The notes beneath the pieces were generated by a model. The model was not told the DNA's origin. It saw nothing but the letters and a program-made list of their open reading frames with translations, and searched no databases. This document shows, one piece after another, positions 1 through 64,000 of a stretch of 64,000 nt of DNA (positions are counted from its first letter, which is position 1; each line of letters starts with the position of its first letter). The stretch comes from Octopus vulgaris (taxonomy: Eukaryota). The position numbers and the translations under genes were made by a program. Location: positions 54,560,001 through 54,624,000 of the forward strand of contig OX597826.1 in assembly GCA_951406725.2 (NCBI GenBank), in the 5' to 3' direction.

Positions 1-139
1 AGAAGATGTAATCGAATAGACCCCACCAACAAATTTTCAGGCCTTCTGCCAATAGATAGAAAAGAAATTAATTCTAGATCTATCTGTTTCGAGTTTATAA
101 ATTGTTATGATGTACTCACTTAATATATTTATATTTAAA

Positions 140-549
140 CTAGCAGCTAAGCCCGGTTTCACCCGGTCTGTTTGGAAGATGTGGTTGTGATCGTTTTCGG
201 TTAGGCATAATCTATAACAGCGTTTCTCAACCTTATCATTTCGGGTCCCCTGTTTCGATTGGAGCCTCCACCTGTATAAAAATTTCCTGACCCCACCCCG
301 TCAGAAAACAGCTTCTAAGCAACTGGTTGTTTTAATGGCGGAAGAAAGAGGGGAATTCCATTAGAAAATGTTTTACTCCATTTTCTCGCTAGGTATGGGG
401 GCTCGGAAAAAAATACAAACCGCATTCCAACTTATGCACCCGTCTTCACATGTGTGCCATTTTTCACGCGAATCCACCCAGCCGTTTGGCTGTGAACCTC
501 AAGACAAGAAAGAATACAACGATCGCCCATTTCCAATTTATATTATAGA
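140..549 (-). mobile_element. Non-autonomous Helitron (~410 bp)
   Basis: On the minus strand it begins TC(TATAATATAAA) at 549 and ends CTAG at 143-140. A CCGG-gtgaaa-CCGG hairpin lies 9 nt before the end. It sits between host A (550) and T (139) with no TSD, the canonical Helitron hallmarks. Confidence 0.75.
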
Positions 550-959
550 TATATTAGATGATCGTTCCAGAATTGAAACCGTTACGATGTCTCCACTTCA
601 CGTGGCACTATCGCCTTACCAATTTTTGTACCTCAGAAATATATCTCTTCATCACCAACAGATCTAAATTACAATAATTCCATACTAATTATTTTGGACG
701 AACGGACAAGTTTAGTTCGTCCGTCTGGCGCATTATAAAAGTAAGACCATTACCTAGTTGCTGTAGTGGTTGTTGTTGTGTTTGTTGTTGTGGTGATGAC
801 ACTTTTTCTTTGTATTTTATTTTGGTTGTTTGTTCTTGGTACTTTTTTTTGTTGTTGTGGACGCTTTTGTTGCTTGTGATGTTTTTAGAAAAAAAATTAA
901 AAGGAAAAAAATACACCAGGAAAAATGTCGGAAAGTAAACTACATTATATTTTAATTTC

Positions 960-1056
960 AATTGTGTTGTGTTGTGTGTGTTTGTGTGTGTATATATGAG
1001 TGTGAATATATGTATGTGTATGTATGTATGTATGTATGTACGTATGTGAACGCACT

Positions 1057-1096
<40 letters not shown>

Positions 1097-1171
1097 CACA
1101 CATTCACATATATATAATCATATATGCATATACATACATACATACACACATACATACTTTTATACATACAT

Positions 1172-1202
<31 letters not shown>

Positions 1203-1449
1203 CATTTATACGTAAACACACACACACGCACACACATATATATATTGACATACATATATATTTAATACACGTCTATACATTTACGAAAGGAAGATATATA
1301 TTATACACACATACATAACATACATATATATATGCATACGTGTATAGTTGTACATATACCTATATATCTTATACACCTATACACATATACATATGTGCGA
1401 ATGTATATACACATAGGCACATACATATATGCATATACATATATACATG

Positions 1450-1520
<71 letters not shown>
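960..1520. repeat. Compound (CA/TG)n, (TA)n, (TATG)n microsatellite block
   Basis: Seen directly; pure (GT)n at ~1458-1520. Confidence 0.95.
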
Positions 1521-1521
<1 letters not shown>

Positions 1522-2059
1522 GTGCGTGCGTGGGAGCGCGCTTGCTCGCACGCTTGCTTTATTATTTTATTATCGTCGTCACAAAATGCAACGCTCTGAA
1601 GGGCAAAAAAAAAAGACAAAACAAAAACAAAAACAATAAAAAACAAAAAGAAATTGCTCAGAAAAATTAAGATGCTATGAAATAAACTAAACCAAAACAA
1701 AATAGGCAAACAAATATAACGTCTACAAAGATTCTCAAACAAACACACACAGAGACACATAAACAAACAAAGATCCACAAATTTGTCTGCCAATTAAATC
1801 AAAGAAAATTATTTTTAAAAAAAATGTTTAAAAGAACTAAAAACACACCCCCATCAAAATGGTATGATTTTAAATACAAATAGAAATTGTATGTATATAA
1901 AATATGTCGTGTTTTAGAATTCTTTTAGAGAGAGAGTTTTATAAAAAAATATATATATGTATATTTTAAGAAAATAGCTTTGTTTTACTATCTTGGTTTT
2001 AAATGACTGTTAGATGAAGAGTTGGTGCATAAATAAAGTGTGACAATGGTTGATTATAA

Positions 2060-2372
2060 CGATGATGATGGTGATGGTGGTGGAGGTAGTGGTGGTGATG
2101 ATGACGACTGTGTTGATGGTCGTGTTGGTATGATAGTCGTGTTGGTATGATAGTCGTGTTGGTATGATAGTCGTGATGGTGATGAGAGGATAACGGGTTC
2201 AGTGGTGATGGCGGAAATGCCCCTGTTGGTGCGAAAATTGACGGTATTCGCGATGACGACGACGACGACGACGACAACGACGATGATGGTGGTGGTACGG
2301 TCATGGTGATGATGATGGAGTTGATAGAGAGAATGATGATGATGGTGATGATGGTGATGATGGTGATGGTGG

Positions 2373-2418
<46 letters not shown>

Positions 2419-2663
2419 CATGATGATCATGATCATGATGATCATGATCCTGACTACGAGGGTGACGATAATGATGAAACTGCTGCCTTTGCTGCAGCTG
2501 ATAATGATAACGATGATGATGATGACGACGATGATGAAGACGGCGATGGTGATGATGACGAGGAGGAGGATGATGATGATGATGATGGAGTTGATAGAGA
2601 GAATGATGATGATGGTGACGATGGTGATGGTGGTGACGACGACGACTACGACGACGATGATGA

Positions 2664-2713
<50 letters not shown>

Positions 2714-2900
2714 GCGATTATCATAATAACGATTATGATTCTTCATTTATTGTCCAAAAGCGCCTCAATGACGATGAAAGTTATTCTTCCTTCTTTTTGA
2801 TCCACGATGATGATGATGATGATGATGATGATGATAATGACGAGGAAGACGACGACAACGTGAATGATCATGTTGATCAAAATGTTGAAAATGATGACCA
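2060..2900. repeat. Compound (GAT/GAC/GGT)n trinucleotide array with internal duplications
   Basis: Seen directly. Includes a 17-bp unit tcgtgttggtatgatag x3 (~2120-2172) and the segment gatggagttgatagagagaatgatg present twice (~2314, ~2584). Confidence 0.9.
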
Positions 2901-2969
2901 CAATTTCGATGACAGTGAGTAGTGATTTTCTTTTTAGGTAGTGGATAGCGATTTTCTTCATTACTTCAG

Positions 2970-3480
2970 GGAGTGACGACTCTGCCTGACACGAGTCCCG
3001 GGCTCAGCTGGCATCGGCTGACAGTACCCGGTATGCGCCCCTATCTAGGGTTACGGAAAGGAGACAACCTTCAAAGAAATCCGGAGTGGAGCGCCGTAGG
3101 CGGTTTAGTGTTCGACTCGACACTCTTCCAGCAGCTCCTGCAACCAAGCTGGTGAACTGGCAGAAACGCTAGCACAGCGGGCGAAATGCTTAGCGGTAAT
3201 TCGTCTGCCGCTACGTTCTGAGTTTAAATTCCGCCGAGGTCGACTTTGCCTTTCATCCTTTCAAGGTCGATTAAATAAGTACCAGTTACGCACTGGGGTC
3301 GATGTAATCGACCTAATCCGTTTGTCTGTCCTTGTTTGTTCCCTCTGTGTTTAGCCCCTCGTGGGTAGAAAAGAAATAAGAAATAAGAAACGTTATGCTC
3401 TGCACTCCTTTGGACTACGTCAGCAAGGTCGAGAGAGGAATCCTGACGATTGGGCTACCAAAGATTTTCTTATATATAGC
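2970..3480 (+). mobile_element. Probable RTE-clade LINE 5' UTR fragment split by a SINE
   Basis: GC-rich segment ...cagctcctgcaaccaagctggtg | aaacgttatgctctgcactcctttggactac...gagaggaatcctgacgattggg reads continuously across the SINE at 3148-3388. It resembles RTE 5' UTRs (from recall). Confidence 0.45.
3148..3388 (+). mobile_element. tRNA-derived SINE, family B (Meta/MESC-like central domain)
   Basis: A-box tggcagaaacg and B-box gagtttaaattcc; central gcctttcatcctttc...gtcgat...aagtaccag; AAGAAAT tail. Many near-identical copies in the window. Confidence 0.85.
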
Positions 3481-3600
3481 CCAGGCCTGCGTAAAACTGT
3501 AGAGGAAACTGAAGGGGACATGAAAAGTAAAAATCAGACTACATTAGTTTATGCGCAACTCTATTGACTCCCGAGACAAAAGGATGCCAACAACAACAAT

Positions 3601-3775
3601 GTGGAGGTGCAATGGGCCAGTGGTTAGGGCAGCAGACTCGCGGTCGTAGGAACGCGGTTTCGATTCCCAGACCGGGCATTGTGAGTGTTTATTGGGCAAA
3701 AACATCTAAGCTCCACGAGACTCCGGCGGTGGGGGATGAACCCCGCTCACTCTCACTCTTTCTTCCTACTTCTGC
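3601..3775 (+). mobile_element. tRNA(Arg)-like SINE head, family D (partial)
   Basis: tgggccagtggttagg A-box, TCG anticodon-like loop, ggtttcgattccc B-box; homologous to the head of 43737-44098. Confidence 0.7.
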
Positions 3776-4029
3776 CACAAAACATAGTTTGACCCACTAT
3801 GGTGTGGTAAACTTTCAGACCCTAGTATAGATTGCGAATCATCTGTACCCCAGGATGGTTCAGCTCTCCATCCGTTAAAAGCCACCGTTTACGGAATGAG
3901 AATTACAGCGTAGCTTTCGCGCCCGTGCAACCGCCATTCTATTCTTAGTAGATTAGAGTAGGCTCGAATTAGATACTATTCTTTGTGGCTAATGGCGTGA
4001 GTCCTGATTGGAAGAAGAAGACAACAACA

Positions 4030-4172
4030 ATTTCGATGATGACTATGATGACGATGAAGGCTATGATGATGACGAATGTGGTCATGATGATGAAACAATG
4101 ACAATAACGATGAAGCAACAACGACGATGACGACGATAATATGGACGATGAAGACAGTGACAAACACTACTA

Positions 4173-4256
<84 letters not shown>

Positions 4257-4444
4257 TTTAATAATAATACTGCTGTTGCTGACGCTGTTGCGACTTATGT
4301 TTTATACTGGAAATATTGCGACTCACAGCGCCAGTTCTACCAATAACAACAGTTTTATATTGTTTTTCTCCATTTCTCACAAAAAATATTACTTTCTTAT
4401 TGAATAACCGTAATAATAACGAAAAGAACAGTAACAACGATATC

Positions 4445-4539
<95 letters not shown>

Positions 4540-4544
4540 TAATA

Positions 4545-4596
<52 letters not shown>

Positions 4597-4630
4597 TAAT
4601 AACAATAACAATAATAATATAGATAATAGT
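4030..4630. repeat. (GAT)n, (TAC)n and (AAT)n arrays
   Basis: Seen directly. Confidence 0.95.
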
Positions 4631-4736
4631 AATGTACAGTGTTTTCTTTAATTGCCGCTAGGGCACCCTCTAAAAATTGAAAGAAAAACACTTTGACATC
4701 TCGAGACATTTGAATACAATAAGAAATTACACAATA

Positions 4737-4831
<95 letters not shown>

Positions 4832-5361
4832 TATATATCTGATATATAAATATACATATATATACATATACATGTATATGTATTTATGTATATATATGTA
4901 TATATACATACACACACACACACACATATATATATATAGGTATAGGTGTATGAATTTATACACACACGTATACATCAATGTATATAAAACATTTACTGCA
5001 AATTACTAATAGGGTGTGACTGAAAACATTTGAGCGTGTATCTATGTATTTATCTATGTATGTATCTATCTATCTATCTATCTCCACATATATATATCTA
5101 TATAAATGTATATGTATGTGCATGCGCACACGTATATAACAACACACACACACACACAACAACACACACACACACGCACACACACACACACATATATATA
5201 TATATACGTACACATACATACGCGCACAGATTCAAACAGTCACAGGTATCTATCTTCGTAAGTATTTGTAAGCATATAAATATGAATGTTGGTATGCATG
5301 TACATGTGTGTATATGTATGTGTGTGTATGTACGTGTGACGAGTGGGTGTATGCAGAATCA

Positions 5362-5436
5362 TACTCTTTTACTCTTTTACTCTTTTACTCTTTTATTTGT
5401 TTCAGTCATTTGACTGCGGCCATGCTGGAGCACCGA
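5362..5436 (-). mobile_element. SINE family A 3' fragment
   Basis: Reverse complement of gtgctccagcatggccgcagtcaaatgactgaaac plus the (GTAAAAGA)n tail. Confidence 0.75.
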
Positions 5437-5460
5437 CTTATATACATATAAAGAGAGAGG

Positions 5461-5611
<151 letters not shown>

Positions 5612-5744
5612 GTATATTAGATTTATGTGTGTATATGAAGATATTACCACCTATGTTAACTTTAGATACATTTGGCTAATATTTGGGATGCGTGTCGGTA
5701 TGTGCGTGTATGTATGTAAATGCATGCATACATATACCTGTACT

Positions 5745-5802
<58 letters not shown>

Positions 5803-6317
5803 CATGTATGCATGTGTATATGTATATATGTGTCTGTATATATATTTGTATATATATATATACATGCATATATGTATATATTTACATATATATATATGTA
5901 TGTTTATACGTATATATATATATAAATATATATATGCATATATATATATATATATATATACTAATATTTATGGACCTGGTAAATCTTGATAAGAACAACA
6001 AAAATAATTGTGACAACAATAACGCGATAATAAAACAAACATCTAAATCAATGAAAATAATGTTAAAAAACACTCCAACATATCTACATGAAATAAAATA
6101 TAAAAAAATTACTAATAAACAAAATAAACAAACAACACCTAACAAAACACAGACCGAAATGAACTGATTGATCAATAGTATGAAAATTGGTAAAATTTTT
6201 GAAAAAATCGATAATATAATTTGTACAAACAATGAAATGGCAAATTGACTTGTTAAAAGTTTGAAAAGATACAAGAAATATAAGGAAAAAATGCACAAAC
6301 TTTTAGAACACACACAC

Positions 6318-6352
<35 letters not shown>

Positions 6353-6445
6353 ATATATATAATCATATATATATATATATACATAATTATATACATAATT
6401 ATATATATAGAGAGAGATACACACATATATAAATATATAACTGTG

Positions 6446-6510
<65 letters not shown>

Positions 6511-6631
6511 TTATATATATATATATATATATCCGTGTGTGATGTTCATATATTTTATATGGATATTTTATACGTATATTGTACTAATTTCTGTTATTTA
6601 AAAGTGAGAAAAAAATTAATTTAATTCTTAG

Positions 6632-6708
<77 letters not shown>

Positions 6709-7199
6709 TATGTGTGTGTGTATGTATGTATGTATGTATTTTTTCTTTGTGGTAGGAGAAACTGTTATTTGTAGTATCTTTATTGTTATTGTGTATTTTT
6801 TTCTTGTTGTTGTTTCAAATCGAAAGTAAAATTTGTCTTCGCTGAAGAAAAATCTTTTTTTTCTTTTTTCCTTCTTTGAGTTCTATACATAAGTGTGACA
6901 CACAGAGTTGCAAAGTTTGCGATCGACTTTGACTAATGAGTGATTGTATAAGTGTGAGAATAAATGATATAGAAAGAGAAAAGAAAGCGGAAAAGTGAAA
7001 GAAGGGAGTAGGGAAAGTGAGAGAGTGAGAGAGCTAGAATAATATGCTGAATCAGCATTATATAATCACACACAGACAATTCTATGTGTATACGTGTGCG
7101 TATACATATATATACATATAAATACTTACATATATATTTATATGGATGTATGTATGTTTTTATGTGTGTATAATCAAAAGCACACACAGATATAGATGA

Positions 7200-7385
7200 A
7201 TTTGTCATTTTTCTGGCGTCCATGCTGGGGCATTGCCTTGAAGAATTTCATTTAAACGAGTCGACCCCAATACTTAGATTTTTTTAAAACACGGTACTGA
7301 TACTATCGGCATCTTTGTCGAACCGCTAGTTTGCGGGGTCGTAATCACACCAGCACCAGTTGCCAAGCGCTGGTGGCGACAAACA
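7200..7385 (-). mobile_element. Degenerate SINE family A 3' half
   Basis: catgctggggc...tcgaccccaatact...gaaccgcta...caccagcacc matches family A with many substitutions. Confidence 0.6.
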
Positions 7386-7426
7386 GAGAAACAAAGAAAT
7401 ACATGCACATACAAACATATCTACCT

Positions 7427-7459
<33 letters not shown>

Positions 7460-7804
7460 CACACAAAACACACACAAATGCACATACGCATACACAAAAC
7501 ACACACTCATCACACAGACACGCATAAACACACACATACATACATGCATACATACATACATACATACATGCATACATACATACGATCGCTGAAGACTACT
7601 GTTTTTCTCTCTCCATTTCCCTCTCAATCCTTTCTGTTAAAGAGCGTTGGCACGAAACGTTAAAGACTTTTCTATTTTGCCCGAGCGTTTAACTACCCGC
7701 TTTTTGTTTCTGCACCTGTCTTCGTCGTTGTTTTTTTTTGTAAATTTGAACACACACACACACACACACTCTCTTTCTCTCTCTCTCATGCACACACTCA
7801 CTCT

Positions 7805-7850
<46 letters not shown>

Positions 7851-7909
7851 TATATACAGACATGACATTTTTATGTTTCAGGTTCTATATGTGACTGTTT
7901 AATCATACC

Positions 7910-8890
7910 ATGCACAAAAGAAGCCTTGCAACTGTCTAAATTTCAAAGACGCCGTATTGTAGGTCATTCTGAAGGTGGACATAGTCAGCGAAGAATTGCA
8001 GAAAACCTTGTGATCCCACTTTCTACAGTTAATAGAGTGATTGTGCAATTCACCAGAGAGGAGGAGTTCACACCACCCCGCACAGATCAACCAGGGCCCT
8101 CTGACAGGACCCTTCTCTTGCGTGGAGGATAATCCTTGTTGCAAGGCCTCTGACATAGCAGCACAAGTTGATATCAGTCCCAGAAGAGCTGTCAAGTATC
8201 TCCACAAACTTGGCCACTGTGGCAAAGCAGCAAGAAGGAAGACACTTCTACCAGCCAACATCAAGCAGAGGAAGGATTGGGCCAGTGAGATGGAGGAGAG
8301 GCCACTCGCATTTTGGGACGTTATCATATTTTCTGATGAGCTGTATTTCCCGACAGTGGTCGAGTGTGCGTCTGGAGACTCTGTGGTCAAGAATTTAATG
8401 GGAAAAGATTGCAGCCAACAATGAAACACGGCAGCTATTCTGTGATGGTCCGGGAAGCAATCTGGAGCAATGATTTATCAAAGCTGGTGGAGTGTGAGGG
8501 AAACAGAATCCCGGAAAAATATGTGTCCATTTTCCAGAACGGACTCCTTCCAATTTTTTCCAGTAGTGAAATATTTAAAGAAGTCTCTTTATTTATGAAA
8601 GATGGAACTCCTTGTTGCATGGCTAAAATAAACTAAAATTTGTTGGACGAAAATGGCATTAAAAAGCTTCCATGGCCAAGCCAGTCATCATATATGAACC
8701 TTATTGAACACTTCTTGGACATAATGGACAGGACACTTCAGAAAAGGAATAAGAAAGCATCTTCAGAGTTAGATCTTTTGAGATTACTGCGTGAAACTTG
8801 GCAAGAAATTCCGCAAGAGAATATTCGTCATCTAATCAGTAATATTCCAAATAGGCATTGATAAATGCAAAAGACTTCCGTAATAAATAT
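7910..8890 (+). pseudogene. Decayed Tc1-family (DD34E) transposase
   Basis: Across frameshifts: HTH region [40 protein letters not shown] and WPSQSSYMNLIEH. I count exactly 34 residues between the second D and the E. Stops and frameshifts are present. Confidence 0.9.
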
Positions 8891-9023
8891 CAAATATTCA
8901 CATTATAATTATTAATGAATTATTTGAACATACAAAAGTAATAGGATAGAATAGAGTGTCGCATCAGAATTATTAAGATAAAACTTACTTGGAAAAGGAT
9001 GCGTGGCGTTTAATAATATAGAT

Positions 9024-9099
<76 letters not shown>

Positions 9100-9131
9100 T
9101 ATATACATACTGTGCCCACATATGCATATGT

Positions 9132-9195
<64 letters not shown>

Positions 9196-9783
9196 GAAGA
9201 AGAAGAAGAAGAAGAAGAAAAGAAGAAAAAGTAGAGTAAAAGAAGAAATATGTCCCAATGACGAACTACCTCAGCACACAATTATAAGAACAAAATCAAA
9301 ATAATGCAAACAAATTAACAGTTTCATTGTTTTATTCATGTAAATTTACGAGAATCCCGTGAACTAAACGAGGCTGTGTTTTCCAAAATGGAGGCGAATA
9401 CCTTTCTCCATGTGATCGGCTTGAATAATTGCTAAGACACTTGAATATTTTCTTATTTTTCCTAATATGAAACCAATGGTAGCCTTAATTCACTAATAAA
9501 GAAATTATATCCACCAATGTGATGTTGAGCACTCATTTTGATAGTTCGATATTTACGTATATATATATGATTTTCAAAAATTAATTTAATACGAAACAGA
9601 ACTAAATATTATACAGAATATAACAATTATGGTTGACACTAAGAATCGAAGAGGACATAAATGTCTGCTGTTCCTGCACTTGAATATTCCCGCAACACCT
9701 GCTGCTACTAATTCCACCTTTTCTACGCCTTCTTAAAGATGTTAAGACTTTTTTTCACTCTGTTTTGATATTTCAAGTTTCAC

Positions 9784-9832
<49 letters not shown>

Positions 9833-9902
9833 CTCACGCGCACACACACTTACCATTCATCGCACACACACTTATCATTCATCTCACACATATATACTTA
9901 TA

Positions 9903-10070
9903 GACGTAGGAGTCGCTGTGGGGGTATGTAGCTTGCTTACCAACCACATGGTCCCCGGCTCAGTCCCACTTCGTGGCACCTTGGGTAAGTGTCTTGTACT
10001 ATAGCCTCGGGCCGACCAACGCCTTGTGAGTGGATTTGGTAGACGCAAACTGAAAGAAGCCCGTCGTGTG

Positions 10071-10157
<87 letters not shown>

Positions 10158-10395
10158 GTGTATGTGTGTGTGTGTGTTTGTGTGTTTGTGTGTCTGTATT
10201 TGTCCCTCCCCCAACATCGCTTGACAGCCGATGCTGGTGTGATTACGTCCCCGTAACATAGCGGTTCGGCAAAAGAAACCGATAGAATAAGTACTGGGCT
10301 TACAAAGAATAAGTCCTGGTGCCGATTTGCTCGACTAAAAAACGGCTGTGCTCCAGCATGGCCACAGTCAAATGACTGAAACAAGTAAAAGAGTA
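9903..10395 (+). mobile_element. tRNA-derived SINE, family A (full length, expanded internal TA/TG microsatellite)
   Basis: A/B-box head, gcaccttgggtaagtgtc, ggatttggtagacg, internal microsatellite and cagtcaaatgactgaaac tail. Confidence 0.85.
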
Positions 10396-10847
10396 TATAT
10401 ACATACAAAAGTGAACACACACATACACACATACACACATGTTTTATATTGAAGATGTTGACCTTATAAATACAAGTGTTACGTTGGAAATATTGATTTC
10501 ATCTGACTACACGAAGACATACAGGTGTGTGACCAGGGGTGAGTGCAGGTGTGTTTGTAGGTGTGCGTGTGTGTGTCTGCTGGTGTGTGCGTACGTGTAT
10601 TTCTCTGCGTGTATTATATACGAGAGAGTCTAATTAAGTTAGTGGTTCATTATTGTGGAGATTGTGTTTGGTAATATAACTCAGATGGCACCCGTAACTC
10701 TATCTGTTGTGCAGGTGTTCCACTACCTGACCAGGTACACCCTCAGGACCAAGTAACCAAAGCATGTTCGGTTAGAAATAATGGCCAGCATCTACCTTGG
10801 TGGGTGTGGTGGTAGTGGTGGTGGTGGTGGTGACAACGTAGCTACAG

Positions 10848-11360
10848 TTGCTGCTGCTGCCGCTGCTGCTACCGCTGCTGCTGCCGCTGCTGCTACCGCT
10901 GCTGCTGCCGCTGCTGCTACCGCTGCTGCCGCTGCTGCTGCCGTTGCTTCCGCTGCTACCGCCGCTGCCGCTGCCACCGCTGCTGCTGCCGATGCTGCTG
11001 CTGCTGCTACCGCTGCTGCTGCCGCTGCTGCCACTGCTGCTACCGCTGCTGCGGTTGCTGCTGCGGCTGCTGCTGCGGCTGCTGCTGCCGCTGCTGCTGC
11101 CGCTGCTGCTGCCGCTGCTGCTGCTGCCGCTGCCGCTGCTGCTGCTGCTGCCGCTGCTGCCGCTGCTGCCGCTGCTGCCGCTGCTGCCGCTGCTACCGCT
11201 GCTGCCGCTGCTGTCGCTGCTGCAGCTGCTGCCGCTGCTGTCGTAGCTGCAGCTGCTGCCGCTGCTCCGATGCTGCTGCTGCTGCTGCTGCTGCTGCTAC
11301 TGCCGCCGCTGCTGCCGCTGCTGCCGCTGCTGCCGCTGCTGCCGCTGCTGCCGCTGCTGC

Positions 11361-11412
<52 letters not shown>

Positions 11413-11420
11413 GCTGCTGC

Positions 11421-11457
<37 letters not shown>

Positions 11458-11602
11458 CGCTGCAACTGCTGCACTGCTGCTGCTGCCGCTGCTGCTGCTG
11501 CTGCCGCTGCCACCGCTGCTGTCGCTGCCGCTGCCGCTCCTGCTTCCGCTGTTGCCGCTGCTGCCACCGCTGCTGCTGTTGCCGCCCCTGCTGCTGCTGC
11601 TG
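10848..11602. repeat. Long interrupted (CTG/CCG)n trinucleotide tract
   Basis: Seen directly; ~750 bp GC-rich repeat. Confidence 0.95.
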
Positions 11603-11749
11603 ATGATGATGGTGATAGGGATTAGGATGATGCTATTGATGATAATAAGGGGATTATGATGATGATGATAACGACCACGATCGCGATCACGACTACGCTG
11701 ATGACGGCGACGACGACGACGACGACGACGATGATGATGCGATGGTGGC

Positions 11750-11979
11750 GGTGGCGAGCTGGCAGAAACGTTAGCACGCCAGGCGAAATGCGTCGCTGTA
11801 TTTCGTCTGTCGTTACGTTCTGAGTTCAAATTCCGCCGAGGTCGAATTTGCCTTTCATCCTTTCGGGGTCGATAAATTAAGTACCAGTTACGCACTGGGG
11901 TCGATGTAATCGACTTAATACCTATGTCTGTCTTTGTCCCTTCTGTGTTTAGCCCCTTGTGGGCAATAAAGAAATAGGT
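11750..11979 (+). mobile_element. SINE family B, full length
   Basis: ggcgagctggcagaaacgttagc...gggcaataaagaaatagg. Confidence 0.88.
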
Positions 11980-12820
11980 AATGCTGCTGCTGTTGTTGCT
12001 ACTGACGACAACAAATACGTCAGCAATGACGACGGAAAGAAGGAGAAATAGCTGGAGAGAAAGCGTAAGAGGTCGACGACGATGGCGACGGCGACGGCGA
12101 AGACGATGACGACGATGATGATGGTAGAGACGGCGGTAGTGTTACTACTGCTACTGATGTCAGATGATGGTGACGATGACGATGACGACGACGACGACAT
12201 TTTGAATTTGGTCAGAAAATTTAGATAAGGTGAAGTTTTAGAGAAAACGCGATTTACTTTCAATGGATAGTTTTGTGCAGTTTTATTGCGTAAAGATAAT
12301 GGCTTCACTGCTTTAATCTATGATTGAGACAATAACTATAATAACAAGGAGGTAATCTTGTTTATTGAAAGAGAGAGAGAGAGAGGGAGTGAAAACGAGA
12401 GAGTGAGAGATAGGATGTGGAGGAGGAGGAGGAGGAGGAGGAGGAAAAGAGGCTTTTAGTTCTATTAACGACTCTCTGGTGACGGGGAAATGGACAGTAC
12501 TACTTAATCTAGAGCATTTGTTGTTGTTGTTGTTGTTGTCACTGGCGTAGTCGTTGATGTTGATTCTGTTGTGAACATTATTGCTGTTATTGTTGTTGGT
12601 GTTGAACTTAGTTTTGCTGTAGATAATGTCGTTGTTGTTGAGTTTGCTGTTGTTGTTGTTGTTGATATGGCCGTATTTGCTATGATTGTTAATGCTTTTT
12701 CTTATATTTGCAAGTATAGCGTGTTTGCTTTTTTTTTAAAGTAAAAATTGAAATTATTCAGAAGCAAGCATAGAAACAGAAGTAACAAACGCAAAACAAC
12801 TGTTTACACTTTACATTTTA

Positions 12821-12858
12821 TCTCAATATTTCGAGTTTAATATCCCTTCATCAAGAAT
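12821..12858 (-). ncRNA. Decayed minimal hammerhead motif
   Basis: Minus strand: ttc TTGATGA a ggg-atattaaa-ctc GAAA TATT gag. C3 is changed to U; the stem III region is the palindrome AATATT. Confidence 0.4.
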
Positions 12859-12940
12859 AAAGAAATGAATTACAATATCAAAATAGTATCTTTTGCTCAA
12901 ACGAACTTGTTGGTTTTGGTGTTTTTGGTAATACACTTTC

Positions 12941-13755
12941 TACTATAGGCACAAGGCCTGAAATTTGGTGGAGAGTATAGCCAATTTGATTGATCCCAGT
13001 GTTTAACCGGTACTTATTTCCTCGACCCCCTGATGAATGAAAGGTAATGTCGACCTAGGCGGAATTTGAACTCAGAACATAAAGATGGACGAAATGTCGA
13101 TAAGCATTTTGTCTGGCGTGCTAACAACTTTGTCTGCTCGCTGTCTTCTTCTTGGTAATATAACTGCAGCAGAATCGTTAGCATGTTGGATAAAATGCTT
13201 AGCGGTATTTCGTCTGCCGCTACGTTCTGAGTTCAAATTCCGCCGAGGTCGACTTAGCCTTTCATCCTTTCGGGGCGATTAAATAAGTACTAGTTACGCA
13301 CTGGGGTCGGTATAATCGATTTAATCCGTTTCTCTATCCTTGTTTGTCCCCTCTGTGTTTAGCCCCTTGTGGGCAGTAAAGAAATAGGTATGTGTCCATG
13401 TTCTGAGTTCAAATTCTGCCGAAGTCGACTTTGCCTTCCATTCTTTCGGTAATGGATAAAATAAGTACCAGTTAAACACTGGAATCGATGTAATCAAATC
13501 ACCCACTCCCCGCAAGCTTGCTGGCCTTGAGCGAAAAATTGAAAACTAATAAAACTGCTGCTGTCTGAGGTGGCGAGTTGACAGAATCGTTACCGCGCGG
13601 GAAAGAAAAAAATGCTTAGCGGCATTTTTTTCCGTCTTTAGGTTCTGAATTCAAAGGTCATCGGTGTCGACAAAGTACCAGTGGAAGACTAGGGTTAATT
13701 TTATCGACTAATTCCCTCCCAGCAAATTGTTGGCTTCTCCCAAAATTCGAAGCCA
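12941..13755. mobile_element. Cluster of four family B SINE copies (12941-13142 -, 13167-13390 +, 13399-13545 +, 13568-13755 +)
   Basis: Repeated gttctgagttcaaattc...gtcgac...aagtacca motifs with differing divergence. Confidence 0.8.
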
Positions 13756-14112
13756 ATATAATTGCCGCCATTGTTTTTCTTGACAGTATCGTTTTGTTTC
13801 TACTATTGTTTATTATATTGTTCTTGTTAATTTTTCTTCTGAATGTTGTTGCTGATGATGCTGGTGAGTTGTTTATTGTTCCTGCTGTTGCTAATAGTGA
13901 TGGTGCTGCTGTTGATTTTATTTTGACTTGTTGCTGTTGCAGTTTTTGTAATGAATGATGTTGTTGTTGTCGTTCTTCTTCTTCTTCTTCTTCTTCTTCT
14001 TCTTCTTCTTCTTCTTCTTCTTCTTCTTCTTCTTCTTCTTCTTCTTCTTCGTCTTCTTCTTAAATTGAAAAATACCTTAGGAATGAGAACCCAGGTTCGA
14101 AGTTTCCCCAAG

Positions 14113-14156
14113 ACACACGAAGAAGGCTGGAGGGTATATCAGCCGAAACGTTGTGT
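14113..14156 (+). ncRNA. Decayed PLE-type minimal hammerhead
   Basis: acac [ACGAAGA] a ggctgg-agggtata-tcagcc GAAA C GTT gtgt. Stems I and II are intact, palindromic AACGTT is present, and the CUGA is mutated. Confidence 0.55.
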
Positions 14157-14224
14157 TAACAACAAACAAGACGAGGAAAAATATCCGTCGAATGTAAATA
14201 GTGTAAATAAAGTAAATAATGCAC

Positions 14225-14555
14225 CATCAACATCAGTTCTTTACTACTACAGTATTTTATCAACCCTGAAAAAGAATAAACGATAAAGTTGACTTCAACA
14301 GGATTTGAGCTTAAAATGTAATTAGCTGGAACAAAACATTGTAGGACAATTTTTCCGATGCTCTAACGATTCTGCCAGATCTATACCTTCGATAAGAAAA
14401 AAAATTGTGTTTCTGATTCCGGCACAAGAGCAGTTAATTTTCAGGGGCTTTCAGTAGTTGATTGGTACATAAGCGAGATTTGAACTCAGAATGTAAATAC
14501 CCTGGAGAAATATTCCAGGTAATTTTTATCTTAGCGTATTAACGATTCTGCCAAT
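14225..14555 (-). mobile_element. Two degenerate family B SINE remnants
   Basis: gatttgaactcagaa and aacgattctgcca motifs. Confidence 0.55.
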
Positions 14556-14929
14556 GTTTTTATAACAGAACGCATGTAGCACGAACTCTACGTAATTACT
14601 TCTCAATGACAAAACGCAGCTAACACTACACATATTCTATATAAATACCTCGCAATGCTACGTTACAACACGCACGCAACACATGCTCTATGTAGAAGTT
14701 ACCATTACTATAGAAGCTTTCACACGGCGAAGAGTTATACACACGTAAATAACATAAGATGAACCACCTACACAAAACAGGAAAGAGCACAACAAATATG
14801 GAAGACTAAATTAGATTTAACTCAAACACTTATCTAATGTGCAAAACTAGAATAGTTCAACAACACAAATTAGAAAGACTTAGGTGAACCTGGAGGTACA
14901 GTGAAAAACTTATATGAAACTACAGAATA

Positions 14930-14981
14930 AATATTAATAATAATAATAATTTTAATAATAATAATAATAATAACAATAATG

Positions 14982-15066
<85 letters not shown>

Positions 15067-15222
15067 CAGTAATAAAAATAAGCATCGAAATAAATTCAAA
15101 CAAAAGGATGAGAACAAAAATAAAAATTATTTTTATCATTATTGATATTATTATTATTATTATCATTATTATTATTATTGTTATTATTATTGTTGTTGTT
15201 ATTATTATTATTATTATTATTA

Positions 15223-15295
<73 letters not shown>

Positions 15296-15310
15296 GTTAT
15301 TATTATTATA
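14930..15310. repeat. (AAT)n followed by (ATT)n arrays
   Basis: Seen directly; the two arrays are mutually complementary. Confidence 0.95.
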
Positions 15311-15513
15311 AATCACAGAAATGCCCGAATAATATTTTTATCTAGGTAATCCAATGTTTTTCGGTTGAACAGAAATTTATAAATATATATTGGTATTGAA
15401 GATATATATATGTATATATACATACATGCGCATATGCAATGTAAATGTATGTACATGCGTATACTTAAGCACATAAGCAACATAATGTAGTCTATAATAT
15501 TCATATATATCTC

Positions 15514-15567
<54 letters not shown>

Positions 15568-15622
15568 AAAGGAATATATTTCTTCAGGAATATATGTATA
15601 TATAAATAAATAATGTAACACA

Positions 15623-15683
<61 letters not shown>

Positions 15684-16359
15684 ACTACATATTTAACATA
15701 GTTTGCAAACGAATTATGATATATAAATGTCATATCTCATATAATTTGCCTGCAGTAGCAGCTCTCTAACATGTATTTGTGGTTTTATGATGTAACAAAC
15801 AATTCTAAATAGATTGAACACGGTTCTGACAATTGTTAAACAAGGTAGAAAAGTCTGCGAATATTCCAGACTAACGGGAGTCAAAAGAATCGAAAAGTTA
15901 GACAGAAATACACTTAACTGGTTCTGTGCTTTAAGATTTATTTAACATTCAACAGGAAATGGTCCATTAAAATGGCGGATGGCGAGTCGACGTTGGGGAA
16001 TATATGGTATTTAGGATTAAGGAGAAATCGGTTGTCGGTATTACTAGTATTGATGGTGATGATGCTGACGATGTTATTGATGTTGTTGTTGGCGTTGTTG
16101 TGTTTTTGTTGCTTAACCCTATATCTATCTCGTTCGATCAAGCAACCATTGCTATGCCAGCACATTTTTAGCCATGGTGCCTCTGCAACCGCCATTACCA
16201 ATATACTTTTCTTCTTCTTCTTCTCCTCATCTTTGTTAACTACAGAATGTGTCATTTATTGAAGATGGCAGTACTCGAATAGAAAGGAGTTCGGCTGTTG
16301 TTGCTGCTATTTCTAGCAGTCCTAGAGAGGCGTCCATTCTTGGCTAGGTTCGGGCATGT

Positions 16360-16592
16360 TGATGTTGTTGCTGATGATACAGAAGATGATGATGTTGATG
16401 GTGAGGATAATGAGGATAATAAAGAAGAAGATGATGATGATGATGATAAGAGGAACGCGAAGAGGAGAGGTAAAAGGAAGATGAGAATTTCGATGATTAC
16501 AATGTCGATGACGTCGATGACGATGACCGTGATAATGATGATGATGACTACGACAACGACTACGATGATGATGATAATGATGATGATTACAC

Positions 16593-16628
<36 letters not shown>

Positions 16629-16711
16629 CGTTGATGATGACGATGATGACAATGATGACGATAATGATGATGATGACGAAGACCACGAAGATGACGATAA
16701 TGATGATGATA

Positions 16712-16749
<38 letters not shown>

Positions 16750-16825
16750 AACGATGATAATGATAATGACGATGATGACGGCGACAACGGTGGGGGTGAT
16801 GACGATGACTGCGATAATGATGATA
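16360..16825. repeat. Compound (GAT)n array
   Basis: Seen directly. Confidence 0.9.
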
Positions 16826-17900
16826 CTTTCTATTGTTGGCACTGCTATTCCGAGTGATGCTTTTGTTATTGTCACAAAATCGTTGTTGTTATTGTTGTTA
16901 AATCTTGTAGTTATCTTCCACTATCATTAAAACTGGTGTTAGTTAGTGCTGTTAGTTATTAGCTCCAATTCCCCGAACTCACCAATCGATCTCTAATCAA
17001 TTTGTCACAGACTAAACCATCCAGTGTTGATGTATTTAATTAATTACTTTGGCAAACATTTCACCGAAGGTACCCAGTACCCCTTCATAAAGACAGGGCT
17101 CTTTTGCAAACGAGTTTACACATGCGTGCCAAAGACAGAGTATTATTATATACATACTTGATTTGCTAGAAATAACCTCTAAATGTTCCTCTAATTAGAT
17201 CTCACTGCAGTCGTACATTGCAACATGTAGTCCTTGATACATTGTATTTGAAAGACTGGCTGGTCACGAATGACGAATATATTTTGAGTAGTTGGACATA
17301 GCTTCCTTTGGAATTGTCTCTTATTGGATTATATACATCATAACTTACGTTATAAATGTATCATATACATATATACCGTATTTTGGAGGCTAAAAATTTG
17401 GAAAAAAGGGTTCTGTAAGTGATCATAATAGTATCAACGTATAAGAAACTCATATTTTTCAAACCTATTTTTGTCAAAAAATGGGTCCTTTAAAATGCAA
17501 TAATTTATATATACGCATGTATCATAACTCCTGCTGGTTAATCTGAGATCCCTTGATGATTATGTAACCTTCATTTGACTAAGATATTTTTGGCTTGATG
17601 AGTAGCTAGTAGAGTACCCCTCATTGAGTTCTATTAGCTAAGAGACATATGTAGCCTGGAGTTTACCTGCTCCATTCCACAAATTTGGATTTTATTCGCA
17701 TACATCGGAACCCCAGTTGCTAACCGTGAACTATGAAATAGCTCTTTCAGCTTATCGAACTTCGATATAGGAAACATTTATAACATTCTACTTCAATAAA
17801 CCACTATTGTTCATGAAGGTTGGTTTTCTTTATACCTTTTACGGGCTGCTTGAAGCTTACTAACTTCATGCACCTGGATCCTTAGATCTTACTTTTACAT

Positions 17901-17951
<51 letters not shown>

Positions 17952-17981
17952 GTATATATATATATCGTACATACACACATA

Positions 17982-18300
17982 TCTTCTTCTATTCTTCTTC
18001 TTCTTCTTCTTCTTCTTCTTCTTCTTCTCCTCCTCCTCCTCTCCTCCTTCTTCTTCTTCTTCTTCTTTTTCTTCTTCTTCTTCTTCTTCTTCTTCTTCTC
18101 CTCCTCCTCTCCTCCTCCTCCTCCTCCTCCTTCTTCTTCTTCTTCTTCTTCTTCTTCTCTTTCTTCTTCTTCTTCTTCTTCTTCTTCTTCTTCTTCTTCT
18201 TCCTCTCCTCCTTCTTCTTTTTCTTCTTCTTCTTCTTCTTCTTCTTCTTCTTCTTCTTCTCCTCCTTCTTCTTCTTCTTCTTCTTCTTCTTCTTCTTCGC
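17982..18300. repeat. (CTT/CCT)n polypyrimidine tract
   Basis: Seen directly. Confidence 0.95.
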
Positions 18301-18369
18301 CGTCTCCTTCCTCGCCGTCTCTCACTGCTGCTTAACCAATCAAAACCCAGAACCCACGTTCTTCATATT

Positions 18370-18510
18370 CTTTCCTACTCTAGGCCCAAGGCCCGAAATA
18401 TTTGGGGAGGGGGGCCAGTCATTTAGATCGATCACAGTACCCAACTGATACTTAATTTATCAACCCCGAAAGCATGAAAGATAAAGTCGACCTCGGCGGA
18501 ATTTGAACTC
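18370..18510 (-). mobile_element. Family B SINE variant, 5' truncated
   Basis: aaagtcgacctcggcggaatttgaactc. Confidence 0.7.
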
Positions 18511-18889
18511 GACCACTTCCTTCATATTAAATATTATTCATTTTTAAAAAAATTGATTTATTTAGTTTGTACTTTAAGCACGAAACTAGTCCTGTATTAA
18601 CCACGCTAAACCTTAAAATAGACTTAATTCATCTCGCCCGCCTTACATCAATTCGTATCAAGGAGAATTGACGATGTTTTATTTAAACATTGATCATTCA
18701 ACACACATGGAGATAAGGATTTTAACTGCTCTGCTCCCTCTCTTTATGTCTCTCTCTATATATACATAATTTGCCGTTATCGCCCCCAACGGCAAGTTAG
18801 AAGTGGGCTGAACTGTGAACGAAGAAGCATGACTTCTTTCTCTTTAACTTTTTTTGAAAAAAAAAAAATATATATATATATATCTTTTT

Positions 18890-19289
18890 TCTCTTTTTAC
18901 TTGTTTCAGTCATTTTGACTGCGGCCATGCTGGTGCACCGCCTTTAATCGAGCAACTCGACCCCGGGACTTATTCTTTGTAAGCCCAGTACTTATTCTAT
19001 CGGTCTCTTTTGCCGAACCGCTAAGTTACGGGGACATAAACACACCAGCATCGGTTGTCAAGCAATGCTAGGGGGACAAGCACAGACACACAAACATACA
19101 CGCACATACATATATATGCATATATACGACGAGCTTCTTTCAGTTTCCGTCTACCAAATCCACTCACAAGGCTTTGGTCGGCCCGAGGCTATAGTAGAAG
19201 ACACTTGCCCAAGGTGCCACGCAGTGGGGCTGAACCCGGAAACATGTGGTTGGTAAACAAGCTACTTACTACACAGCCACTCCTGAGCC
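18890..19289 (-). mobile_element. SINE family A, full length
   Basis: Reverse complement of the family A consensus, from head (cacagccactcctg) to tail. Confidence 0.88.
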
Positions 19290-19589
19290 GTCGATATAAT
19301 CATCTTCATTATAATAGTCATCAACACACATACACATAAAGTGACTCATACAATCCATTAGTAAGGAAGAAATCTAAAGCGTGATTAAGGAGGAAATAGA
19401 ACCCAGTATGCGACTGGTTTTCTACTTTCGATTTCAATGAGAGAGAAGTAGGTTTCCCAACGGCTGATCTCGATCTCGGAACGGAGGAGAACCAGATCCC
19501 CTACTAAATGATCTTTACTCTGGCCCGTTACTGACTTTACCTCACACAGCGTACGTTGTACAAAACGTATTATGAATAAATAGATAAAT

Positions 19590-20490
19590 TCGTTCTGGGC
19601 TTCTCGTTGTTCAGTGTTTACTTCATGAGTTATTATCTGTTTGGGAGTCATCAGCGCTTGTCAGATAATAATTTGCTGATTTCATAAATAAGAGTTCGTG
19701 TTTTCATTAGAATCATCGACCCAGCAGAAAAGATTTAACTGAGGAGACACACAATACGATCGAAACGTTGTAGTGTCTCAAAGTCCTCTTGCACTGGTGA
19801 ATCCCATGGGTTATCGCCTTCAGGGATGTAGGCATTTTCCGTTGGGGAAAAACGATAGCGATGAGGTATTCCCGTTCGAATCTGATACAGCATATTAAGA
19901 ACGAATACATATGATATTGTTTGGATTCTCGGTGTTCTGCGTGCTCACATTAAATTATTGCCAGTTTCGAAGACATTAGCACACATTACCAAATAATTTG
20001 ATGACTAATTTCTATAAACAAGAACTCGTGTTCTCGTTAGGATAATAGGTCTGTTGGGGTATCGTTGACTGAGAAGACACACAAGATTTTAAAAGCCACG
20101 TTATCTCAAAGTCACACTAGTGAAGCGGGAAATACTATATATATGAAAATACATCGTTTGAAGATAGGAGGCGTTCTCCGGTGACGAAAAATATCAGCGA
20201 TCAGATATTCACGGTCGAATCGGTTCAGAATGGTTATGTGAATTATTGTTTGTTTTCTCTCTGTTCTCCCTGCTCCCAATGAATTAAAATTCTGAGTTTA
20301 TTGAAGTACAGGAAGACCTTACATTTCCAGTTAATAAACTGCCACAAGCACGGCGATAATTACAGCCATAACGTTTTTAATATGTGCCAGCTGTTTCGAA
20401 CGCGAATATTCAAATTGCTGTTGCGTTTTGTTACAAAAGAGTAGCTTCTCCTTTGCGATGAATATTAACATATTCACGTTCGAATCTACC
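19590..20490. repeat. Old diverged tandem repeat, ~330 bp period
   Basis: Shared blocks: actgaggagacacacaa (19738) / actgagaagacacacaa (20068); tattcccgttcgaatc / tattcacggtcgaatc / tattcacgttcgaatc; ttctc..tgttc..atta at 19601, 19926 and 20255. Confidence 0.7.
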
Positions 20491-20939
20491 GCATCGCATC
20501 AATAATAAGTATACAAGTTATCGCTGACATTTCAAGTTAGTTATCCAAAAACGAGTTGTGTAGTGTGCTGTAACAGAATTAAAGGACATTATATTTGTCA
20601 AAGTGGGAATCTAATTACTATCGTTCATTAGGGAATGGTAGAATGGTATATGAACACTTTTTGGACATTATTTTCATGCCAGCTTTTAGAAATCAATTAA
20701 TTCGTTATACTCAACAATTTGGCAGTGAAGCTAATTTCGTTAAACTTGTGTGCAAGCGTAAGTCAGCATTTGTTTGAACCATTTCTACATGGTTCCTCGA
20801 AGTCTGCGATTGACTAAAATTTTATAAACACAAATTGCTTACATCCGACTGAACAACACTCATCCCTTTTATTCTGTTTTCTATATAAAAATCTGCAAGT
20901 TCTATCATATATGTGTGGACCCATATTTACATACACAGA

Positions 20940-21026
<87 letters not shown>

Positions 21027-21152
21027 ATATATATATATATTTGCATATGCATGCATGTATATAGATATATGTATATGTATATACATATATATACATGTCT
21101 ATATACACATATATGTGTACATAAACATATATGTATAGATGTATATATGCAT

Positions 21153-21183
<31 letters not shown>

Positions 21184-22864
21184 CGTGTGTGTGCATATAC
21201 ATATGTATATTACGTGCATATATGCATAAATACATGTATTTATGTATATATATATATATATAGATATATATATATATACTTATACATAGATTATAAGTAC
21301 ATGCATATACATGTACATGTATACGTACACACACACATACACACACACACAATCCTAACACAACTTATTTTTCAGAACTTTTTCTCTCTTTACCAATTAT
21401 CTGACATACTCCACTACCACACTGTTTCCCCACTCTGTTAATAAAATCATATTTAGAATTATATTTCAATCAGTTTAATACAGTGGATATGAAAACAGGA
21501 TGTGATATATGCTATAATAAGAGTAAACTTGAATATTATTTTATGAAACAGAGATCATATGGTGAAAGAACAACATACCAATTGATCCAACAAAGGAACC
21601 GATAGCCTGTCTGGCCCCAATCACTATGCTCTGACGCAAACCAACAATAGTAAGTGAAGATGCGCAGTACCATTCAATCATTCGTTATCTGATTGATTCT
21701 GCTTTGCCTGTGTGTCTGCTTTGGACGCTGCCAGAATATGTAAGCGTACAAGCTAACACAAGGACATATACGTTTGTAGTAGTTCGTTTGGTCTGCTAGA
21801 AATAGTGGGTAAGTGTTCCTCAAATCGTTTGCAGCGTTTAAATAAAGACCACATTTGATGGTGTAGGTAGACCTAGGCTTACCAGACCTCAGAAAAGAGA
21901 GCGGAAAGAAAACAGTCGAAAGTCGAGAAGACCAGGGCTAATATTCGTTTAGTTGTAGATATGATTGGTTAGGACGGACATAGGCTAACTGCATCACCAC
22001 CACCACAACCACCACCATAATTAACAACTTCAATAACAACAAAAACAACAACAACGTAAACATCGTGAACCATGACAAGTGTAAATAATTACAATGTAGC
22101 CCACTTAGATAAGAACCGCTGGACAGTGTTTTCCGAGATACACTATCTCTGACAGCAACAACAACAACAATCATTTGGTTGGTCGTGGGTGGAGTAACTT
22201 GGGTTGAGTTAGGGCTCAGCAGCATAATATATAGCCAATCGGTGTAAAGAAAACAAACGTGGCAGAAGAGAAGATACAGCATGTTACACTCTGTTACCCG
22301 TTAATCTTATAACTTTAATCACTGCATGGTGAGTGCGCCGTATAGATCTTAGTTAGGTTGGGACATGTTAAGATTGGATGAAAAAACAAGTAACAACACC
22401 CCCAAATATGTGCCAAACATAGTCAATCACTGACTACCGCTGTACAAAAAAATGGGGGCTCTAGAACAATGAAGAAATTACGATGGCAATTATAAATAAC
22501 AAAAACAACAGCTACGACGACGATGCGAGAATCACAATGTACTCAAGCGAGGTGTAAAAAATAGTGTCTCCCATATTAATTCATACTCTCTCTTAGTAGA
22601 AGTGGTGATTCGATATATGTCTGCAAATCCATCTTAAATAAAGAAATTCGATATCATTGTCTTTGACTCCTTCAATCTCCAAAGAGAATACCCTGGTTGC
22701 TTGTTTCTATCTTTAAATGGTTCTGTAGTCATATAAGATTATTCTCATGTGGTACTGGTAAATACTGGTTTAAGTCAAAGTAGTCGTTCATTGCACACAA
22801 TTTTGACTGCTGTATATAGTCAAGGCACATTTTTTTTTACAAAATAATGAAAATGAATTTGCTA

Positions 22865-23200
22865 CAATACAGTGTTTACCATGAACATAGTACAGGGCAG
22901 AAAGACATTGTAGGAATTGTGACAAAACACTCAACTACTGAATATGATGTTGACTACATTATATTGCCACGGTTCATACTTACAAGGTAATCAGGATGAG
23001 TCATCCGTAATGCAGTGTTTACCATGGTGGCGGATGAAATTATAGGAATCGTGACAAAACACGATTTCATTCGACGTAGTTTTGATTAAATTATATGGCT
23101 GTGGTATACATTTCCAGGCTAATCAGAATGAATCAGCCATAACTAAGTTTTCACCATATACACAATACAGAGCAGGAGAACACTGTACGAATGATGTAAC
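22865..23200. repeat. Diverged tandem repeat, ~135-142 bp, about 2.5 copies
   Basis: cagtgtttaccatg...taggaat.gtgacaaaacac...taatcag.atga.tca.cc.taa recurs. Confidence 0.7.
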
Positions 23201-23539
23201 CTTTGGCTTATTCGCACTTGACGGCCAGCTGCGAATTTTAATACGAATAATGTAGCAGTAATAAGCACAGAAGTTAGAGTAGAGTTGGTCCGCTTCAGAA
23301 AATGCAATTGGACGATATTAAAAGTTCTTTTGTTGTTGTGCTTGTTTGATATTATATTTGATATTACAATCTATCTGCGCGTACGTTTACTTAGTGCACG
23401 CTTTGAATTTGAAAGCCAGTTAGTTAACGTTTCCTCGTTCAAATGAAATGGAAATAAATGTTGACAATAATATTGATAAGGAATAATAATGATAACGATG
23501 ATGTTGCTGTTGTTGTTGATGATGGTAATGATGATGATG

Positions 23540-23624
23540 ATGATAAATAATAATAATAATAATACTAATAATGATAATGATAATAATAGTCATAACGATA
23601 ATAATAATAATAATAATAATAATA

Positions 23625-23659
<35 letters not shown>

Positions 23660-23714
23660 CATAACGATAATAATAATAATACTAATAATGATAATGATAA
23701 TAATAGTCATAACG

Positions 23715-23812
<98 letters not shown>

Positions 23813-23860
23813 CATAACGATAATAATAATAAAAATAATAATAATAATGATAATAAACAT
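23540..23860. repeat. (AAT)n array with higher-order duplication
   Basis: aatactaataatgataatgataataatagtcataacgata recurs about 117 bp apart. Confidence 0.9.
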
Positions 23861-24548
23861 GTTGATAAGAAATGAAAGAATTGGTGAATACGGTCTCGGT
23901 TTATTGTTAGTGTTTGTAGCGTGGTATCATAAAATTGACTGTAATATCATTTCTTGTCATTTTGAAGGCAATAAAATAAATTTCTATAGGCAATTATATG
24001 TGTGTGTGTGTATGTATGTAGGCATACGTGTTTGAGTTTGTATATGCTTGTATGTGTGCGTGTGCGTGTGTGTGAAGAGGGTTGCGGTGTGCTTGAAGCA
24101 GTGTAGAATATGTATGACATCAAATCAGTGTTAGGGAAGACGAATGCAATGCAGGTAGAACATTAAATATTAAAATTAACAATAACGAAGATATTAAAAT
24201 GTTACCTAAGAAGTATTTGAATAGTTCTGATATTTCAGATTAAGAAGCCCTTTACGAAGGCTTTATCAAACGATAGAGGGAGAGGAAGAGGAGAGGTGTT
24301 AGGAGAGAGTTAGCGAGAGAGAGGGTGAAGGACATGTTCAACCCTTGCGAACGTTGCTTGGGTCAAACTTGTAGTTCTCTATCTTGAAGCAGGACGTAAT
24401 ATGTTGATAATTAGCACCTTACACAATGCAACACCGATGCAGGTAGAACATTAAATTTAAAAATGGCATATGTACACACATCAATCGATTCATTCGACTA
24501 CCAACATGCAAAAGAGCTTTGCCGCTTTGTTAGTGAGTTGAATTAGTG

Positions 24549-24611
<63 letters not shown>

Positions 24612-25134
24612 CATATATATAGCACAGAATTTTGTCAGTGAATAGGTCGCAGTCTCAAAGTGATGAAAATATTTTGGCAAATTAGATTTAAATGTTGAAG
24701 TGAATCTAACGGTTTTTGTGTGTTTCTTAAATGGCTTATAAACACCTTCCACGTTGCAATTGTTTTCGTTCCTGCACACGATCTCAGATCAGGTTACTTG
24801 CTGTGCAAGTACATCTCCGTAGTATGTATGTATGTATGTATATATATATATATAAATAAAAACTTGGAGAAGAGAAATAGAGAAATAACGCGTGCGTTCG
24901 GTCATATAGTAAAAAATAAATAAATAAAATATATGCATATATACATACATATATGTACATACTTACATCTACATGTATATATACATGCATACATATATAT
25001 ATATATGTGAGTACAGGACACCACAAATAAACGTAGAACACAACGAGAGACGAGAACATAAAATCAAACAAGGAAACGGACTTTTTTTAAACAACGAAAA
25101 AACAGAGTACAGGACAAACAATACAAGGAAAATT

Positions 25135-25197
25135 CCCCTTCATCAGCTGTCCCTGGTTCGACTCAAAGTGTGTTTCGAAGGTAAGGACAGAACACAG
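25135..25197 (-). ncRNA. Hammerhead ribozyme in non-circularly permuted order
   Basis: Minus strand: c tgtGTT ctgtcct ta ccttc GAAACACA ctttgagtcgaacca gggacag CTGATGA agggg. All core motifs are present, with stems III (5 bp), I (7 bp) and II (4 bp). Confidence 0.65.
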
Positions 25198-25220
25198 TCG
25201 AAGCGGTTCGTCAAAGGTCA

Positions 25221-25347
25221 TCGATAAAATAACTTAGCGGGTCGCCTAGAAGATCGATAAAGTAACCTAGCGTTTCGCCATAAATCGATAAAATAACTTA
25301 GCTGTTCCACAAAGAGAGATCGGTAAAATAATTTAGCGGTTCGCCTT
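25221..25347 (+). repeat. Four ~33-35 bp tandem units
   Basis: tcgataaaataacttagcgg... x4 with substitutions. Confidence 0.8.
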
Positions 25348-25621
25348 ATAGGGATGTGCATCAGTGTATTGGTGTGTACTTTGGTCAAACTCTTCGTCGG
25401 GCCCGAGGGTATTGGTGGAAGGTCGAGTGCGGTGACCTATGGTTGCATTAAAGATGCATCTCCGCCCGGCCATCTCCTTGTCGTCACACAGTATTTGACC
25501 AAGAACATGAATCTGAGCTATCAGGAGATTCACACACTACTGACAGATTCATTCTTATACACATACTCACACACTCACGCATGCACTGTACACACGCACG
25601 CACACATCTACGTATATATGA

Positions 25622-25670
<49 letters not shown>

Positions 25671-25693
25671 CATACATATATATACAAATACAT

Positions 25694-25753
<60 letters not shown>

Positions 25754-26002
25754 ATGTTGTTAAAAAAAGTCCGTTTCCTTGTTTGATTTTATGTTTTCGT
25801 TTCTCGTTGTGTTCGAAGTTTATTTGTGGTGTCCTTTACTCATATATGCATGTATATATATATATAGATGTAGGTATGTACATATATGTATGTATGTATG
25901 CATATGTCTTATTTATTAAATTGTTATTATATATATATATATACGTATATATATATATATATACATATATGTACAGGTATATATAAATATATACAATTAC
26001 AT

Positions 26003-26035
<33 letters not shown>

Positions 26036-26588
26036 CATATACATACGCACACATGAATACGACTGTACTGATGTCTATGTATATACATGCATACATACAT
26101 TCATTTACATAAAAATATACATACATACATACATACATACATACATACATACATACACACAAATATATATATATATATACACACAAAACGGCACAGATAG
26201 AAACATTAATGCAATGAAAATAAAGAAACAAACTTAATAAGAAAAGAAAATCGAACGAAACAAAACAATAAAATAAAACGAAATAAAAACAAAATGGACG
26301 AAACAAAAAAAGACTATCGTTTCTTCGAATCCTATGAAATATTAAGAAAGATCTTTGTGTTTGATGGATCGGTTATTTTGTCGTTAGAATGTTGGCCATT
26401 ATCAATTAATGATGTGTTTAAACAAGACACCGTAATCGTTGCACTATGAAAAGCGTATGTGTTTGTGTCTGTATGCGTAAGTGTGTGCGTGTACGTGTTT
26501 GGCAATGCGTGTAAGCGTGTGTGTGTAGTTGCGAATCTGTTTGGTTTTTACACCAGCAGACGCACACACACACACACACACACGCACG

Positions 26589-26626
<38 letters not shown>

Positions 26627-26789
26627 CACACGCACGCTCGCACGCACGCACAGTAGCACGAATATACAGGTGCTTAGAACAAGTATTAATCAAATGCACA
26701 ACACACACCACGCTCGTTTTTATTGCCGCACTTACTTTTCCTATCTTACCGTCGCACCGTTTTATTGTTTCGACTGTTCAAGTGTCTTT

Positions 26790-26905
26790 ATGTCATCATC
26801 GTCGTCGTCGTTATCATCATCATCATCATCTTTAACATCATCATCATCATCGTCGTCATGAAGATCATCATGATCATCATCATTACCACAACCATCATCA
26901 TCTTT

Positions 26906-26945
<40 letters not shown>

Positions 26946-27639
26946 GCATCCTCATCATCATCACCGTCGTCATCGAGATCATCATGATCATCATGATCAT
27001 CACTACCACCACCATCGTCATCATCTTTATAATCATCTTGAACATCATCATCATCATCATCATCATCATTATTCTGGTCCTGTTCCTACTTCTCCATCTC
27101 CTCCTCCGGTTCCTTCTCCCCTACATCATCATCATCATCATCATCATCGTCGTCGTCATCATCAAAATCATTATCATCATCATCATTACCACCACTGTTA
27201 TCATCTTTATTATCATCTTTATAATCATCTTTAACATTATCATCATCATCTTCATCGTTATTCTCCTCCTCCTCCTGTTCCTCCTCCTGCTTTTCCTCCC
27301 CCGTTCCCTCTCCCCTATTCCTCCTCCTCCTGTTCCTCCTCCTACTTCTCCTCCTCCGTTTCCTTCTCCCCTACATCATCATCATCATCATCGTCATTAT
27401 CGTTATCTCATAACATCCTCGTTATTATTATCTTCGCGTTCATCATCATAATCGACGTCATCATTGTCTTCATCGTCGTTATCGACATCATGCTCTTCAT
27501 CTTCATCCACATTGTCGTCATCGATTTTGTTGTCGGTGTCATCATCATCATTATCAGCATCATTATGTTCTAATTCTTGGCCATTGACGTTGTTGTTATT
27601 GTTGTTCTTGTTGCTGCTGCTGCTGTTGTTGTTGTTGTT

Positions 27640-27672
<33 letters not shown>

Positions 27673-27790
27673 CTTCTTCTTCTTCTTCTTCTTCTTCTTC
27701 TTCTTCTTCTTCTTCTTCTTCTTCTTCTTCTTCTTCTTCTTCTTCTTCTTCTTCTTCTTCTTCTTCTTTTTCTTCTTCTTCTACTTCTTG
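26790..27790. repeat. Compound (CAT)n, (CCT)n, (GTT)n, (CTT)n arrays
   Basis: Seen directly. Confidence 0.9.
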
Positions 27791-27903
27791 TACCTTTTTT
27801 TCTTCAATTTTTCTCTCAAATTTCTCTTCCTTTTCTTTTTTTTCTCATTTCGTCCCATTCATGGTTCGTTGCTTGCCGAACGTTGAGAGACAGTAAAACA
27901 GTG

Positions 27904-27973
<70 letters not shown>

Positions 27974-27976
27974 CGC

Positions 27977-28007
<31 letters not shown>

Positions 28008-28580
28008 TGCAAGCACATAAACAGAAAGATAAAGTGTGAGAGAAAGAGAAATAGAGAGGAAGAAAGAGCAGGAACATGAGAGAGAGAGAGTTATATAAAT
28101 AGAGAAGAGGTGAGAGAGAGAGAGAGAGAGATAGAGAAAGAAAGAGAGACAGGTAGACAGACAGGCAGAGAAAAGTGAAAGACACCAATGAAAAGAGAGA
28201 TAGAAAGTTAGTGAAAGACAGAGTAGGAGAGAGAGAGTGAAAGAAAAAGAGAAAGAGAAAGAGAGATAGATAGGAAGAGAGAGATAGATAGAGAGAGAGA
28301 GAGAAGAGAGAGAGAGAAAGAGAGAGAGAAAGGAGAGAGAGAGAGCTGTTTTATTTGAAGAGGCTCCATTAATTTCTTCACAGGTGCCTGTAATGAGAAA
28401 CATTAGCACTGAAACGATAAACAAGAAACAAATATGAATATGTATAGATGTGCGTGCGCATACAAATCTAGATATCTATCAATGTATGTATATATATAGT
28501 ATGTATATATATATATTTATATATATGTATACATGTATATATATATATGTGTACATATATATGTCTATGTGCATAATACT

Positions 28581-28644
<64 letters not shown>

Positions 28645-28651
28645 CATTATA

Positions 28652-28815
28652 GGCGTAGGAGTGGCTGTGTGGTGAGTAGCTTGCTTACCAACCACATGGT
28701 TCCGGGTTCAGTCCTACTACGTGGCACTTTGGGCAAGTGTCTTCTACTGTAGCCTCAGGTCGACCAAAGCCTTATGAGTGGATTTGGTAGACGGAAACTG
28801 AAAGAAGCCCGTTGT
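28652..28815 (+). mobile_element. SINE family A 5' half
   Basis: ggcgtaggagtggctgtgtgg...gaaagaagcccg. Confidence 0.85.
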
Positions 28816-28867
28816 ATATATATATATATAGGATCTAGCAGCCTGTGCGTCAGGATGATCAAGGCTG

Positions 28868-28935
28868 TCCACTGAAGAAACTTGCCTTCAGCGAATATTT
28901 TTTTGCTGGAAATAGTTAGAAACCGTCAGTCTGGG
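28868..28935 (+). ncRNA. Type I hammerhead ribozyme with intact core
   Basis: tcca CTGAAGA aact...(ttcagcgaa/tttgctgga)...agtt a GAAAC cgtca GTC tggg. Predicted cleavage after 28931. Confidence 0.65.
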
Positions 28936-29044
28936 ATATAGTTGAGATGGTAAATGTTTTTAATTTTCATTCCTTTCGTGAATTTAACTACAAATCCTTA
29001 TAGTCGTCTCCTCACGCACCTCACGCACCCCCTCACATCCATCC

Positions 29045-29136
<92 letters not shown>

Positions 29137-29211
29137 GTATGTACACACACACACATATATATACATCCATCTATATACATATATATATGTGTGTGTGTGT
29201 GTGTGTGTATA

Positions 29212-30199
29212 CAGTGTCGGGCAAGCTAAAGAAAAATGTTAGCTTTATTAACCGCTAATCCACCAACTAAAAAAGTTAGCTTCGCAAACGCCAATCCGTT
29301 AAACAGGTAAAAACATCAGCGGAGTTAATTGATAACCGCTAACTTTCATAATATGAATTTAGCTTCAGTTTGGTTTTTTGACGCGAAAACATTTTAAGTT
29401 GCAGAGGCTCGGCGCTTGTCCCTTGATGGTGGTCTCCTTGGGCTGGCACATGGCGCATCAGAAGTACAAGATTTTGGCGTTCCTCATATTCCTTGACGTA
29501 AGGACAAAATAGACGGATTCTGAGAGGCCTCACTCTCAACTTGAGCAACCCCTGCCTCACCCACAACCTATTTCTTTATTACCCACAAGGGGCTAAACAT
29601 AGAGGGGACAAACAAGGACAGACATAGGTATTATGTCGATTACATCGACCCCAGTGCGTAACTGGTACTTAATTTATCGACCCCGAAAGGATGAAAGGCA
29701 AAGTCGACCTCGGCGGAATTTGAACTCACAACGTAACAGCAGACGAAGTACCGCAAAGCATTTCGCCCGGTGTGCTAACGCTTCTGCTAGCTCGCCTCAC
29801 CCACAACCGTTGCAGACTCCTTAGCCGACCCTTCATCCTCAGGCCGAATAAAATCGTCTTCACTTTCTATAAGGATAAGCGATAACTTGATAAGCTGATA
29901 GCATGCACTGCTGTCGCTGACACTGTAAGAGTGTCTGAAATGTGACAACGTCGTAAGTGAACACAACTCACAACTGCAGAATTACATAATACCGCACAGC
30001 TAGCTGCTGTTGCGTCGACCAGCCGCGTCCTCGAGACACGTAAATAACAGACAGGAACAAACATGTGAATTTTATTGCGGGTATAAAGTTAACGGAGGCT
30101 ATCTGGTCCACTAACGGTTTCCAAAGTTAGCGCAAACGCTAATCCGCTAAACGGAGAGTTAGCCTCGCTAATTAGTTGTTGGCTGGTTAGCACACCACC

Positions 30200-30200
<1 letters not shown>
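29212..30200 (-). mobile_element. Internally deleted hAT-like DNA transposon
   Basis: CAGTG... terminus with an imperfect inverted end; subterminal repeats (ccgctaa/gttagc) at both ends; minus-strand remnant YF*CAMCQPKETTIKGQAPSLCNLK resembles a hAT BED finger. Confidence 0.55.
29569..29793 (-). mobile_element. SINE family B nested in the hAT remnant, 15-bp TSD
   Basis: gcctcacccacaacc at 29554-29568 and 29794-29808. Confidence 0.9.
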
Positions 30201-30294
<94 letters not shown>

Positions 30295-30310
30295 CATACA
30301 TACATTACTA

Positions 30311-30653
30311 GTGAAGGCGCATGGCTCAGTGGTTAGAGCGTCGAGCTTACGATCGTGAGGTTGTGAGCTCGAATCCCGGACCGGGCTGCGTGTTGTGTTC
30401 TTGAGCAAGGCACTTTATTTCACATTGCTCCAGTTCACTCAGCTGTAGAAATGAGTTGCGACGTCACTGGTACCAAGCTGTATCGACCTTTGTCTTTCCC
30501 TTGGATAACACTGGTGGCGTGGAGAGGGAGGCTGGTATGCATGGGCGACTGCTGGTCTTCCATAAACAACCTTGCCCGGACTTGTGTCTAGGAGGGTAAC
30601 TTTCTAGGTGCAATCCCATGGTCATTCATGACCGAAGGGGGTCTTTACCCTTT
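30311..30653 (+). mobile_element. tRNA-derived SINE, family C (CORE-like central domain)
   Basis: tggctcagtggttagagc A-box, gctcgaatccc B-box, central gttgtgttcttgagcaaggcacttt...ctcagctgtagaaatg. Confidence 0.8.
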
Positions 30654-30790
30654 ATACATACATATATATACATATATGGATATACACACATATATATGTT
30701 TATATATATATATATATATTTGTGTACATATATGTACATATATAATTTTCATATATATGTATATGTAAAGACACTCATACATATATGAAC

Positions 30791-30823
<33 letters not shown>

Positions 30824-31869
30824 TTAATAATAATAATTTCAAATGTTTAAGTTTACCCGATGGTCCGCAGTGTTTCCACAATTATAAACACTGAGAACGG
30901 AGTGAAGAAATTATTTTATTACATTGATTTACAATTGTTTCAACGGGTTATGGTTCTTTAATAATAGCGAGGAATCGAAAACTTTCAAGTCTCTGTTAAA
31001 CTTTTCCTCATAAAAATTAATATATATGCACTCAACTAAGAAAGTATTCAAGAATCTTTTATGTTAAACAGTTTTTATAGATAACTTCACATAAAAGCAA
31101 ACATTGATACAAACGCGCGCGCACACACACACACATACACACACACACACAAACACACACACACAAACACACACACAAACGTACACTCTCTCACAAACAT
31201 ACACATACAAACATACTCACTCATACAAACACACACACACACGCACACACACACTCACACAATACACGCACATACACACAAGCGCACGATCTTTCTCTCA
31301 CAAACATACACACACACTCACAAACACAAACACACACATATACAAACGCACACGTTCACAAATACACACATACGCCCGCGCACACACACACACACCTATA
31401 TATGAGGTTATAAAATTACAATTATTCGTCTTTAGAAATGTGAGATGTTTCAATTTCTCTATTGATCTATAAATATCTAAATGTTTAACAAGACTTGTAC
31501 CGAATATAACTCGCTTCGTTCATACTATTAAATTCATATTTAGAGAAAAAAGATATTTTGATAGAATATTTACTTGTCCACTATGTTTTTACATAGCTTT
31601 AATCTCCAGTCGTAATTATATGATTTATTCCCAGCTATCTACATAGTATTATGGTGAATCGTAACTATGATATTTTTATGACAGAGTAATAATTCTTTCA
31701 ACTACAGGCGAAATGCCTGGAATTTTTGGGGAGGGTTAGTCGATTACATCGACCTCAGTGGTACACAACTGGTACTTATTTTATCGACCTCGAAAGGATG
31801 TAGGCAATTAGATGCAAGTGCGCGCGCACACATACACACACAGACGCGCAGACAGACGCACACACATCC

Positions 31870-32003
<134 letters not shown>

Positions 32004-32404
32004 ATAATTTCAGCAAAATAATTAAGATTCAAGTGAGTTCCAATGAATTCACATGAATGCGGTACTTAACTTAGATGCACCAGAATTCTTTATGGTATTA
32101 ACCATAAAATAATGTGGGGTGATTATAACTAAGGACAGATATATATACGTTACTAAAGTTACAAACGGCACTAATCAGCCCCAGGTTTGCTGGTAATAAG
32201 TGTCAAAACAACCCAATAGCCACAGAAGCATGACTACAGTCATTCAGATTGTGCTTCTGTTTCCATTGAGTAGTTTTGGCTCTTATTTCTAGCAACACTT
32301 GTGCTAAGTAGTGCCCTTTGTCACTTCAGTGACGTGTATATTTCTGTCTTTAGGTTGTAAAATTGCGAATTATCCGACAGTATGATATATATATATATAT
32401 ATGT

Positions 32405-32640
32405 ATTAGACAAAATGAGATAACAAAGCCAAAGTTGTGAGGAGTTTTCAGGACGTTTATAAGGAAAAAGATATAAATATAGTCTTACAGCTGTTTCTGG
32501 GATATTATGGATATCCCTTGATTAGAGACGGTGTGAGATGGTTAAATAGAAGTAAATATTTACTTTCGAAATAAGGAATTATTATGGAAAAGGAGGAGAT
32601 AGGGAATATAGAGGGAAATAAGAGAATGAAAGTAGAGAAT
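32405..32640 (-). mobile_element. Solo PLE-type terminal segment with decayed hammerhead (32482-32529)
   Basis: Homologous to 46349-46550. Minus strand: gtct CTAATCA a gggata-tccataa-tatccc a GAAA CAGCTG TA agac. TA runs flank both sides. Confidence 0.7.
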
Positions 32641-32659
32641 TTATATATATATATAATTT

Positions 32660-33010
32660 TCTGATGAGCAACTCTGCAGTTTCTGTCTATGAAATTCAGT
32701 CACAAGTCTGTGGTTGGCATAGGGCTATAATAGAAAACACTACGTTCTGAGTTCAAATTCCACCGAGGTCGACTTTGCCTTTCATCTTTTCTGGGTTGAT
32801 AAATAAAGTACCAGTAACGCACTGGGGTCGATGTAATCGACTTAATTCCTTTGTCTGTCTTTTTTTGTCCCCGCTATGTTTAGCCCCTTGTGGGCAATAA
32901 AGAAATATATAATAGAAAACACTTGCCCAAGGCACCGTGCAGAGGGATTGAACGTGGAACTATGTGATTGGGAAGCAAACGTCTCAACCACACAGTCATT
33001 CTTGCACCTA
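32660..33010 (-). mobile_element. Old family A SINE interrupted by a 5'-truncated family B SINE (+, 32742-32907)
   Basis: 16-bp TSD tataatagaaaacact at 32726-32741 and 32908-32923. Confidence 0.85.
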
Positions 33011-33468
33011 TGTGTGTATGTGTGTGTTTACATTTGTGTCCCACTGTGTCTCAAAGTTAGCAGTTCATCAAGCAGAGATCTATAAAATAAATGCCAGAGT
33101 GAAATACGCACTGAGGTCAGTATGATCAATTAAATATTTGAAGTTGACAGCCCATCATGGCAACATTCGGAAGACTAAACCCAGGAAAATAATGTTTAAA
33201 GACATAATGGCTTCAAATTTAAAGTAATGGATTGCTAACCACAAGATAATGAGTTCAAAACATCGTATTAAACTTCCACTCTATACGATAAAACTATATG
33301 CACATCTCAGTCTACGTGACTTCCAACAATTAATAATTGTAATTTGAAGTTGAATGGTTAACAGTAAGAAAGATGTCCAGATTTCTTTAAAAATTATTGT
33401 GCAAAATATTCTGAGAAAAATATTTTTTTTCACCACAACAAAACACACACACACACACACACACATGC

Positions 33469-33532
<64 letters not shown>

Positions 33533-33995
33533 CTCTGTGGTAATTTGAGCTATTACAAATAACATCCAAATCTCTTTTAAAAAGAAAAACACAGAATTAA
33601 AGTATTCAGGAAGTAAAAAAAACCAAAAATACCAAAAAAAAAACAAACCAAACAAACAAAAAACAACAAAAAACTATGCGATGGGTCTGCTACATCAAAG
33701 GTAACTCTGGGCTAAACAAAAGACAGACAAACATACTTAACATTAAAAGATTATCTACAGAAACAATTACGTGGATAAACAAATTAGATGCATCAATATT
33801 TATATATATATTTTGTATTTCAAACTAATGTCTCTAATATATGAATACCTGCAAAAAGAGGGACAGTATAAGATGGAAACTATCAGATGATGAATTTCTA
33901 AGTATAAATGTATATATATTTATAGTAATAGGTCTAACTTACAAAGAAAACAAACGACAGAGAACAATTAAAGGGATGTAAGAAAGGTTTTAGAA

Positions 33996-34062
33996 GTCAG
34001 ACAGCTGTTTCTAGAGGCTCTGAGACCCATTATAATTTTGGTAGATTTAGTTCATCAGAATA
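33996..34062 (-). ncRNA. Decayed hammerhead (core intact, stems broken)
   Basis: Minus strand: CTGATGA...a GAAA CAGCTG TC. Confidence 0.4.
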
Positions 34063-34079
34063 TGCATACATATTTAGTG

Positions 34080-34875
34080 AGACGCTTGCTTCCGAATCAT
34101 ATGGTTACGGGTTCAGTCCCAATGTGTGGGACCTTGGGAAAAATGTCTTTTACTACATCCTGGAGCCGGCCTTATTCTTGTGAGTGGATTTGGTAGACGG
34201 AAACTAAACGAAGCCCGTCGTATATATATATCTATATCTGAGTGCGTGCGTCTTTTTGTCTCTGTTCGCCGCCAACGCTTGACAGATGATGCTGGTATGC
34301 GTACGTCCCCATAACTTAGCGGTTTTTTTTTGCAAAAGGTTAGCAATAGAATAATTAACTAACTTTAAAAAGAAATAAGTACAGGGTCGGTATATTCGAC
34401 CAAAAATTCATGTATGAGGTGTCCCATCATGTCTGCAGTCTAATGGCTGAAACAAGTAAAAGATGAAAGATAAAAGATATATATATCTTGGCTGTGTGGT
34501 AAAAAGCTTTTTTCCAGCCACATGGTTCCAGGTTCAGTCCCACTGCGTGGCGCTTTGGCAAGTGTCTTCTACTATAGTCTTGGGCCGACCAAAGCTTTGT
34601 GTGAATGGATTTGGTAGCTGGAAACTGAAAGAAACCTGTCGTATATAAATGTAAATATTATATGTATATATTTGTGTTTGTTTTTGCCCCTACCATCGGT
34701 TGACAACGGATGTTGGTGTGTTTACGTCCCCATAACTTAGTAGCTTGGCAAAGAAAAGCGATAGAAAAGTACTAGGCTTACAGTGAATTAGTCTCGGGGT
34801 CGATTTGTTAGTCTAAAGGCGGTGGTCCAGCATGGCTGCAGTCAAATGACTGAAACAAATAAAAGAGTAAAAGAG
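34080..34875 (+). mobile_element. Two tandem family A SINEs (34080-34465, 34489-34875)
   Basis: Both carry head, ggatttggtag and tail motifs. Confidence 0.8.
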
Positions 34876-34881
34876 TATATA

Positions 34882-34933
<52 letters not shown>

Positions 34934-34936
34934 ATA

Positions 34937-35236
34937 GGAGCAATCCGTCGGCTGCGACGACGAGGGTCCGAGCTGATACGATAAACGGAACAGCTTGCTC
35001 ATGAAATTAACTCCACAAACATGTGTACCCTTAACGTAGTTCTCGGGGAGATTAAGCGTGACACAGAGTGTGACAAGGCTGGTCGTTTGAAATACAGGCA
35101 CTACTCATTTTTGGCAGCTGAGTGGACTGGAGCAACGGGAAATAAAGTGTCTTGCTCAAGGACACAACACGCCGCCGGGAATTGAACTCGCGACCTTACG
35201 ATCATGAGCTGAATGCCCCTAACCACTAAGCCACGC

Positions 35237-35239
<3 letters not shown>
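34937..35239 (-). mobile_element. SINE with family C head/core and the alternative tail
   Basis: Head and core match 30311-30455; tail matches 43737-43920. Confidence 0.8.
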
Positions 35240-35289
<50 letters not shown>

Positions 35290-35295
35290 TTATTT

Positions 35296-35352
<57 letters not shown>

Positions 35353-35494
35353 AAATAGAATAAACACAGCATGAAGTTTATGCCATTTGTTTCCGAAGCA
35401 CGTTTCCATATTGTAGTTATTTGCATCTTTTGCAATGGGTGGTAAGAGTACTTTTGGATGCAGAAATAACAATGGTTATATTGTTACACACAAA

Positions 35495-35573
<79 letters not shown>

Positions 35574-35663
35574 ATTCAGGCACATGTCCATATGTTCATG
35601 GAAGAGTTCTTGGTCATGTAAAGAATAATACATATATATAAATATATAATCCAATATATGCAC

Positions 35664-35698
<35 letters not shown>

Positions 35699-35826
35699 CA
35701 CATATGCATATGCATGTGTGTGCGAGTGTATATAGACAGGTATGTATACACGCACATATATGCAAGTATCTCATCCACACTCTCTTTGCGTATATACATA
35801 CGTACATACGTAAATGCATACATACA

Positions 35827-35857
<31 letters not shown>

Positions 35858-36124
35858 GTACGTACATATGTACATCCGTACATACATACATACATACATA
35901 TGTACATACGTACATATGGATATACGTACATATATGCATGTGTACACATATATATATGCATACATAAATATACATATACGTAAATAATCACTCACATATA
36001 CACATACTTGTAGATCTATTTATAAGTTCAACAGATGCATCAATCTAAGTTGTTTGTCTTCAAAATTTTGTTACTATGGTAAAATTCTACTATCTTAAAT
36101 CATCAAAAGAAATCCACCACCACC

Positions 36125-36156
<32 letters not shown>

Positions 36157-36334
36157 CAGCAGCATCAGCAGCACCACCAACTGCAATAGCAACAACAGTA
36201 CCAACAGTAACATAGGCAGCAACAGTACAAACAGTATTAATGATAAAAATCATACTTTTTTTCGGAAATTCAGTTTCACTAACTGCATTCATATCATGTC
36301 TCAATCATATGTGGCTTTCTCAATATTCAAATAT

Positions 36335-36419
<85 letters not shown>

Positions 36420-36783
36420 ATATATATATATATGTGTGTGTGTATGTATGTATATATATAGATATATGTAATATGAATATGCGTATGTGTATGTGTATAT
36501 ATATATATTAATGTGCGTATATATATGTATATCTATACACACATATATATATGCATATACATATATACATATAGATATATATACATGCATATATATATAT
36601 TTATATATATGAATTTTTATATATTTTATATATAATCAATGCACACTCACACACTGGCTCTTTCTCACTCAAACATACATGTGCGTGTATATTTGTGTAT
36701 GTATCATTATTAAAATATATGTATGTAAATTCGTACACATGGCATACGTTCGCATGTACAGATATATGTGTGTGTATGTGTGG

Positions 36784-36909
<126 letters not shown>

Positions 36910-37353
36910 CATATATACATAAATACATATATATATATATATATATAAAAAATCATTTGTTGTTAGGTCTGTAATGAAATTTAATGTGCAACTTTGTACA
37001 CACATACACACGCACAGGCACGCCTCACTCCCACACACTCTCACAGACACATGCATAAACACGGAACATACGCACATAATGCGAACATTTTGTAGATGAC
37101 GCAAATTAATTTTATAATAAACTGTCATATTTGTGTCTTGATGAACACTCATCATGCAGATATGTATGTTTTCAGTAATATGTCTTATCGCTGTGCAATA
37201 GCCTTGATATTTTCAACTCAGTATTCGGATAAACTTTCCAAACCTAATAACCGTATTCCATTATAACCAAGCAAGAATAAGGTAGGTTGTTACGAATTTA
37301 GTCCACTAGTATCAGAATAAAAGAAAAAAGGCAGTTACTGATATTTCGAATTT

Positions 37354-37467
37354 ATTTCAAGTGGTTACGCAACATATTGTTACATAGATACTGTTGTTGT
37401 CTGTTTCTACTGGGGAACAACTGAGAACAATATCTGTGTAACTAATTAGTATGTAACCACTTGAAAT
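37354..37467. repeat. 114-nt imperfect palindrome (hairpin)
   Basis: atttcaagtggttac / gtaaccacttgaaat (15 bp, perfect) and inner gttacatagata / tatctgtgtaac. Confidence 0.75.
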
Positions 37468-38184
37468 GTGCATATTAAAATGCGTTTTAAACATTATAGA
37501 TTATGTTTATATAACTACACACACACGCACCCATACACATATACACCCATGTAAATATGATATGATATGTATGTATATATATTTATATGTATTTATATAG
37601 GTATATAGATATATATTTACATGTATGTATATTATACATATCCATGTATATGTATGCATGTATGTTTGTATGTATCAAAAGGAAGTGTTATAATACTACT
37701 CCACAGCCATACCAACAATCCAGTATACCACCATCATCAGCTGCCCTACGGATATCATTATGGGGTTTTGACACCTGGGCCGTACCATTCAATCCGGCGG
37801 TGTCAACAGCACTAAAATAAGTGTTGTTTGGGAACAAACAAACCACAGAAGCCACAGCTTTCAAACACATTTACCCAATGTACAACCGTCTCGATAAATA
37901 ATGAATGTTTATATGTATGTATGTATGTGATGTATGTATGAAGTAAGGAAGAGACGTCAAGGGGTAAGAGACAGCCAGACACATTTACAATCATAGAAAA
38001 TCACACTGATAAAAAGCACGGGAGAATATTCATTCACTGTTGTATATATTGAAATATATAGTATATATGTACACAACACCATCATAAGCATATACAAAAT
38101 CATATACAAGTGAGTATGTGCGAATGCATGTGTATACATTTATACAGATGTGTGACAGGGATATACATACATGTATATCATTTA

Positions 38185-38470
38185 TCTTTTACTTGTTTCA
38201 GTCACTATACCGAGACATTGCTGGGGCACCATCTTAGAGAAGTTCAGCAGAGCGAATGGACCCCATTACCTATTTTTAAACCTGGTGTTTATTATAACGG
38301 ATTCTTTTGACGACCCGCTATATTACAGGACATAAACACACAAACACTTATTGTCAAGCTGTAGTGGGGGGTCAAAATACACACACATACATGTATGACG
38401 GTCTTCTTTCTGTTTCCGTCTACCAAATCCACTCACAAGGTTTTCTACGGCCCGGGGCGATATTGGAAGA
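38185..38470 (-). mobile_element. Degenerate family A SINE
   Basis: tttccgtctaccaaatccactcacaagg. Confidence 0.7.
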
Positions 38471-38486
38471 AACCCCAATGTTCCAC

Positions 38487-38541
<55 letters not shown>

Positions 38542-38547
<6 letters not shown>

Positions 38548-40135
38548 AAACAGAAAATGGAGAAATATTGATCAACAACAATTGACTTACATCAATTATT
38601 ATTTTTTAATTCAATACAAATAGACTGCATCCCATCCAACAGCTGTTTCTGCTTCCAGTGTTATATGGTATTGCTAACTCATCAGCGTGAAGAAAAATAC
38701 ATACATAAAAGAAAAGAAGAGCCAAGAGAGGAAACGGAAAAGCTGCATATTTGAAAGTCATATCATTATGCTTATGTGTCTCTTTGTGACGATGAGTAAA
38801 TGACTAAACTTAAAATAGTAATTCGTGTGTTAATTTTTTCTATGGGGGTAAGTGGGTAGATAAGTACTAAAAAAGTAAAAATAACAAAATATACAATAAT
38901 GGGATGCGCCAATAGGTTTAGTCAAAGAGGGAGTGAAGGTACCATAAAGTCTTGAAGTAATCATAATAACTTTTAATAATTATGGTTATAAGCGCAGGAG
39001 TGGCTGTGTGGTAACTAGCTTGCTTACCAACTACATGTTTCCAGGTTCATTCCCACTGCGTGGCACCTTGGGCAAGTGTCTTCTACTATAACCCCGAGCC
39101 AACCAAAGCCTTGTACGTAGATTTGGTAGACGGAAACTGAAAGAAACTTGTGTGTGTCTGTGTTTATCTCTCAACATCGCTTCACAACCCATGGTGGTGT
39201 GTTTACGACCCCGTAACTTAGCGGTTCAGCAAAAGAGACCGAGAGAACAAGTACTAGGCTTCCAAAGAATAAGTCCTGGAGTCGATTTGCTCGACTAAAG
39301 GCGATATACCAGCTTGGCCACAGTCAAATGACTGAAACAAATAAAAGAAAAAAAGAAAAAAGTACTAATTGATAGTTTTTTTATGACAATAAAGTGCCAA
39401 CAAATTATTTCAATTACTTACCTACTAATATGTGGTAAAGTCCAACCACCTATTGCTCGTAATAGGATTGACCAACCTCCAGCGTTCGATATAATTGATC
39501 AGTTAAATTTAAAAACAAAGGGCAAGCTATTAAGACCGTTATATGGGTTGATATAAATAAAGTATGGGAAAGTTGTATATGTTGTAAGGGGCCGAAAAAT
39601 GCTTAGGACATTGTATATAAAAAACAAATATGTAAAGAAGTACAATGCAAAGGCATGAACAACGCTAGCCGTATCATTAAAACATGGAGAGATATTTGTT
39701 TGGAAAATTGGGAATTAAGGCGGTTGAGTGGGGTGGAATGGGGGAACAATGGTCCAAAAGCTTTATAGAATAGGAGTGTGAAATTAGTAGACAATGAAGG
39801 GAATTTATTCCGTAGGGAGAGAATTAAGGTGATAAAAATGATAATTACGGTTAAGGGGAGGTAATGACTAGGGAAGTGACCGAAATTGAGAGATAATAAT
39901 TCAAAGTTTAGGCTCTTCTTTTCTTTTATGCATGTATTCTTCTTCACTCTGATGAAGCTCTAATTATTACCAAATATGATGAATATTATTTTAAGAATAT
40001 CAATGGCAATACCATATATTGGAAGCAGAAACAGCTGTTAGATGGGATGCAGTCTATTTGTATTGAATTAAAAAATAATAATTGATGTAAGTCATTTGTT
40101 GTTGATCAATATTTCTCCATTTTCTGTTTACTTTA
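38542..40135. mobile_element. PLE-like inverted-repeat element with a hammerhead motif in each arm
   Basis: Arms 38542-38723 and 39911-40135 (2 mismatches in the outer ~116 bp). Motifs CTGATGA...GAAACAGCTGTT at 38632-38688 (-) and 39945-40045 (+). Confidence 0.75.
38991..39350 (+). mobile_element. SINE family A nested within the inverted-repeat element
   Basis: Full family A motifs. Confidence 0.85.
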
Positions 40136-40269
40136 AATTTGATTCCTGACAAACTTATGTTTATCTGTGTCATTACCTGTAATCTACGAGCATATGTATT
40201 TCAAGGATTAACATAGGTAACTTTTATCCCTTAAACGGTTATGCCAATCTCTAACACTACTAACCCTGT

Positions 40270-40290
40270 ATATATATATATAATGGTAAA

Positions 40291-40362
<72 letters not shown>

Positions 40363-40420
40363 GTAAAATATATATATATATGTATATAATAGTAAAAATG
40401 ATATTAATAATATATGTACG

Positions 40421-40472
<52 letters not shown>

Positions 40473-40640
40473 ATAGTAAAATATATATATATGTATATAA
40501 TAGTAAAAATGATATTAATAATATATGTACGTATGTATATATATATATATATGTAATAGTAAAAAATATATATATATATGTATATAATAGTAAAAATGAT
40601 ATTAATAATATATGTACGTATATATATATATATAATATAT
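40270..40640. repeat. Minisatellite with variable (TA)n spacer
   Basis: tataatagtaaaaatgatattaataatatatgtacgtat x3. Confidence 0.85.
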
Positions 40641-40697
40641 ATATATATATGTATGTATGTATAGAGGCCAAACTTTTTGTGTTCTTTTACATGGTTT

Positions 40698-41024
40698 GTT
40701 GTTTGGGGCAGAGGAGCAAAGGTATGTACCATCATAGAGGTCAGCTGCTCTGCAGATATAAATATCTCTTAGAAAATCAGAGAAAAAGAGAATATCTATG
40801 GAAAAATGCTTCGAAACCTCCAGCTTCTGTATCTAGACTATGAATTCATCCTCATACCAATAATAATTGGAGCATTAGGTTTTGTTAGTAAATGCTTAAA
40901 GGAGAGTCTGGATAAACTGGGGTTTTCAGAAAGAGTAATTGACCGGCTGATTCGTACATTACAAGTTCAATCTGTGAGTGGAACAGTAAAAATATGTAAG
41001 GCTTTTCTCAAGTTCCAAATGTGA
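40698..41024 (+). pseudogene. C-terminal restriction-like endonuclease of an R4/Dong-like non-LTR retrotransposon
   Basis: One frame reads [34 protein letters not shown]...FILIPIIIGALG...LQVQSVSGTVKICKAFL, matching REL motifs (IIEVSCP.D, K..KY, PIVIGALG). Confidence 0.8.
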
Positions 41025-41600
41025 ATTCGTCAGTGTTAACTACATCCCAGAGATGGAGCTTTGCATCTCAGTGGAAGATTTATAATAATTAGAAACTAGA
41101 AGAGACGTACAGACAGACATGCTTATAATTTTACACATTCATCAGGTTATATACACTTTCATGTGAGCAAATGTTGATTCTTCATTATTGTCTTTCCGCT
41201 TGTTGATGTTCTTTTTGATTTTGTTGTTGTTGCTGTTGTTCTTCTTCTTGCTCTTGTTGTTGTTGTTCTTCTTCTTCCTCTTCTTCGTCTACGTCATCGT
41301 CATCATCATCATCACCATCATCATCAATAATGGAAGTATGTGCTATTTATGCAACCGCCTTCCTCTAGGGCATGCCAGGTATTGTGTGTGTGTGTGTGTG
41401 TGTGTGTGTAAGTGTCCGTGAGTGTATGTGTGTGCGTGTGCCTATGTGTGTATGTATATGCATGAATTTATGGATGTACATTTCTATTTTTGTATGTGTG
41501 CCAATCTATATATATATATGTCAATGTGAAAATTCTCTGTGCATGTCTGTGCTGATACATACCTATCAGAATTATTCATATATCCACACATACAAACATA

Positions 41601-41648
<48 letters not shown>

Positions 41649-41778
41649 TATAGGCATATACATATATACGCATACATATATATATATACATATATATTCA
41701 TACATACATTTTATACATACTTGCGTTGTTTCTGAACTTATGTGTTCTTACTCACCTGTGTATTCATTCGCGCCCGCA

Positions 41779-41875
<97 letters not shown>

Positions 41876-41884
41876 ATATTTGTA

Positions 41885-41945
<61 letters not shown>

Positions 41946-42185
41946 TTGTATGTGTGTATGTGCATGTGTGTATATGTGTGTGTGTGTGTGTGTAATGTCT
42001 ATTTGTAAGTTTTCAGTTTTGTTTGTTTTCTCTATAATCTTTTTGTTTTTTCTTTCGTCATGCTTACATATTTCTTTCTATTTTTGTTTTCTCCTTAATA
42101 ATTCAAAAAACGGAATCCATCATGTTTCTCTCTGAACTATTTTACGTGCGTGTGATTGTGTGCACGTGCAGTGAGCTTTTGCATT

Positions 42186-42222
<37 letters not shown>

Positions 42223-42721
42223 GCGTACCTCTGTATACATTTATATATGAATGTGCGTTTCTCTACACGGCTGCGTGTGCGAAAGCATATATATTTTTGG
42301 TATATTTTATGCAGTACAGCAGAGCTCATTATTTTTTTGCATGTATAGTATAGTGTATATAGACTATGTATGAGTATGTCTGTTTGTATATATAAGATAT
42401 TAATAAAATGTATAATATGCATTACAAGGTGTTCATGTATAACATGCTAAATACTGTACGTATGTTTTCCTGTCCTTATTTCCTGACCTATATACATACA
42501 TTCATGCATACATACGTACATACACATACGCGCACGCGCATACATACACACGAAATGCACATACACGCACAGACACAAAATCACATACACACAGACATGC
42601 ACACACATACATATATATTTCAGTTGTACGTGTATTCTTAGTATATATTCCAACAGCTGAAACAACCTCAAAAGTTTTTTTCTTTTTCTTTCAGAGTTCC
42701 TCGTCGCTAATCATATCTATC

Positions 42722-42814
<93 letters not shown>

Positions 42815-42939
42815 CCGAATATATATATATATATATATATATAGACAATAATAATAAAGGGTAAAATTAATTAATTAATTTATAAGTAATAATCTTACCA
42901 GGTAGTTCGGTATGTTAAAAGAACCATTATCGGTAAATT

Positions 42940-43291
42940 TATACAAAAATTATTATAATCATAAACATAATTATGATCAGGGTTCAGTAAAAATTGCTTC
43001 ACCACATGCCGGAATTTAGAAATAGCAGTAAAATACTATTCCAGTACCATAAGATATCTCCCAGATAGCAATACTCTCAACTCACACAGGCAAAGAGGAA
43101 TAAATAACGAATCAAAGCCAGGTGGATTCGTTATTTTTTCCTCTTTGCCTGTGTGAGTTGAGATTATTGCTGTCTGGGAGATATCTTCTGGTACTGGAAT
43201 AGTATTTAACTGCTGTTTCTAAATTTCGGTATGTGGTGAAGCAAATTTGCTAAGCCTTAATCGTAATTATGTTTATAATTATAATAGCTTT

Positions 43292-43297
<6 letters not shown>
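42940..43297. repeat. Foldback: two ~174-bp inverted arms around an 11-nt loop
   Basis: 42940-43113 versus 43125-43297; about 20 differences by manual alignment. Confidence 0.9.
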
Positions 43298-43361
<64 letters not shown>

Positions 43362-43362
43362 T

Positions 43363-43469
<107 letters not shown>

Positions 43470-43736
43470 TTGATATTGATATGAACTCTTGCACTCTTCC
43501 ACACACACACGCATATGAATATATAGCATTTGCCTCTTGTCATCTCAAGTCACTATAGTACCGTTTCAAATATGCTGAACCAAAGATGTTTAGAACTATA
43601 GAGAAGTTTAATTATTTCTCTATTTCCAAACTTGAAGTCCTTGCCTGAGTATATTATGTAGTTTTTAGATTCTTTCATTTAAATTCCGAAGGAGTGTCTT
43701 GCTTGTTTTCTGTATTATAGTTATTCATTAAGGTAT

Positions 43737-44098
43737 CGTGGCACTCCGTCGATTACGACGACGAGGGTTCCAGTTGATCAGATCAACGGAACAGCCTGCT
43801 CGTGAAATTAACGTGCAAGTAGTTGAGCACACCACAGATACGTACACCCTTAACGTAGTTCTCAAGGAGATTCAGTGCAACACAGAGTGAGACAAGGCTG
43901 GCCCCTTGTATTACAGGTAAAACAGAAACAGGAAGAAAGAGTGAGATAAAGTTGTGGTAAAAGAATACTGCAGTGTTCGCCACCACTCACTGCTGGAGTC
44001 TCGTTCAATAGACACTCACAACGCGCGCTCTGGGAATCGAAACCGCGATCCTATGACAGCGAGCCCACTGCCCTAACCACTGGGTCATTGCGCCACCA
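43737..44098 (-). mobile_element. SINE family D, full length, 12-bp TSD
   Basis: TSD tcattaaggtat at 43725-43736 and 44099-44110; tRNA-like head. Confidence 0.88.
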
Positions 44099-44369
44099 TC
44101 ATTAAGGTATATTTAATACTTGTGCTTAGAAGGATAACCAATACCCTTGACTTTTGTAGGCCATTCTATAGCGGTGACGGTCTTACCATCAATGTTCCAG
44201 CTAATCTATTACAGATCAACACCCACGAGAAAGACATGAGTGCGGTGAAAATTCTAGAGAGCTTATGATCTGGAGAGGGAAAGAAAATGGGTTTCTTCTG
44301 GTTACTGCAGGGCAGGAGGGTTGTGGACGCAATAAAAATTATGAGAAATGAATCGACGGGTGGGTTGTA

Positions 44370-44623
44370 TTGGGCTGGTGCATAATTATTGCGGGTTTAA
44401 AAAAAAAAAAAACTTTATTCAACAAAAACAATAACAGCATTTAACAAAAACATCTTTAAACGACGGTCTGACCGTCTGCCAAGCAAATGGGAATCAGTAA
44501 TTGAAGTAGATGGTGAATATGGTCCGGAATAATCACTTAAAGATGTTTTTGCTACATGTTGTTATTGTTTTTGTTGAATTAAGTTTGTTGAGAAAAAGCC
44601 GCAATTATTATGCGCCAACCCAA
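44370..44623 (+). mobile_element. mariner-derived MITE
   Basis: TA|ttgggctggtgcataattattgcgg ... ccgcaattattatgcgccaacccaa with ~90-bp inverted ends; internal DRLPSKWESVIEVDGEY is a mariner C-terminus. Confidence 0.85.
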
Positions 44624-45317
44624 TGGTTTCCTAAACTTCTAGATTACGAGACTCGTCAGCTTCGAAAAAAAGAGGGCTTTATAGTAAAGACAGAAAAGAC
44701 AAAGAGAGGAGATACCGCCCTTATGGGGAAAGTATAATGTGTCGAATAGTCCTCATCTCGATACCACTGTAATATAATTGAATTCATCAAAACTTCTTCA
44801 CACATTGAATTATAAATATTAGTATCCACTTGACTCAATGTCTATTTTTTAATTTTGCAACAGGTGTCATTGTATTTTCACTTTGACGTTCTTTTAAGTT
44901 ACAATACCTTTTAGTGTTGATTTGCAGTATATCAATTTACTGGTAGTGTAAATGAGGTATGATAAGCCTGAAACATACCAAGCGTTGTCATCGGATTGCC
45001 AGAGATCAGACGCATGCCCAACTGCATCCTGTTCTTAATTAATTGCTCTTTAATTAAATTTCCTGTGTCTGCCTCAGAGAGTTTACTTAATCAGAGATAG
45101 ATATCACAATAAATCCTGCTTCTTCTGATTATGGGCATTTTAATTAATTAAAATTTCTTGGCTCACTACATGCATATTAGCAATTTCATGTAAATACACA
45201 GACATACACACACATATATACATACATACATACACTCATACATATACATATATAACACATATACATATACATACATGCACACATATACATATATATATAT
45301 ACATACATATATATATG

Positions 45318-45379
<62 letters not shown>

Positions 45380-45579
45380 TATATATAAGTATATATATAA
45401 GACACATACACCAGACGCACACATGAATTTATACATGTGTGTATGTGTACATTTATCTGAAATTAAATTTATCCATATAATTTTGATTAGATGTAGTCTC
45501 TATAATCCTTCAGCCTCTCTCACTAGTAAAATAACTCAATCAAGCAATCAAGTAATCAATCAATCAACCAGTCTATTTG

Positions 45580-45659
<80 letters not shown>

Positions 45660-45823
45660 ATTATCTATCTATATATATATATGTATATAAATATATACAT
45701 ACATATATATACACACATATATAAATACGCACATGTAAACACACTCAACAGACATATATATAAATATACGTGTGTGTGCGTATTGTATGCATCTATATAT
45801 TCATAAATATATGTGTATCTTTC

Positions 45824-45858
<35 letters not shown>

Positions 45859-45904
45859 TTCTGTCTGTCTGTCTCTGTCTCTCTCTCTCTGTATATATAT
45901 ATAT

Positions 45905-46110
45905 AATTAATCAAAAAACAGAGAAAAAAGGACAAGAAAAACAATAACGTGAGGACGTGGTATATGCAGCGTATGAAGACCCCGAGAGAAGGAAAGAAAT
46001 GATGTTTTATGCTTGGTGCAAAGTTCTTCTTCAGAAACAGGAGACAGAGGAAAGTCCAAAAGAAAAGGAAGACGGAGGAAAAGAATCGCTAACAGTCCAC
46101 AGAGTACCTA
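45905..46110 (-). mobile_element. PLE-type terminal segment with decayed hammerhead (46004-46038)
   Basis: Minus strand: gttt CTGAAGA agaac ttt gcac CAAG CATA aaac; adjacent to (TA)n. Confidence 0.45.
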
Positions 46111-46397
46111 ATTCGGGGAACTCTTTCTGACATCGGATTATATTACCTTATTCATTCGGAGTTCGCCATTTCTGCACCTTGAATATATATATATATATAT
46201 ATATATGAGAGGCTTTGGTATCCAGAAGATCCAAAAGGCAGGTATGGCTATGTAAGTGCTACGGAAGGAGCAGTGTTAGACTCCCGGTTCGATAATAGTA
46301 TGAGTGAAGTGTCTAACGCGGGTCGTGTGTGAGCGTGTATATAAGTTAAATAAAATTAGGCAACAAAGCCAAAGGACATTTTATAAAGAAAAGGTTA

Positions 46398-46445
46398 GTC
46401 TTACAGCTGTTTCAGGGATACAAAAGATATCCCATCATCAGAGAT
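46398..46445 (-). ncRNA. Minimal type I hammerhead ribozyme
   Basis: tct CTGATGA t gggata-tcttttg-tatccc t GAAA CAGCTG TA aga; palindromic ACAGCTGT. Confidence 0.75.
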
Positions 46446-46624
46446 GGTTTGAAAGAGTTAAATAGAAGGAAATAGTATAGTTCGGTATAAGAAGTTATTT
46501 TGGAGAAGGAGAGATATAGGAAGTAAAAAGGGAAATATGAGAATAAAAATGTATATGTTGGATGTTAAGGTTGCTGTTCCATTATCCGAGGAATGTGTTG
46601 TCTTCTATTTAACTTTCTCGTATC

Positions 46625-46672
46625 GTCTCTGATGATGGGATATCTTTTATATTCCCGAAACGGCTGTAAGAC
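46625..46672 (+). ncRNA. Minimal type I hammerhead ribozyme
   Basis: gtct CTGATGA t ggga...tccc GAAA CGGCTG TA agac; predicted cleavage after 46668. Confidence 0.75.
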
Positions 46673-46774
46673 TACCCTTCTTTTTATAAAATGTCCAAGA
46701 AATTTCACACTGCTTTGGCTTTGTTGCTTCATTTTATTTTTATCATTATATATATATGTATTTCTGTGTGTGTA

Positions 46775-46819
<45 letters not shown>

Positions 46820-46820
<1 letters not shown>

Positions 46821-47221
46821 CTCTTTTACTCTTTTACTTGTTTCAGTTATTTGACTGCGGCCATGCTGGAGCACCGCCTTTAATCGAGCAACTCGACCCC
46901 GGGACTTATTCTTTGTAAGCCCAGTACTTATTCTATCGGTCTCTTTTTTGCCGAACCGCTAAGTGACGGGGACGTAAACACACCAGCATCGGTTGTCAAG
47001 CAATGCTAGGGGAACAAACACAGACACACAAACAAACACATATATATATATACATATATACGACAGGCTTCTTTCAGTTTCCGTCTACCAAATCCACTCA
47101 CAAGGCATTGGTCGGCCCGGGGCTATAGCAGAAGACACTTGCCCAAGATGCCACGCAGTGGGACTAAACCCGGAACCATGTGGTTGGTTAGCAAGCTACT
47201 TACCACACAGCCACTCCTGCG

Positions 47222-47223
<2 letters not shown>
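46820..47223 (-). mobile_element. SINE family A, full length
   Basis: Closely matches 18890-19289 and 58621-59015. Confidence 0.88.
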
Positions 47224-47266
<43 letters not shown>

Positions 47267-47953
47267 ATGGTATATATGTATGTCTATATATAGTAACGCG
47301 ACAGACACGACTTATTGATTCATGTAAAACCGAGTTAAAAATAACAGAGAACATCGTACTACTTGTTATGCAAAAACGGCGAGGCCATATTGAATTGAAA
47401 TAACCATCTATTTATTATACGTACTTAATGGATATATATCATAGCCAGACAAGTTGCTGTAGTATTTTCCTTGAGATGACACCTCTCATGGACGTACTAT
47501 GTAAAAAGCAAAGTAAATAACAGGGGTAGACGAAAATTCGTCTCAGTAGTAACCACAAGAAATGTTATGCTATCCCAGGAAGACTACTTCACTAACTTAC
47601 CTATCATCAATGTGTATACATTAAGTGTGATACATAGATGACTGTTACCATATTTTATCTTTTAAATTTCACTTGCTTCAGTCATTAGTCCGCGGCCATG
47701 CTGGGGCAGCCGCAAATATTTATTTTTTAGAGTCTGGTACTTGTTCTATTTGCTGTTATTTGTTTATTTATTTAGTTAGTTCTGTGACTGTCTGCCGATC
47801 ACATGACTTGCAGCTGAAAGAATTTGTCATCCAAATCACAAGGAAAAGAACTTTGGTCAAACAAAAGTTAAGTCGGAATAACTTTTGTTCTTTTAATTCC
47901 GCTTTCTTACAAATATTGTGACTGAGAAGAGGCATTGCTTTTTTCTTCTCTGT

Positions 47954-47988
<35 letters not shown>

Positions 47989-47999
47989 TTTCAGCTTCT

Positions 48000-48031
48000 T
48001 TATCACCACCACTATTTCATTATCAACATCG

Positions 48032-48098
<67 letters not shown>

Positions 48099-48480
48099 TA
48101 TCATCATCATCATCATCATCGTCATCGTCGTCGTCGTCGTCATCATCATCATTATCCTCCTCCTCCTCCATGTTGCCACCATCATCATCATCGTTCACCA
48201 TCATCATCGTTCATCATCATCATCGTTCATCATCATCATCATCGTTCACCATCATCTACCACTACCACCACCACCACCACCACCACCACCACCACCACAG
48301 CCGTCTTTATTGTCGTCATCATCACCATCATCATCGCGATCGTCATCATGATCATCATTATGATCATCATCATCCACGTCATCATGATCGTCGTTATCAC
48401 CGTCGATGTCGTCGTCGTCGTCGTCGTCGTCACCCTCCTCCTCCTGTTCATCATCATCATCATTATCACCAGAACTATCA
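48000..48480. repeat. Compound (CAT/CAC/CGT)n array
   Basis: Seen directly. Confidence 0.9.
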
Positions 48481-48875
48481 CCGTCTTCTACCTATCCCTC
48501 ACCTCTCCCCTTTACCTCACAACTCATCCCCCTCACCTTGCTGATCTTCGTCTGTGGATTTCAGAACCATTTCCACCGTAAAAAGAAAAAAAAATCAAAA
48601 ACAACAAAACCCCCAAAAAATCAATGAAAACAAAACACCCCAGAAAGCCACGACTTTGACACAGACACGGCAAGAGTACGTGACACACTTTATAGCTACC
48701 ACAACCACCCATCACACCACCACCCATACCATTTTGGTAACATTATCAACACCACCATCACCATCAGCATCTACACCATTCTCACCACCCTCATGACTCA
48801 CCACCACCACCACCACCACCACCACTACCATCCAATTCACCAGCTAACCTTATATCGATTTGTTTACACGTATAC

Positions 48876-48910
<35 letters not shown>

Positions 48911-49240
48911 TCGCACATGCACGTAGGCACACGTATATTCCATAAAAAAAATCTCACGAAATGGTTATTTGCGACCTACAGACTTGTGGTTGTACCTTGA
49001 ATTGCAATCACCACTACTGGAAAACAGGAACAGAATATGTGTGCCAACGTGTATGCATTTGTATACATACATATAAACACATACATACGCACACACACAC
49101 GCACACACAAGCACACACACACATGTAAACACACACACATATATATGCAGTCATAATATATATATGTTTAAATAAATAAATATGTATATATTCATATATA
49201 TGTGTATATATATATAGTTTTATATACATATATATATTTG

Positions 49241-49286
<46 letters not shown>

Positions 49287-49454
49287 TATATAGATACATA
49301 TATATATGTACACACACACACATATATATATATATACATATATATACATATATATATATATACACACACACACACATATATATACATATATACATACATA
49401 CATGTATGTATGTATATAAATATCATACATACATAGATTGCTGGCATTTGGAAT

Positions 49455-49635
49455 TGAATTAAAAGTTCACCTGCACTCTAAGTTACGGGAGAGGGGAGAC
49501 AGTGCATGATAGATGTTCCAAGAGAGAGACAGTTTGGGAAAAAGGTCTCCGTATCATAGAATGAATGTTTAAAAGAACGGATGCGAAGTAAATCATATTT
49601 TGGAACGGATATCAGCTAGATTGTCCCTTTGTTGT
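49455..49635 (+). repeat. Unclassified dispersed repeat (second copy 55195-55410)
   Basis: ctgcactctaag...tctccgtat.atag...aaaagaacgga...aaatcatattttg...cggatatcag.tagattgt.cctttgtt is shared. Confidence 0.7.
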
Positions 49636-49653
49636 GTCGTGTGGATCTTCATC

Positions 49654-49739
49654 TATGTATGTATGTATGTATACATGTAGGTATGTATGTATGTATGTAT
49701 GTATGTATGTATGTATGTATGTATGTATGTATGTATGTA

Positions 49740-49774
<35 letters not shown>

Positions 49775-49981
49775 ATGTATGTATGTATGTATGTGTGTAT
49801 GTATGTATGTATGTATGTATGTATGTATGTATGTATGTATGTATGTATGTATGTATGTATGTATGTATGTATGTATGTATGTGTATGTATGTATGTTTGT
49901 ATGTATGTATGTATGTATGTATGTATGTATGTACGTACGTATGTATGTATGTATGTATATATGTATATATGTATGTATATG

Positions 49982-50013
<32 letters not shown>

Positions 50014-50027
50014 TGTATGTATGTATG
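49654..50027. repeat. (TATG)n array
   Basis: Seen directly. Confidence 0.95.
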
Positions 50028-50402
50028 TCCTTATTCAGTTTTATTTCAAGAGTTCTTACCAATAGAGAAAGAGCCGGTTTTTAACCTAGATCCAACATTA
50101 ACAGGGTATTTTTGTATGTATGTATAATTGTAGATTTGTATGTTTTCTTCTATGTATGTCTCCTCATGCATGTACTTGCATATCTAGACATGCTCATATA
50201 TACTTAAATGAATGATAAATTTCTGGAAAGTTTTATAGATTTTTACAGTTCCAGTGATGGATTAGATCTCGTCTTTAAATCAGCTTTCTCCTTTCTGGTT
50301 TTGAGAAGCCTAATTTCTCAAGATTGGCATTTCGGTAGTGTGTTACATATCCCAGTGCTCCAATAATTACAGGTATAAACCTGAACCTCTAATCCGGATA
50401 GT
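50028..50402 (-). mobile_element. 3' end of an R4/Dong-like REL retrotransposon
   Basis: Minus strand reads YPD*RFRFIPVIIGALGYVT...LEKLGFSK...SITGTVKIYKTFQKF, homologous to 40806-41024. The 3' UTR runs into (CATA)n. A short piece also occurs at 59021-59066. Confidence 0.8.
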
Positions 50403-50940
50403 ATAATGTAAATATGCATGTATGTAAGTGCGTGTGAACATCATCGTGGTCAAGTGAATTGAAGACCATGAGGTTCCGGGTTCGAACGTACACTGTGGCA
50501 TGCTAGCCGTCTGCATTTACGAGAGGTTTGGGTCGTTCGAAACTTGCCAAAACAAGAATTGTGTAGACGTGCGCTGTATAGAATAATATAATACATATAA
50601 TACTTAAAGAACAGCCTTGTCATATCGTGTCACGCTCAAAATTACGTTGAAAGTACACGTATCTCTGGAATACTCAACCACTTCGACGTTAATAATTCGA
50701 GGAGGTCGTTGAGCTGATCGAAAAACGGCGTATTTTAAAGCGTAGTCTACTATATTCTACGCGCGTGTGCAACCGGATGTCTACACTACAAAACTACAAA
50801 ACTATCATTACTTCGCCAAGACGTGAATTGTGTAGATGTGCGCTGCATGGAATGTACATGTAATGCTTGAAGAACAGCCTTGTCATATTGTGTTACGCTG
50901 ACAAGTACTTCGAAAATTTTCGTTTGTATACCGATGAGAA

Positions 50941-51448
50941 CTGTAAATCCTCGTGTATAGTCCGCCCTTGAGTATAATACGCAGGTGATTTTTAGGGGGA
51001 TGTACTTCTGAAAAACCTAAACCTTGTGTTTAATACGCACCCCTTCTCTAACTTGAGTCAAGGAGGTCTATATAACGTCCTTGGTTTGTAAAAATGTATA
51101 CGGTAATGTCCTTTATTATTTTTGTATATTTAACACAATGCAAACGTGTAGCTTTTTTGTGCATTTTGTTTGCAGAAAATAAAGAAATAACAGTAATAAC
51201 AGTAATAACGTTTAATAAATGCTGCTTACTGCAAGTTATGGATGATTCTTTTATGACTTCATTGCTTTCAGGCTTAACTTAAGGTATTTTCGCGTCCGAC
51301 ATCACATGATGCGTCTGAATAAACATTGCCGGACAGCAAATAGAGACTCGGACATTGCTTAGAAAATAATTTTCTTTTTTAACCTCGTATATAGTACGCA
51401 CTAGGGATTTTGACCTTTAATTTTTGGGAAAAAAATGCGGATTTACGG
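50941..51448. mobile_element. Tc1/mariner-superfamily (pogo/Tigger-like) MITE
   Basis: ctgtaaatcc... / ...ggatttacgg|TA termini; internal repeats of the gtatagtccgc / gtataatacgc type. Confidence 0.65.
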
Positions 51449-51459
51449 TACTGTATATA

Positions 51460-52396
51460 TCTCAATACAACTTGTTGCATGGTCGAGCCATAGGTGACTA
51501 AATCGGTGTCTGATTGGTAACGGTTTTCGCTGGACAGCTTACCGGGCGAAAGTCAAAACCTGGCAAAAATCGGATGAATTCAGTAGGGCCAATGAACATC
51601 CAATTGCTGTGAGGGAGAGACAATCTTTATTTAAACACCTTTGTGGGGGAAGGAAATCTTTCTTGTAACACTTGAGACTTCGTTTGCATCAAATGATGTA
51701 CATTAGTTCTTCATTACGGGCAAATGTATACGTTGATTAGACAGTAGGGATGGCTTTGTGCAAAATCTTTCTTCATTTTAAAAACTTCAGGCTCAGGCAT
51801 CGCTTGATTTTTAACGCTCCTATTTTGCTTGATTCTTAACGCTCCTATATTCCACCTGACCAAATGTAAAACACTCAATGAAACTTCCAACGATGGATTA
51901 GCGAATTAACGGCATGTATCATAAAGAGTGGCAACTCTCTTAACATCTGTTGCTAGCTGATCCCATCGTTGCTATACCTTTGCAAAAGAATGTGGGTCAC
52001 TAGCAGAACTAAAAAAACCGCATTCTTGCCGTCATAGTTAAGAGAAATCTGAAGCGGCGTTATTAATCAAAATTCGAGTTGTAGACATCATGTGCGTATG
52101 TATGTACACACGCGCGCGTACACACACACATTAACGACAAAGAGAACATTAATACTGTGTGGTAATATTTATTCGCACTTAAACGTGGGCATTCTGTTAG
52201 AACAGAGTTAACTGTGCTAAATTGAATGCCTCACCCTCCCGGCTATTGGATGCTCCTTAGGTTTACTAAATTGATCCGTCTTTTAGCAGGTTTTTGACTT
52301 TCGTCCTATAAGCTATCCATCGAAAGCGACTCTCGTTACCAAACAGACACCGATTTAAACACCTAAGGCTCGAACATGCGACAAGTTGTATTGGGT
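51460..52396. mobile_element. Non-autonomous DNA element with ~165-bp TIRs
   Basis: ctcaatacaacttgttgcatggtcgagcc... (51461) is inverted at ...ggctcgaacatgcgacaagttgtattggg (52395); possible TA TSD. Confidence 0.75.
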
Positions 52397-52410
52397 TACA
52401 TACACTACTC

Positions 52411-54226
52411 ATCGGTCCTGTAGCGCCATTGTAATTATTTAGAAAAACAAAGCAATGACGAGGGAAATAAACTTATGACTGATTGTAAGATCAAATGTTG
52501 CTATTTCGTTCATAATTAGTTTATCGCAAATAAAGATCAGGGCAGTGACACTGAACTATACAAATAAATCTGGAACTTGAAAGATATCAGTATTATATGT
52601 AGTATCAAATATACGATGAAGAGTTTTCGTTTATATACCGCGAAGTAATGATAGTTTTATAATGTCAATATTCGGTTGCACATGCGCGTAGAATATGGTG
52701 TAAAATAAATCCAGTGTGAGAGCAATTATCTCCTTACCGTTAGATATTTGGGTTTCATTGTTTCTATCTGTATGTACCTGCTTCCGTTTACTCACTTATT
52801 CTGCCTCAATCTGTTGATTTTGTTTCTCTTGAAAGAATTTTCAGTTATGTCAGCAATAACTGGTAGTTTGAATTTGACGTTTAAATAATCATTTATATTC
52901 TTTGGTATAATTTAATAATACCAAATTAATTTCCAAATTGCATAAGTTGTAAGTCCTTCATCGTATATTTCATACTGCATATAATACTGCTATCTTTCAA
53001 GTTCCAGATGTATTTGTATAGTTCAGTGTCACTGACTGGTAGTTTGAATTTGACGTTTAAACAATCATTTATATTTTTTGGTATAATTTAATAATACCAA
53101 ATTAATTTCCAAATTGCATAAGTTGCAAGTTCTTCATCGTATATTTCATACTGCATATAATACTGCTATCTTTCAAGTTCCAGATGTATTTGTATAGTTC
53201 AGTGTCACTGACTGGTAGTTTGAATTTGACGTTTAAATAATCATTTTATATTTTTTGGTATAATTTAATAATACCAAATTAATTTCCAAATTGCATAAGT
53301 TGCAAGTTCTTCATCGTATATTTCATACTGCATATAATACTGCTATCTTTCAAGTTCCAGATGTATTTGTATAGTTCAGTGTCACTGACTGGTAGTTTGA
53401 ATTTGACGTTTAAATAATCATTTTATATTTTTTGGTATAATTTAATAATACCAAATTAATTTCCAAATTGCATAAGTTGCAAGTTCTTCATCGTATATTT
53501 CATATTGCATATAATACTGCTATCTTTCAAGTTCCAGATGTATTTGTATAGTTCAGTGTCACTGACTGGTAGTTTGAATTTGACGTTTAAATAATCATTT
53601 ATATTCTTTGGTATAATTTAATAATACTAAATTAATTTCCAAATTGCATAAGTTGCAAGTTCTTCATCGTATATTTCATACTGCATATAATACTGCTATC
53701 TTTCAAGTTCCAGATGTATTTGTATAGTTCAGTGTCACTGACTGGTAGTTTGAATTTGACGTTTAAATAATCATTTTATATTCTTTGGTATAATTTAATA
53801 ATACCAAATTAATTTCCAAATTGCATAAGTTGCAAGTTCTTCATCGTATATTTCATACTGCATATAATACTGCTATCTTTCAAGTTCCAGATGTATTTGT
53901 ATAGTTCAGTGTCACTGACTGGTAGTTTGAATTTGAAGTTTAAATAATAATTTTATATTTTTTGGTATAATTTAATAATACCAAATTAATTTCCAAATTG
54001 CATAAGTTGCAAGTTATTTATCGTATATTTCATATTGCATATAATACTGCTATCTTTCAAGTTCCGGATGTATTTGTATAGTTAAGTGTCACTGACCTGA
54101 TCTTTATTTACGAAGAACTAATTATGAACGAAATAGTTACATTTGCTCTTACAGTCAGTCATAAGTATATTTTCCTCATCATTCCTTTGTTTTTCTAAAT
54201 AATTACAACGGCGCTACAGGACCGAT
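52411..54226. mobile_element. Non-autonomous element with ~210-bp TIRs carrying an internal satellite
   Basis: atcggtcctgtagcgcc... / ...ggcgctacaggaccgat; arms 52411-52623 and ~54015-54226. Confidence 0.85.
52859..54094. repeat. Tandem satellite, 7 x 176-177 bp
   Basis: Units start at 52859, 53035, 53211, 53388, 53565, 53741 and 53918; nearly identical. Confidence 0.97.
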
Positions 54227-54750
54227 TGCGACTATTACATGAATCTTTGTTACTATAGGAACAATAAAAATCTTAGACATGTTGGATTTTGTTTATAATA
54301 TATCTTTCATGTGTGCTGTAAACTAAAACTTAACAAATTATTTCTATTAAATAATTCTTTGTAACTGATTGCACACAATTTTTTTTTTTACAAAATCAGC
54401 GTTTAGCTCTGATAGATTTTACAACTATTAACAAAAGACGTTGAACCACGTGATATTCCGACATCGTTATAGTTTTCTGTCAGACGGTGGTAAGGGATAA
54501 TGCGGTGTAATTGATCTTATATTTCTTGTGTTGTTGTTCGTGTATGTTGAATTGTAAATCATTTAAATATAACTATCACGGAATCATCGCTTCTTGCTTA
54601 TTGATTTGTGATTGTACGGTTCCGTATCACACAGTTTATCTAAGAGAAGCTATGTTCGAAAAACGTTTTAATATATATAGATATATATACATAGGTACGT
54701 GCATACATGGACACATACACACGTGCAGAAACACACACACACACTTGCGA

Positions 54751-54840
<90 letters not shown>

Positions 54841-55057
54841 ATATATATATATATATACATGCATACATATACATACAAATATATATATATATGTATATAT
54901 GTTTATATATGTATGTATATGTATGTATACTTAAATATCTATATGCCTATATAAGAAAGTACACTTTCATACACAATCACTCACATACGTATATGTATTT
55001 CTATGTTTATACGTTTAACTTTATATGTATAAATGTGTGTGTATATATATGTACATA

Positions 55058-55111
<54 letters not shown>

Positions 55112-55518
55112 ATGAGCTTGTGTGTGTGTATGTGTGTGTGTGTGTGTTTGTGTGTGTTCGAGCATGTGAAATTATTACTGGAATTCGCAAAATAAAATAA
55201 AAGGACATCTGCACTCTAAGGAAAGGGAGAAAGAGAGATGAGACACTGCATGACAAATGTATCAAGACGGCCATCTTTAAATATATATATATATATATAT
55301 ATATAAAAACAAAATCTCCGTATTATAGGGATAAAAAAATATGTTAAAAGAACGGAACTGAGCGAAATCATATTTTGCAGCGGATATCAGATAGATTGTT
55401 CCTTTGTTTATCGAAGATTCGAACTGTTCATTCCATTTACTTCGTGTCTTAAAAAATACATACATAGATACATACATACATATATCTATATATATATGTA
55501 TATATCTATATATATATG

Positions 55519-55553
<35 letters not shown>

Positions 55554-55564
55554 ATATGTATATA

Positions 55565-55616
<52 letters not shown>

Positions 55617-55643
55617 CATATGTATGCATGTATACATGTATAC

Positions 55644-55675
<32 letters not shown>

Positions 55676-55707
55676 GTATGCAGATGTATGCATGTATACA
55701 TGTATAC

Positions 55708-55767
<60 letters not shown>

Positions 55768-56314
55768 TATATATGTATATGTATATAGTGTTTGTGCGTG
55801 TGTTTCTACATGTGCATGAGGGAAGGCATAAGTATCAATGTATAGGTGGATTCTGTGACATGTTGAACTTCTTGAATATTTTATACGTTTTCAGACTACC
55901 TTTGATACTTCTTAGATGTAATCATCTGAAGAGGATGTGTGTTATGTATAAATGTACATATGTATGCGTATATATATATGTGTGTGTGTGTATATGTATA
56001 TGTATATATGCATATATATATATGTATGTTTTGATGCATGCATTCATACATGCATTCTTACACACGTGCATACATACAAATTAGTCTTTCATATACAGCT
56101 CTTATAATGCAGCGTTTGTGTTTCCTTAACTGAAATGTCAAAGGATTCACTACCAGGACAAATGGCATTACAGATAAGCTCTCACAGCTCTTACCCAGAA
56201 CTATTCCTGTTGGTAGCCCCCTGGTGAAATCGTTACGACTGTCAACTCGTATTTGCCATTCTTGACGAGTTTAAAAAACTGCTTTCACGTGCATGCCTGC
56301 TGGTATCTGTAATA

Positions 56315-56536
56315 CAAGGAGGTGCTGAGTACTATTTGGCTTTAAGGGTGTCGCGAAAGGCCTTGTTGGAGGGCCAACCTTCCGAGTACTTTTACAGAGT
56401 TTAGTAAATTTGAAGGAGAAAACTACAATAAGTGTGTGAATCTGAGAGAGGAATATGTTGACTAAAATCTCAATTAAGGGGTCCTCCTGTATTTTCTTTT
56501 ACATAAAGCCTGGACCTTTTCAGTCACACCCTCTCG
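56315..56536 (+). mobile_element. mariner-derived MITE (degenerate)
   Basis: TA|caaggaggtgctga...ggcttt / aaagcc...tcag...cctctcg ends; internal KCVNLREEYVD* is a mariner C-terminus. Confidence 0.65.
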
Positions 56537-56623
56537 TTCTATCGGCGTAGGGAATTCTCTTTAACCTGGTGGTTTAGATCTTTGTCCAGTTCACTAAAAA
56601 GGTTTTACTAAAAAGTTTGCATA

Positions 56624-57052
56624 GGCGTAGGAGTGGCTGTGTGGTAAGTAGCTTGCTTACCAATCACATGGTTCCGGATTCAGTCCCACTGCACGGCACC
56701 TTGGGCAAGTGTCTTCTACTATAGCCTCGTGCCGACCAAAGCATTATGAGTGAATTTGGTTGACGGAAACTGAAAGAAGCCCGTCGCATATACATGAATA
56801 TATGTGTGTGTGTGTATGTGTGTGTATGTGCGTGTGTTTGTGTGTGTGTGTATGTGTTTGTTCCCCCAACATCGCTTGACAGCCGATGTTGGTGTGTTTA
56901 CGTCCCCGTAACTTAGCGGTTCGGCAAAAGTGACCGATAGAATAAGTACTGGGCTTACAAAAGAATAAGTACTGGGGTTGATTTGCTCGACTAAAGGCGG
57001 TGCTCCAGCATGGCCACAGTCAAATGACTGTAACAAGTAAAAGTGTAAAAGA
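56624..57052 (+). mobile_element. SINE family A, full length
   Basis: Full family A motifs. Confidence 0.88.
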
Positions 57053-57073
57053 ATATTGTCTTACTTGTATTTA

Positions 57074-57238
57074 GGCGCAGGCTTGGCTTTGTGGTAAGAA
57101 GCTTGCCTCCCAATCCCATGGTTTTTATGGCCTTTGGATCCAATCCAAGTGACTTCATGGTAGGCCTTATGCCGTCCTTAAACCTCCTATTAGGTTTACA
57201 CCGATTGCGTTTCCCCTCTGTAAGCTCGCCACAAAACA
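57074..57238. mobile_element. Family A SINE head (+) fused to an inverted RTE fragment (-, 57118-57238)
   Basis: The RTE piece is the reverse complement of 57710-57830 (7 differences). Confidence 0.8.
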
Positions 57239-57681
57239 CTTGTACGGGCAAGATTTGTATGGGCAGACGATTTTACATGGATGCAGCATCTAATATTTCA
57301 TTAATTTAATTACTGAAAATTGTTTAAACTTTAACCATAATGCTTCTCCTTATATTTCGCAGAGGAATTAGAGCGATTGACCTTTTGTTGGAATATACAC
57401 TTCAGCACTACACAAATTTTGTTGTATGGAGCAGACTGCAACCTCGTAAATAACAGCATCGGCGATACGGTTCCGATTTAAAAGACAAGACTATTTATCT
57501 GTGCAACAGATATTTAACGCTGTTTATTTTGTTCGATGTATTGTAATTATATTGTCAAGTCTAGAGTACAGCTGTATATTAATATATAATTATTTCTATG
57601 AAATATAATGAGAATTGATAGAAAAAGGCGTAGCTTCCATTTGATGTCAGGAGAACCAATGTCAGGAGAACCAATGATTAA

Positions 57682-58330
57682 ATGGCGGATGAACGCTCAC
57701 CCAAACAACTGTTTTATGGCGAGCTTGCAGAGGGCAAAAGCAATCGGTGTAAACCTAATAAGAGGTTTAAGGACGGCATAAGGCCTACCATGAAGTCACT
57801 TGGAATGGATTCAAAGGCCATAAAAACCATTGCTTCGGATCGAATTGGTTGGCGAACAAAAGTGTGGAGCGTAATGAAAGATTTTGAGGAGATCAGGAGG
57901 ACACAAGCATAACTGAAGAGAGATTTAAAGAAGAATGTTGTAATCGAGAAGATGAATCTCAGTAACCTTTTTATATGTTCAGTTTGTGACAGACCACGTC
58001 TTTCTTTTGCTGGGTTCCAATCTCATTTGTGGACCCATAAAAAACGATCCTCCACCAATTACTATACCTATATATCTGTGCACACCTTTCAATGCCATGT
58101 ATGCTATAAGGTCTTCAAACCTAACGGAGGCCTCAAAAGACATCTTAAGTGCCACGAAGATCGGAACTTAACTGCAGATCTTGGTAGTCAAAATCAGGTA
58201 TGCAATCCATGTGGGTGTATTTTCAATACGATGTCTTGTTTAAAAAGCCAGATCAAACGCCATGATGGATTTAAGGTGTGAGTACAAGTGGTGGTTAGAC
58301 TCTGCATAAGGATTAGACAACCGCAACCGT
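57682..58330 (+). mobile_element. 5'-truncated RTE (BovB-like) LINE 3' end with three C2H2-type fingers and a (CATA)n tail
   Basis: RSPKQLFYGEL.EGK....KP.KRFKD...ASDRIGWR is a typical RTE ORF end. ORFs 57682-57912 and 57952-58281 are in one frame with a single stop between them. Confidence 0.85.
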
Positions 58331-58620
58331 ATACATACATACATACATACATACATACATACATACATACATACATACATACATACATACATACACACAC
58401 TTATATTTATATTTATATATATGTGCGTGTGTGTATGTATGTTTGTGTGGTTGTCCCCACCAACGCTTAACAACCAGTGTTGGTGCATCTACGTCACCAT
58501 AACTTAACGGCTCTGCAGCAAATAACGAAAGAATAAGAATCAAGCTTAATAAAATAAGAAGTACAGGGGTAGGGGTAGATTCCATCGAATAAAATTCTTC
58601 TGCGGCCATATATTTGCATA

Positions 58621-59015
58621 GGCGCAGGAGTGGCTGTGTGGTAAGTAGCTTGCTAACCAACCACATAGTTCCGGGTTCAGTCCTTCTGCGTGGCATCTTG
58701 AGCAAGTGTCTTTTGCTATAGCCACGGGTCGACCAATGCCTTGTGAGTGGATTTGGTAGACGGAAACTGAAAGAAGCCTGTCGTATATATGTATATATAT
58801 ATGTGTTTGTGTGTCTGTGTTTGTCCCCCTAGCATTGCTTGACAACCCATGCTGGTGTGTTTATGTCCCCGTCACTTAGCGGTTCGGCAAAAGAGACCGA
58901 TAGAATAAGTACTGGGCTTACAAAGAATAAGTCCTAGGGTCGAGTTGCTCGACTAAAGGCGGTGCTCCAGCATGGCCGCAGTCAAATGACTGAAACAAAT
59001 GAAAGAAAAAAGAGA
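58621..59015 (+). mobile_element. SINE family A, full length (degenerate 3' piece upstream at 58420-58610)
   Basis: Full family A motifs. Confidence 0.88.
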
Positions 59016-59084
59016 AAATATTTAGACATGCTCATATATAATTATATGATAAAATTCTGGAAAGTTCATTATTTGCATTATATA

Positions 59085-60142
<1,058 letters not shown>

Positions 60143-60410
60143 CATATATGTATATATATTTATATATATATGTATGTATATTTATTTCAAAGGATGTATA
60201 CATGCCCTAGCAAGGGGTCAGATTTTGGGCTGAAACACAAAGAAATAAAAGAAATATGTGTATATTTTATTCATATATATGTGTGTGTGCATGTGTATAT
60301 ATAAATATGTGTGTGCACATATAAATTTCTTCACACACACATCTCATTTCGAATGCAAATCTAGCTATAGACAGACTTATAAGAGATAGGCACTTGAATA
60401 AATGTGAGAC

Positions 60411-60473
<63 letters not shown>

Positions 60474-60538
60474 GTATTTATGTATGTATGTATGTATCTC
60501 TCTGTATGTCTGTTTATCTCTGTATTTGTATGACTACA

Positions 60539-60582
<44 letters not shown>

Positions 60583-61239
60583 AATCTATCTCTTTCGCTC
60601 TCTCTCTCTATATATATATCTGTATACGCATACACTCACAGGCACACATACATATGTTTCTATGTATGCATATACATGCATATTTTATGCATATTTTATG
60701 TGTGTTTATTCGTAAGCATATTTATTCCTATTACTTAGAAATGTTATATAAAGGGCATTTGCACTCCATCATAAAGAAAAAAAGGTTAACACTATACACA
60801 CATGAAGGTAACACGAGACATAGCTTTGGAAATTACTTCCTATTATACTGTGCATCATTATAAAAAATTAAACCGGAAGTGTGAGAAATACATCGAATCT
60901 AATATAACCCAACTTCTTTTGTAATGGAAGTTTCGAATTGTTCTGTTGAATCGAATAAGATCGTGTAAGAGAGACACGAATGTATGGATGGATGTAGGCA
61001 CGAGTGTAAGAATGTGTGGATGGCTAGACGGATTACTACATATGCACTTGTTAGTTGTAAAATTGTATATGTGGTAGTATAGTAGTTATATATGTGTGTG
61101 TGTGTGTAAGTATATATATATATATACGTGTGTGCAAACACACACACACGTATATATAGTTAATGTGGGCAGCTGTGTGCAATATAAACCCCATAGGTAA
61201 AATTTAATCATCACTACACATACATATATACCTGTTCGT

Positions 61240-61517
61240 CTACCTACCTACCTACCTACCTACCTACCTACCTACCAACATACCTACATACCTACCTACC
61301 TACCTACCTACCTACCTACCTACATACATACATACATACATACCTACCTACCTATCTACCTACTTACTTACCTACCTACCAACCTACCTACCTACCTGCC
61401 TACCTACCTACCTTCTTACCTACCTACCTACCTACCTACCTACCTACCTACCTACCTACCTACATACATACATACATACATACCTACCTACCTACCTACC
61501 TACCTACCTACCTACAT
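61240..61517. repeat. (CCTA/CATA)n array
   Basis: Seen directly. Confidence 0.95.
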
Positions 61518-61963
61518 AAATATGTATATATATATATATATTTCAATGGGGAGCTAATAATTCAAGAGAAAAATAATTCTCAAGAAAATATATGTGAAGA
61601 TATCATTGACCATATTATTATATAGTGTAACAATTTTAAAATACACACACACTTGAATATATGAGGTTTTAAAATTCAAGTCATGCGATTATGAGTCATT
61701 GTCTGAAGAACTCCGGGTGGCTGATTATAGACATGTTTTTGCACAAGTATGCAATCGTAACTTTTCTCCTGGAATGAAAGAATGTTTAACATAGGATTAA
61801 AAATATACCAAATTTTCCAGTTTTTTCTTTTGATATACATACATTTACATTCGCACATATGGATATATACATACAAACATATATCTATATATATGTATGT
61901 ATATATGCGCGCGTTTGTGTACATAAATGGTATATTTTAATGAATATTCTATATTAAAGTACC

Positions 61964-62193
61964 TATTTCTTTATTACCCACAAGGGGCTAAACACAGAGC
62001 GGACAAACAAGGACAGACATAGGTATTAAGTCGATTACATCGACCCCAGTGCGTGACTGGTACATAATTTATCGACCCCGAAAGGATGAAAGGCAAAGTC
62101 GACCTCGGCGGAATTTGAACTCACAACGTAACGCAGACGAAATACCGCTAAGCATTTCGCCCGGCGCGCTAACGTTTCTGCCAGCTCGCCGCC
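61964..62193 (-). mobile_element. SINE family B, full length, 9-bp TSD
   Basis: taaagtacc at 61955-61963 and 62194-62202. Confidence 0.9.
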
Positions 62194-62288
62194 TAAAGTA
62201 CCGCTTAGCCTTAACGATACTAATAACCTGTTGTTAGATCTCAATAGACATACTTTTCAGTAATGTATCAGCTCAGTGTATGTGACAA

Positions 62289-62368
62289 GGTTCTGTGGAA
62301 GCTATAAGATGTTACACCGGCATTCAACGCAGGATGTATATTTACTTCAGCAGAAACAACTGTAGGCC
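62289..62368 (+). ncRNA. Decayed hammerhead with long stem II
   Basis: ggtt CTGTGGA a gct...agc a GAAA CAACTG TA ggcc; same stem II base as 39949-40039. Confidence 0.5.
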
Positions 62369-62533
62369 AGTGATCGACTTTACGTAACCACTGTTCTTTT
62401 GCCATTCTGTTATCATTTCATGTATGTATACATTTATGTATAGTTGTGTATACATGTTAATATATAGGCATATGATTACATATATATGTATATATATATA
62501 TATTTCTATCTCTCTATATACATACATGAATAC

Positions 62534-62583
<50 letters not shown>

Positions 62584-62600
62584 CTGCCTATATTTCTATG

Positions 62601-62702
<102 letters not shown>

Positions 62703-63076
62703 GATCTCGTATTAACCTTTTATAAGGAGAACTAAACAAAGGTTGGCTTTTAAAAACCATGACTGAACGCTGACATTGTCTGTTATGGTTGCCTTCAGGA
62801 CTTTCGGTATATTTGCTTTCCAAAGTGCCGCAGGCAAAGCAACAAAACATTCGTAAACTCTACTAGGATCCTGTTACCAACCAACGACCTGCGTAATTTC
62901 GAGAGAGAAAGATTGCTTGCTGTAGATCCGTTTATCAAATCGTGGGTGTAGTGAATATAATTGATGTGGAGGTGTTAGCTTAAAAGGTGGATTAGCTGGG
63001 TCAGGTTGATCTCCTGGATACGCAAGCATGAAGATTTATACAAACATTTCATTCCAGCGATAACATAGATTACCGT

Positions 63077-63123
<47 letters not shown>

Positions 63124-63293
63124 ACACACACACACGTAGATGCGTACACACTAGTTTGTATGTATGTATGCATTAATGCATAAGCACATGTATACATGTA
63201 TCTGAATAAGTTTGTGTCCATAAATTCGTGTATATAATACGTCTGTATATATATGTATATATATATTGAATATTATATATGCGCATATATGTT

Positions 63294-63339
<46 letters not shown>

Positions 63340-63729
63340 GTTTATATTTATAAATATATACATTTATATATATATACATATATATATGTATATACATACA
63401 TATATGTACATCTACATGTATATATATGTAAGTATATACCTGTATATATATATATATATATAAAGTGTATGTGTGTATGTGTATCTATGTATATGCATGT
63501 ATATGCAAATGTATAGATGTATAATATGCATGTGTGTGTGTGTGAAACCACTGTTGGTGCTTTGGGAAAAGCAACGAAGATTAGAGAGTGGGGGTTGGGC
63601 GTGTTGTTACGACTTGCGAGATGACATATCCCATTTATTCGGGAATTCCTGAAGCTCTTGGATAAGGTTAATTCACCTACATCGCACTGTGTTATTAAGA
63701 TAATTAAGTAGCCATTAGAGTATGGTTCA

Positions 63730-63864
<135 letters not shown>

Positions 63865-63903
63865 TTATATGTATGTATGTATATATATATAATATATATA
63901 TGA

Positions 63904-63953
<50 letters not shown>

Positions 63954-64000
63954 ATATACATACATATATATATTATATGCATATACATATAAATATATCT

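What the first reader, a model, noticed from the sequence alone, without database searches (positions are those of the whole stretch)
25135..25197. Hammerhead ribozyme wired in a non-circular (pseudoknotted) permutation
Seen (minus strand, 5'->3'): tgtGTT|ctgtcct-ta-ccttc-GAAACACA-ctttgagtcgaacca-gggacag-CTGATGA-agggg. GAAACACA pairs with the upstream tgtgt (stem III, 5 bp, cleavage triplet GUU). ctgtcct pairs with gggacag directly before CUGAUGA (stem I, 7 bp including one G-U). ccttc pairs with agggg (stem II, ~4 bp with wobbles). The strand order is [III'-NUH-I] -> [II'-GAAA-III] -> [I'-CUGAUGA-II], which is not type I, II or III: no helix is closed by its own loop. Established: stems I and II lie side by side in the HHR fold. 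Inference: the 2-nt link from I to II' and the ~15-nt link from III to I' are sterically sensible. Non-circularly permuted HHRs have been reported only recently, as I recall. Standard HHR descriptors would miss this one, and it sits in a PLE-like inverted-repeat element in an animal genome.
Basis: partly seen in the sequence, partly recalled or inferred. Interest (0 to 1): 0.9.

Follow-up and report, generated by a model that had tools for sequence, protein, structure and literature searches.

The report
Hammerhead ribozyme opened inside its core
This is a truncated copy of a predicted self-cutting RNA (hammerhead) whose parts are wired in an order that my literature searches did not find described, repeated thousands of times in this animal genome and present at the ends of Naiad jumping genes, which were reported to lack standard hammerheads.

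Summary
Stems I and III covary across repeat families; 0 of 100 window shuffles match it. The proposed stem II is not the conserved one. In 7 of 7 families of this genome the strand before GAAA pairs perfectly, with G10.1-C11.1, to an UPSTREAM segment. The bases after CUGAUGA instead close an extra helix, P5, beside a hairpin, P0 (weak in family D). So the A9-G10.1 link is opened, an order outside the six permutations of Eckert 2023. A written prediction for an unseen family largely held. The same wiring sits at the 3' end of 10 of 54 published Naiad Penelope-like consensus sequences, and 7 nematode records are type CSG (read by eye). Naiads were reported to lack canonical hammerheads. The window copy is 5'-truncated and has lost P5a, P0 and the stem II partner, so it is probably crippled. 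Cleavage is untested; geometry hints at a dimer.

The parts
24856..25207 (-). 5'-truncated copy of a non-coding repeat (family A; tandem period 765-785 nt elsewhere), 3' end running into (TA)n
   Evidence: 93.6% over 357 nt to the natural unit in L014; 2409 candidates, 40 scored
25197..25204 (-). P4 5' strand (its first base is lost at the truncation junction)
   Evidence: pairs with 25162-25155; two-sided changes between families at 3 columns in 16-20 sequences each
25183..25196 (-). S block: stem III 3' strand, U16.1, H17 (GUU; predicted cut between 25191 and 25190), stem I 3' strand
25169..25181 (-). G block: stem II 3' strand (11.5-11.1, CCUUC), GAAA, stem III 5' strand
   Evidence: its upstream partner GAAGG is present in 21 of 26 descriptor hits in the family-A loci but absent here
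25155..25162 (-). P4 3' strand, after a 6-nt bulge
25140..25154 (-). stem I 5' strand and CUGAUGA (C3-A9)
25135..25139 (-).
   Evidence: P5 >=4 bp in 19 of 24 intact family-A copies against 2 of 72 controls
25756..25917 (+). inverted, shorter, more diverged piece of the same kind of repeat (3' part, no ribozyme)
   Evidence: 82% over 181 nt
37673..37901 (-). decayed 3' end of a Naiad_Ovul-type element (family D) with the same wiring; G12 and one stem I pair are mutated
   Evidence: 82% over 241 nt to L098; sequence

Best explanation
The window holds the 3' two-thirds of a conserved RNA fold that carries all hammerhead core bases and is predicted to self-cleave when complete; it sits in a non-coding repeat that is likely a non-autonomous passenger of Naiad-type Penelope-like retroelements. 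SHOWN by sequence comparison: intact copies read P5a - hairpin P0 - stem II 5' strand (G10.1 first) - P4a - stem III/UH/stem I strand - 1-5 nt - stem II 3' strand/GAAA/stem III strand - P4b - stem I strand/CUGANGA - P5b. The RNA's ends thus meet in an extra helix inserted between A9 and G10.1. The nested scaffold is P5 closing a multiloop with P0 and a long P4+III hairpin. The loop at the tip of that hairpin carries the cut site and GAA, and pairs (stems I and II) with two single strands of the multiloop. INFERRED: this builds the normal hammerhead active site and cuts after the UH triplet. The loop more likely docks on a second copy (tandem repeat or another molecule) than on its own base (about 55:45). 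Cleavage would release unit-length RNA from tandem or read-through transcripts for circularisation or reverse transcription, as proposed for other Penelope-like elements. The window copy lacks P5a, P0 and the stem II 5' strand, so it would at best cut weakly alone or act as a substrate in trans.
For: (1) Covariation among families A/B/C: two-sided changes in stem III (17 and 20 of 57 sequences), stem I (18) and P4 (20, 17, 16); 93% of cells paired against 35-48% for slid partners. (2) Upstream stem II is 5-6 Watson-Crick pairs with G10.1-C11.1 in 7 of 7 family representatives, in five different sequences: GAAGG/CCUUC, GACACC/GGUGUC, GAGCA/UGCUC, GGCUG/CAGCC, GUGCC/GGCAC. (3) A prediction written before the search for family F held for P0, upstream stem II, P4, stem III and 6 of 7 stem I pairs. 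(4) A descriptor demanding stems I, III and upstream II gave 79 hits in 630,360 bases of 200 loci and 0 in each of 20 shuffles; it also picked up two families (G, H) that were not searched for. (5) P5 >=4 bp: A 19/24, B 15/18, C 25/27, F 11/15, G 7/14, against controls 2/72, 2/54, 2/81, 0/45, 3/42. The free MFE of natural copy L063 gives exactly the P5-P0-P4-III scaffold. (6) Core bases are fixed across families while N7 (U/A) and H17 (U/A/C) vary as hammerhead rules allow. (7) Family D matches the 3' end of published Naiad_Obim/Ovul and lies downstream of RT remnants in one locus (L138: RVT_1 E 1.3e-5, below the curated cutoff, at 1167-1607; motif at 2734). (8) The same wiring is seen by eye in published Naiads of a ctenophore, cnidarians, an acanthocephalan and a clam shrimp. 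(9) Tandem periods of 741-785 nt, inverted truncated copies, and (TA)8+ within 420 nt downstream in 24 of 29 family-A loci fit the description of Naiads.
Against: No cleavage data exist. No natural or engineered hammerhead opened between A9 and G10.1 was found in print, so activity rests on analogy with tolerated single-base insertions there. P5 failed the automated test in family D (6 of 21 against control 11 of 63; by eye 3-5 bp). Many genomic copies are decayed: upstream stem II >=5 bp in only 11 of 23 D hits and 6 of 18 F hits, and G16.2-C15.2 is broken in 11 of 57. Two P4 columns are unpaired in 21 and 20 of 57. Covariation counts reflect a few lineages, not independent events. Family A has no BLAST match to family D and no autonomous partner was found for it. 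The (TA)n count has no genome-wide control. Published Naiads were read by eye only; Beroe has a 2-bp stem I and Euprymna has no clean stem II.
Confidence: 0.75

Rival explanations
1. It is a type-SGC hammerhead as in Eckert 2023: stem II forms between the bases right after CUGAUGA (allowing one inserted base) and the strand before GAAA; the upstream complements are inhibitory or regulatory alternatives.
For: With one inserted base a 4-bp stem II (G-C, G.U, G.U, G-C) is possible in 24 of 26 A, 8 of 9 B, 25 of 31 C and 10 of 18 F hits. An unpaired base at the 5' end of stem II is known in PLE hammerheads. It is the only cis option for the truncated window copy.
Against: It never reaches 3 consecutive Watson-Crick pairs in A, B, C or D. 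It fails in the D, G and H representatives and, by eye, in the non-octopus split-form Naiads. Median duplex energy is -3.1 against -5.7 kcal/mol for the upstream partner in family A, and +0.9 against -8.1 in D. The downstream bases have their own partner, P5a.
Confidence: 0.1
2. The fold is conserved for a non-catalytic job (a handle for the Naiad RT/endonuclease, or a packaging or dimerisation signal), and the hammerhead core is vestigial or cuts only with protein help.
For: Tested PLE hammerheads cleave poorly in vitro. Bivalve and hemichordate Naiad consensus ends seen here show no core in most records, yet those elements spread. The broken A9-G10.1 link is unprecedented in what I could read.
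Against: All catalytic bases, A15.1-U16.1, H17 and G10.1-C11.1 are kept across families and phyla while every stem sequence turns over. Nematode Naiads carry near-perfect type-CSG hammerheads, a type that cleaved in vitro in Eckert 2023.
Confidence: 0.12
3. Chance arrangement of short motifs in a repeat, with no selected structure.
For: No Rfam hit; folding z-scores near 0; CTGANGA alone occurs 35 times in the window.
Against: Shuffle controls are empty; compensatory changes; a successful prior prediction; five different stem II sequences.
Confidence: 0.02

Closest known systems
Type-SGC hammerhead ribozymes (HRIMA-1; Eckert et al. 2023, PMC10085705)
   Same: Order S block, G block, then stem I/CUGANGA; short link from the stem I strand to the stem II strand; pseudoknotted core; an extra helix that joins the distal ends of stems I and II.
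   Different: Their block C is unbroken (the stem II strand follows A9), which the authors assume is obligatory. Here the stem II 5' strand lies upstream of the S block and two helices (P5, P0) are inserted at A9/G10.1. SGC was found in metatranscriptomes, none in genomes of known organisms.
Type-CSG hammerheads (Eckert 2023: two metagenome sequences)
   Same: Same cyclic order; same hairpin whose loop holds UH, the stem I strand, the stem II strand and GAA. Seven nematode Naiad records read as CSG by eye.
   Different: In CSG the CUGANGA loop is a separate hairpin with A9-G10.1 intact. The form in this genome joins both strands of that helix (P4) to stem III and opens A9/G10.1.
Type I minimal/dimeric hammerheads of Penelope-like elements and non-LTR retrozymes (Cervera and de la Pena 2014, 2020; Li et al. 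2026 preprint)
   Same: Near the element's 3' end or pLTR; tandem and inverted insertions; non-autonomous short repeats riding on PLEs; proposed dimer-dependent cleavage.
   Different: Those are circular permutations (type I) whose dimer forms through a palindromic stem III. Here stem III is intramolecular and any dimer would form by loop-to-multiloop pairing of stems I and II.
Naiad PLEs (Craig et al. 2021, PMC8557442)
   Same: (TA)n targets, partial tandems, inverted truncated copies; family D is the 3' end of Naiad_Ovul/Obim; their flagged HHR_core and HHR_half_core records include these motifs.
   Different: The paper reports no canonical HHR and did not resolve the half cores. Family A itself is non-coding and not alignable to family D.

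Membership tests
Hammerhead ribozyme (structural class) | Core bases C3 U4 G5 A6 N7 G8 A9, G12 A13 A14, A15.1-U16.1, H17 | tested here: met
Hammerhead ribozyme (structural class) | Stems I and III flanking the core, supported by covariation | tested here: met
   family F prediction
Hammerhead ribozyme (structural class) | Stem II with R10.1-Y11.1 next to G12 | tested here: met
   Met in intact copies through the upstream strand; that strand is missing in the window copy
Hammerhead ribozyme (structural class) | Site-specific self-cleavage 3' of H17 | not testable with these tools
   needs in vitro transcription; only assembled contigs were available
Types I, II, III (circular permutations) | Cyclic order C-G-S with a three-way junction | tested here: not met
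   order is S-G-C; no Rfam hit
Type SGC (Eckert 2023) | Blocks in the order S, G, C | tested here: met
Type SGC (Eckert 2023) | Block C unbroken: stem II strand within 0-2 nt of A9 | tested here: not met
Naiad PLE (autonomous) | ORF with N-terminal GIY-YIG and C-terminal RT | tested here: not met
   Family A units carry no conserved ORF. Family D loci carry RT remnants; their endonuclease part was not examined
Non-autonomous PLE derivative / non-LTR retrozyme | Short non-coding unit in head-to-tail tandems with one ribozyme per unit, plus inverted truncated copies | tested here: met
   periods 765, 785, 776, 741 nt; structures
Non-autonomous PLE derivative / non-LTR retrozyme | Expression as unit-length circular or linear RNA | tested here: inconclusive
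   no holder on record as RNA; contigs cannot show ends or circles
Non-autonomous PLE derivative / non-LTR retrozyme | Homology to the pLTR of an autonomous partner | tested here: inconclusive
   no BLAST match of A to D; no further search for a partner of A

The most novel reading that the evidence does not exclude
A seventh natural hammerhead wiring, opened by two extra helices inside the catalytic core between A9 and G10.1, is an active ribozyme that works as an obligate head-to-tail dimer, one RNA lending CUGANGA and half of stem II to cut the loop of another. Together with type CSG in nematodes it is the missing ribozyme of Naiad retroelements from ctenophores to octopus, with thousands of copies in this one genome.
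Probability: 0.42. Interest if true: 0.93.

Novelty: new variant of a known kind. Interest (0 to 1): 0.85.

Why it matters
It would overturn two published statements at once: that the CUGANGA block of a hammerhead cannot be separated from stem II (the basis for there being only six permutations), and that Naiad retroelements lack hammerheads, which was taken to suggest that ribozymes may be dispensable passengers of Penelope-like elements. It moves non-circular permutations from a few hundred anonymous metatranscriptome contigs into named animal genomes at thousands of copies (at least 7,375 exact pattern matches in this genome: 1659+263+618+4835). It gives a directly testable 110-150 nt RNA, a possible new mode of ribozyme dimerisation that would restrict cutting to tandem transcripts, and a new insertion point inside the core for engineering.

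Tried and rejected
Rfam and single-strand folding z-scores were uninformative because the core is pseudoknotted. A conventional type I reading downstream of CUGAUGA was rejected: no GAAA follows. No CUGANGA lies on the plus strand here. A subfamily suggested by a loose-end consensus of 0.71 agreement had 0 matches in the genome, so the label E was dropped. The follow-up pattern (27 matches, 6 control) was mostly noise but revealed family F. Expression: no RNA holder listed; contigs of 4 runs cover the stretch but show no ends or circles; this is no evidence either way. A 171-aa antisense ORF in one family-A unit is low-complexity and not conserved (105 aa in L006, absent in L012). Naiad records Smim, Ptep, Dst-1, Dst-2, Dst-4 and Skow-2 have a CUGANGA near the 3' end that I could not fit with confidence; they are not counted. 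I first assigned the record with a continuous 14-bp stem III+P4 to Darwinula; the headers show it is Naiad_EuTe. Lunse 2017 and Hammann 2012 were not held. Forgia 2023, Zhan 2024, a 2026 ribozyme-discovery preprint and the CChMVd loop paper gave no matching topology in the passages seen. Two look-ups in earlier scan findings returned nothing. No covariance model was built, since it cannot hold the crossing stems.

Full report
OBSERVATION. A descriptor for S-G-C order finds this site (stem I 8 bp, stem III 5 bp) and one weak site in the 64 kb window; none of 100 dinucleotide shuffles reaches 8+5. Rfam has no match and the fold z-scores are near zero. In the nomenclature of Eckert et al. [quoted passage not shown]

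THE REPEAT. The motif belongs to a high-copy family in the own genome (2.8 Gb, 227 contigs; 2409 candidates, 40 scored). Similarity to the other scored copies mostly stops at window 25207. The window holds a 5'-truncated copy, 24856-25207, 93.6% identical to a natural unit, and an inverted fragment at 25756-25917. Units occur as head-to-tail tandems of 741-785 nt and as inverted truncated copies, and 24 of 29 family-A loci have (TA)8+ within 420 nt downstream (no genome-wide control). No conserved ORF was found. Sister families B and C were found inside fetched loci; one exact pattern for A/B/C-like copies gives 1659 matches, control 0. That the genome is an octopus is my inference from size, microsatellite load and near identity of family D to published octopus Naiads.

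COVARIATION. I aligned 60 of the 90 A/B/C loci, 20 per family (57 distinct). These are three lineages, not independent events. Against: G16.2-C15.2 is broken in 11 of 57, and two P4 columns in 21 and 20. An upstream GAAGG pairs with the same CCUUC in 95.8% of cells, with G10.1-C11.1 in 51 of 57.

THE NAIAD LINK. Craig et al. 2021 (PMC8557442; I read sections 6 and 20, passages, the metadata table and motif or header hits in supplementary File S5) describe Naiad Penelope-like elements as inserting in (TA)n, forming partial tandems and inverted copies, and lacking canonical hammerheads, with some unexplained 'HHR_core' and 'HHR_half_core' cases. The 3' ends of their Naiad_Obim and Naiad_Ovul read as the same wiring with different stems. 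This family (D) has 263 exact pattern matches here, control 0. In L138 the motif lies about 1.1 kb downstream of an RT remnant (RVT_1 E 1.3e-5, below the curated cutoff; 2 of 7 fragments scanned hit RVT_1). A decayed D copy lies in the window at 37673-37901.

THE REAL WIRING. In representatives of 7 of 7 families (A, B, C, D, F, G, H) the strand before GAAA pairs by 5-6 Watson-Crick pairs, starting G10.1-C11.1, with a segment upstream of P4, in five different sequences. The bases after A9 mismatch at 10.1 in 7 of 7 and give four pairs with two wobbles in A, B and C if one base is inserted. The modal F sequence can also give four such pairs (10 of 18 hits). For family F, seen first only as truncated 3' halves, I wrote the expected upstream features down before searching. 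The 30 loci fetched from 618 matches showed hairpin P0, GAGCA/UGCUC, P4, stem III and 6 of the 7 predicted stem I pairs; the five stem II columns paired in 15, 17, 15, 13 and 16 of 17 anchored copies. The stem III letters I had guessed came from a minority variant; the majority variant pairs equally well. Families G (4835 matches, control 0) and H (one copy) turned up unsought from the descriptor. The descriptor gave 79 hits in 200 loci (630,360 bases, selected for the motif and partly overlapping) and 0 in each of 20 shuffles. A hairpin P0 ends directly before G10.1, and the bases after A9 pair with those before P0 (P5): >=4 bp in A 19/24, B 15/18, C 25/27, F 11/15 and G 7/14, against controls of 2/72, 2/54, 2/81, 0/45 and 3/42. 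Family D failed this test (6/21 against 11/63). The order is P5a-P0-IIa-P4a-IIIb-UH-Ib-IIb-GAAA-IIIa-P4b-Ia-CUGANGA-P5b. The unconstrained MFE of natural copy L063 gives exactly the nested scaffold, with IIa, CUGAUGA and most of the tip loop single-stranded; those of L003 and L215 give P5 and P0 but mispair the middle. Eckert et al. derive six permutations from the assumption that no more than one or two bases separate CUGAnGA from its stems; this form breaks that assumption.

OTHER ANIMALS (read by eye from the supplement, not computed, not exhaustive: motif search misses line breaks, I saw only the first five places of each CUGAAGA or CUGAGGA term, and only about 300 nt before each header). 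Of 54 Naiad records, the split form is seen in 10: Bfor (stem I only 2 bp), Chem-3 (stem II 4 bp; P0 and P5 not in view), Amil, Aacu (with mismatches), Anas, Movir-2, Plae, EuTe, Obim and Ovul. Esco has stems I, III and P4 without a clean stem II. Examples of stem II: GGCCCA/UGGGCC (Beroe), GGCUCC/GGAGCC (Acropora), GGCCCC/GGGGCC (Pomphorhynchus), GACGCC/GGCGUC (Eulimnadia). P5 is AGAGG/CCUCU in Pomphorhynchus and AACUGU/ACAGUU in Acropora. Seven nematode records (Nbra-1, -2, -3, Hcon, Hpol, Asuum and one Pristionchus record whose header I did not see) read as clean type CSG, known so far from two metagenome sequences. Six records with a 3' CUGANGA stayed unresolved, and the bivalve ends seen had none.

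HOW IT LIKELY WORKS. Inference from the known gamma-shaped fold (stem II coaxial with III, stem I alongside): stems I and II form when the tip loop of the P4+III hairpin pairs with the two single strands at the hairpin's own base. In a monomer this needs a near U-turn at the bulge between P4 and III. Family A has no base on one side of that bulge, and Naiad_EuTe has an almost continuous 14-bp helix with 2-3 nt linkers, too short by my rough helix-rise estimate (no structure file was available). A head-to-tail dimer between tandem copies or two molecules avoids the strain and matches the dimer dependence reported for other PLE hammerheads (passages of PMC4209133 and PMC6765202). I put dimer against monomer at about 55:45. 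A9 still pairs with G12 and stacks on G10.1-C11.1 (sheared pair described in PMC11300833), and single inserted bases at this point are known, so the site is a plausible place to open. Cleavage would cut tandem or read-through transcripts into unit RNAs, as proposed for PLEs and non-LTR retrozymes.

NOVELTY. Ten searches found no report of permuted hammerheads in Naiads or in animal genomes, nor of one opened at A9/G10.1. The library lacks most subscription papers, Lunse 2017 and Hammann 2012 were not held, and I did not see the supplements of Eckert 2023 or of the bioRxiv preprints, any of which could bear on this. Of the other papers I saw only passages, abstracts or listings (PMC7229834, PMC13725137, PMC10162972, PMC2632901, two 2026 preprints). 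Hammerhead numbering is from my own knowledge.

VERDICT. A real, conserved feature; it works like a hammerhead by every sequence test that could be run, is not a member of types I-III or of published type SGC, and is untested for cleavage. New variant of a known kind; interest 0.85.

Noticed in passing
window 37673-37901, minus strand: Decayed 3' end of a Naiad_Ovul-type element with the same permuted motif; G12 and one stem I pair are mutated.
   Followed up: partly
window 25220-25345: Four 27-nt units at 31-35 nt spacing (D19), part of another common repeat; the truncation junction of the family-A copy falls in a short microhomology with it.
   Followed up: no
L170:1323-1547 counted on the minus strand (G000:C26:25718729-25718953): 88-90 nt tandem with GGGGCC-GAAA upstream of UUCCUC-CUGAUGA, resembling the G and C blocks of the Pomphorhynchus Naiad motif, but no S block was seen.
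   Followed up: no
L160 and L163, near position 1500 on the minus strand: Canonical-order CUGAUGA ... GAAAC hammerhead-like family beside (TAA)n or (GAA)n repeats, probably from another Penelope-like clade.
   Followed up: no
L201-L220 (family G) and L171-L200 (family F): Family G has 4835 exact pattern matches, N7 = A or U and a P5 of up to 14 bp; whether F, G and H are ends of autonomous Naiads or short non-autonomous units was not examined.
   Followed up: partly
one search match list (G000:C1): Several further subfamilies of the A/B/C type with different P4 3' strands and spacers of 14-20 nt; more covariation is available there.
   Followed up: no
Craig 2021 File S5, 3' ends of bivalve and hemichordate Naiads: Most lack CUGANGA in the stretch seen but share another conserved GC-rich motif with apparent pairing, possibly a different ribozyme or structure.
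   Followed up: no
Craig 2021 File S5, nematode Naiads: Clean type-CSG hammerheads with a 9-17 bp helix closing the CUGANGA loop, in named animal genomes.
   Followed up: partly

Follow-up and report, generated by a model that had tools for sequence, protein, structure and literature searches.

Cervera and De la Pena (2014) described dual minimal hammerhead ribozymes on opposite strands, 100–700 bp apart, in Schistosoma mansoni, and most such motifs are given there as solo relics of truncated Penelope-type elements (PLEs) (PMC4209133). Fig. S4A of the same paper depicts a PLE, truncated at its 5' end, where another hammerhead lies on the opposite strand. According to the parts of that paper compared here, the PLE-type hammerhead has a helix II of 7–8 bp, a helix I of 4–5 bp, and an unpaired letter after A9 (PMC4209133). 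PLE hammerheads cleave weakly, either as dimers (PMC4209133) or with the help of protein (PMC11167929), as far as these sources describe them. Craig et al. (2021) gave an inverted 5'-truncated copy, a one-sided tail of 30–40 bp, and a bias toward microsatellites as typical of PLEs (PMC8557442), and the relevant portion of a curation guide gives the same features (PMC8969392). Frangieh et al. (2024) reported on a purified PLE protein that, at AT-rich DNA, cleaves both strands and extends each of them; the protein is predicted to be a dimer, and reverse transcription begins at two internal RNA sites (PMC11167929). Opposite-strand hammerhead pairs and inverted 5'-truncated copies are thus published features of PLEs, as described in the portions of these papers considered here.

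In this study, we analyzed a 64-kb window of AT-rich, microsatellite-laden animal DNA, possibly cephalopod to judge by the appearance of its repeats. An exact type I hammerhead pattern, scanned on both strands, has two matches in the window and none in each of 20 shuffles. The plus-strand core (46629–46668) contains CTGATGA at 46629–46635 and GAAA at 46657–46660, with the cut after 46668. The minus-strand core (46441–46402) contains CTGATGA at 46441–46435 and GAAA at 46413–46410, with the cut after 46402. Both cores are free of mismatches, and the two cut sites are 267 bp apart. Rfam returned no match at gathering score over the window, and the 34 weak matches in 45900–47300 include no hammerhead family. 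The hammerheads lie in two inverted arms (46348–46468 and 46602–46739) whose 3' ends point outward, as had been predicted originally, and the arms differ by 15 substitutions in 121 aligned sites (12.4%) and one 17-nt gap. The region is also non-coding, in line with the same prediction: the longest ATG-started frame in 46207–46739 is 55 aa, and Pfam gave no match in the three scanned frames over the element.

The boundaries differ from those proposed originally. The two arms had been taken as a 390-bp unit (46349..46738) with an internal spacer; both the "spacer" and the left flank belong to the minus-strand copy, and the insertion is asymmetric and about 533 bp long (46207–46739). The longer, minus-strand copy (46207..46601) is 5'-truncated at about 46601 and consists of a pyrimidine-rich leader, the hammerhead (46398..46445), an A/U-rich trailer, and a 140-nt 3' extension. 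Its left edge is placed by the adjoining (TA)n tract (46183..46206), with contig cover examined from 46208 only. The former spacer (46469..46601, minus strand, 133 nt) is the upstream part of this copy and is absent from the plus-strand copy. The 3' extension, or tail (46207..46347, minus strand), begins with an AC/TA-rich tract and is found in the minus copy only. Its predicted folding is at the level of shuffled sequence (z 0.08), and a tRNA-derived head in the tail is unsupported, ARAGORN having found no tRNA genes in the window. The shorter, plus-strand copy (46602..46739, 138 nt) is 5'-truncated 27 nt before the core, carries its hammerhead at 46625..46672, and retains a 17-nt segment (46696–46712). 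It ends at a TA-rich microsatellite (46740..46818). The two truncated 5' ends meet head to head at 46601..46602, where a (TA)n tract is missing, whereas every 3' end seen has one. Apart from (TA)n, no target-site duplication is visible at the insertion.

Several features near these boundaries were noted in passing. A 9-bp inverted repeat in the tail (46276–46317) has one mismatch at 46310, at which the family majority letter would restore the pair; possibly the element RNA conserves a stem here. The minus strand of 45890–46180, just past the left (TA)n tract, is pyrimidine-rich and has a CTGAAGA box (46034–46028) without a GAAA box. This may be another dead PLE end, oriented like the minus copy; no clear second copy of the stretch is present in the window, and no match to a second hammerhead family was obtained around 46030. 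The sequence after the right TA tract (46820–47220) belongs to another dispersed repeat; its first part matches at least eight other places in the window, and it may be a cephalopod SINE-like repeat.

Contigs from four public sequencing runs (X1, X4, X6, and X10, the last being an RNA run by our guess) were aligned to 46208–46762 at 80% likeness. The numbers of aligned contigs were 1470 (X1), 1212 (X4), 1820 (X6), and 194 (X10), and most were less than 95% alike; they are members of a large, diverged, high-copy repeat family. None of the 194 X10 contigs reached 99% likeness, and 17 were at 95–99%. X1 is possibly the source sample of the window, and its contigs are therefore not independent support for the locus itself. 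Family contigs occupy every bin of 46208–46601 in the four runs, with single contigs spanning 46209–46409 and 46409–46601, and a variant at 46569 is carried by 51 X1 contigs. The loose ends behind 46342 read on into the arm in 24 (X1), 21 (X4), and 27 (X6) contigs. Together, this cover and these loose ends indicate that the minus copy is about 395 nt long and reaches 140 nt past the former left edge. On the other side, the loose ends before 46604 in 20 (X1), 15 (X4), and 18 (X6) contigs enter the family's own upstream sequence, not the junction of this locus. The loose ends behind 46739 were excluded from the evidence, as they fit microsatellite-ending and tail-bearing copies alike. Pattern scans for the hammerhead motif found no loci in metagenome contigs and none in viral contigs. 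The sequence family was not found in print in the literature searched, a search to which Repbase and Dfam are external.

A window self-search identified a third, solo copy of the same family on the minus strand (32407..32640), 14 kb away from the inverted pair. It is flanked by two (TA)n tracts, its core is broken at G5 and G8, and it has neither the tail nor an inverted partner. The region of the minus copy that it matches (46338–46548) includes 80 nt of the former spacer. Between it and the left arm, 23 of 121 sites (19%) differ; for the right arm the figure is 31 of 137 (22.6%). The divergence between the two arms (12.4%) is smaller than that of this copy from either arm, which fits a single source element. 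The third copy keeps the 17-nt segment, and thus the indel between the arms is a deletion in the left arm. The three window copies have three different 5' ends, and two of them have their 3' end in common. None of the three is in tandem (head-to-tail) arrangement; a direct pseudo-LTR arrangement is likewise absent from the window, and several contig joints carry no stated direction.

Remnants of other elements were also observed in the window. A degenerate minimal hammerhead of a different family (14117–14152, plus strand) has two core mismatches, a stem II of 6 bp, a stem I of 5 bp, and a CG palindrome; the motif is followed by an A-rich stretch and is probably another PLE relic. A weak Pfam match to a Sleeping Beauty-type transposase helix-turn-helix (7866–8129, plus strand; E 1.1e-4, under the curated cut-off) is likely a Tc1/mariner remnant. 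A frame with C2H2-type zinc fingers (57913–58278, plus strand; zf-C2HE, E 7.6e-8) could represent either a host exon or the terminal part of a LINE ORF.

The junction between the two copies is nearly unique in the contig data. At 46599, a position that every copy sharing this junction has to cover, the summed contig depth in X1 is 110.8, compared with 37,885 at 46421 and 38,468 at 46620, an approximately 340-fold contrast in a quantity that is not copy number and in a run of which about 80% was covered. Single X1 contigs are about 40–60 deep, and the depth at 46599 corresponds to about two contigs. One contig (46405–46645, depth 53.8) spans the junction without a differing letter, is the sole spanner among the 32 pieces listed of 4,965, and is the locus itself. 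In X4, the depth at 46599 is 14.3, with one variant contig; X6 and X10 have no cover there, and such gaps are uninformative. A joint from 46554 to 46602 with undetermined letters between is present in one contig each of X1, X4, and X6; this could reflect a paralogue that has diverged but has almost this junction.

The head-to-head geometry itself recurs in the family. At least 6 of 10 distinct joints, read by eye from the 15 listed of 106 joints at 80% likeness, run antisense and then sense, all with different breakpoints (46236/46602, 46262/46695, 46504/46602, 46418/46625, 46439/46608, and 46515/46627). A strand change within the unique segment is seen at one more joint, 46518/46550 (X1 and X6). 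Four others (46420/46649, 46444/46652, 46483/46655, and 46525/46604) were dropped as inversions, for they also fit an ordinary copy with a deletion, an insertion, or an arm switch. The joints 46420/46649 (X1 and X4) and 46418/46625 (X6) contain additional letters at stem II that are self-complementary, a hint that helix II is much longer in some subfamily or that it holds a fold-back.

The inverted pair resembles the published pairs in its type I hammerheads on opposite strands, 7-bp helix II, short helix I, unpaired letter on the 5' side of stem II, palindromic helix III, and U-rich 5' flank; as in that work, most copies are solo, and the AGCU palindrome and UA cut site also occur in the Drosophila willistoni example (PMC4209133). 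It differs from the pairs in the compared part of that paper in its host and sequence family, in an extra letter before GAAA, and in that no ORF is left at the locus. It shares with EN+ PLEs, as these are portrayed in the portions considered, the 5' truncation, the adjacent inverted copy, the one-sided extension, the microsatellite or AT-rich site, and the lack of a clear target-site duplication (PMC8557442, PMC11167929). The extension here is about 140 nt instead of 30–40 bp, and both copies end within the terminal repeat, unlike in the EN+ PLEs described there (PMC8557442). The Penelope-type origin, minimal type I architecture, palindromic stem III, and inverted terminal segment envisaged in the original prediction are supported.

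Metazoan non-LTR retrozymes are also small, non-coding, and AT-rich, with a type I hammerhead, many copies, and a proposed PLE origin (PMC7229834; bioRxiv 10.64898/2026.07.22.740005, both as far as compared). They are head-to-tail tandems with canonical hammerheads that release circles in the account compared (PMC7229834), whereas the motif here is of the PLE type and each of its three copies is either solo or inverted. A tandem retrozyme was rejected on the arrangement of the window copies, none of the three being tandem. Viroid-like and ambisense circular RNAs have ribozymes in both polarities and extensive self-pairing. The locus resembles them in having one ribozyme per polarity and extensive self-pairing, but its two ribozymes mirror a single motif within linear chromosomal DNA; the 133 nt between the arms are unpaired, terminal redundancy is lacking, and a monomer could not be cut out. 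An ambisense viroid-like circle was accordingly rejected for a linear copy with no terminal repeat and a largely unpaired middle segment. A MITE or fold-back DNA transposon was also rejected: the junction is about two contigs deep in X1, the ends are asymmetric, and solo arms are common.

The two hammerheads had been described as intact. This is true of the 12 core letters on each strand, while the stems and the right palindrome are eroded. Stem I has 4 bp on the right and 3 bp on the left, where a pair is lost at 46445; the family majority letter at this position (72% of X1 depth) would pair. Stem II has 7 bp in both hammerheads, each with one G-U, and is weakened on the right (-4.7 kcal/mol, compared with -8.3 kcal/mol on the left). 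An unpaired U follows A9, and one extra letter precedes GAAA in all three window copies, which leaves the G10.1-C11.1 pair not flush with the core, as it is in the published consensus that the motif otherwise fits. Stem III is a perfect 8-nt palindrome in the left hammerhead and has one change in the right, to a letter present in about 3% of family depth. The palindromic helix III is predicted to form an 8-bp intermolecular duplex of -11.1 (left) and -9.7 (right) kcal/mol. The letters flanking stem II at 46636 and 46656 (mirrored by 46434 and 46414) are both A/T-variable in the family and mismatched in both arms, and could be a covarying A-U/U-A pair adjoining the core.

The combination of diverged arms and perfect cores, which the original prediction had singled out, stands as an observation (15 substitutions in 121 sites and a 17-nt indel), but the perfection of the cores does not exceed chance: two perfect cores are expected because the arms differ at only 15 of 121 sites, and the probability that these differences would spare 12 core letters is p=0.19. 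The ribozymes differ at 5 of 48 sites and the flanks at 10 of 73 (Fisher p=0.78). Among the 40 variants listed of 156, which are mostly differences between the locus and the family majority, none lies in the 24 core positions. Against the family majority letters and the loose-end consensus, 8 changes fall in the left arm and 7 in the right, all one-sided and without compensation. As far as the contig and arm data go, the composite is nearly unique and its cores are no better kept than their flanks, which agrees with two of the three outcomes named originally as refuting the prediction.

For RNA of either strand, the predicted fold is a long hairpin (-168.9 and -145.1 kcal/mol; z near -15). Of its 121 pairs, 7 are mismatched on the plus strand and 11 on the minus strand, and 27 pairs follow one another without a break; the 133-nt middle segment is largely unpaired in centroid folds. 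The antisense arm is transcribed first in both polarities. Its pairing with the ribozyme arm is computed at -90 to -99 kcal/mol, compared with -3.6 and -5.1 kcal/mol for the monomer hammerhead folds. The pairs of stem I and stem II have a probability of 0.000 in all six read-through folds containing the antisense arm, whereas stem II of the left motif has a probability of 0.78 without it. It is a fair prediction from these models that read-through RNA of either strand would bury its single ribozyme, as a by-product of the inversion, and the auto-inhibiting hairpin proposed originally agrees with the modeled folds. No circle is releasable because there is only one cut site per strand.

We consider the locus to be, with high probability, one old, decayed insertion of a PLE terminal repeat, derived from a truncated autonomous element or from a non-autonomous element that uses PLE enzymes. 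We infer the following course from the geometry of the two copies. A (TA)n tract would have been cleaved on both strands by a PLE protein. The two free ends would then have served as primers for reverse transcription of the element RNA from its 3' region, the first starting at 46207 and the second about 140 nt inward (equivalent to 46347). Both cDNAs would have halted early, at lengths of about 395 nt and 138 nt, and been joined at their truncated ends. The product would be two head-to-head copies with outward 3' ends, each with its terminal-repeat hammerhead and with unequal 3' ends and truncations. Neutral decay of about 6% per arm would have followed, during which the left arm lost 17 nt. 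Both ribozymes would then be passengers, each buried by the antisense arm and without a dimer partner, and presumably they do not cleave. The locus matches such a twin-priming product, including the (TA)n at both ends and the letters shared by the arms. These letters, which both arms have in common against the family majority, are at 46677 (mirror 46393), at 46360 (mirror 46727), and in the stem II loop. The twin-priming step was not found stated in the portions of the PLE literature compared. Three observations count against this explanation: the 140-nt extension as opposed to tails of 30–40 bp, the extra letter before GAAA, and the 46554/46602 contigs. Pfam gave no RT or GIY-YIG match in 181 window frames, and the PLE assignment thus stands without a linked RT/GIY-YIG ORF; judged by its sequence, the locus seems to behave as a PLE terminal-repeat insertion.

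The inversion might instead post-date the insertion, if the first family member was later joined by another that landed within it or next to it, or if DNA-level fold-back repair duplicated part of one copy. Insertion within or next to existing copies is ascribed to PLEs (PMC6765202), and an arm difference of 12.4% is also possible between two separate subfamily members. Nevertheless, the arms share non-majority letters, and the third copy is more distant from each of them than they are from one another. A (TA)n tract, seen at every 3' end, is missing at the junction, and the joined-5'-end geometry recurs in at least six other contigs. We therefore regard a later inversion as improbable, although it is the strongest of the alternatives.

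Less probable still is a small non-autonomous element, ambisense and retrozyme-like or MITE-like, that is copied whole. Such an element could account for the 46554/46602 contig with undetermined letters, found once per DNA run, for the X4 depth of 14.3 at 46599 with its one variant contig, and for the recurrence of head-to-head composites in the family. The X1 junction is at most about two contigs deep, however, and other inverted copies have other breakpoints, on which account the original prediction of a discrete ambisense unit moving as such is not upheld. Furthermore, the minus copy runs 140 nt past the end of the right arm, and thus the ends are not symmetrical terminal repeats; the arms are 12.4% diverged with a 17-nt deletion; no target-site duplication is present apart from (TA)n; and one cut site per strand yields no unit-length circle.

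The substitution spectrum bears on the same question and on editing by ADAR, which the original prediction had raised. The arms are free of A-to-G bias, 3 of their 15 differences being A-to-G on the plus strand. Over the whole insertion, changes from family to locus on the plus strand comprise 9 A-to-G and 2 T-to-C (p=0.066), counted among the variants listed; 34 of the 40 were entered, 27 of them with a share above 60%, and six were left out as low-share, duplicate-position, or X1-absent. Passage through edited plus-strand RNA could give such an excess and would favor copying of the whole composite. On the other hand, five of the nine A-to-G changes lie in the unpaired segment and only four in the paired arms, one of which is common to both arms, and some of the nine may be subfamily letters. 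We see no editing signature at the locus. It is conceivable, at a comparably low probability, that head-to-head composites are a routine product of twin priming and that a few are recopied as ambisense, self-inhibited, ADAR-edited hairpin RNAs, in which case the 46554/46602 contig would represent a sister composite that has diverged, and editing would have left its trace in the 9-to-2 excess. Least probable of all is retention of the hairpin by the host as regulatory double-stranded RNA, either an ADAR substrate or a ribozyme-gating switch: the hairpin from either strand is long (z about -15) with few mismatches and a 27-pair run, but such folding follows from any inverted pair, the differences are spread evenly over ribozyme and flanks (p=0.78), the changes are one-sided and not compensatory, and only 3 of the 15 arm differences are plus-strand A-to-G.

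On its own, the locus matters little, being a decayed transposon scar of a published kind. Such scars seed long hairpins, which could undergo editing if transcribed. The step by which inverted PLE structures form is still unexplained in those parts of the literature that were compared. The family described here has many natural inverted junctions with varied breakpoints and two 3' ends about 140 nt apart, and could therefore be used to test the twin-priming model.
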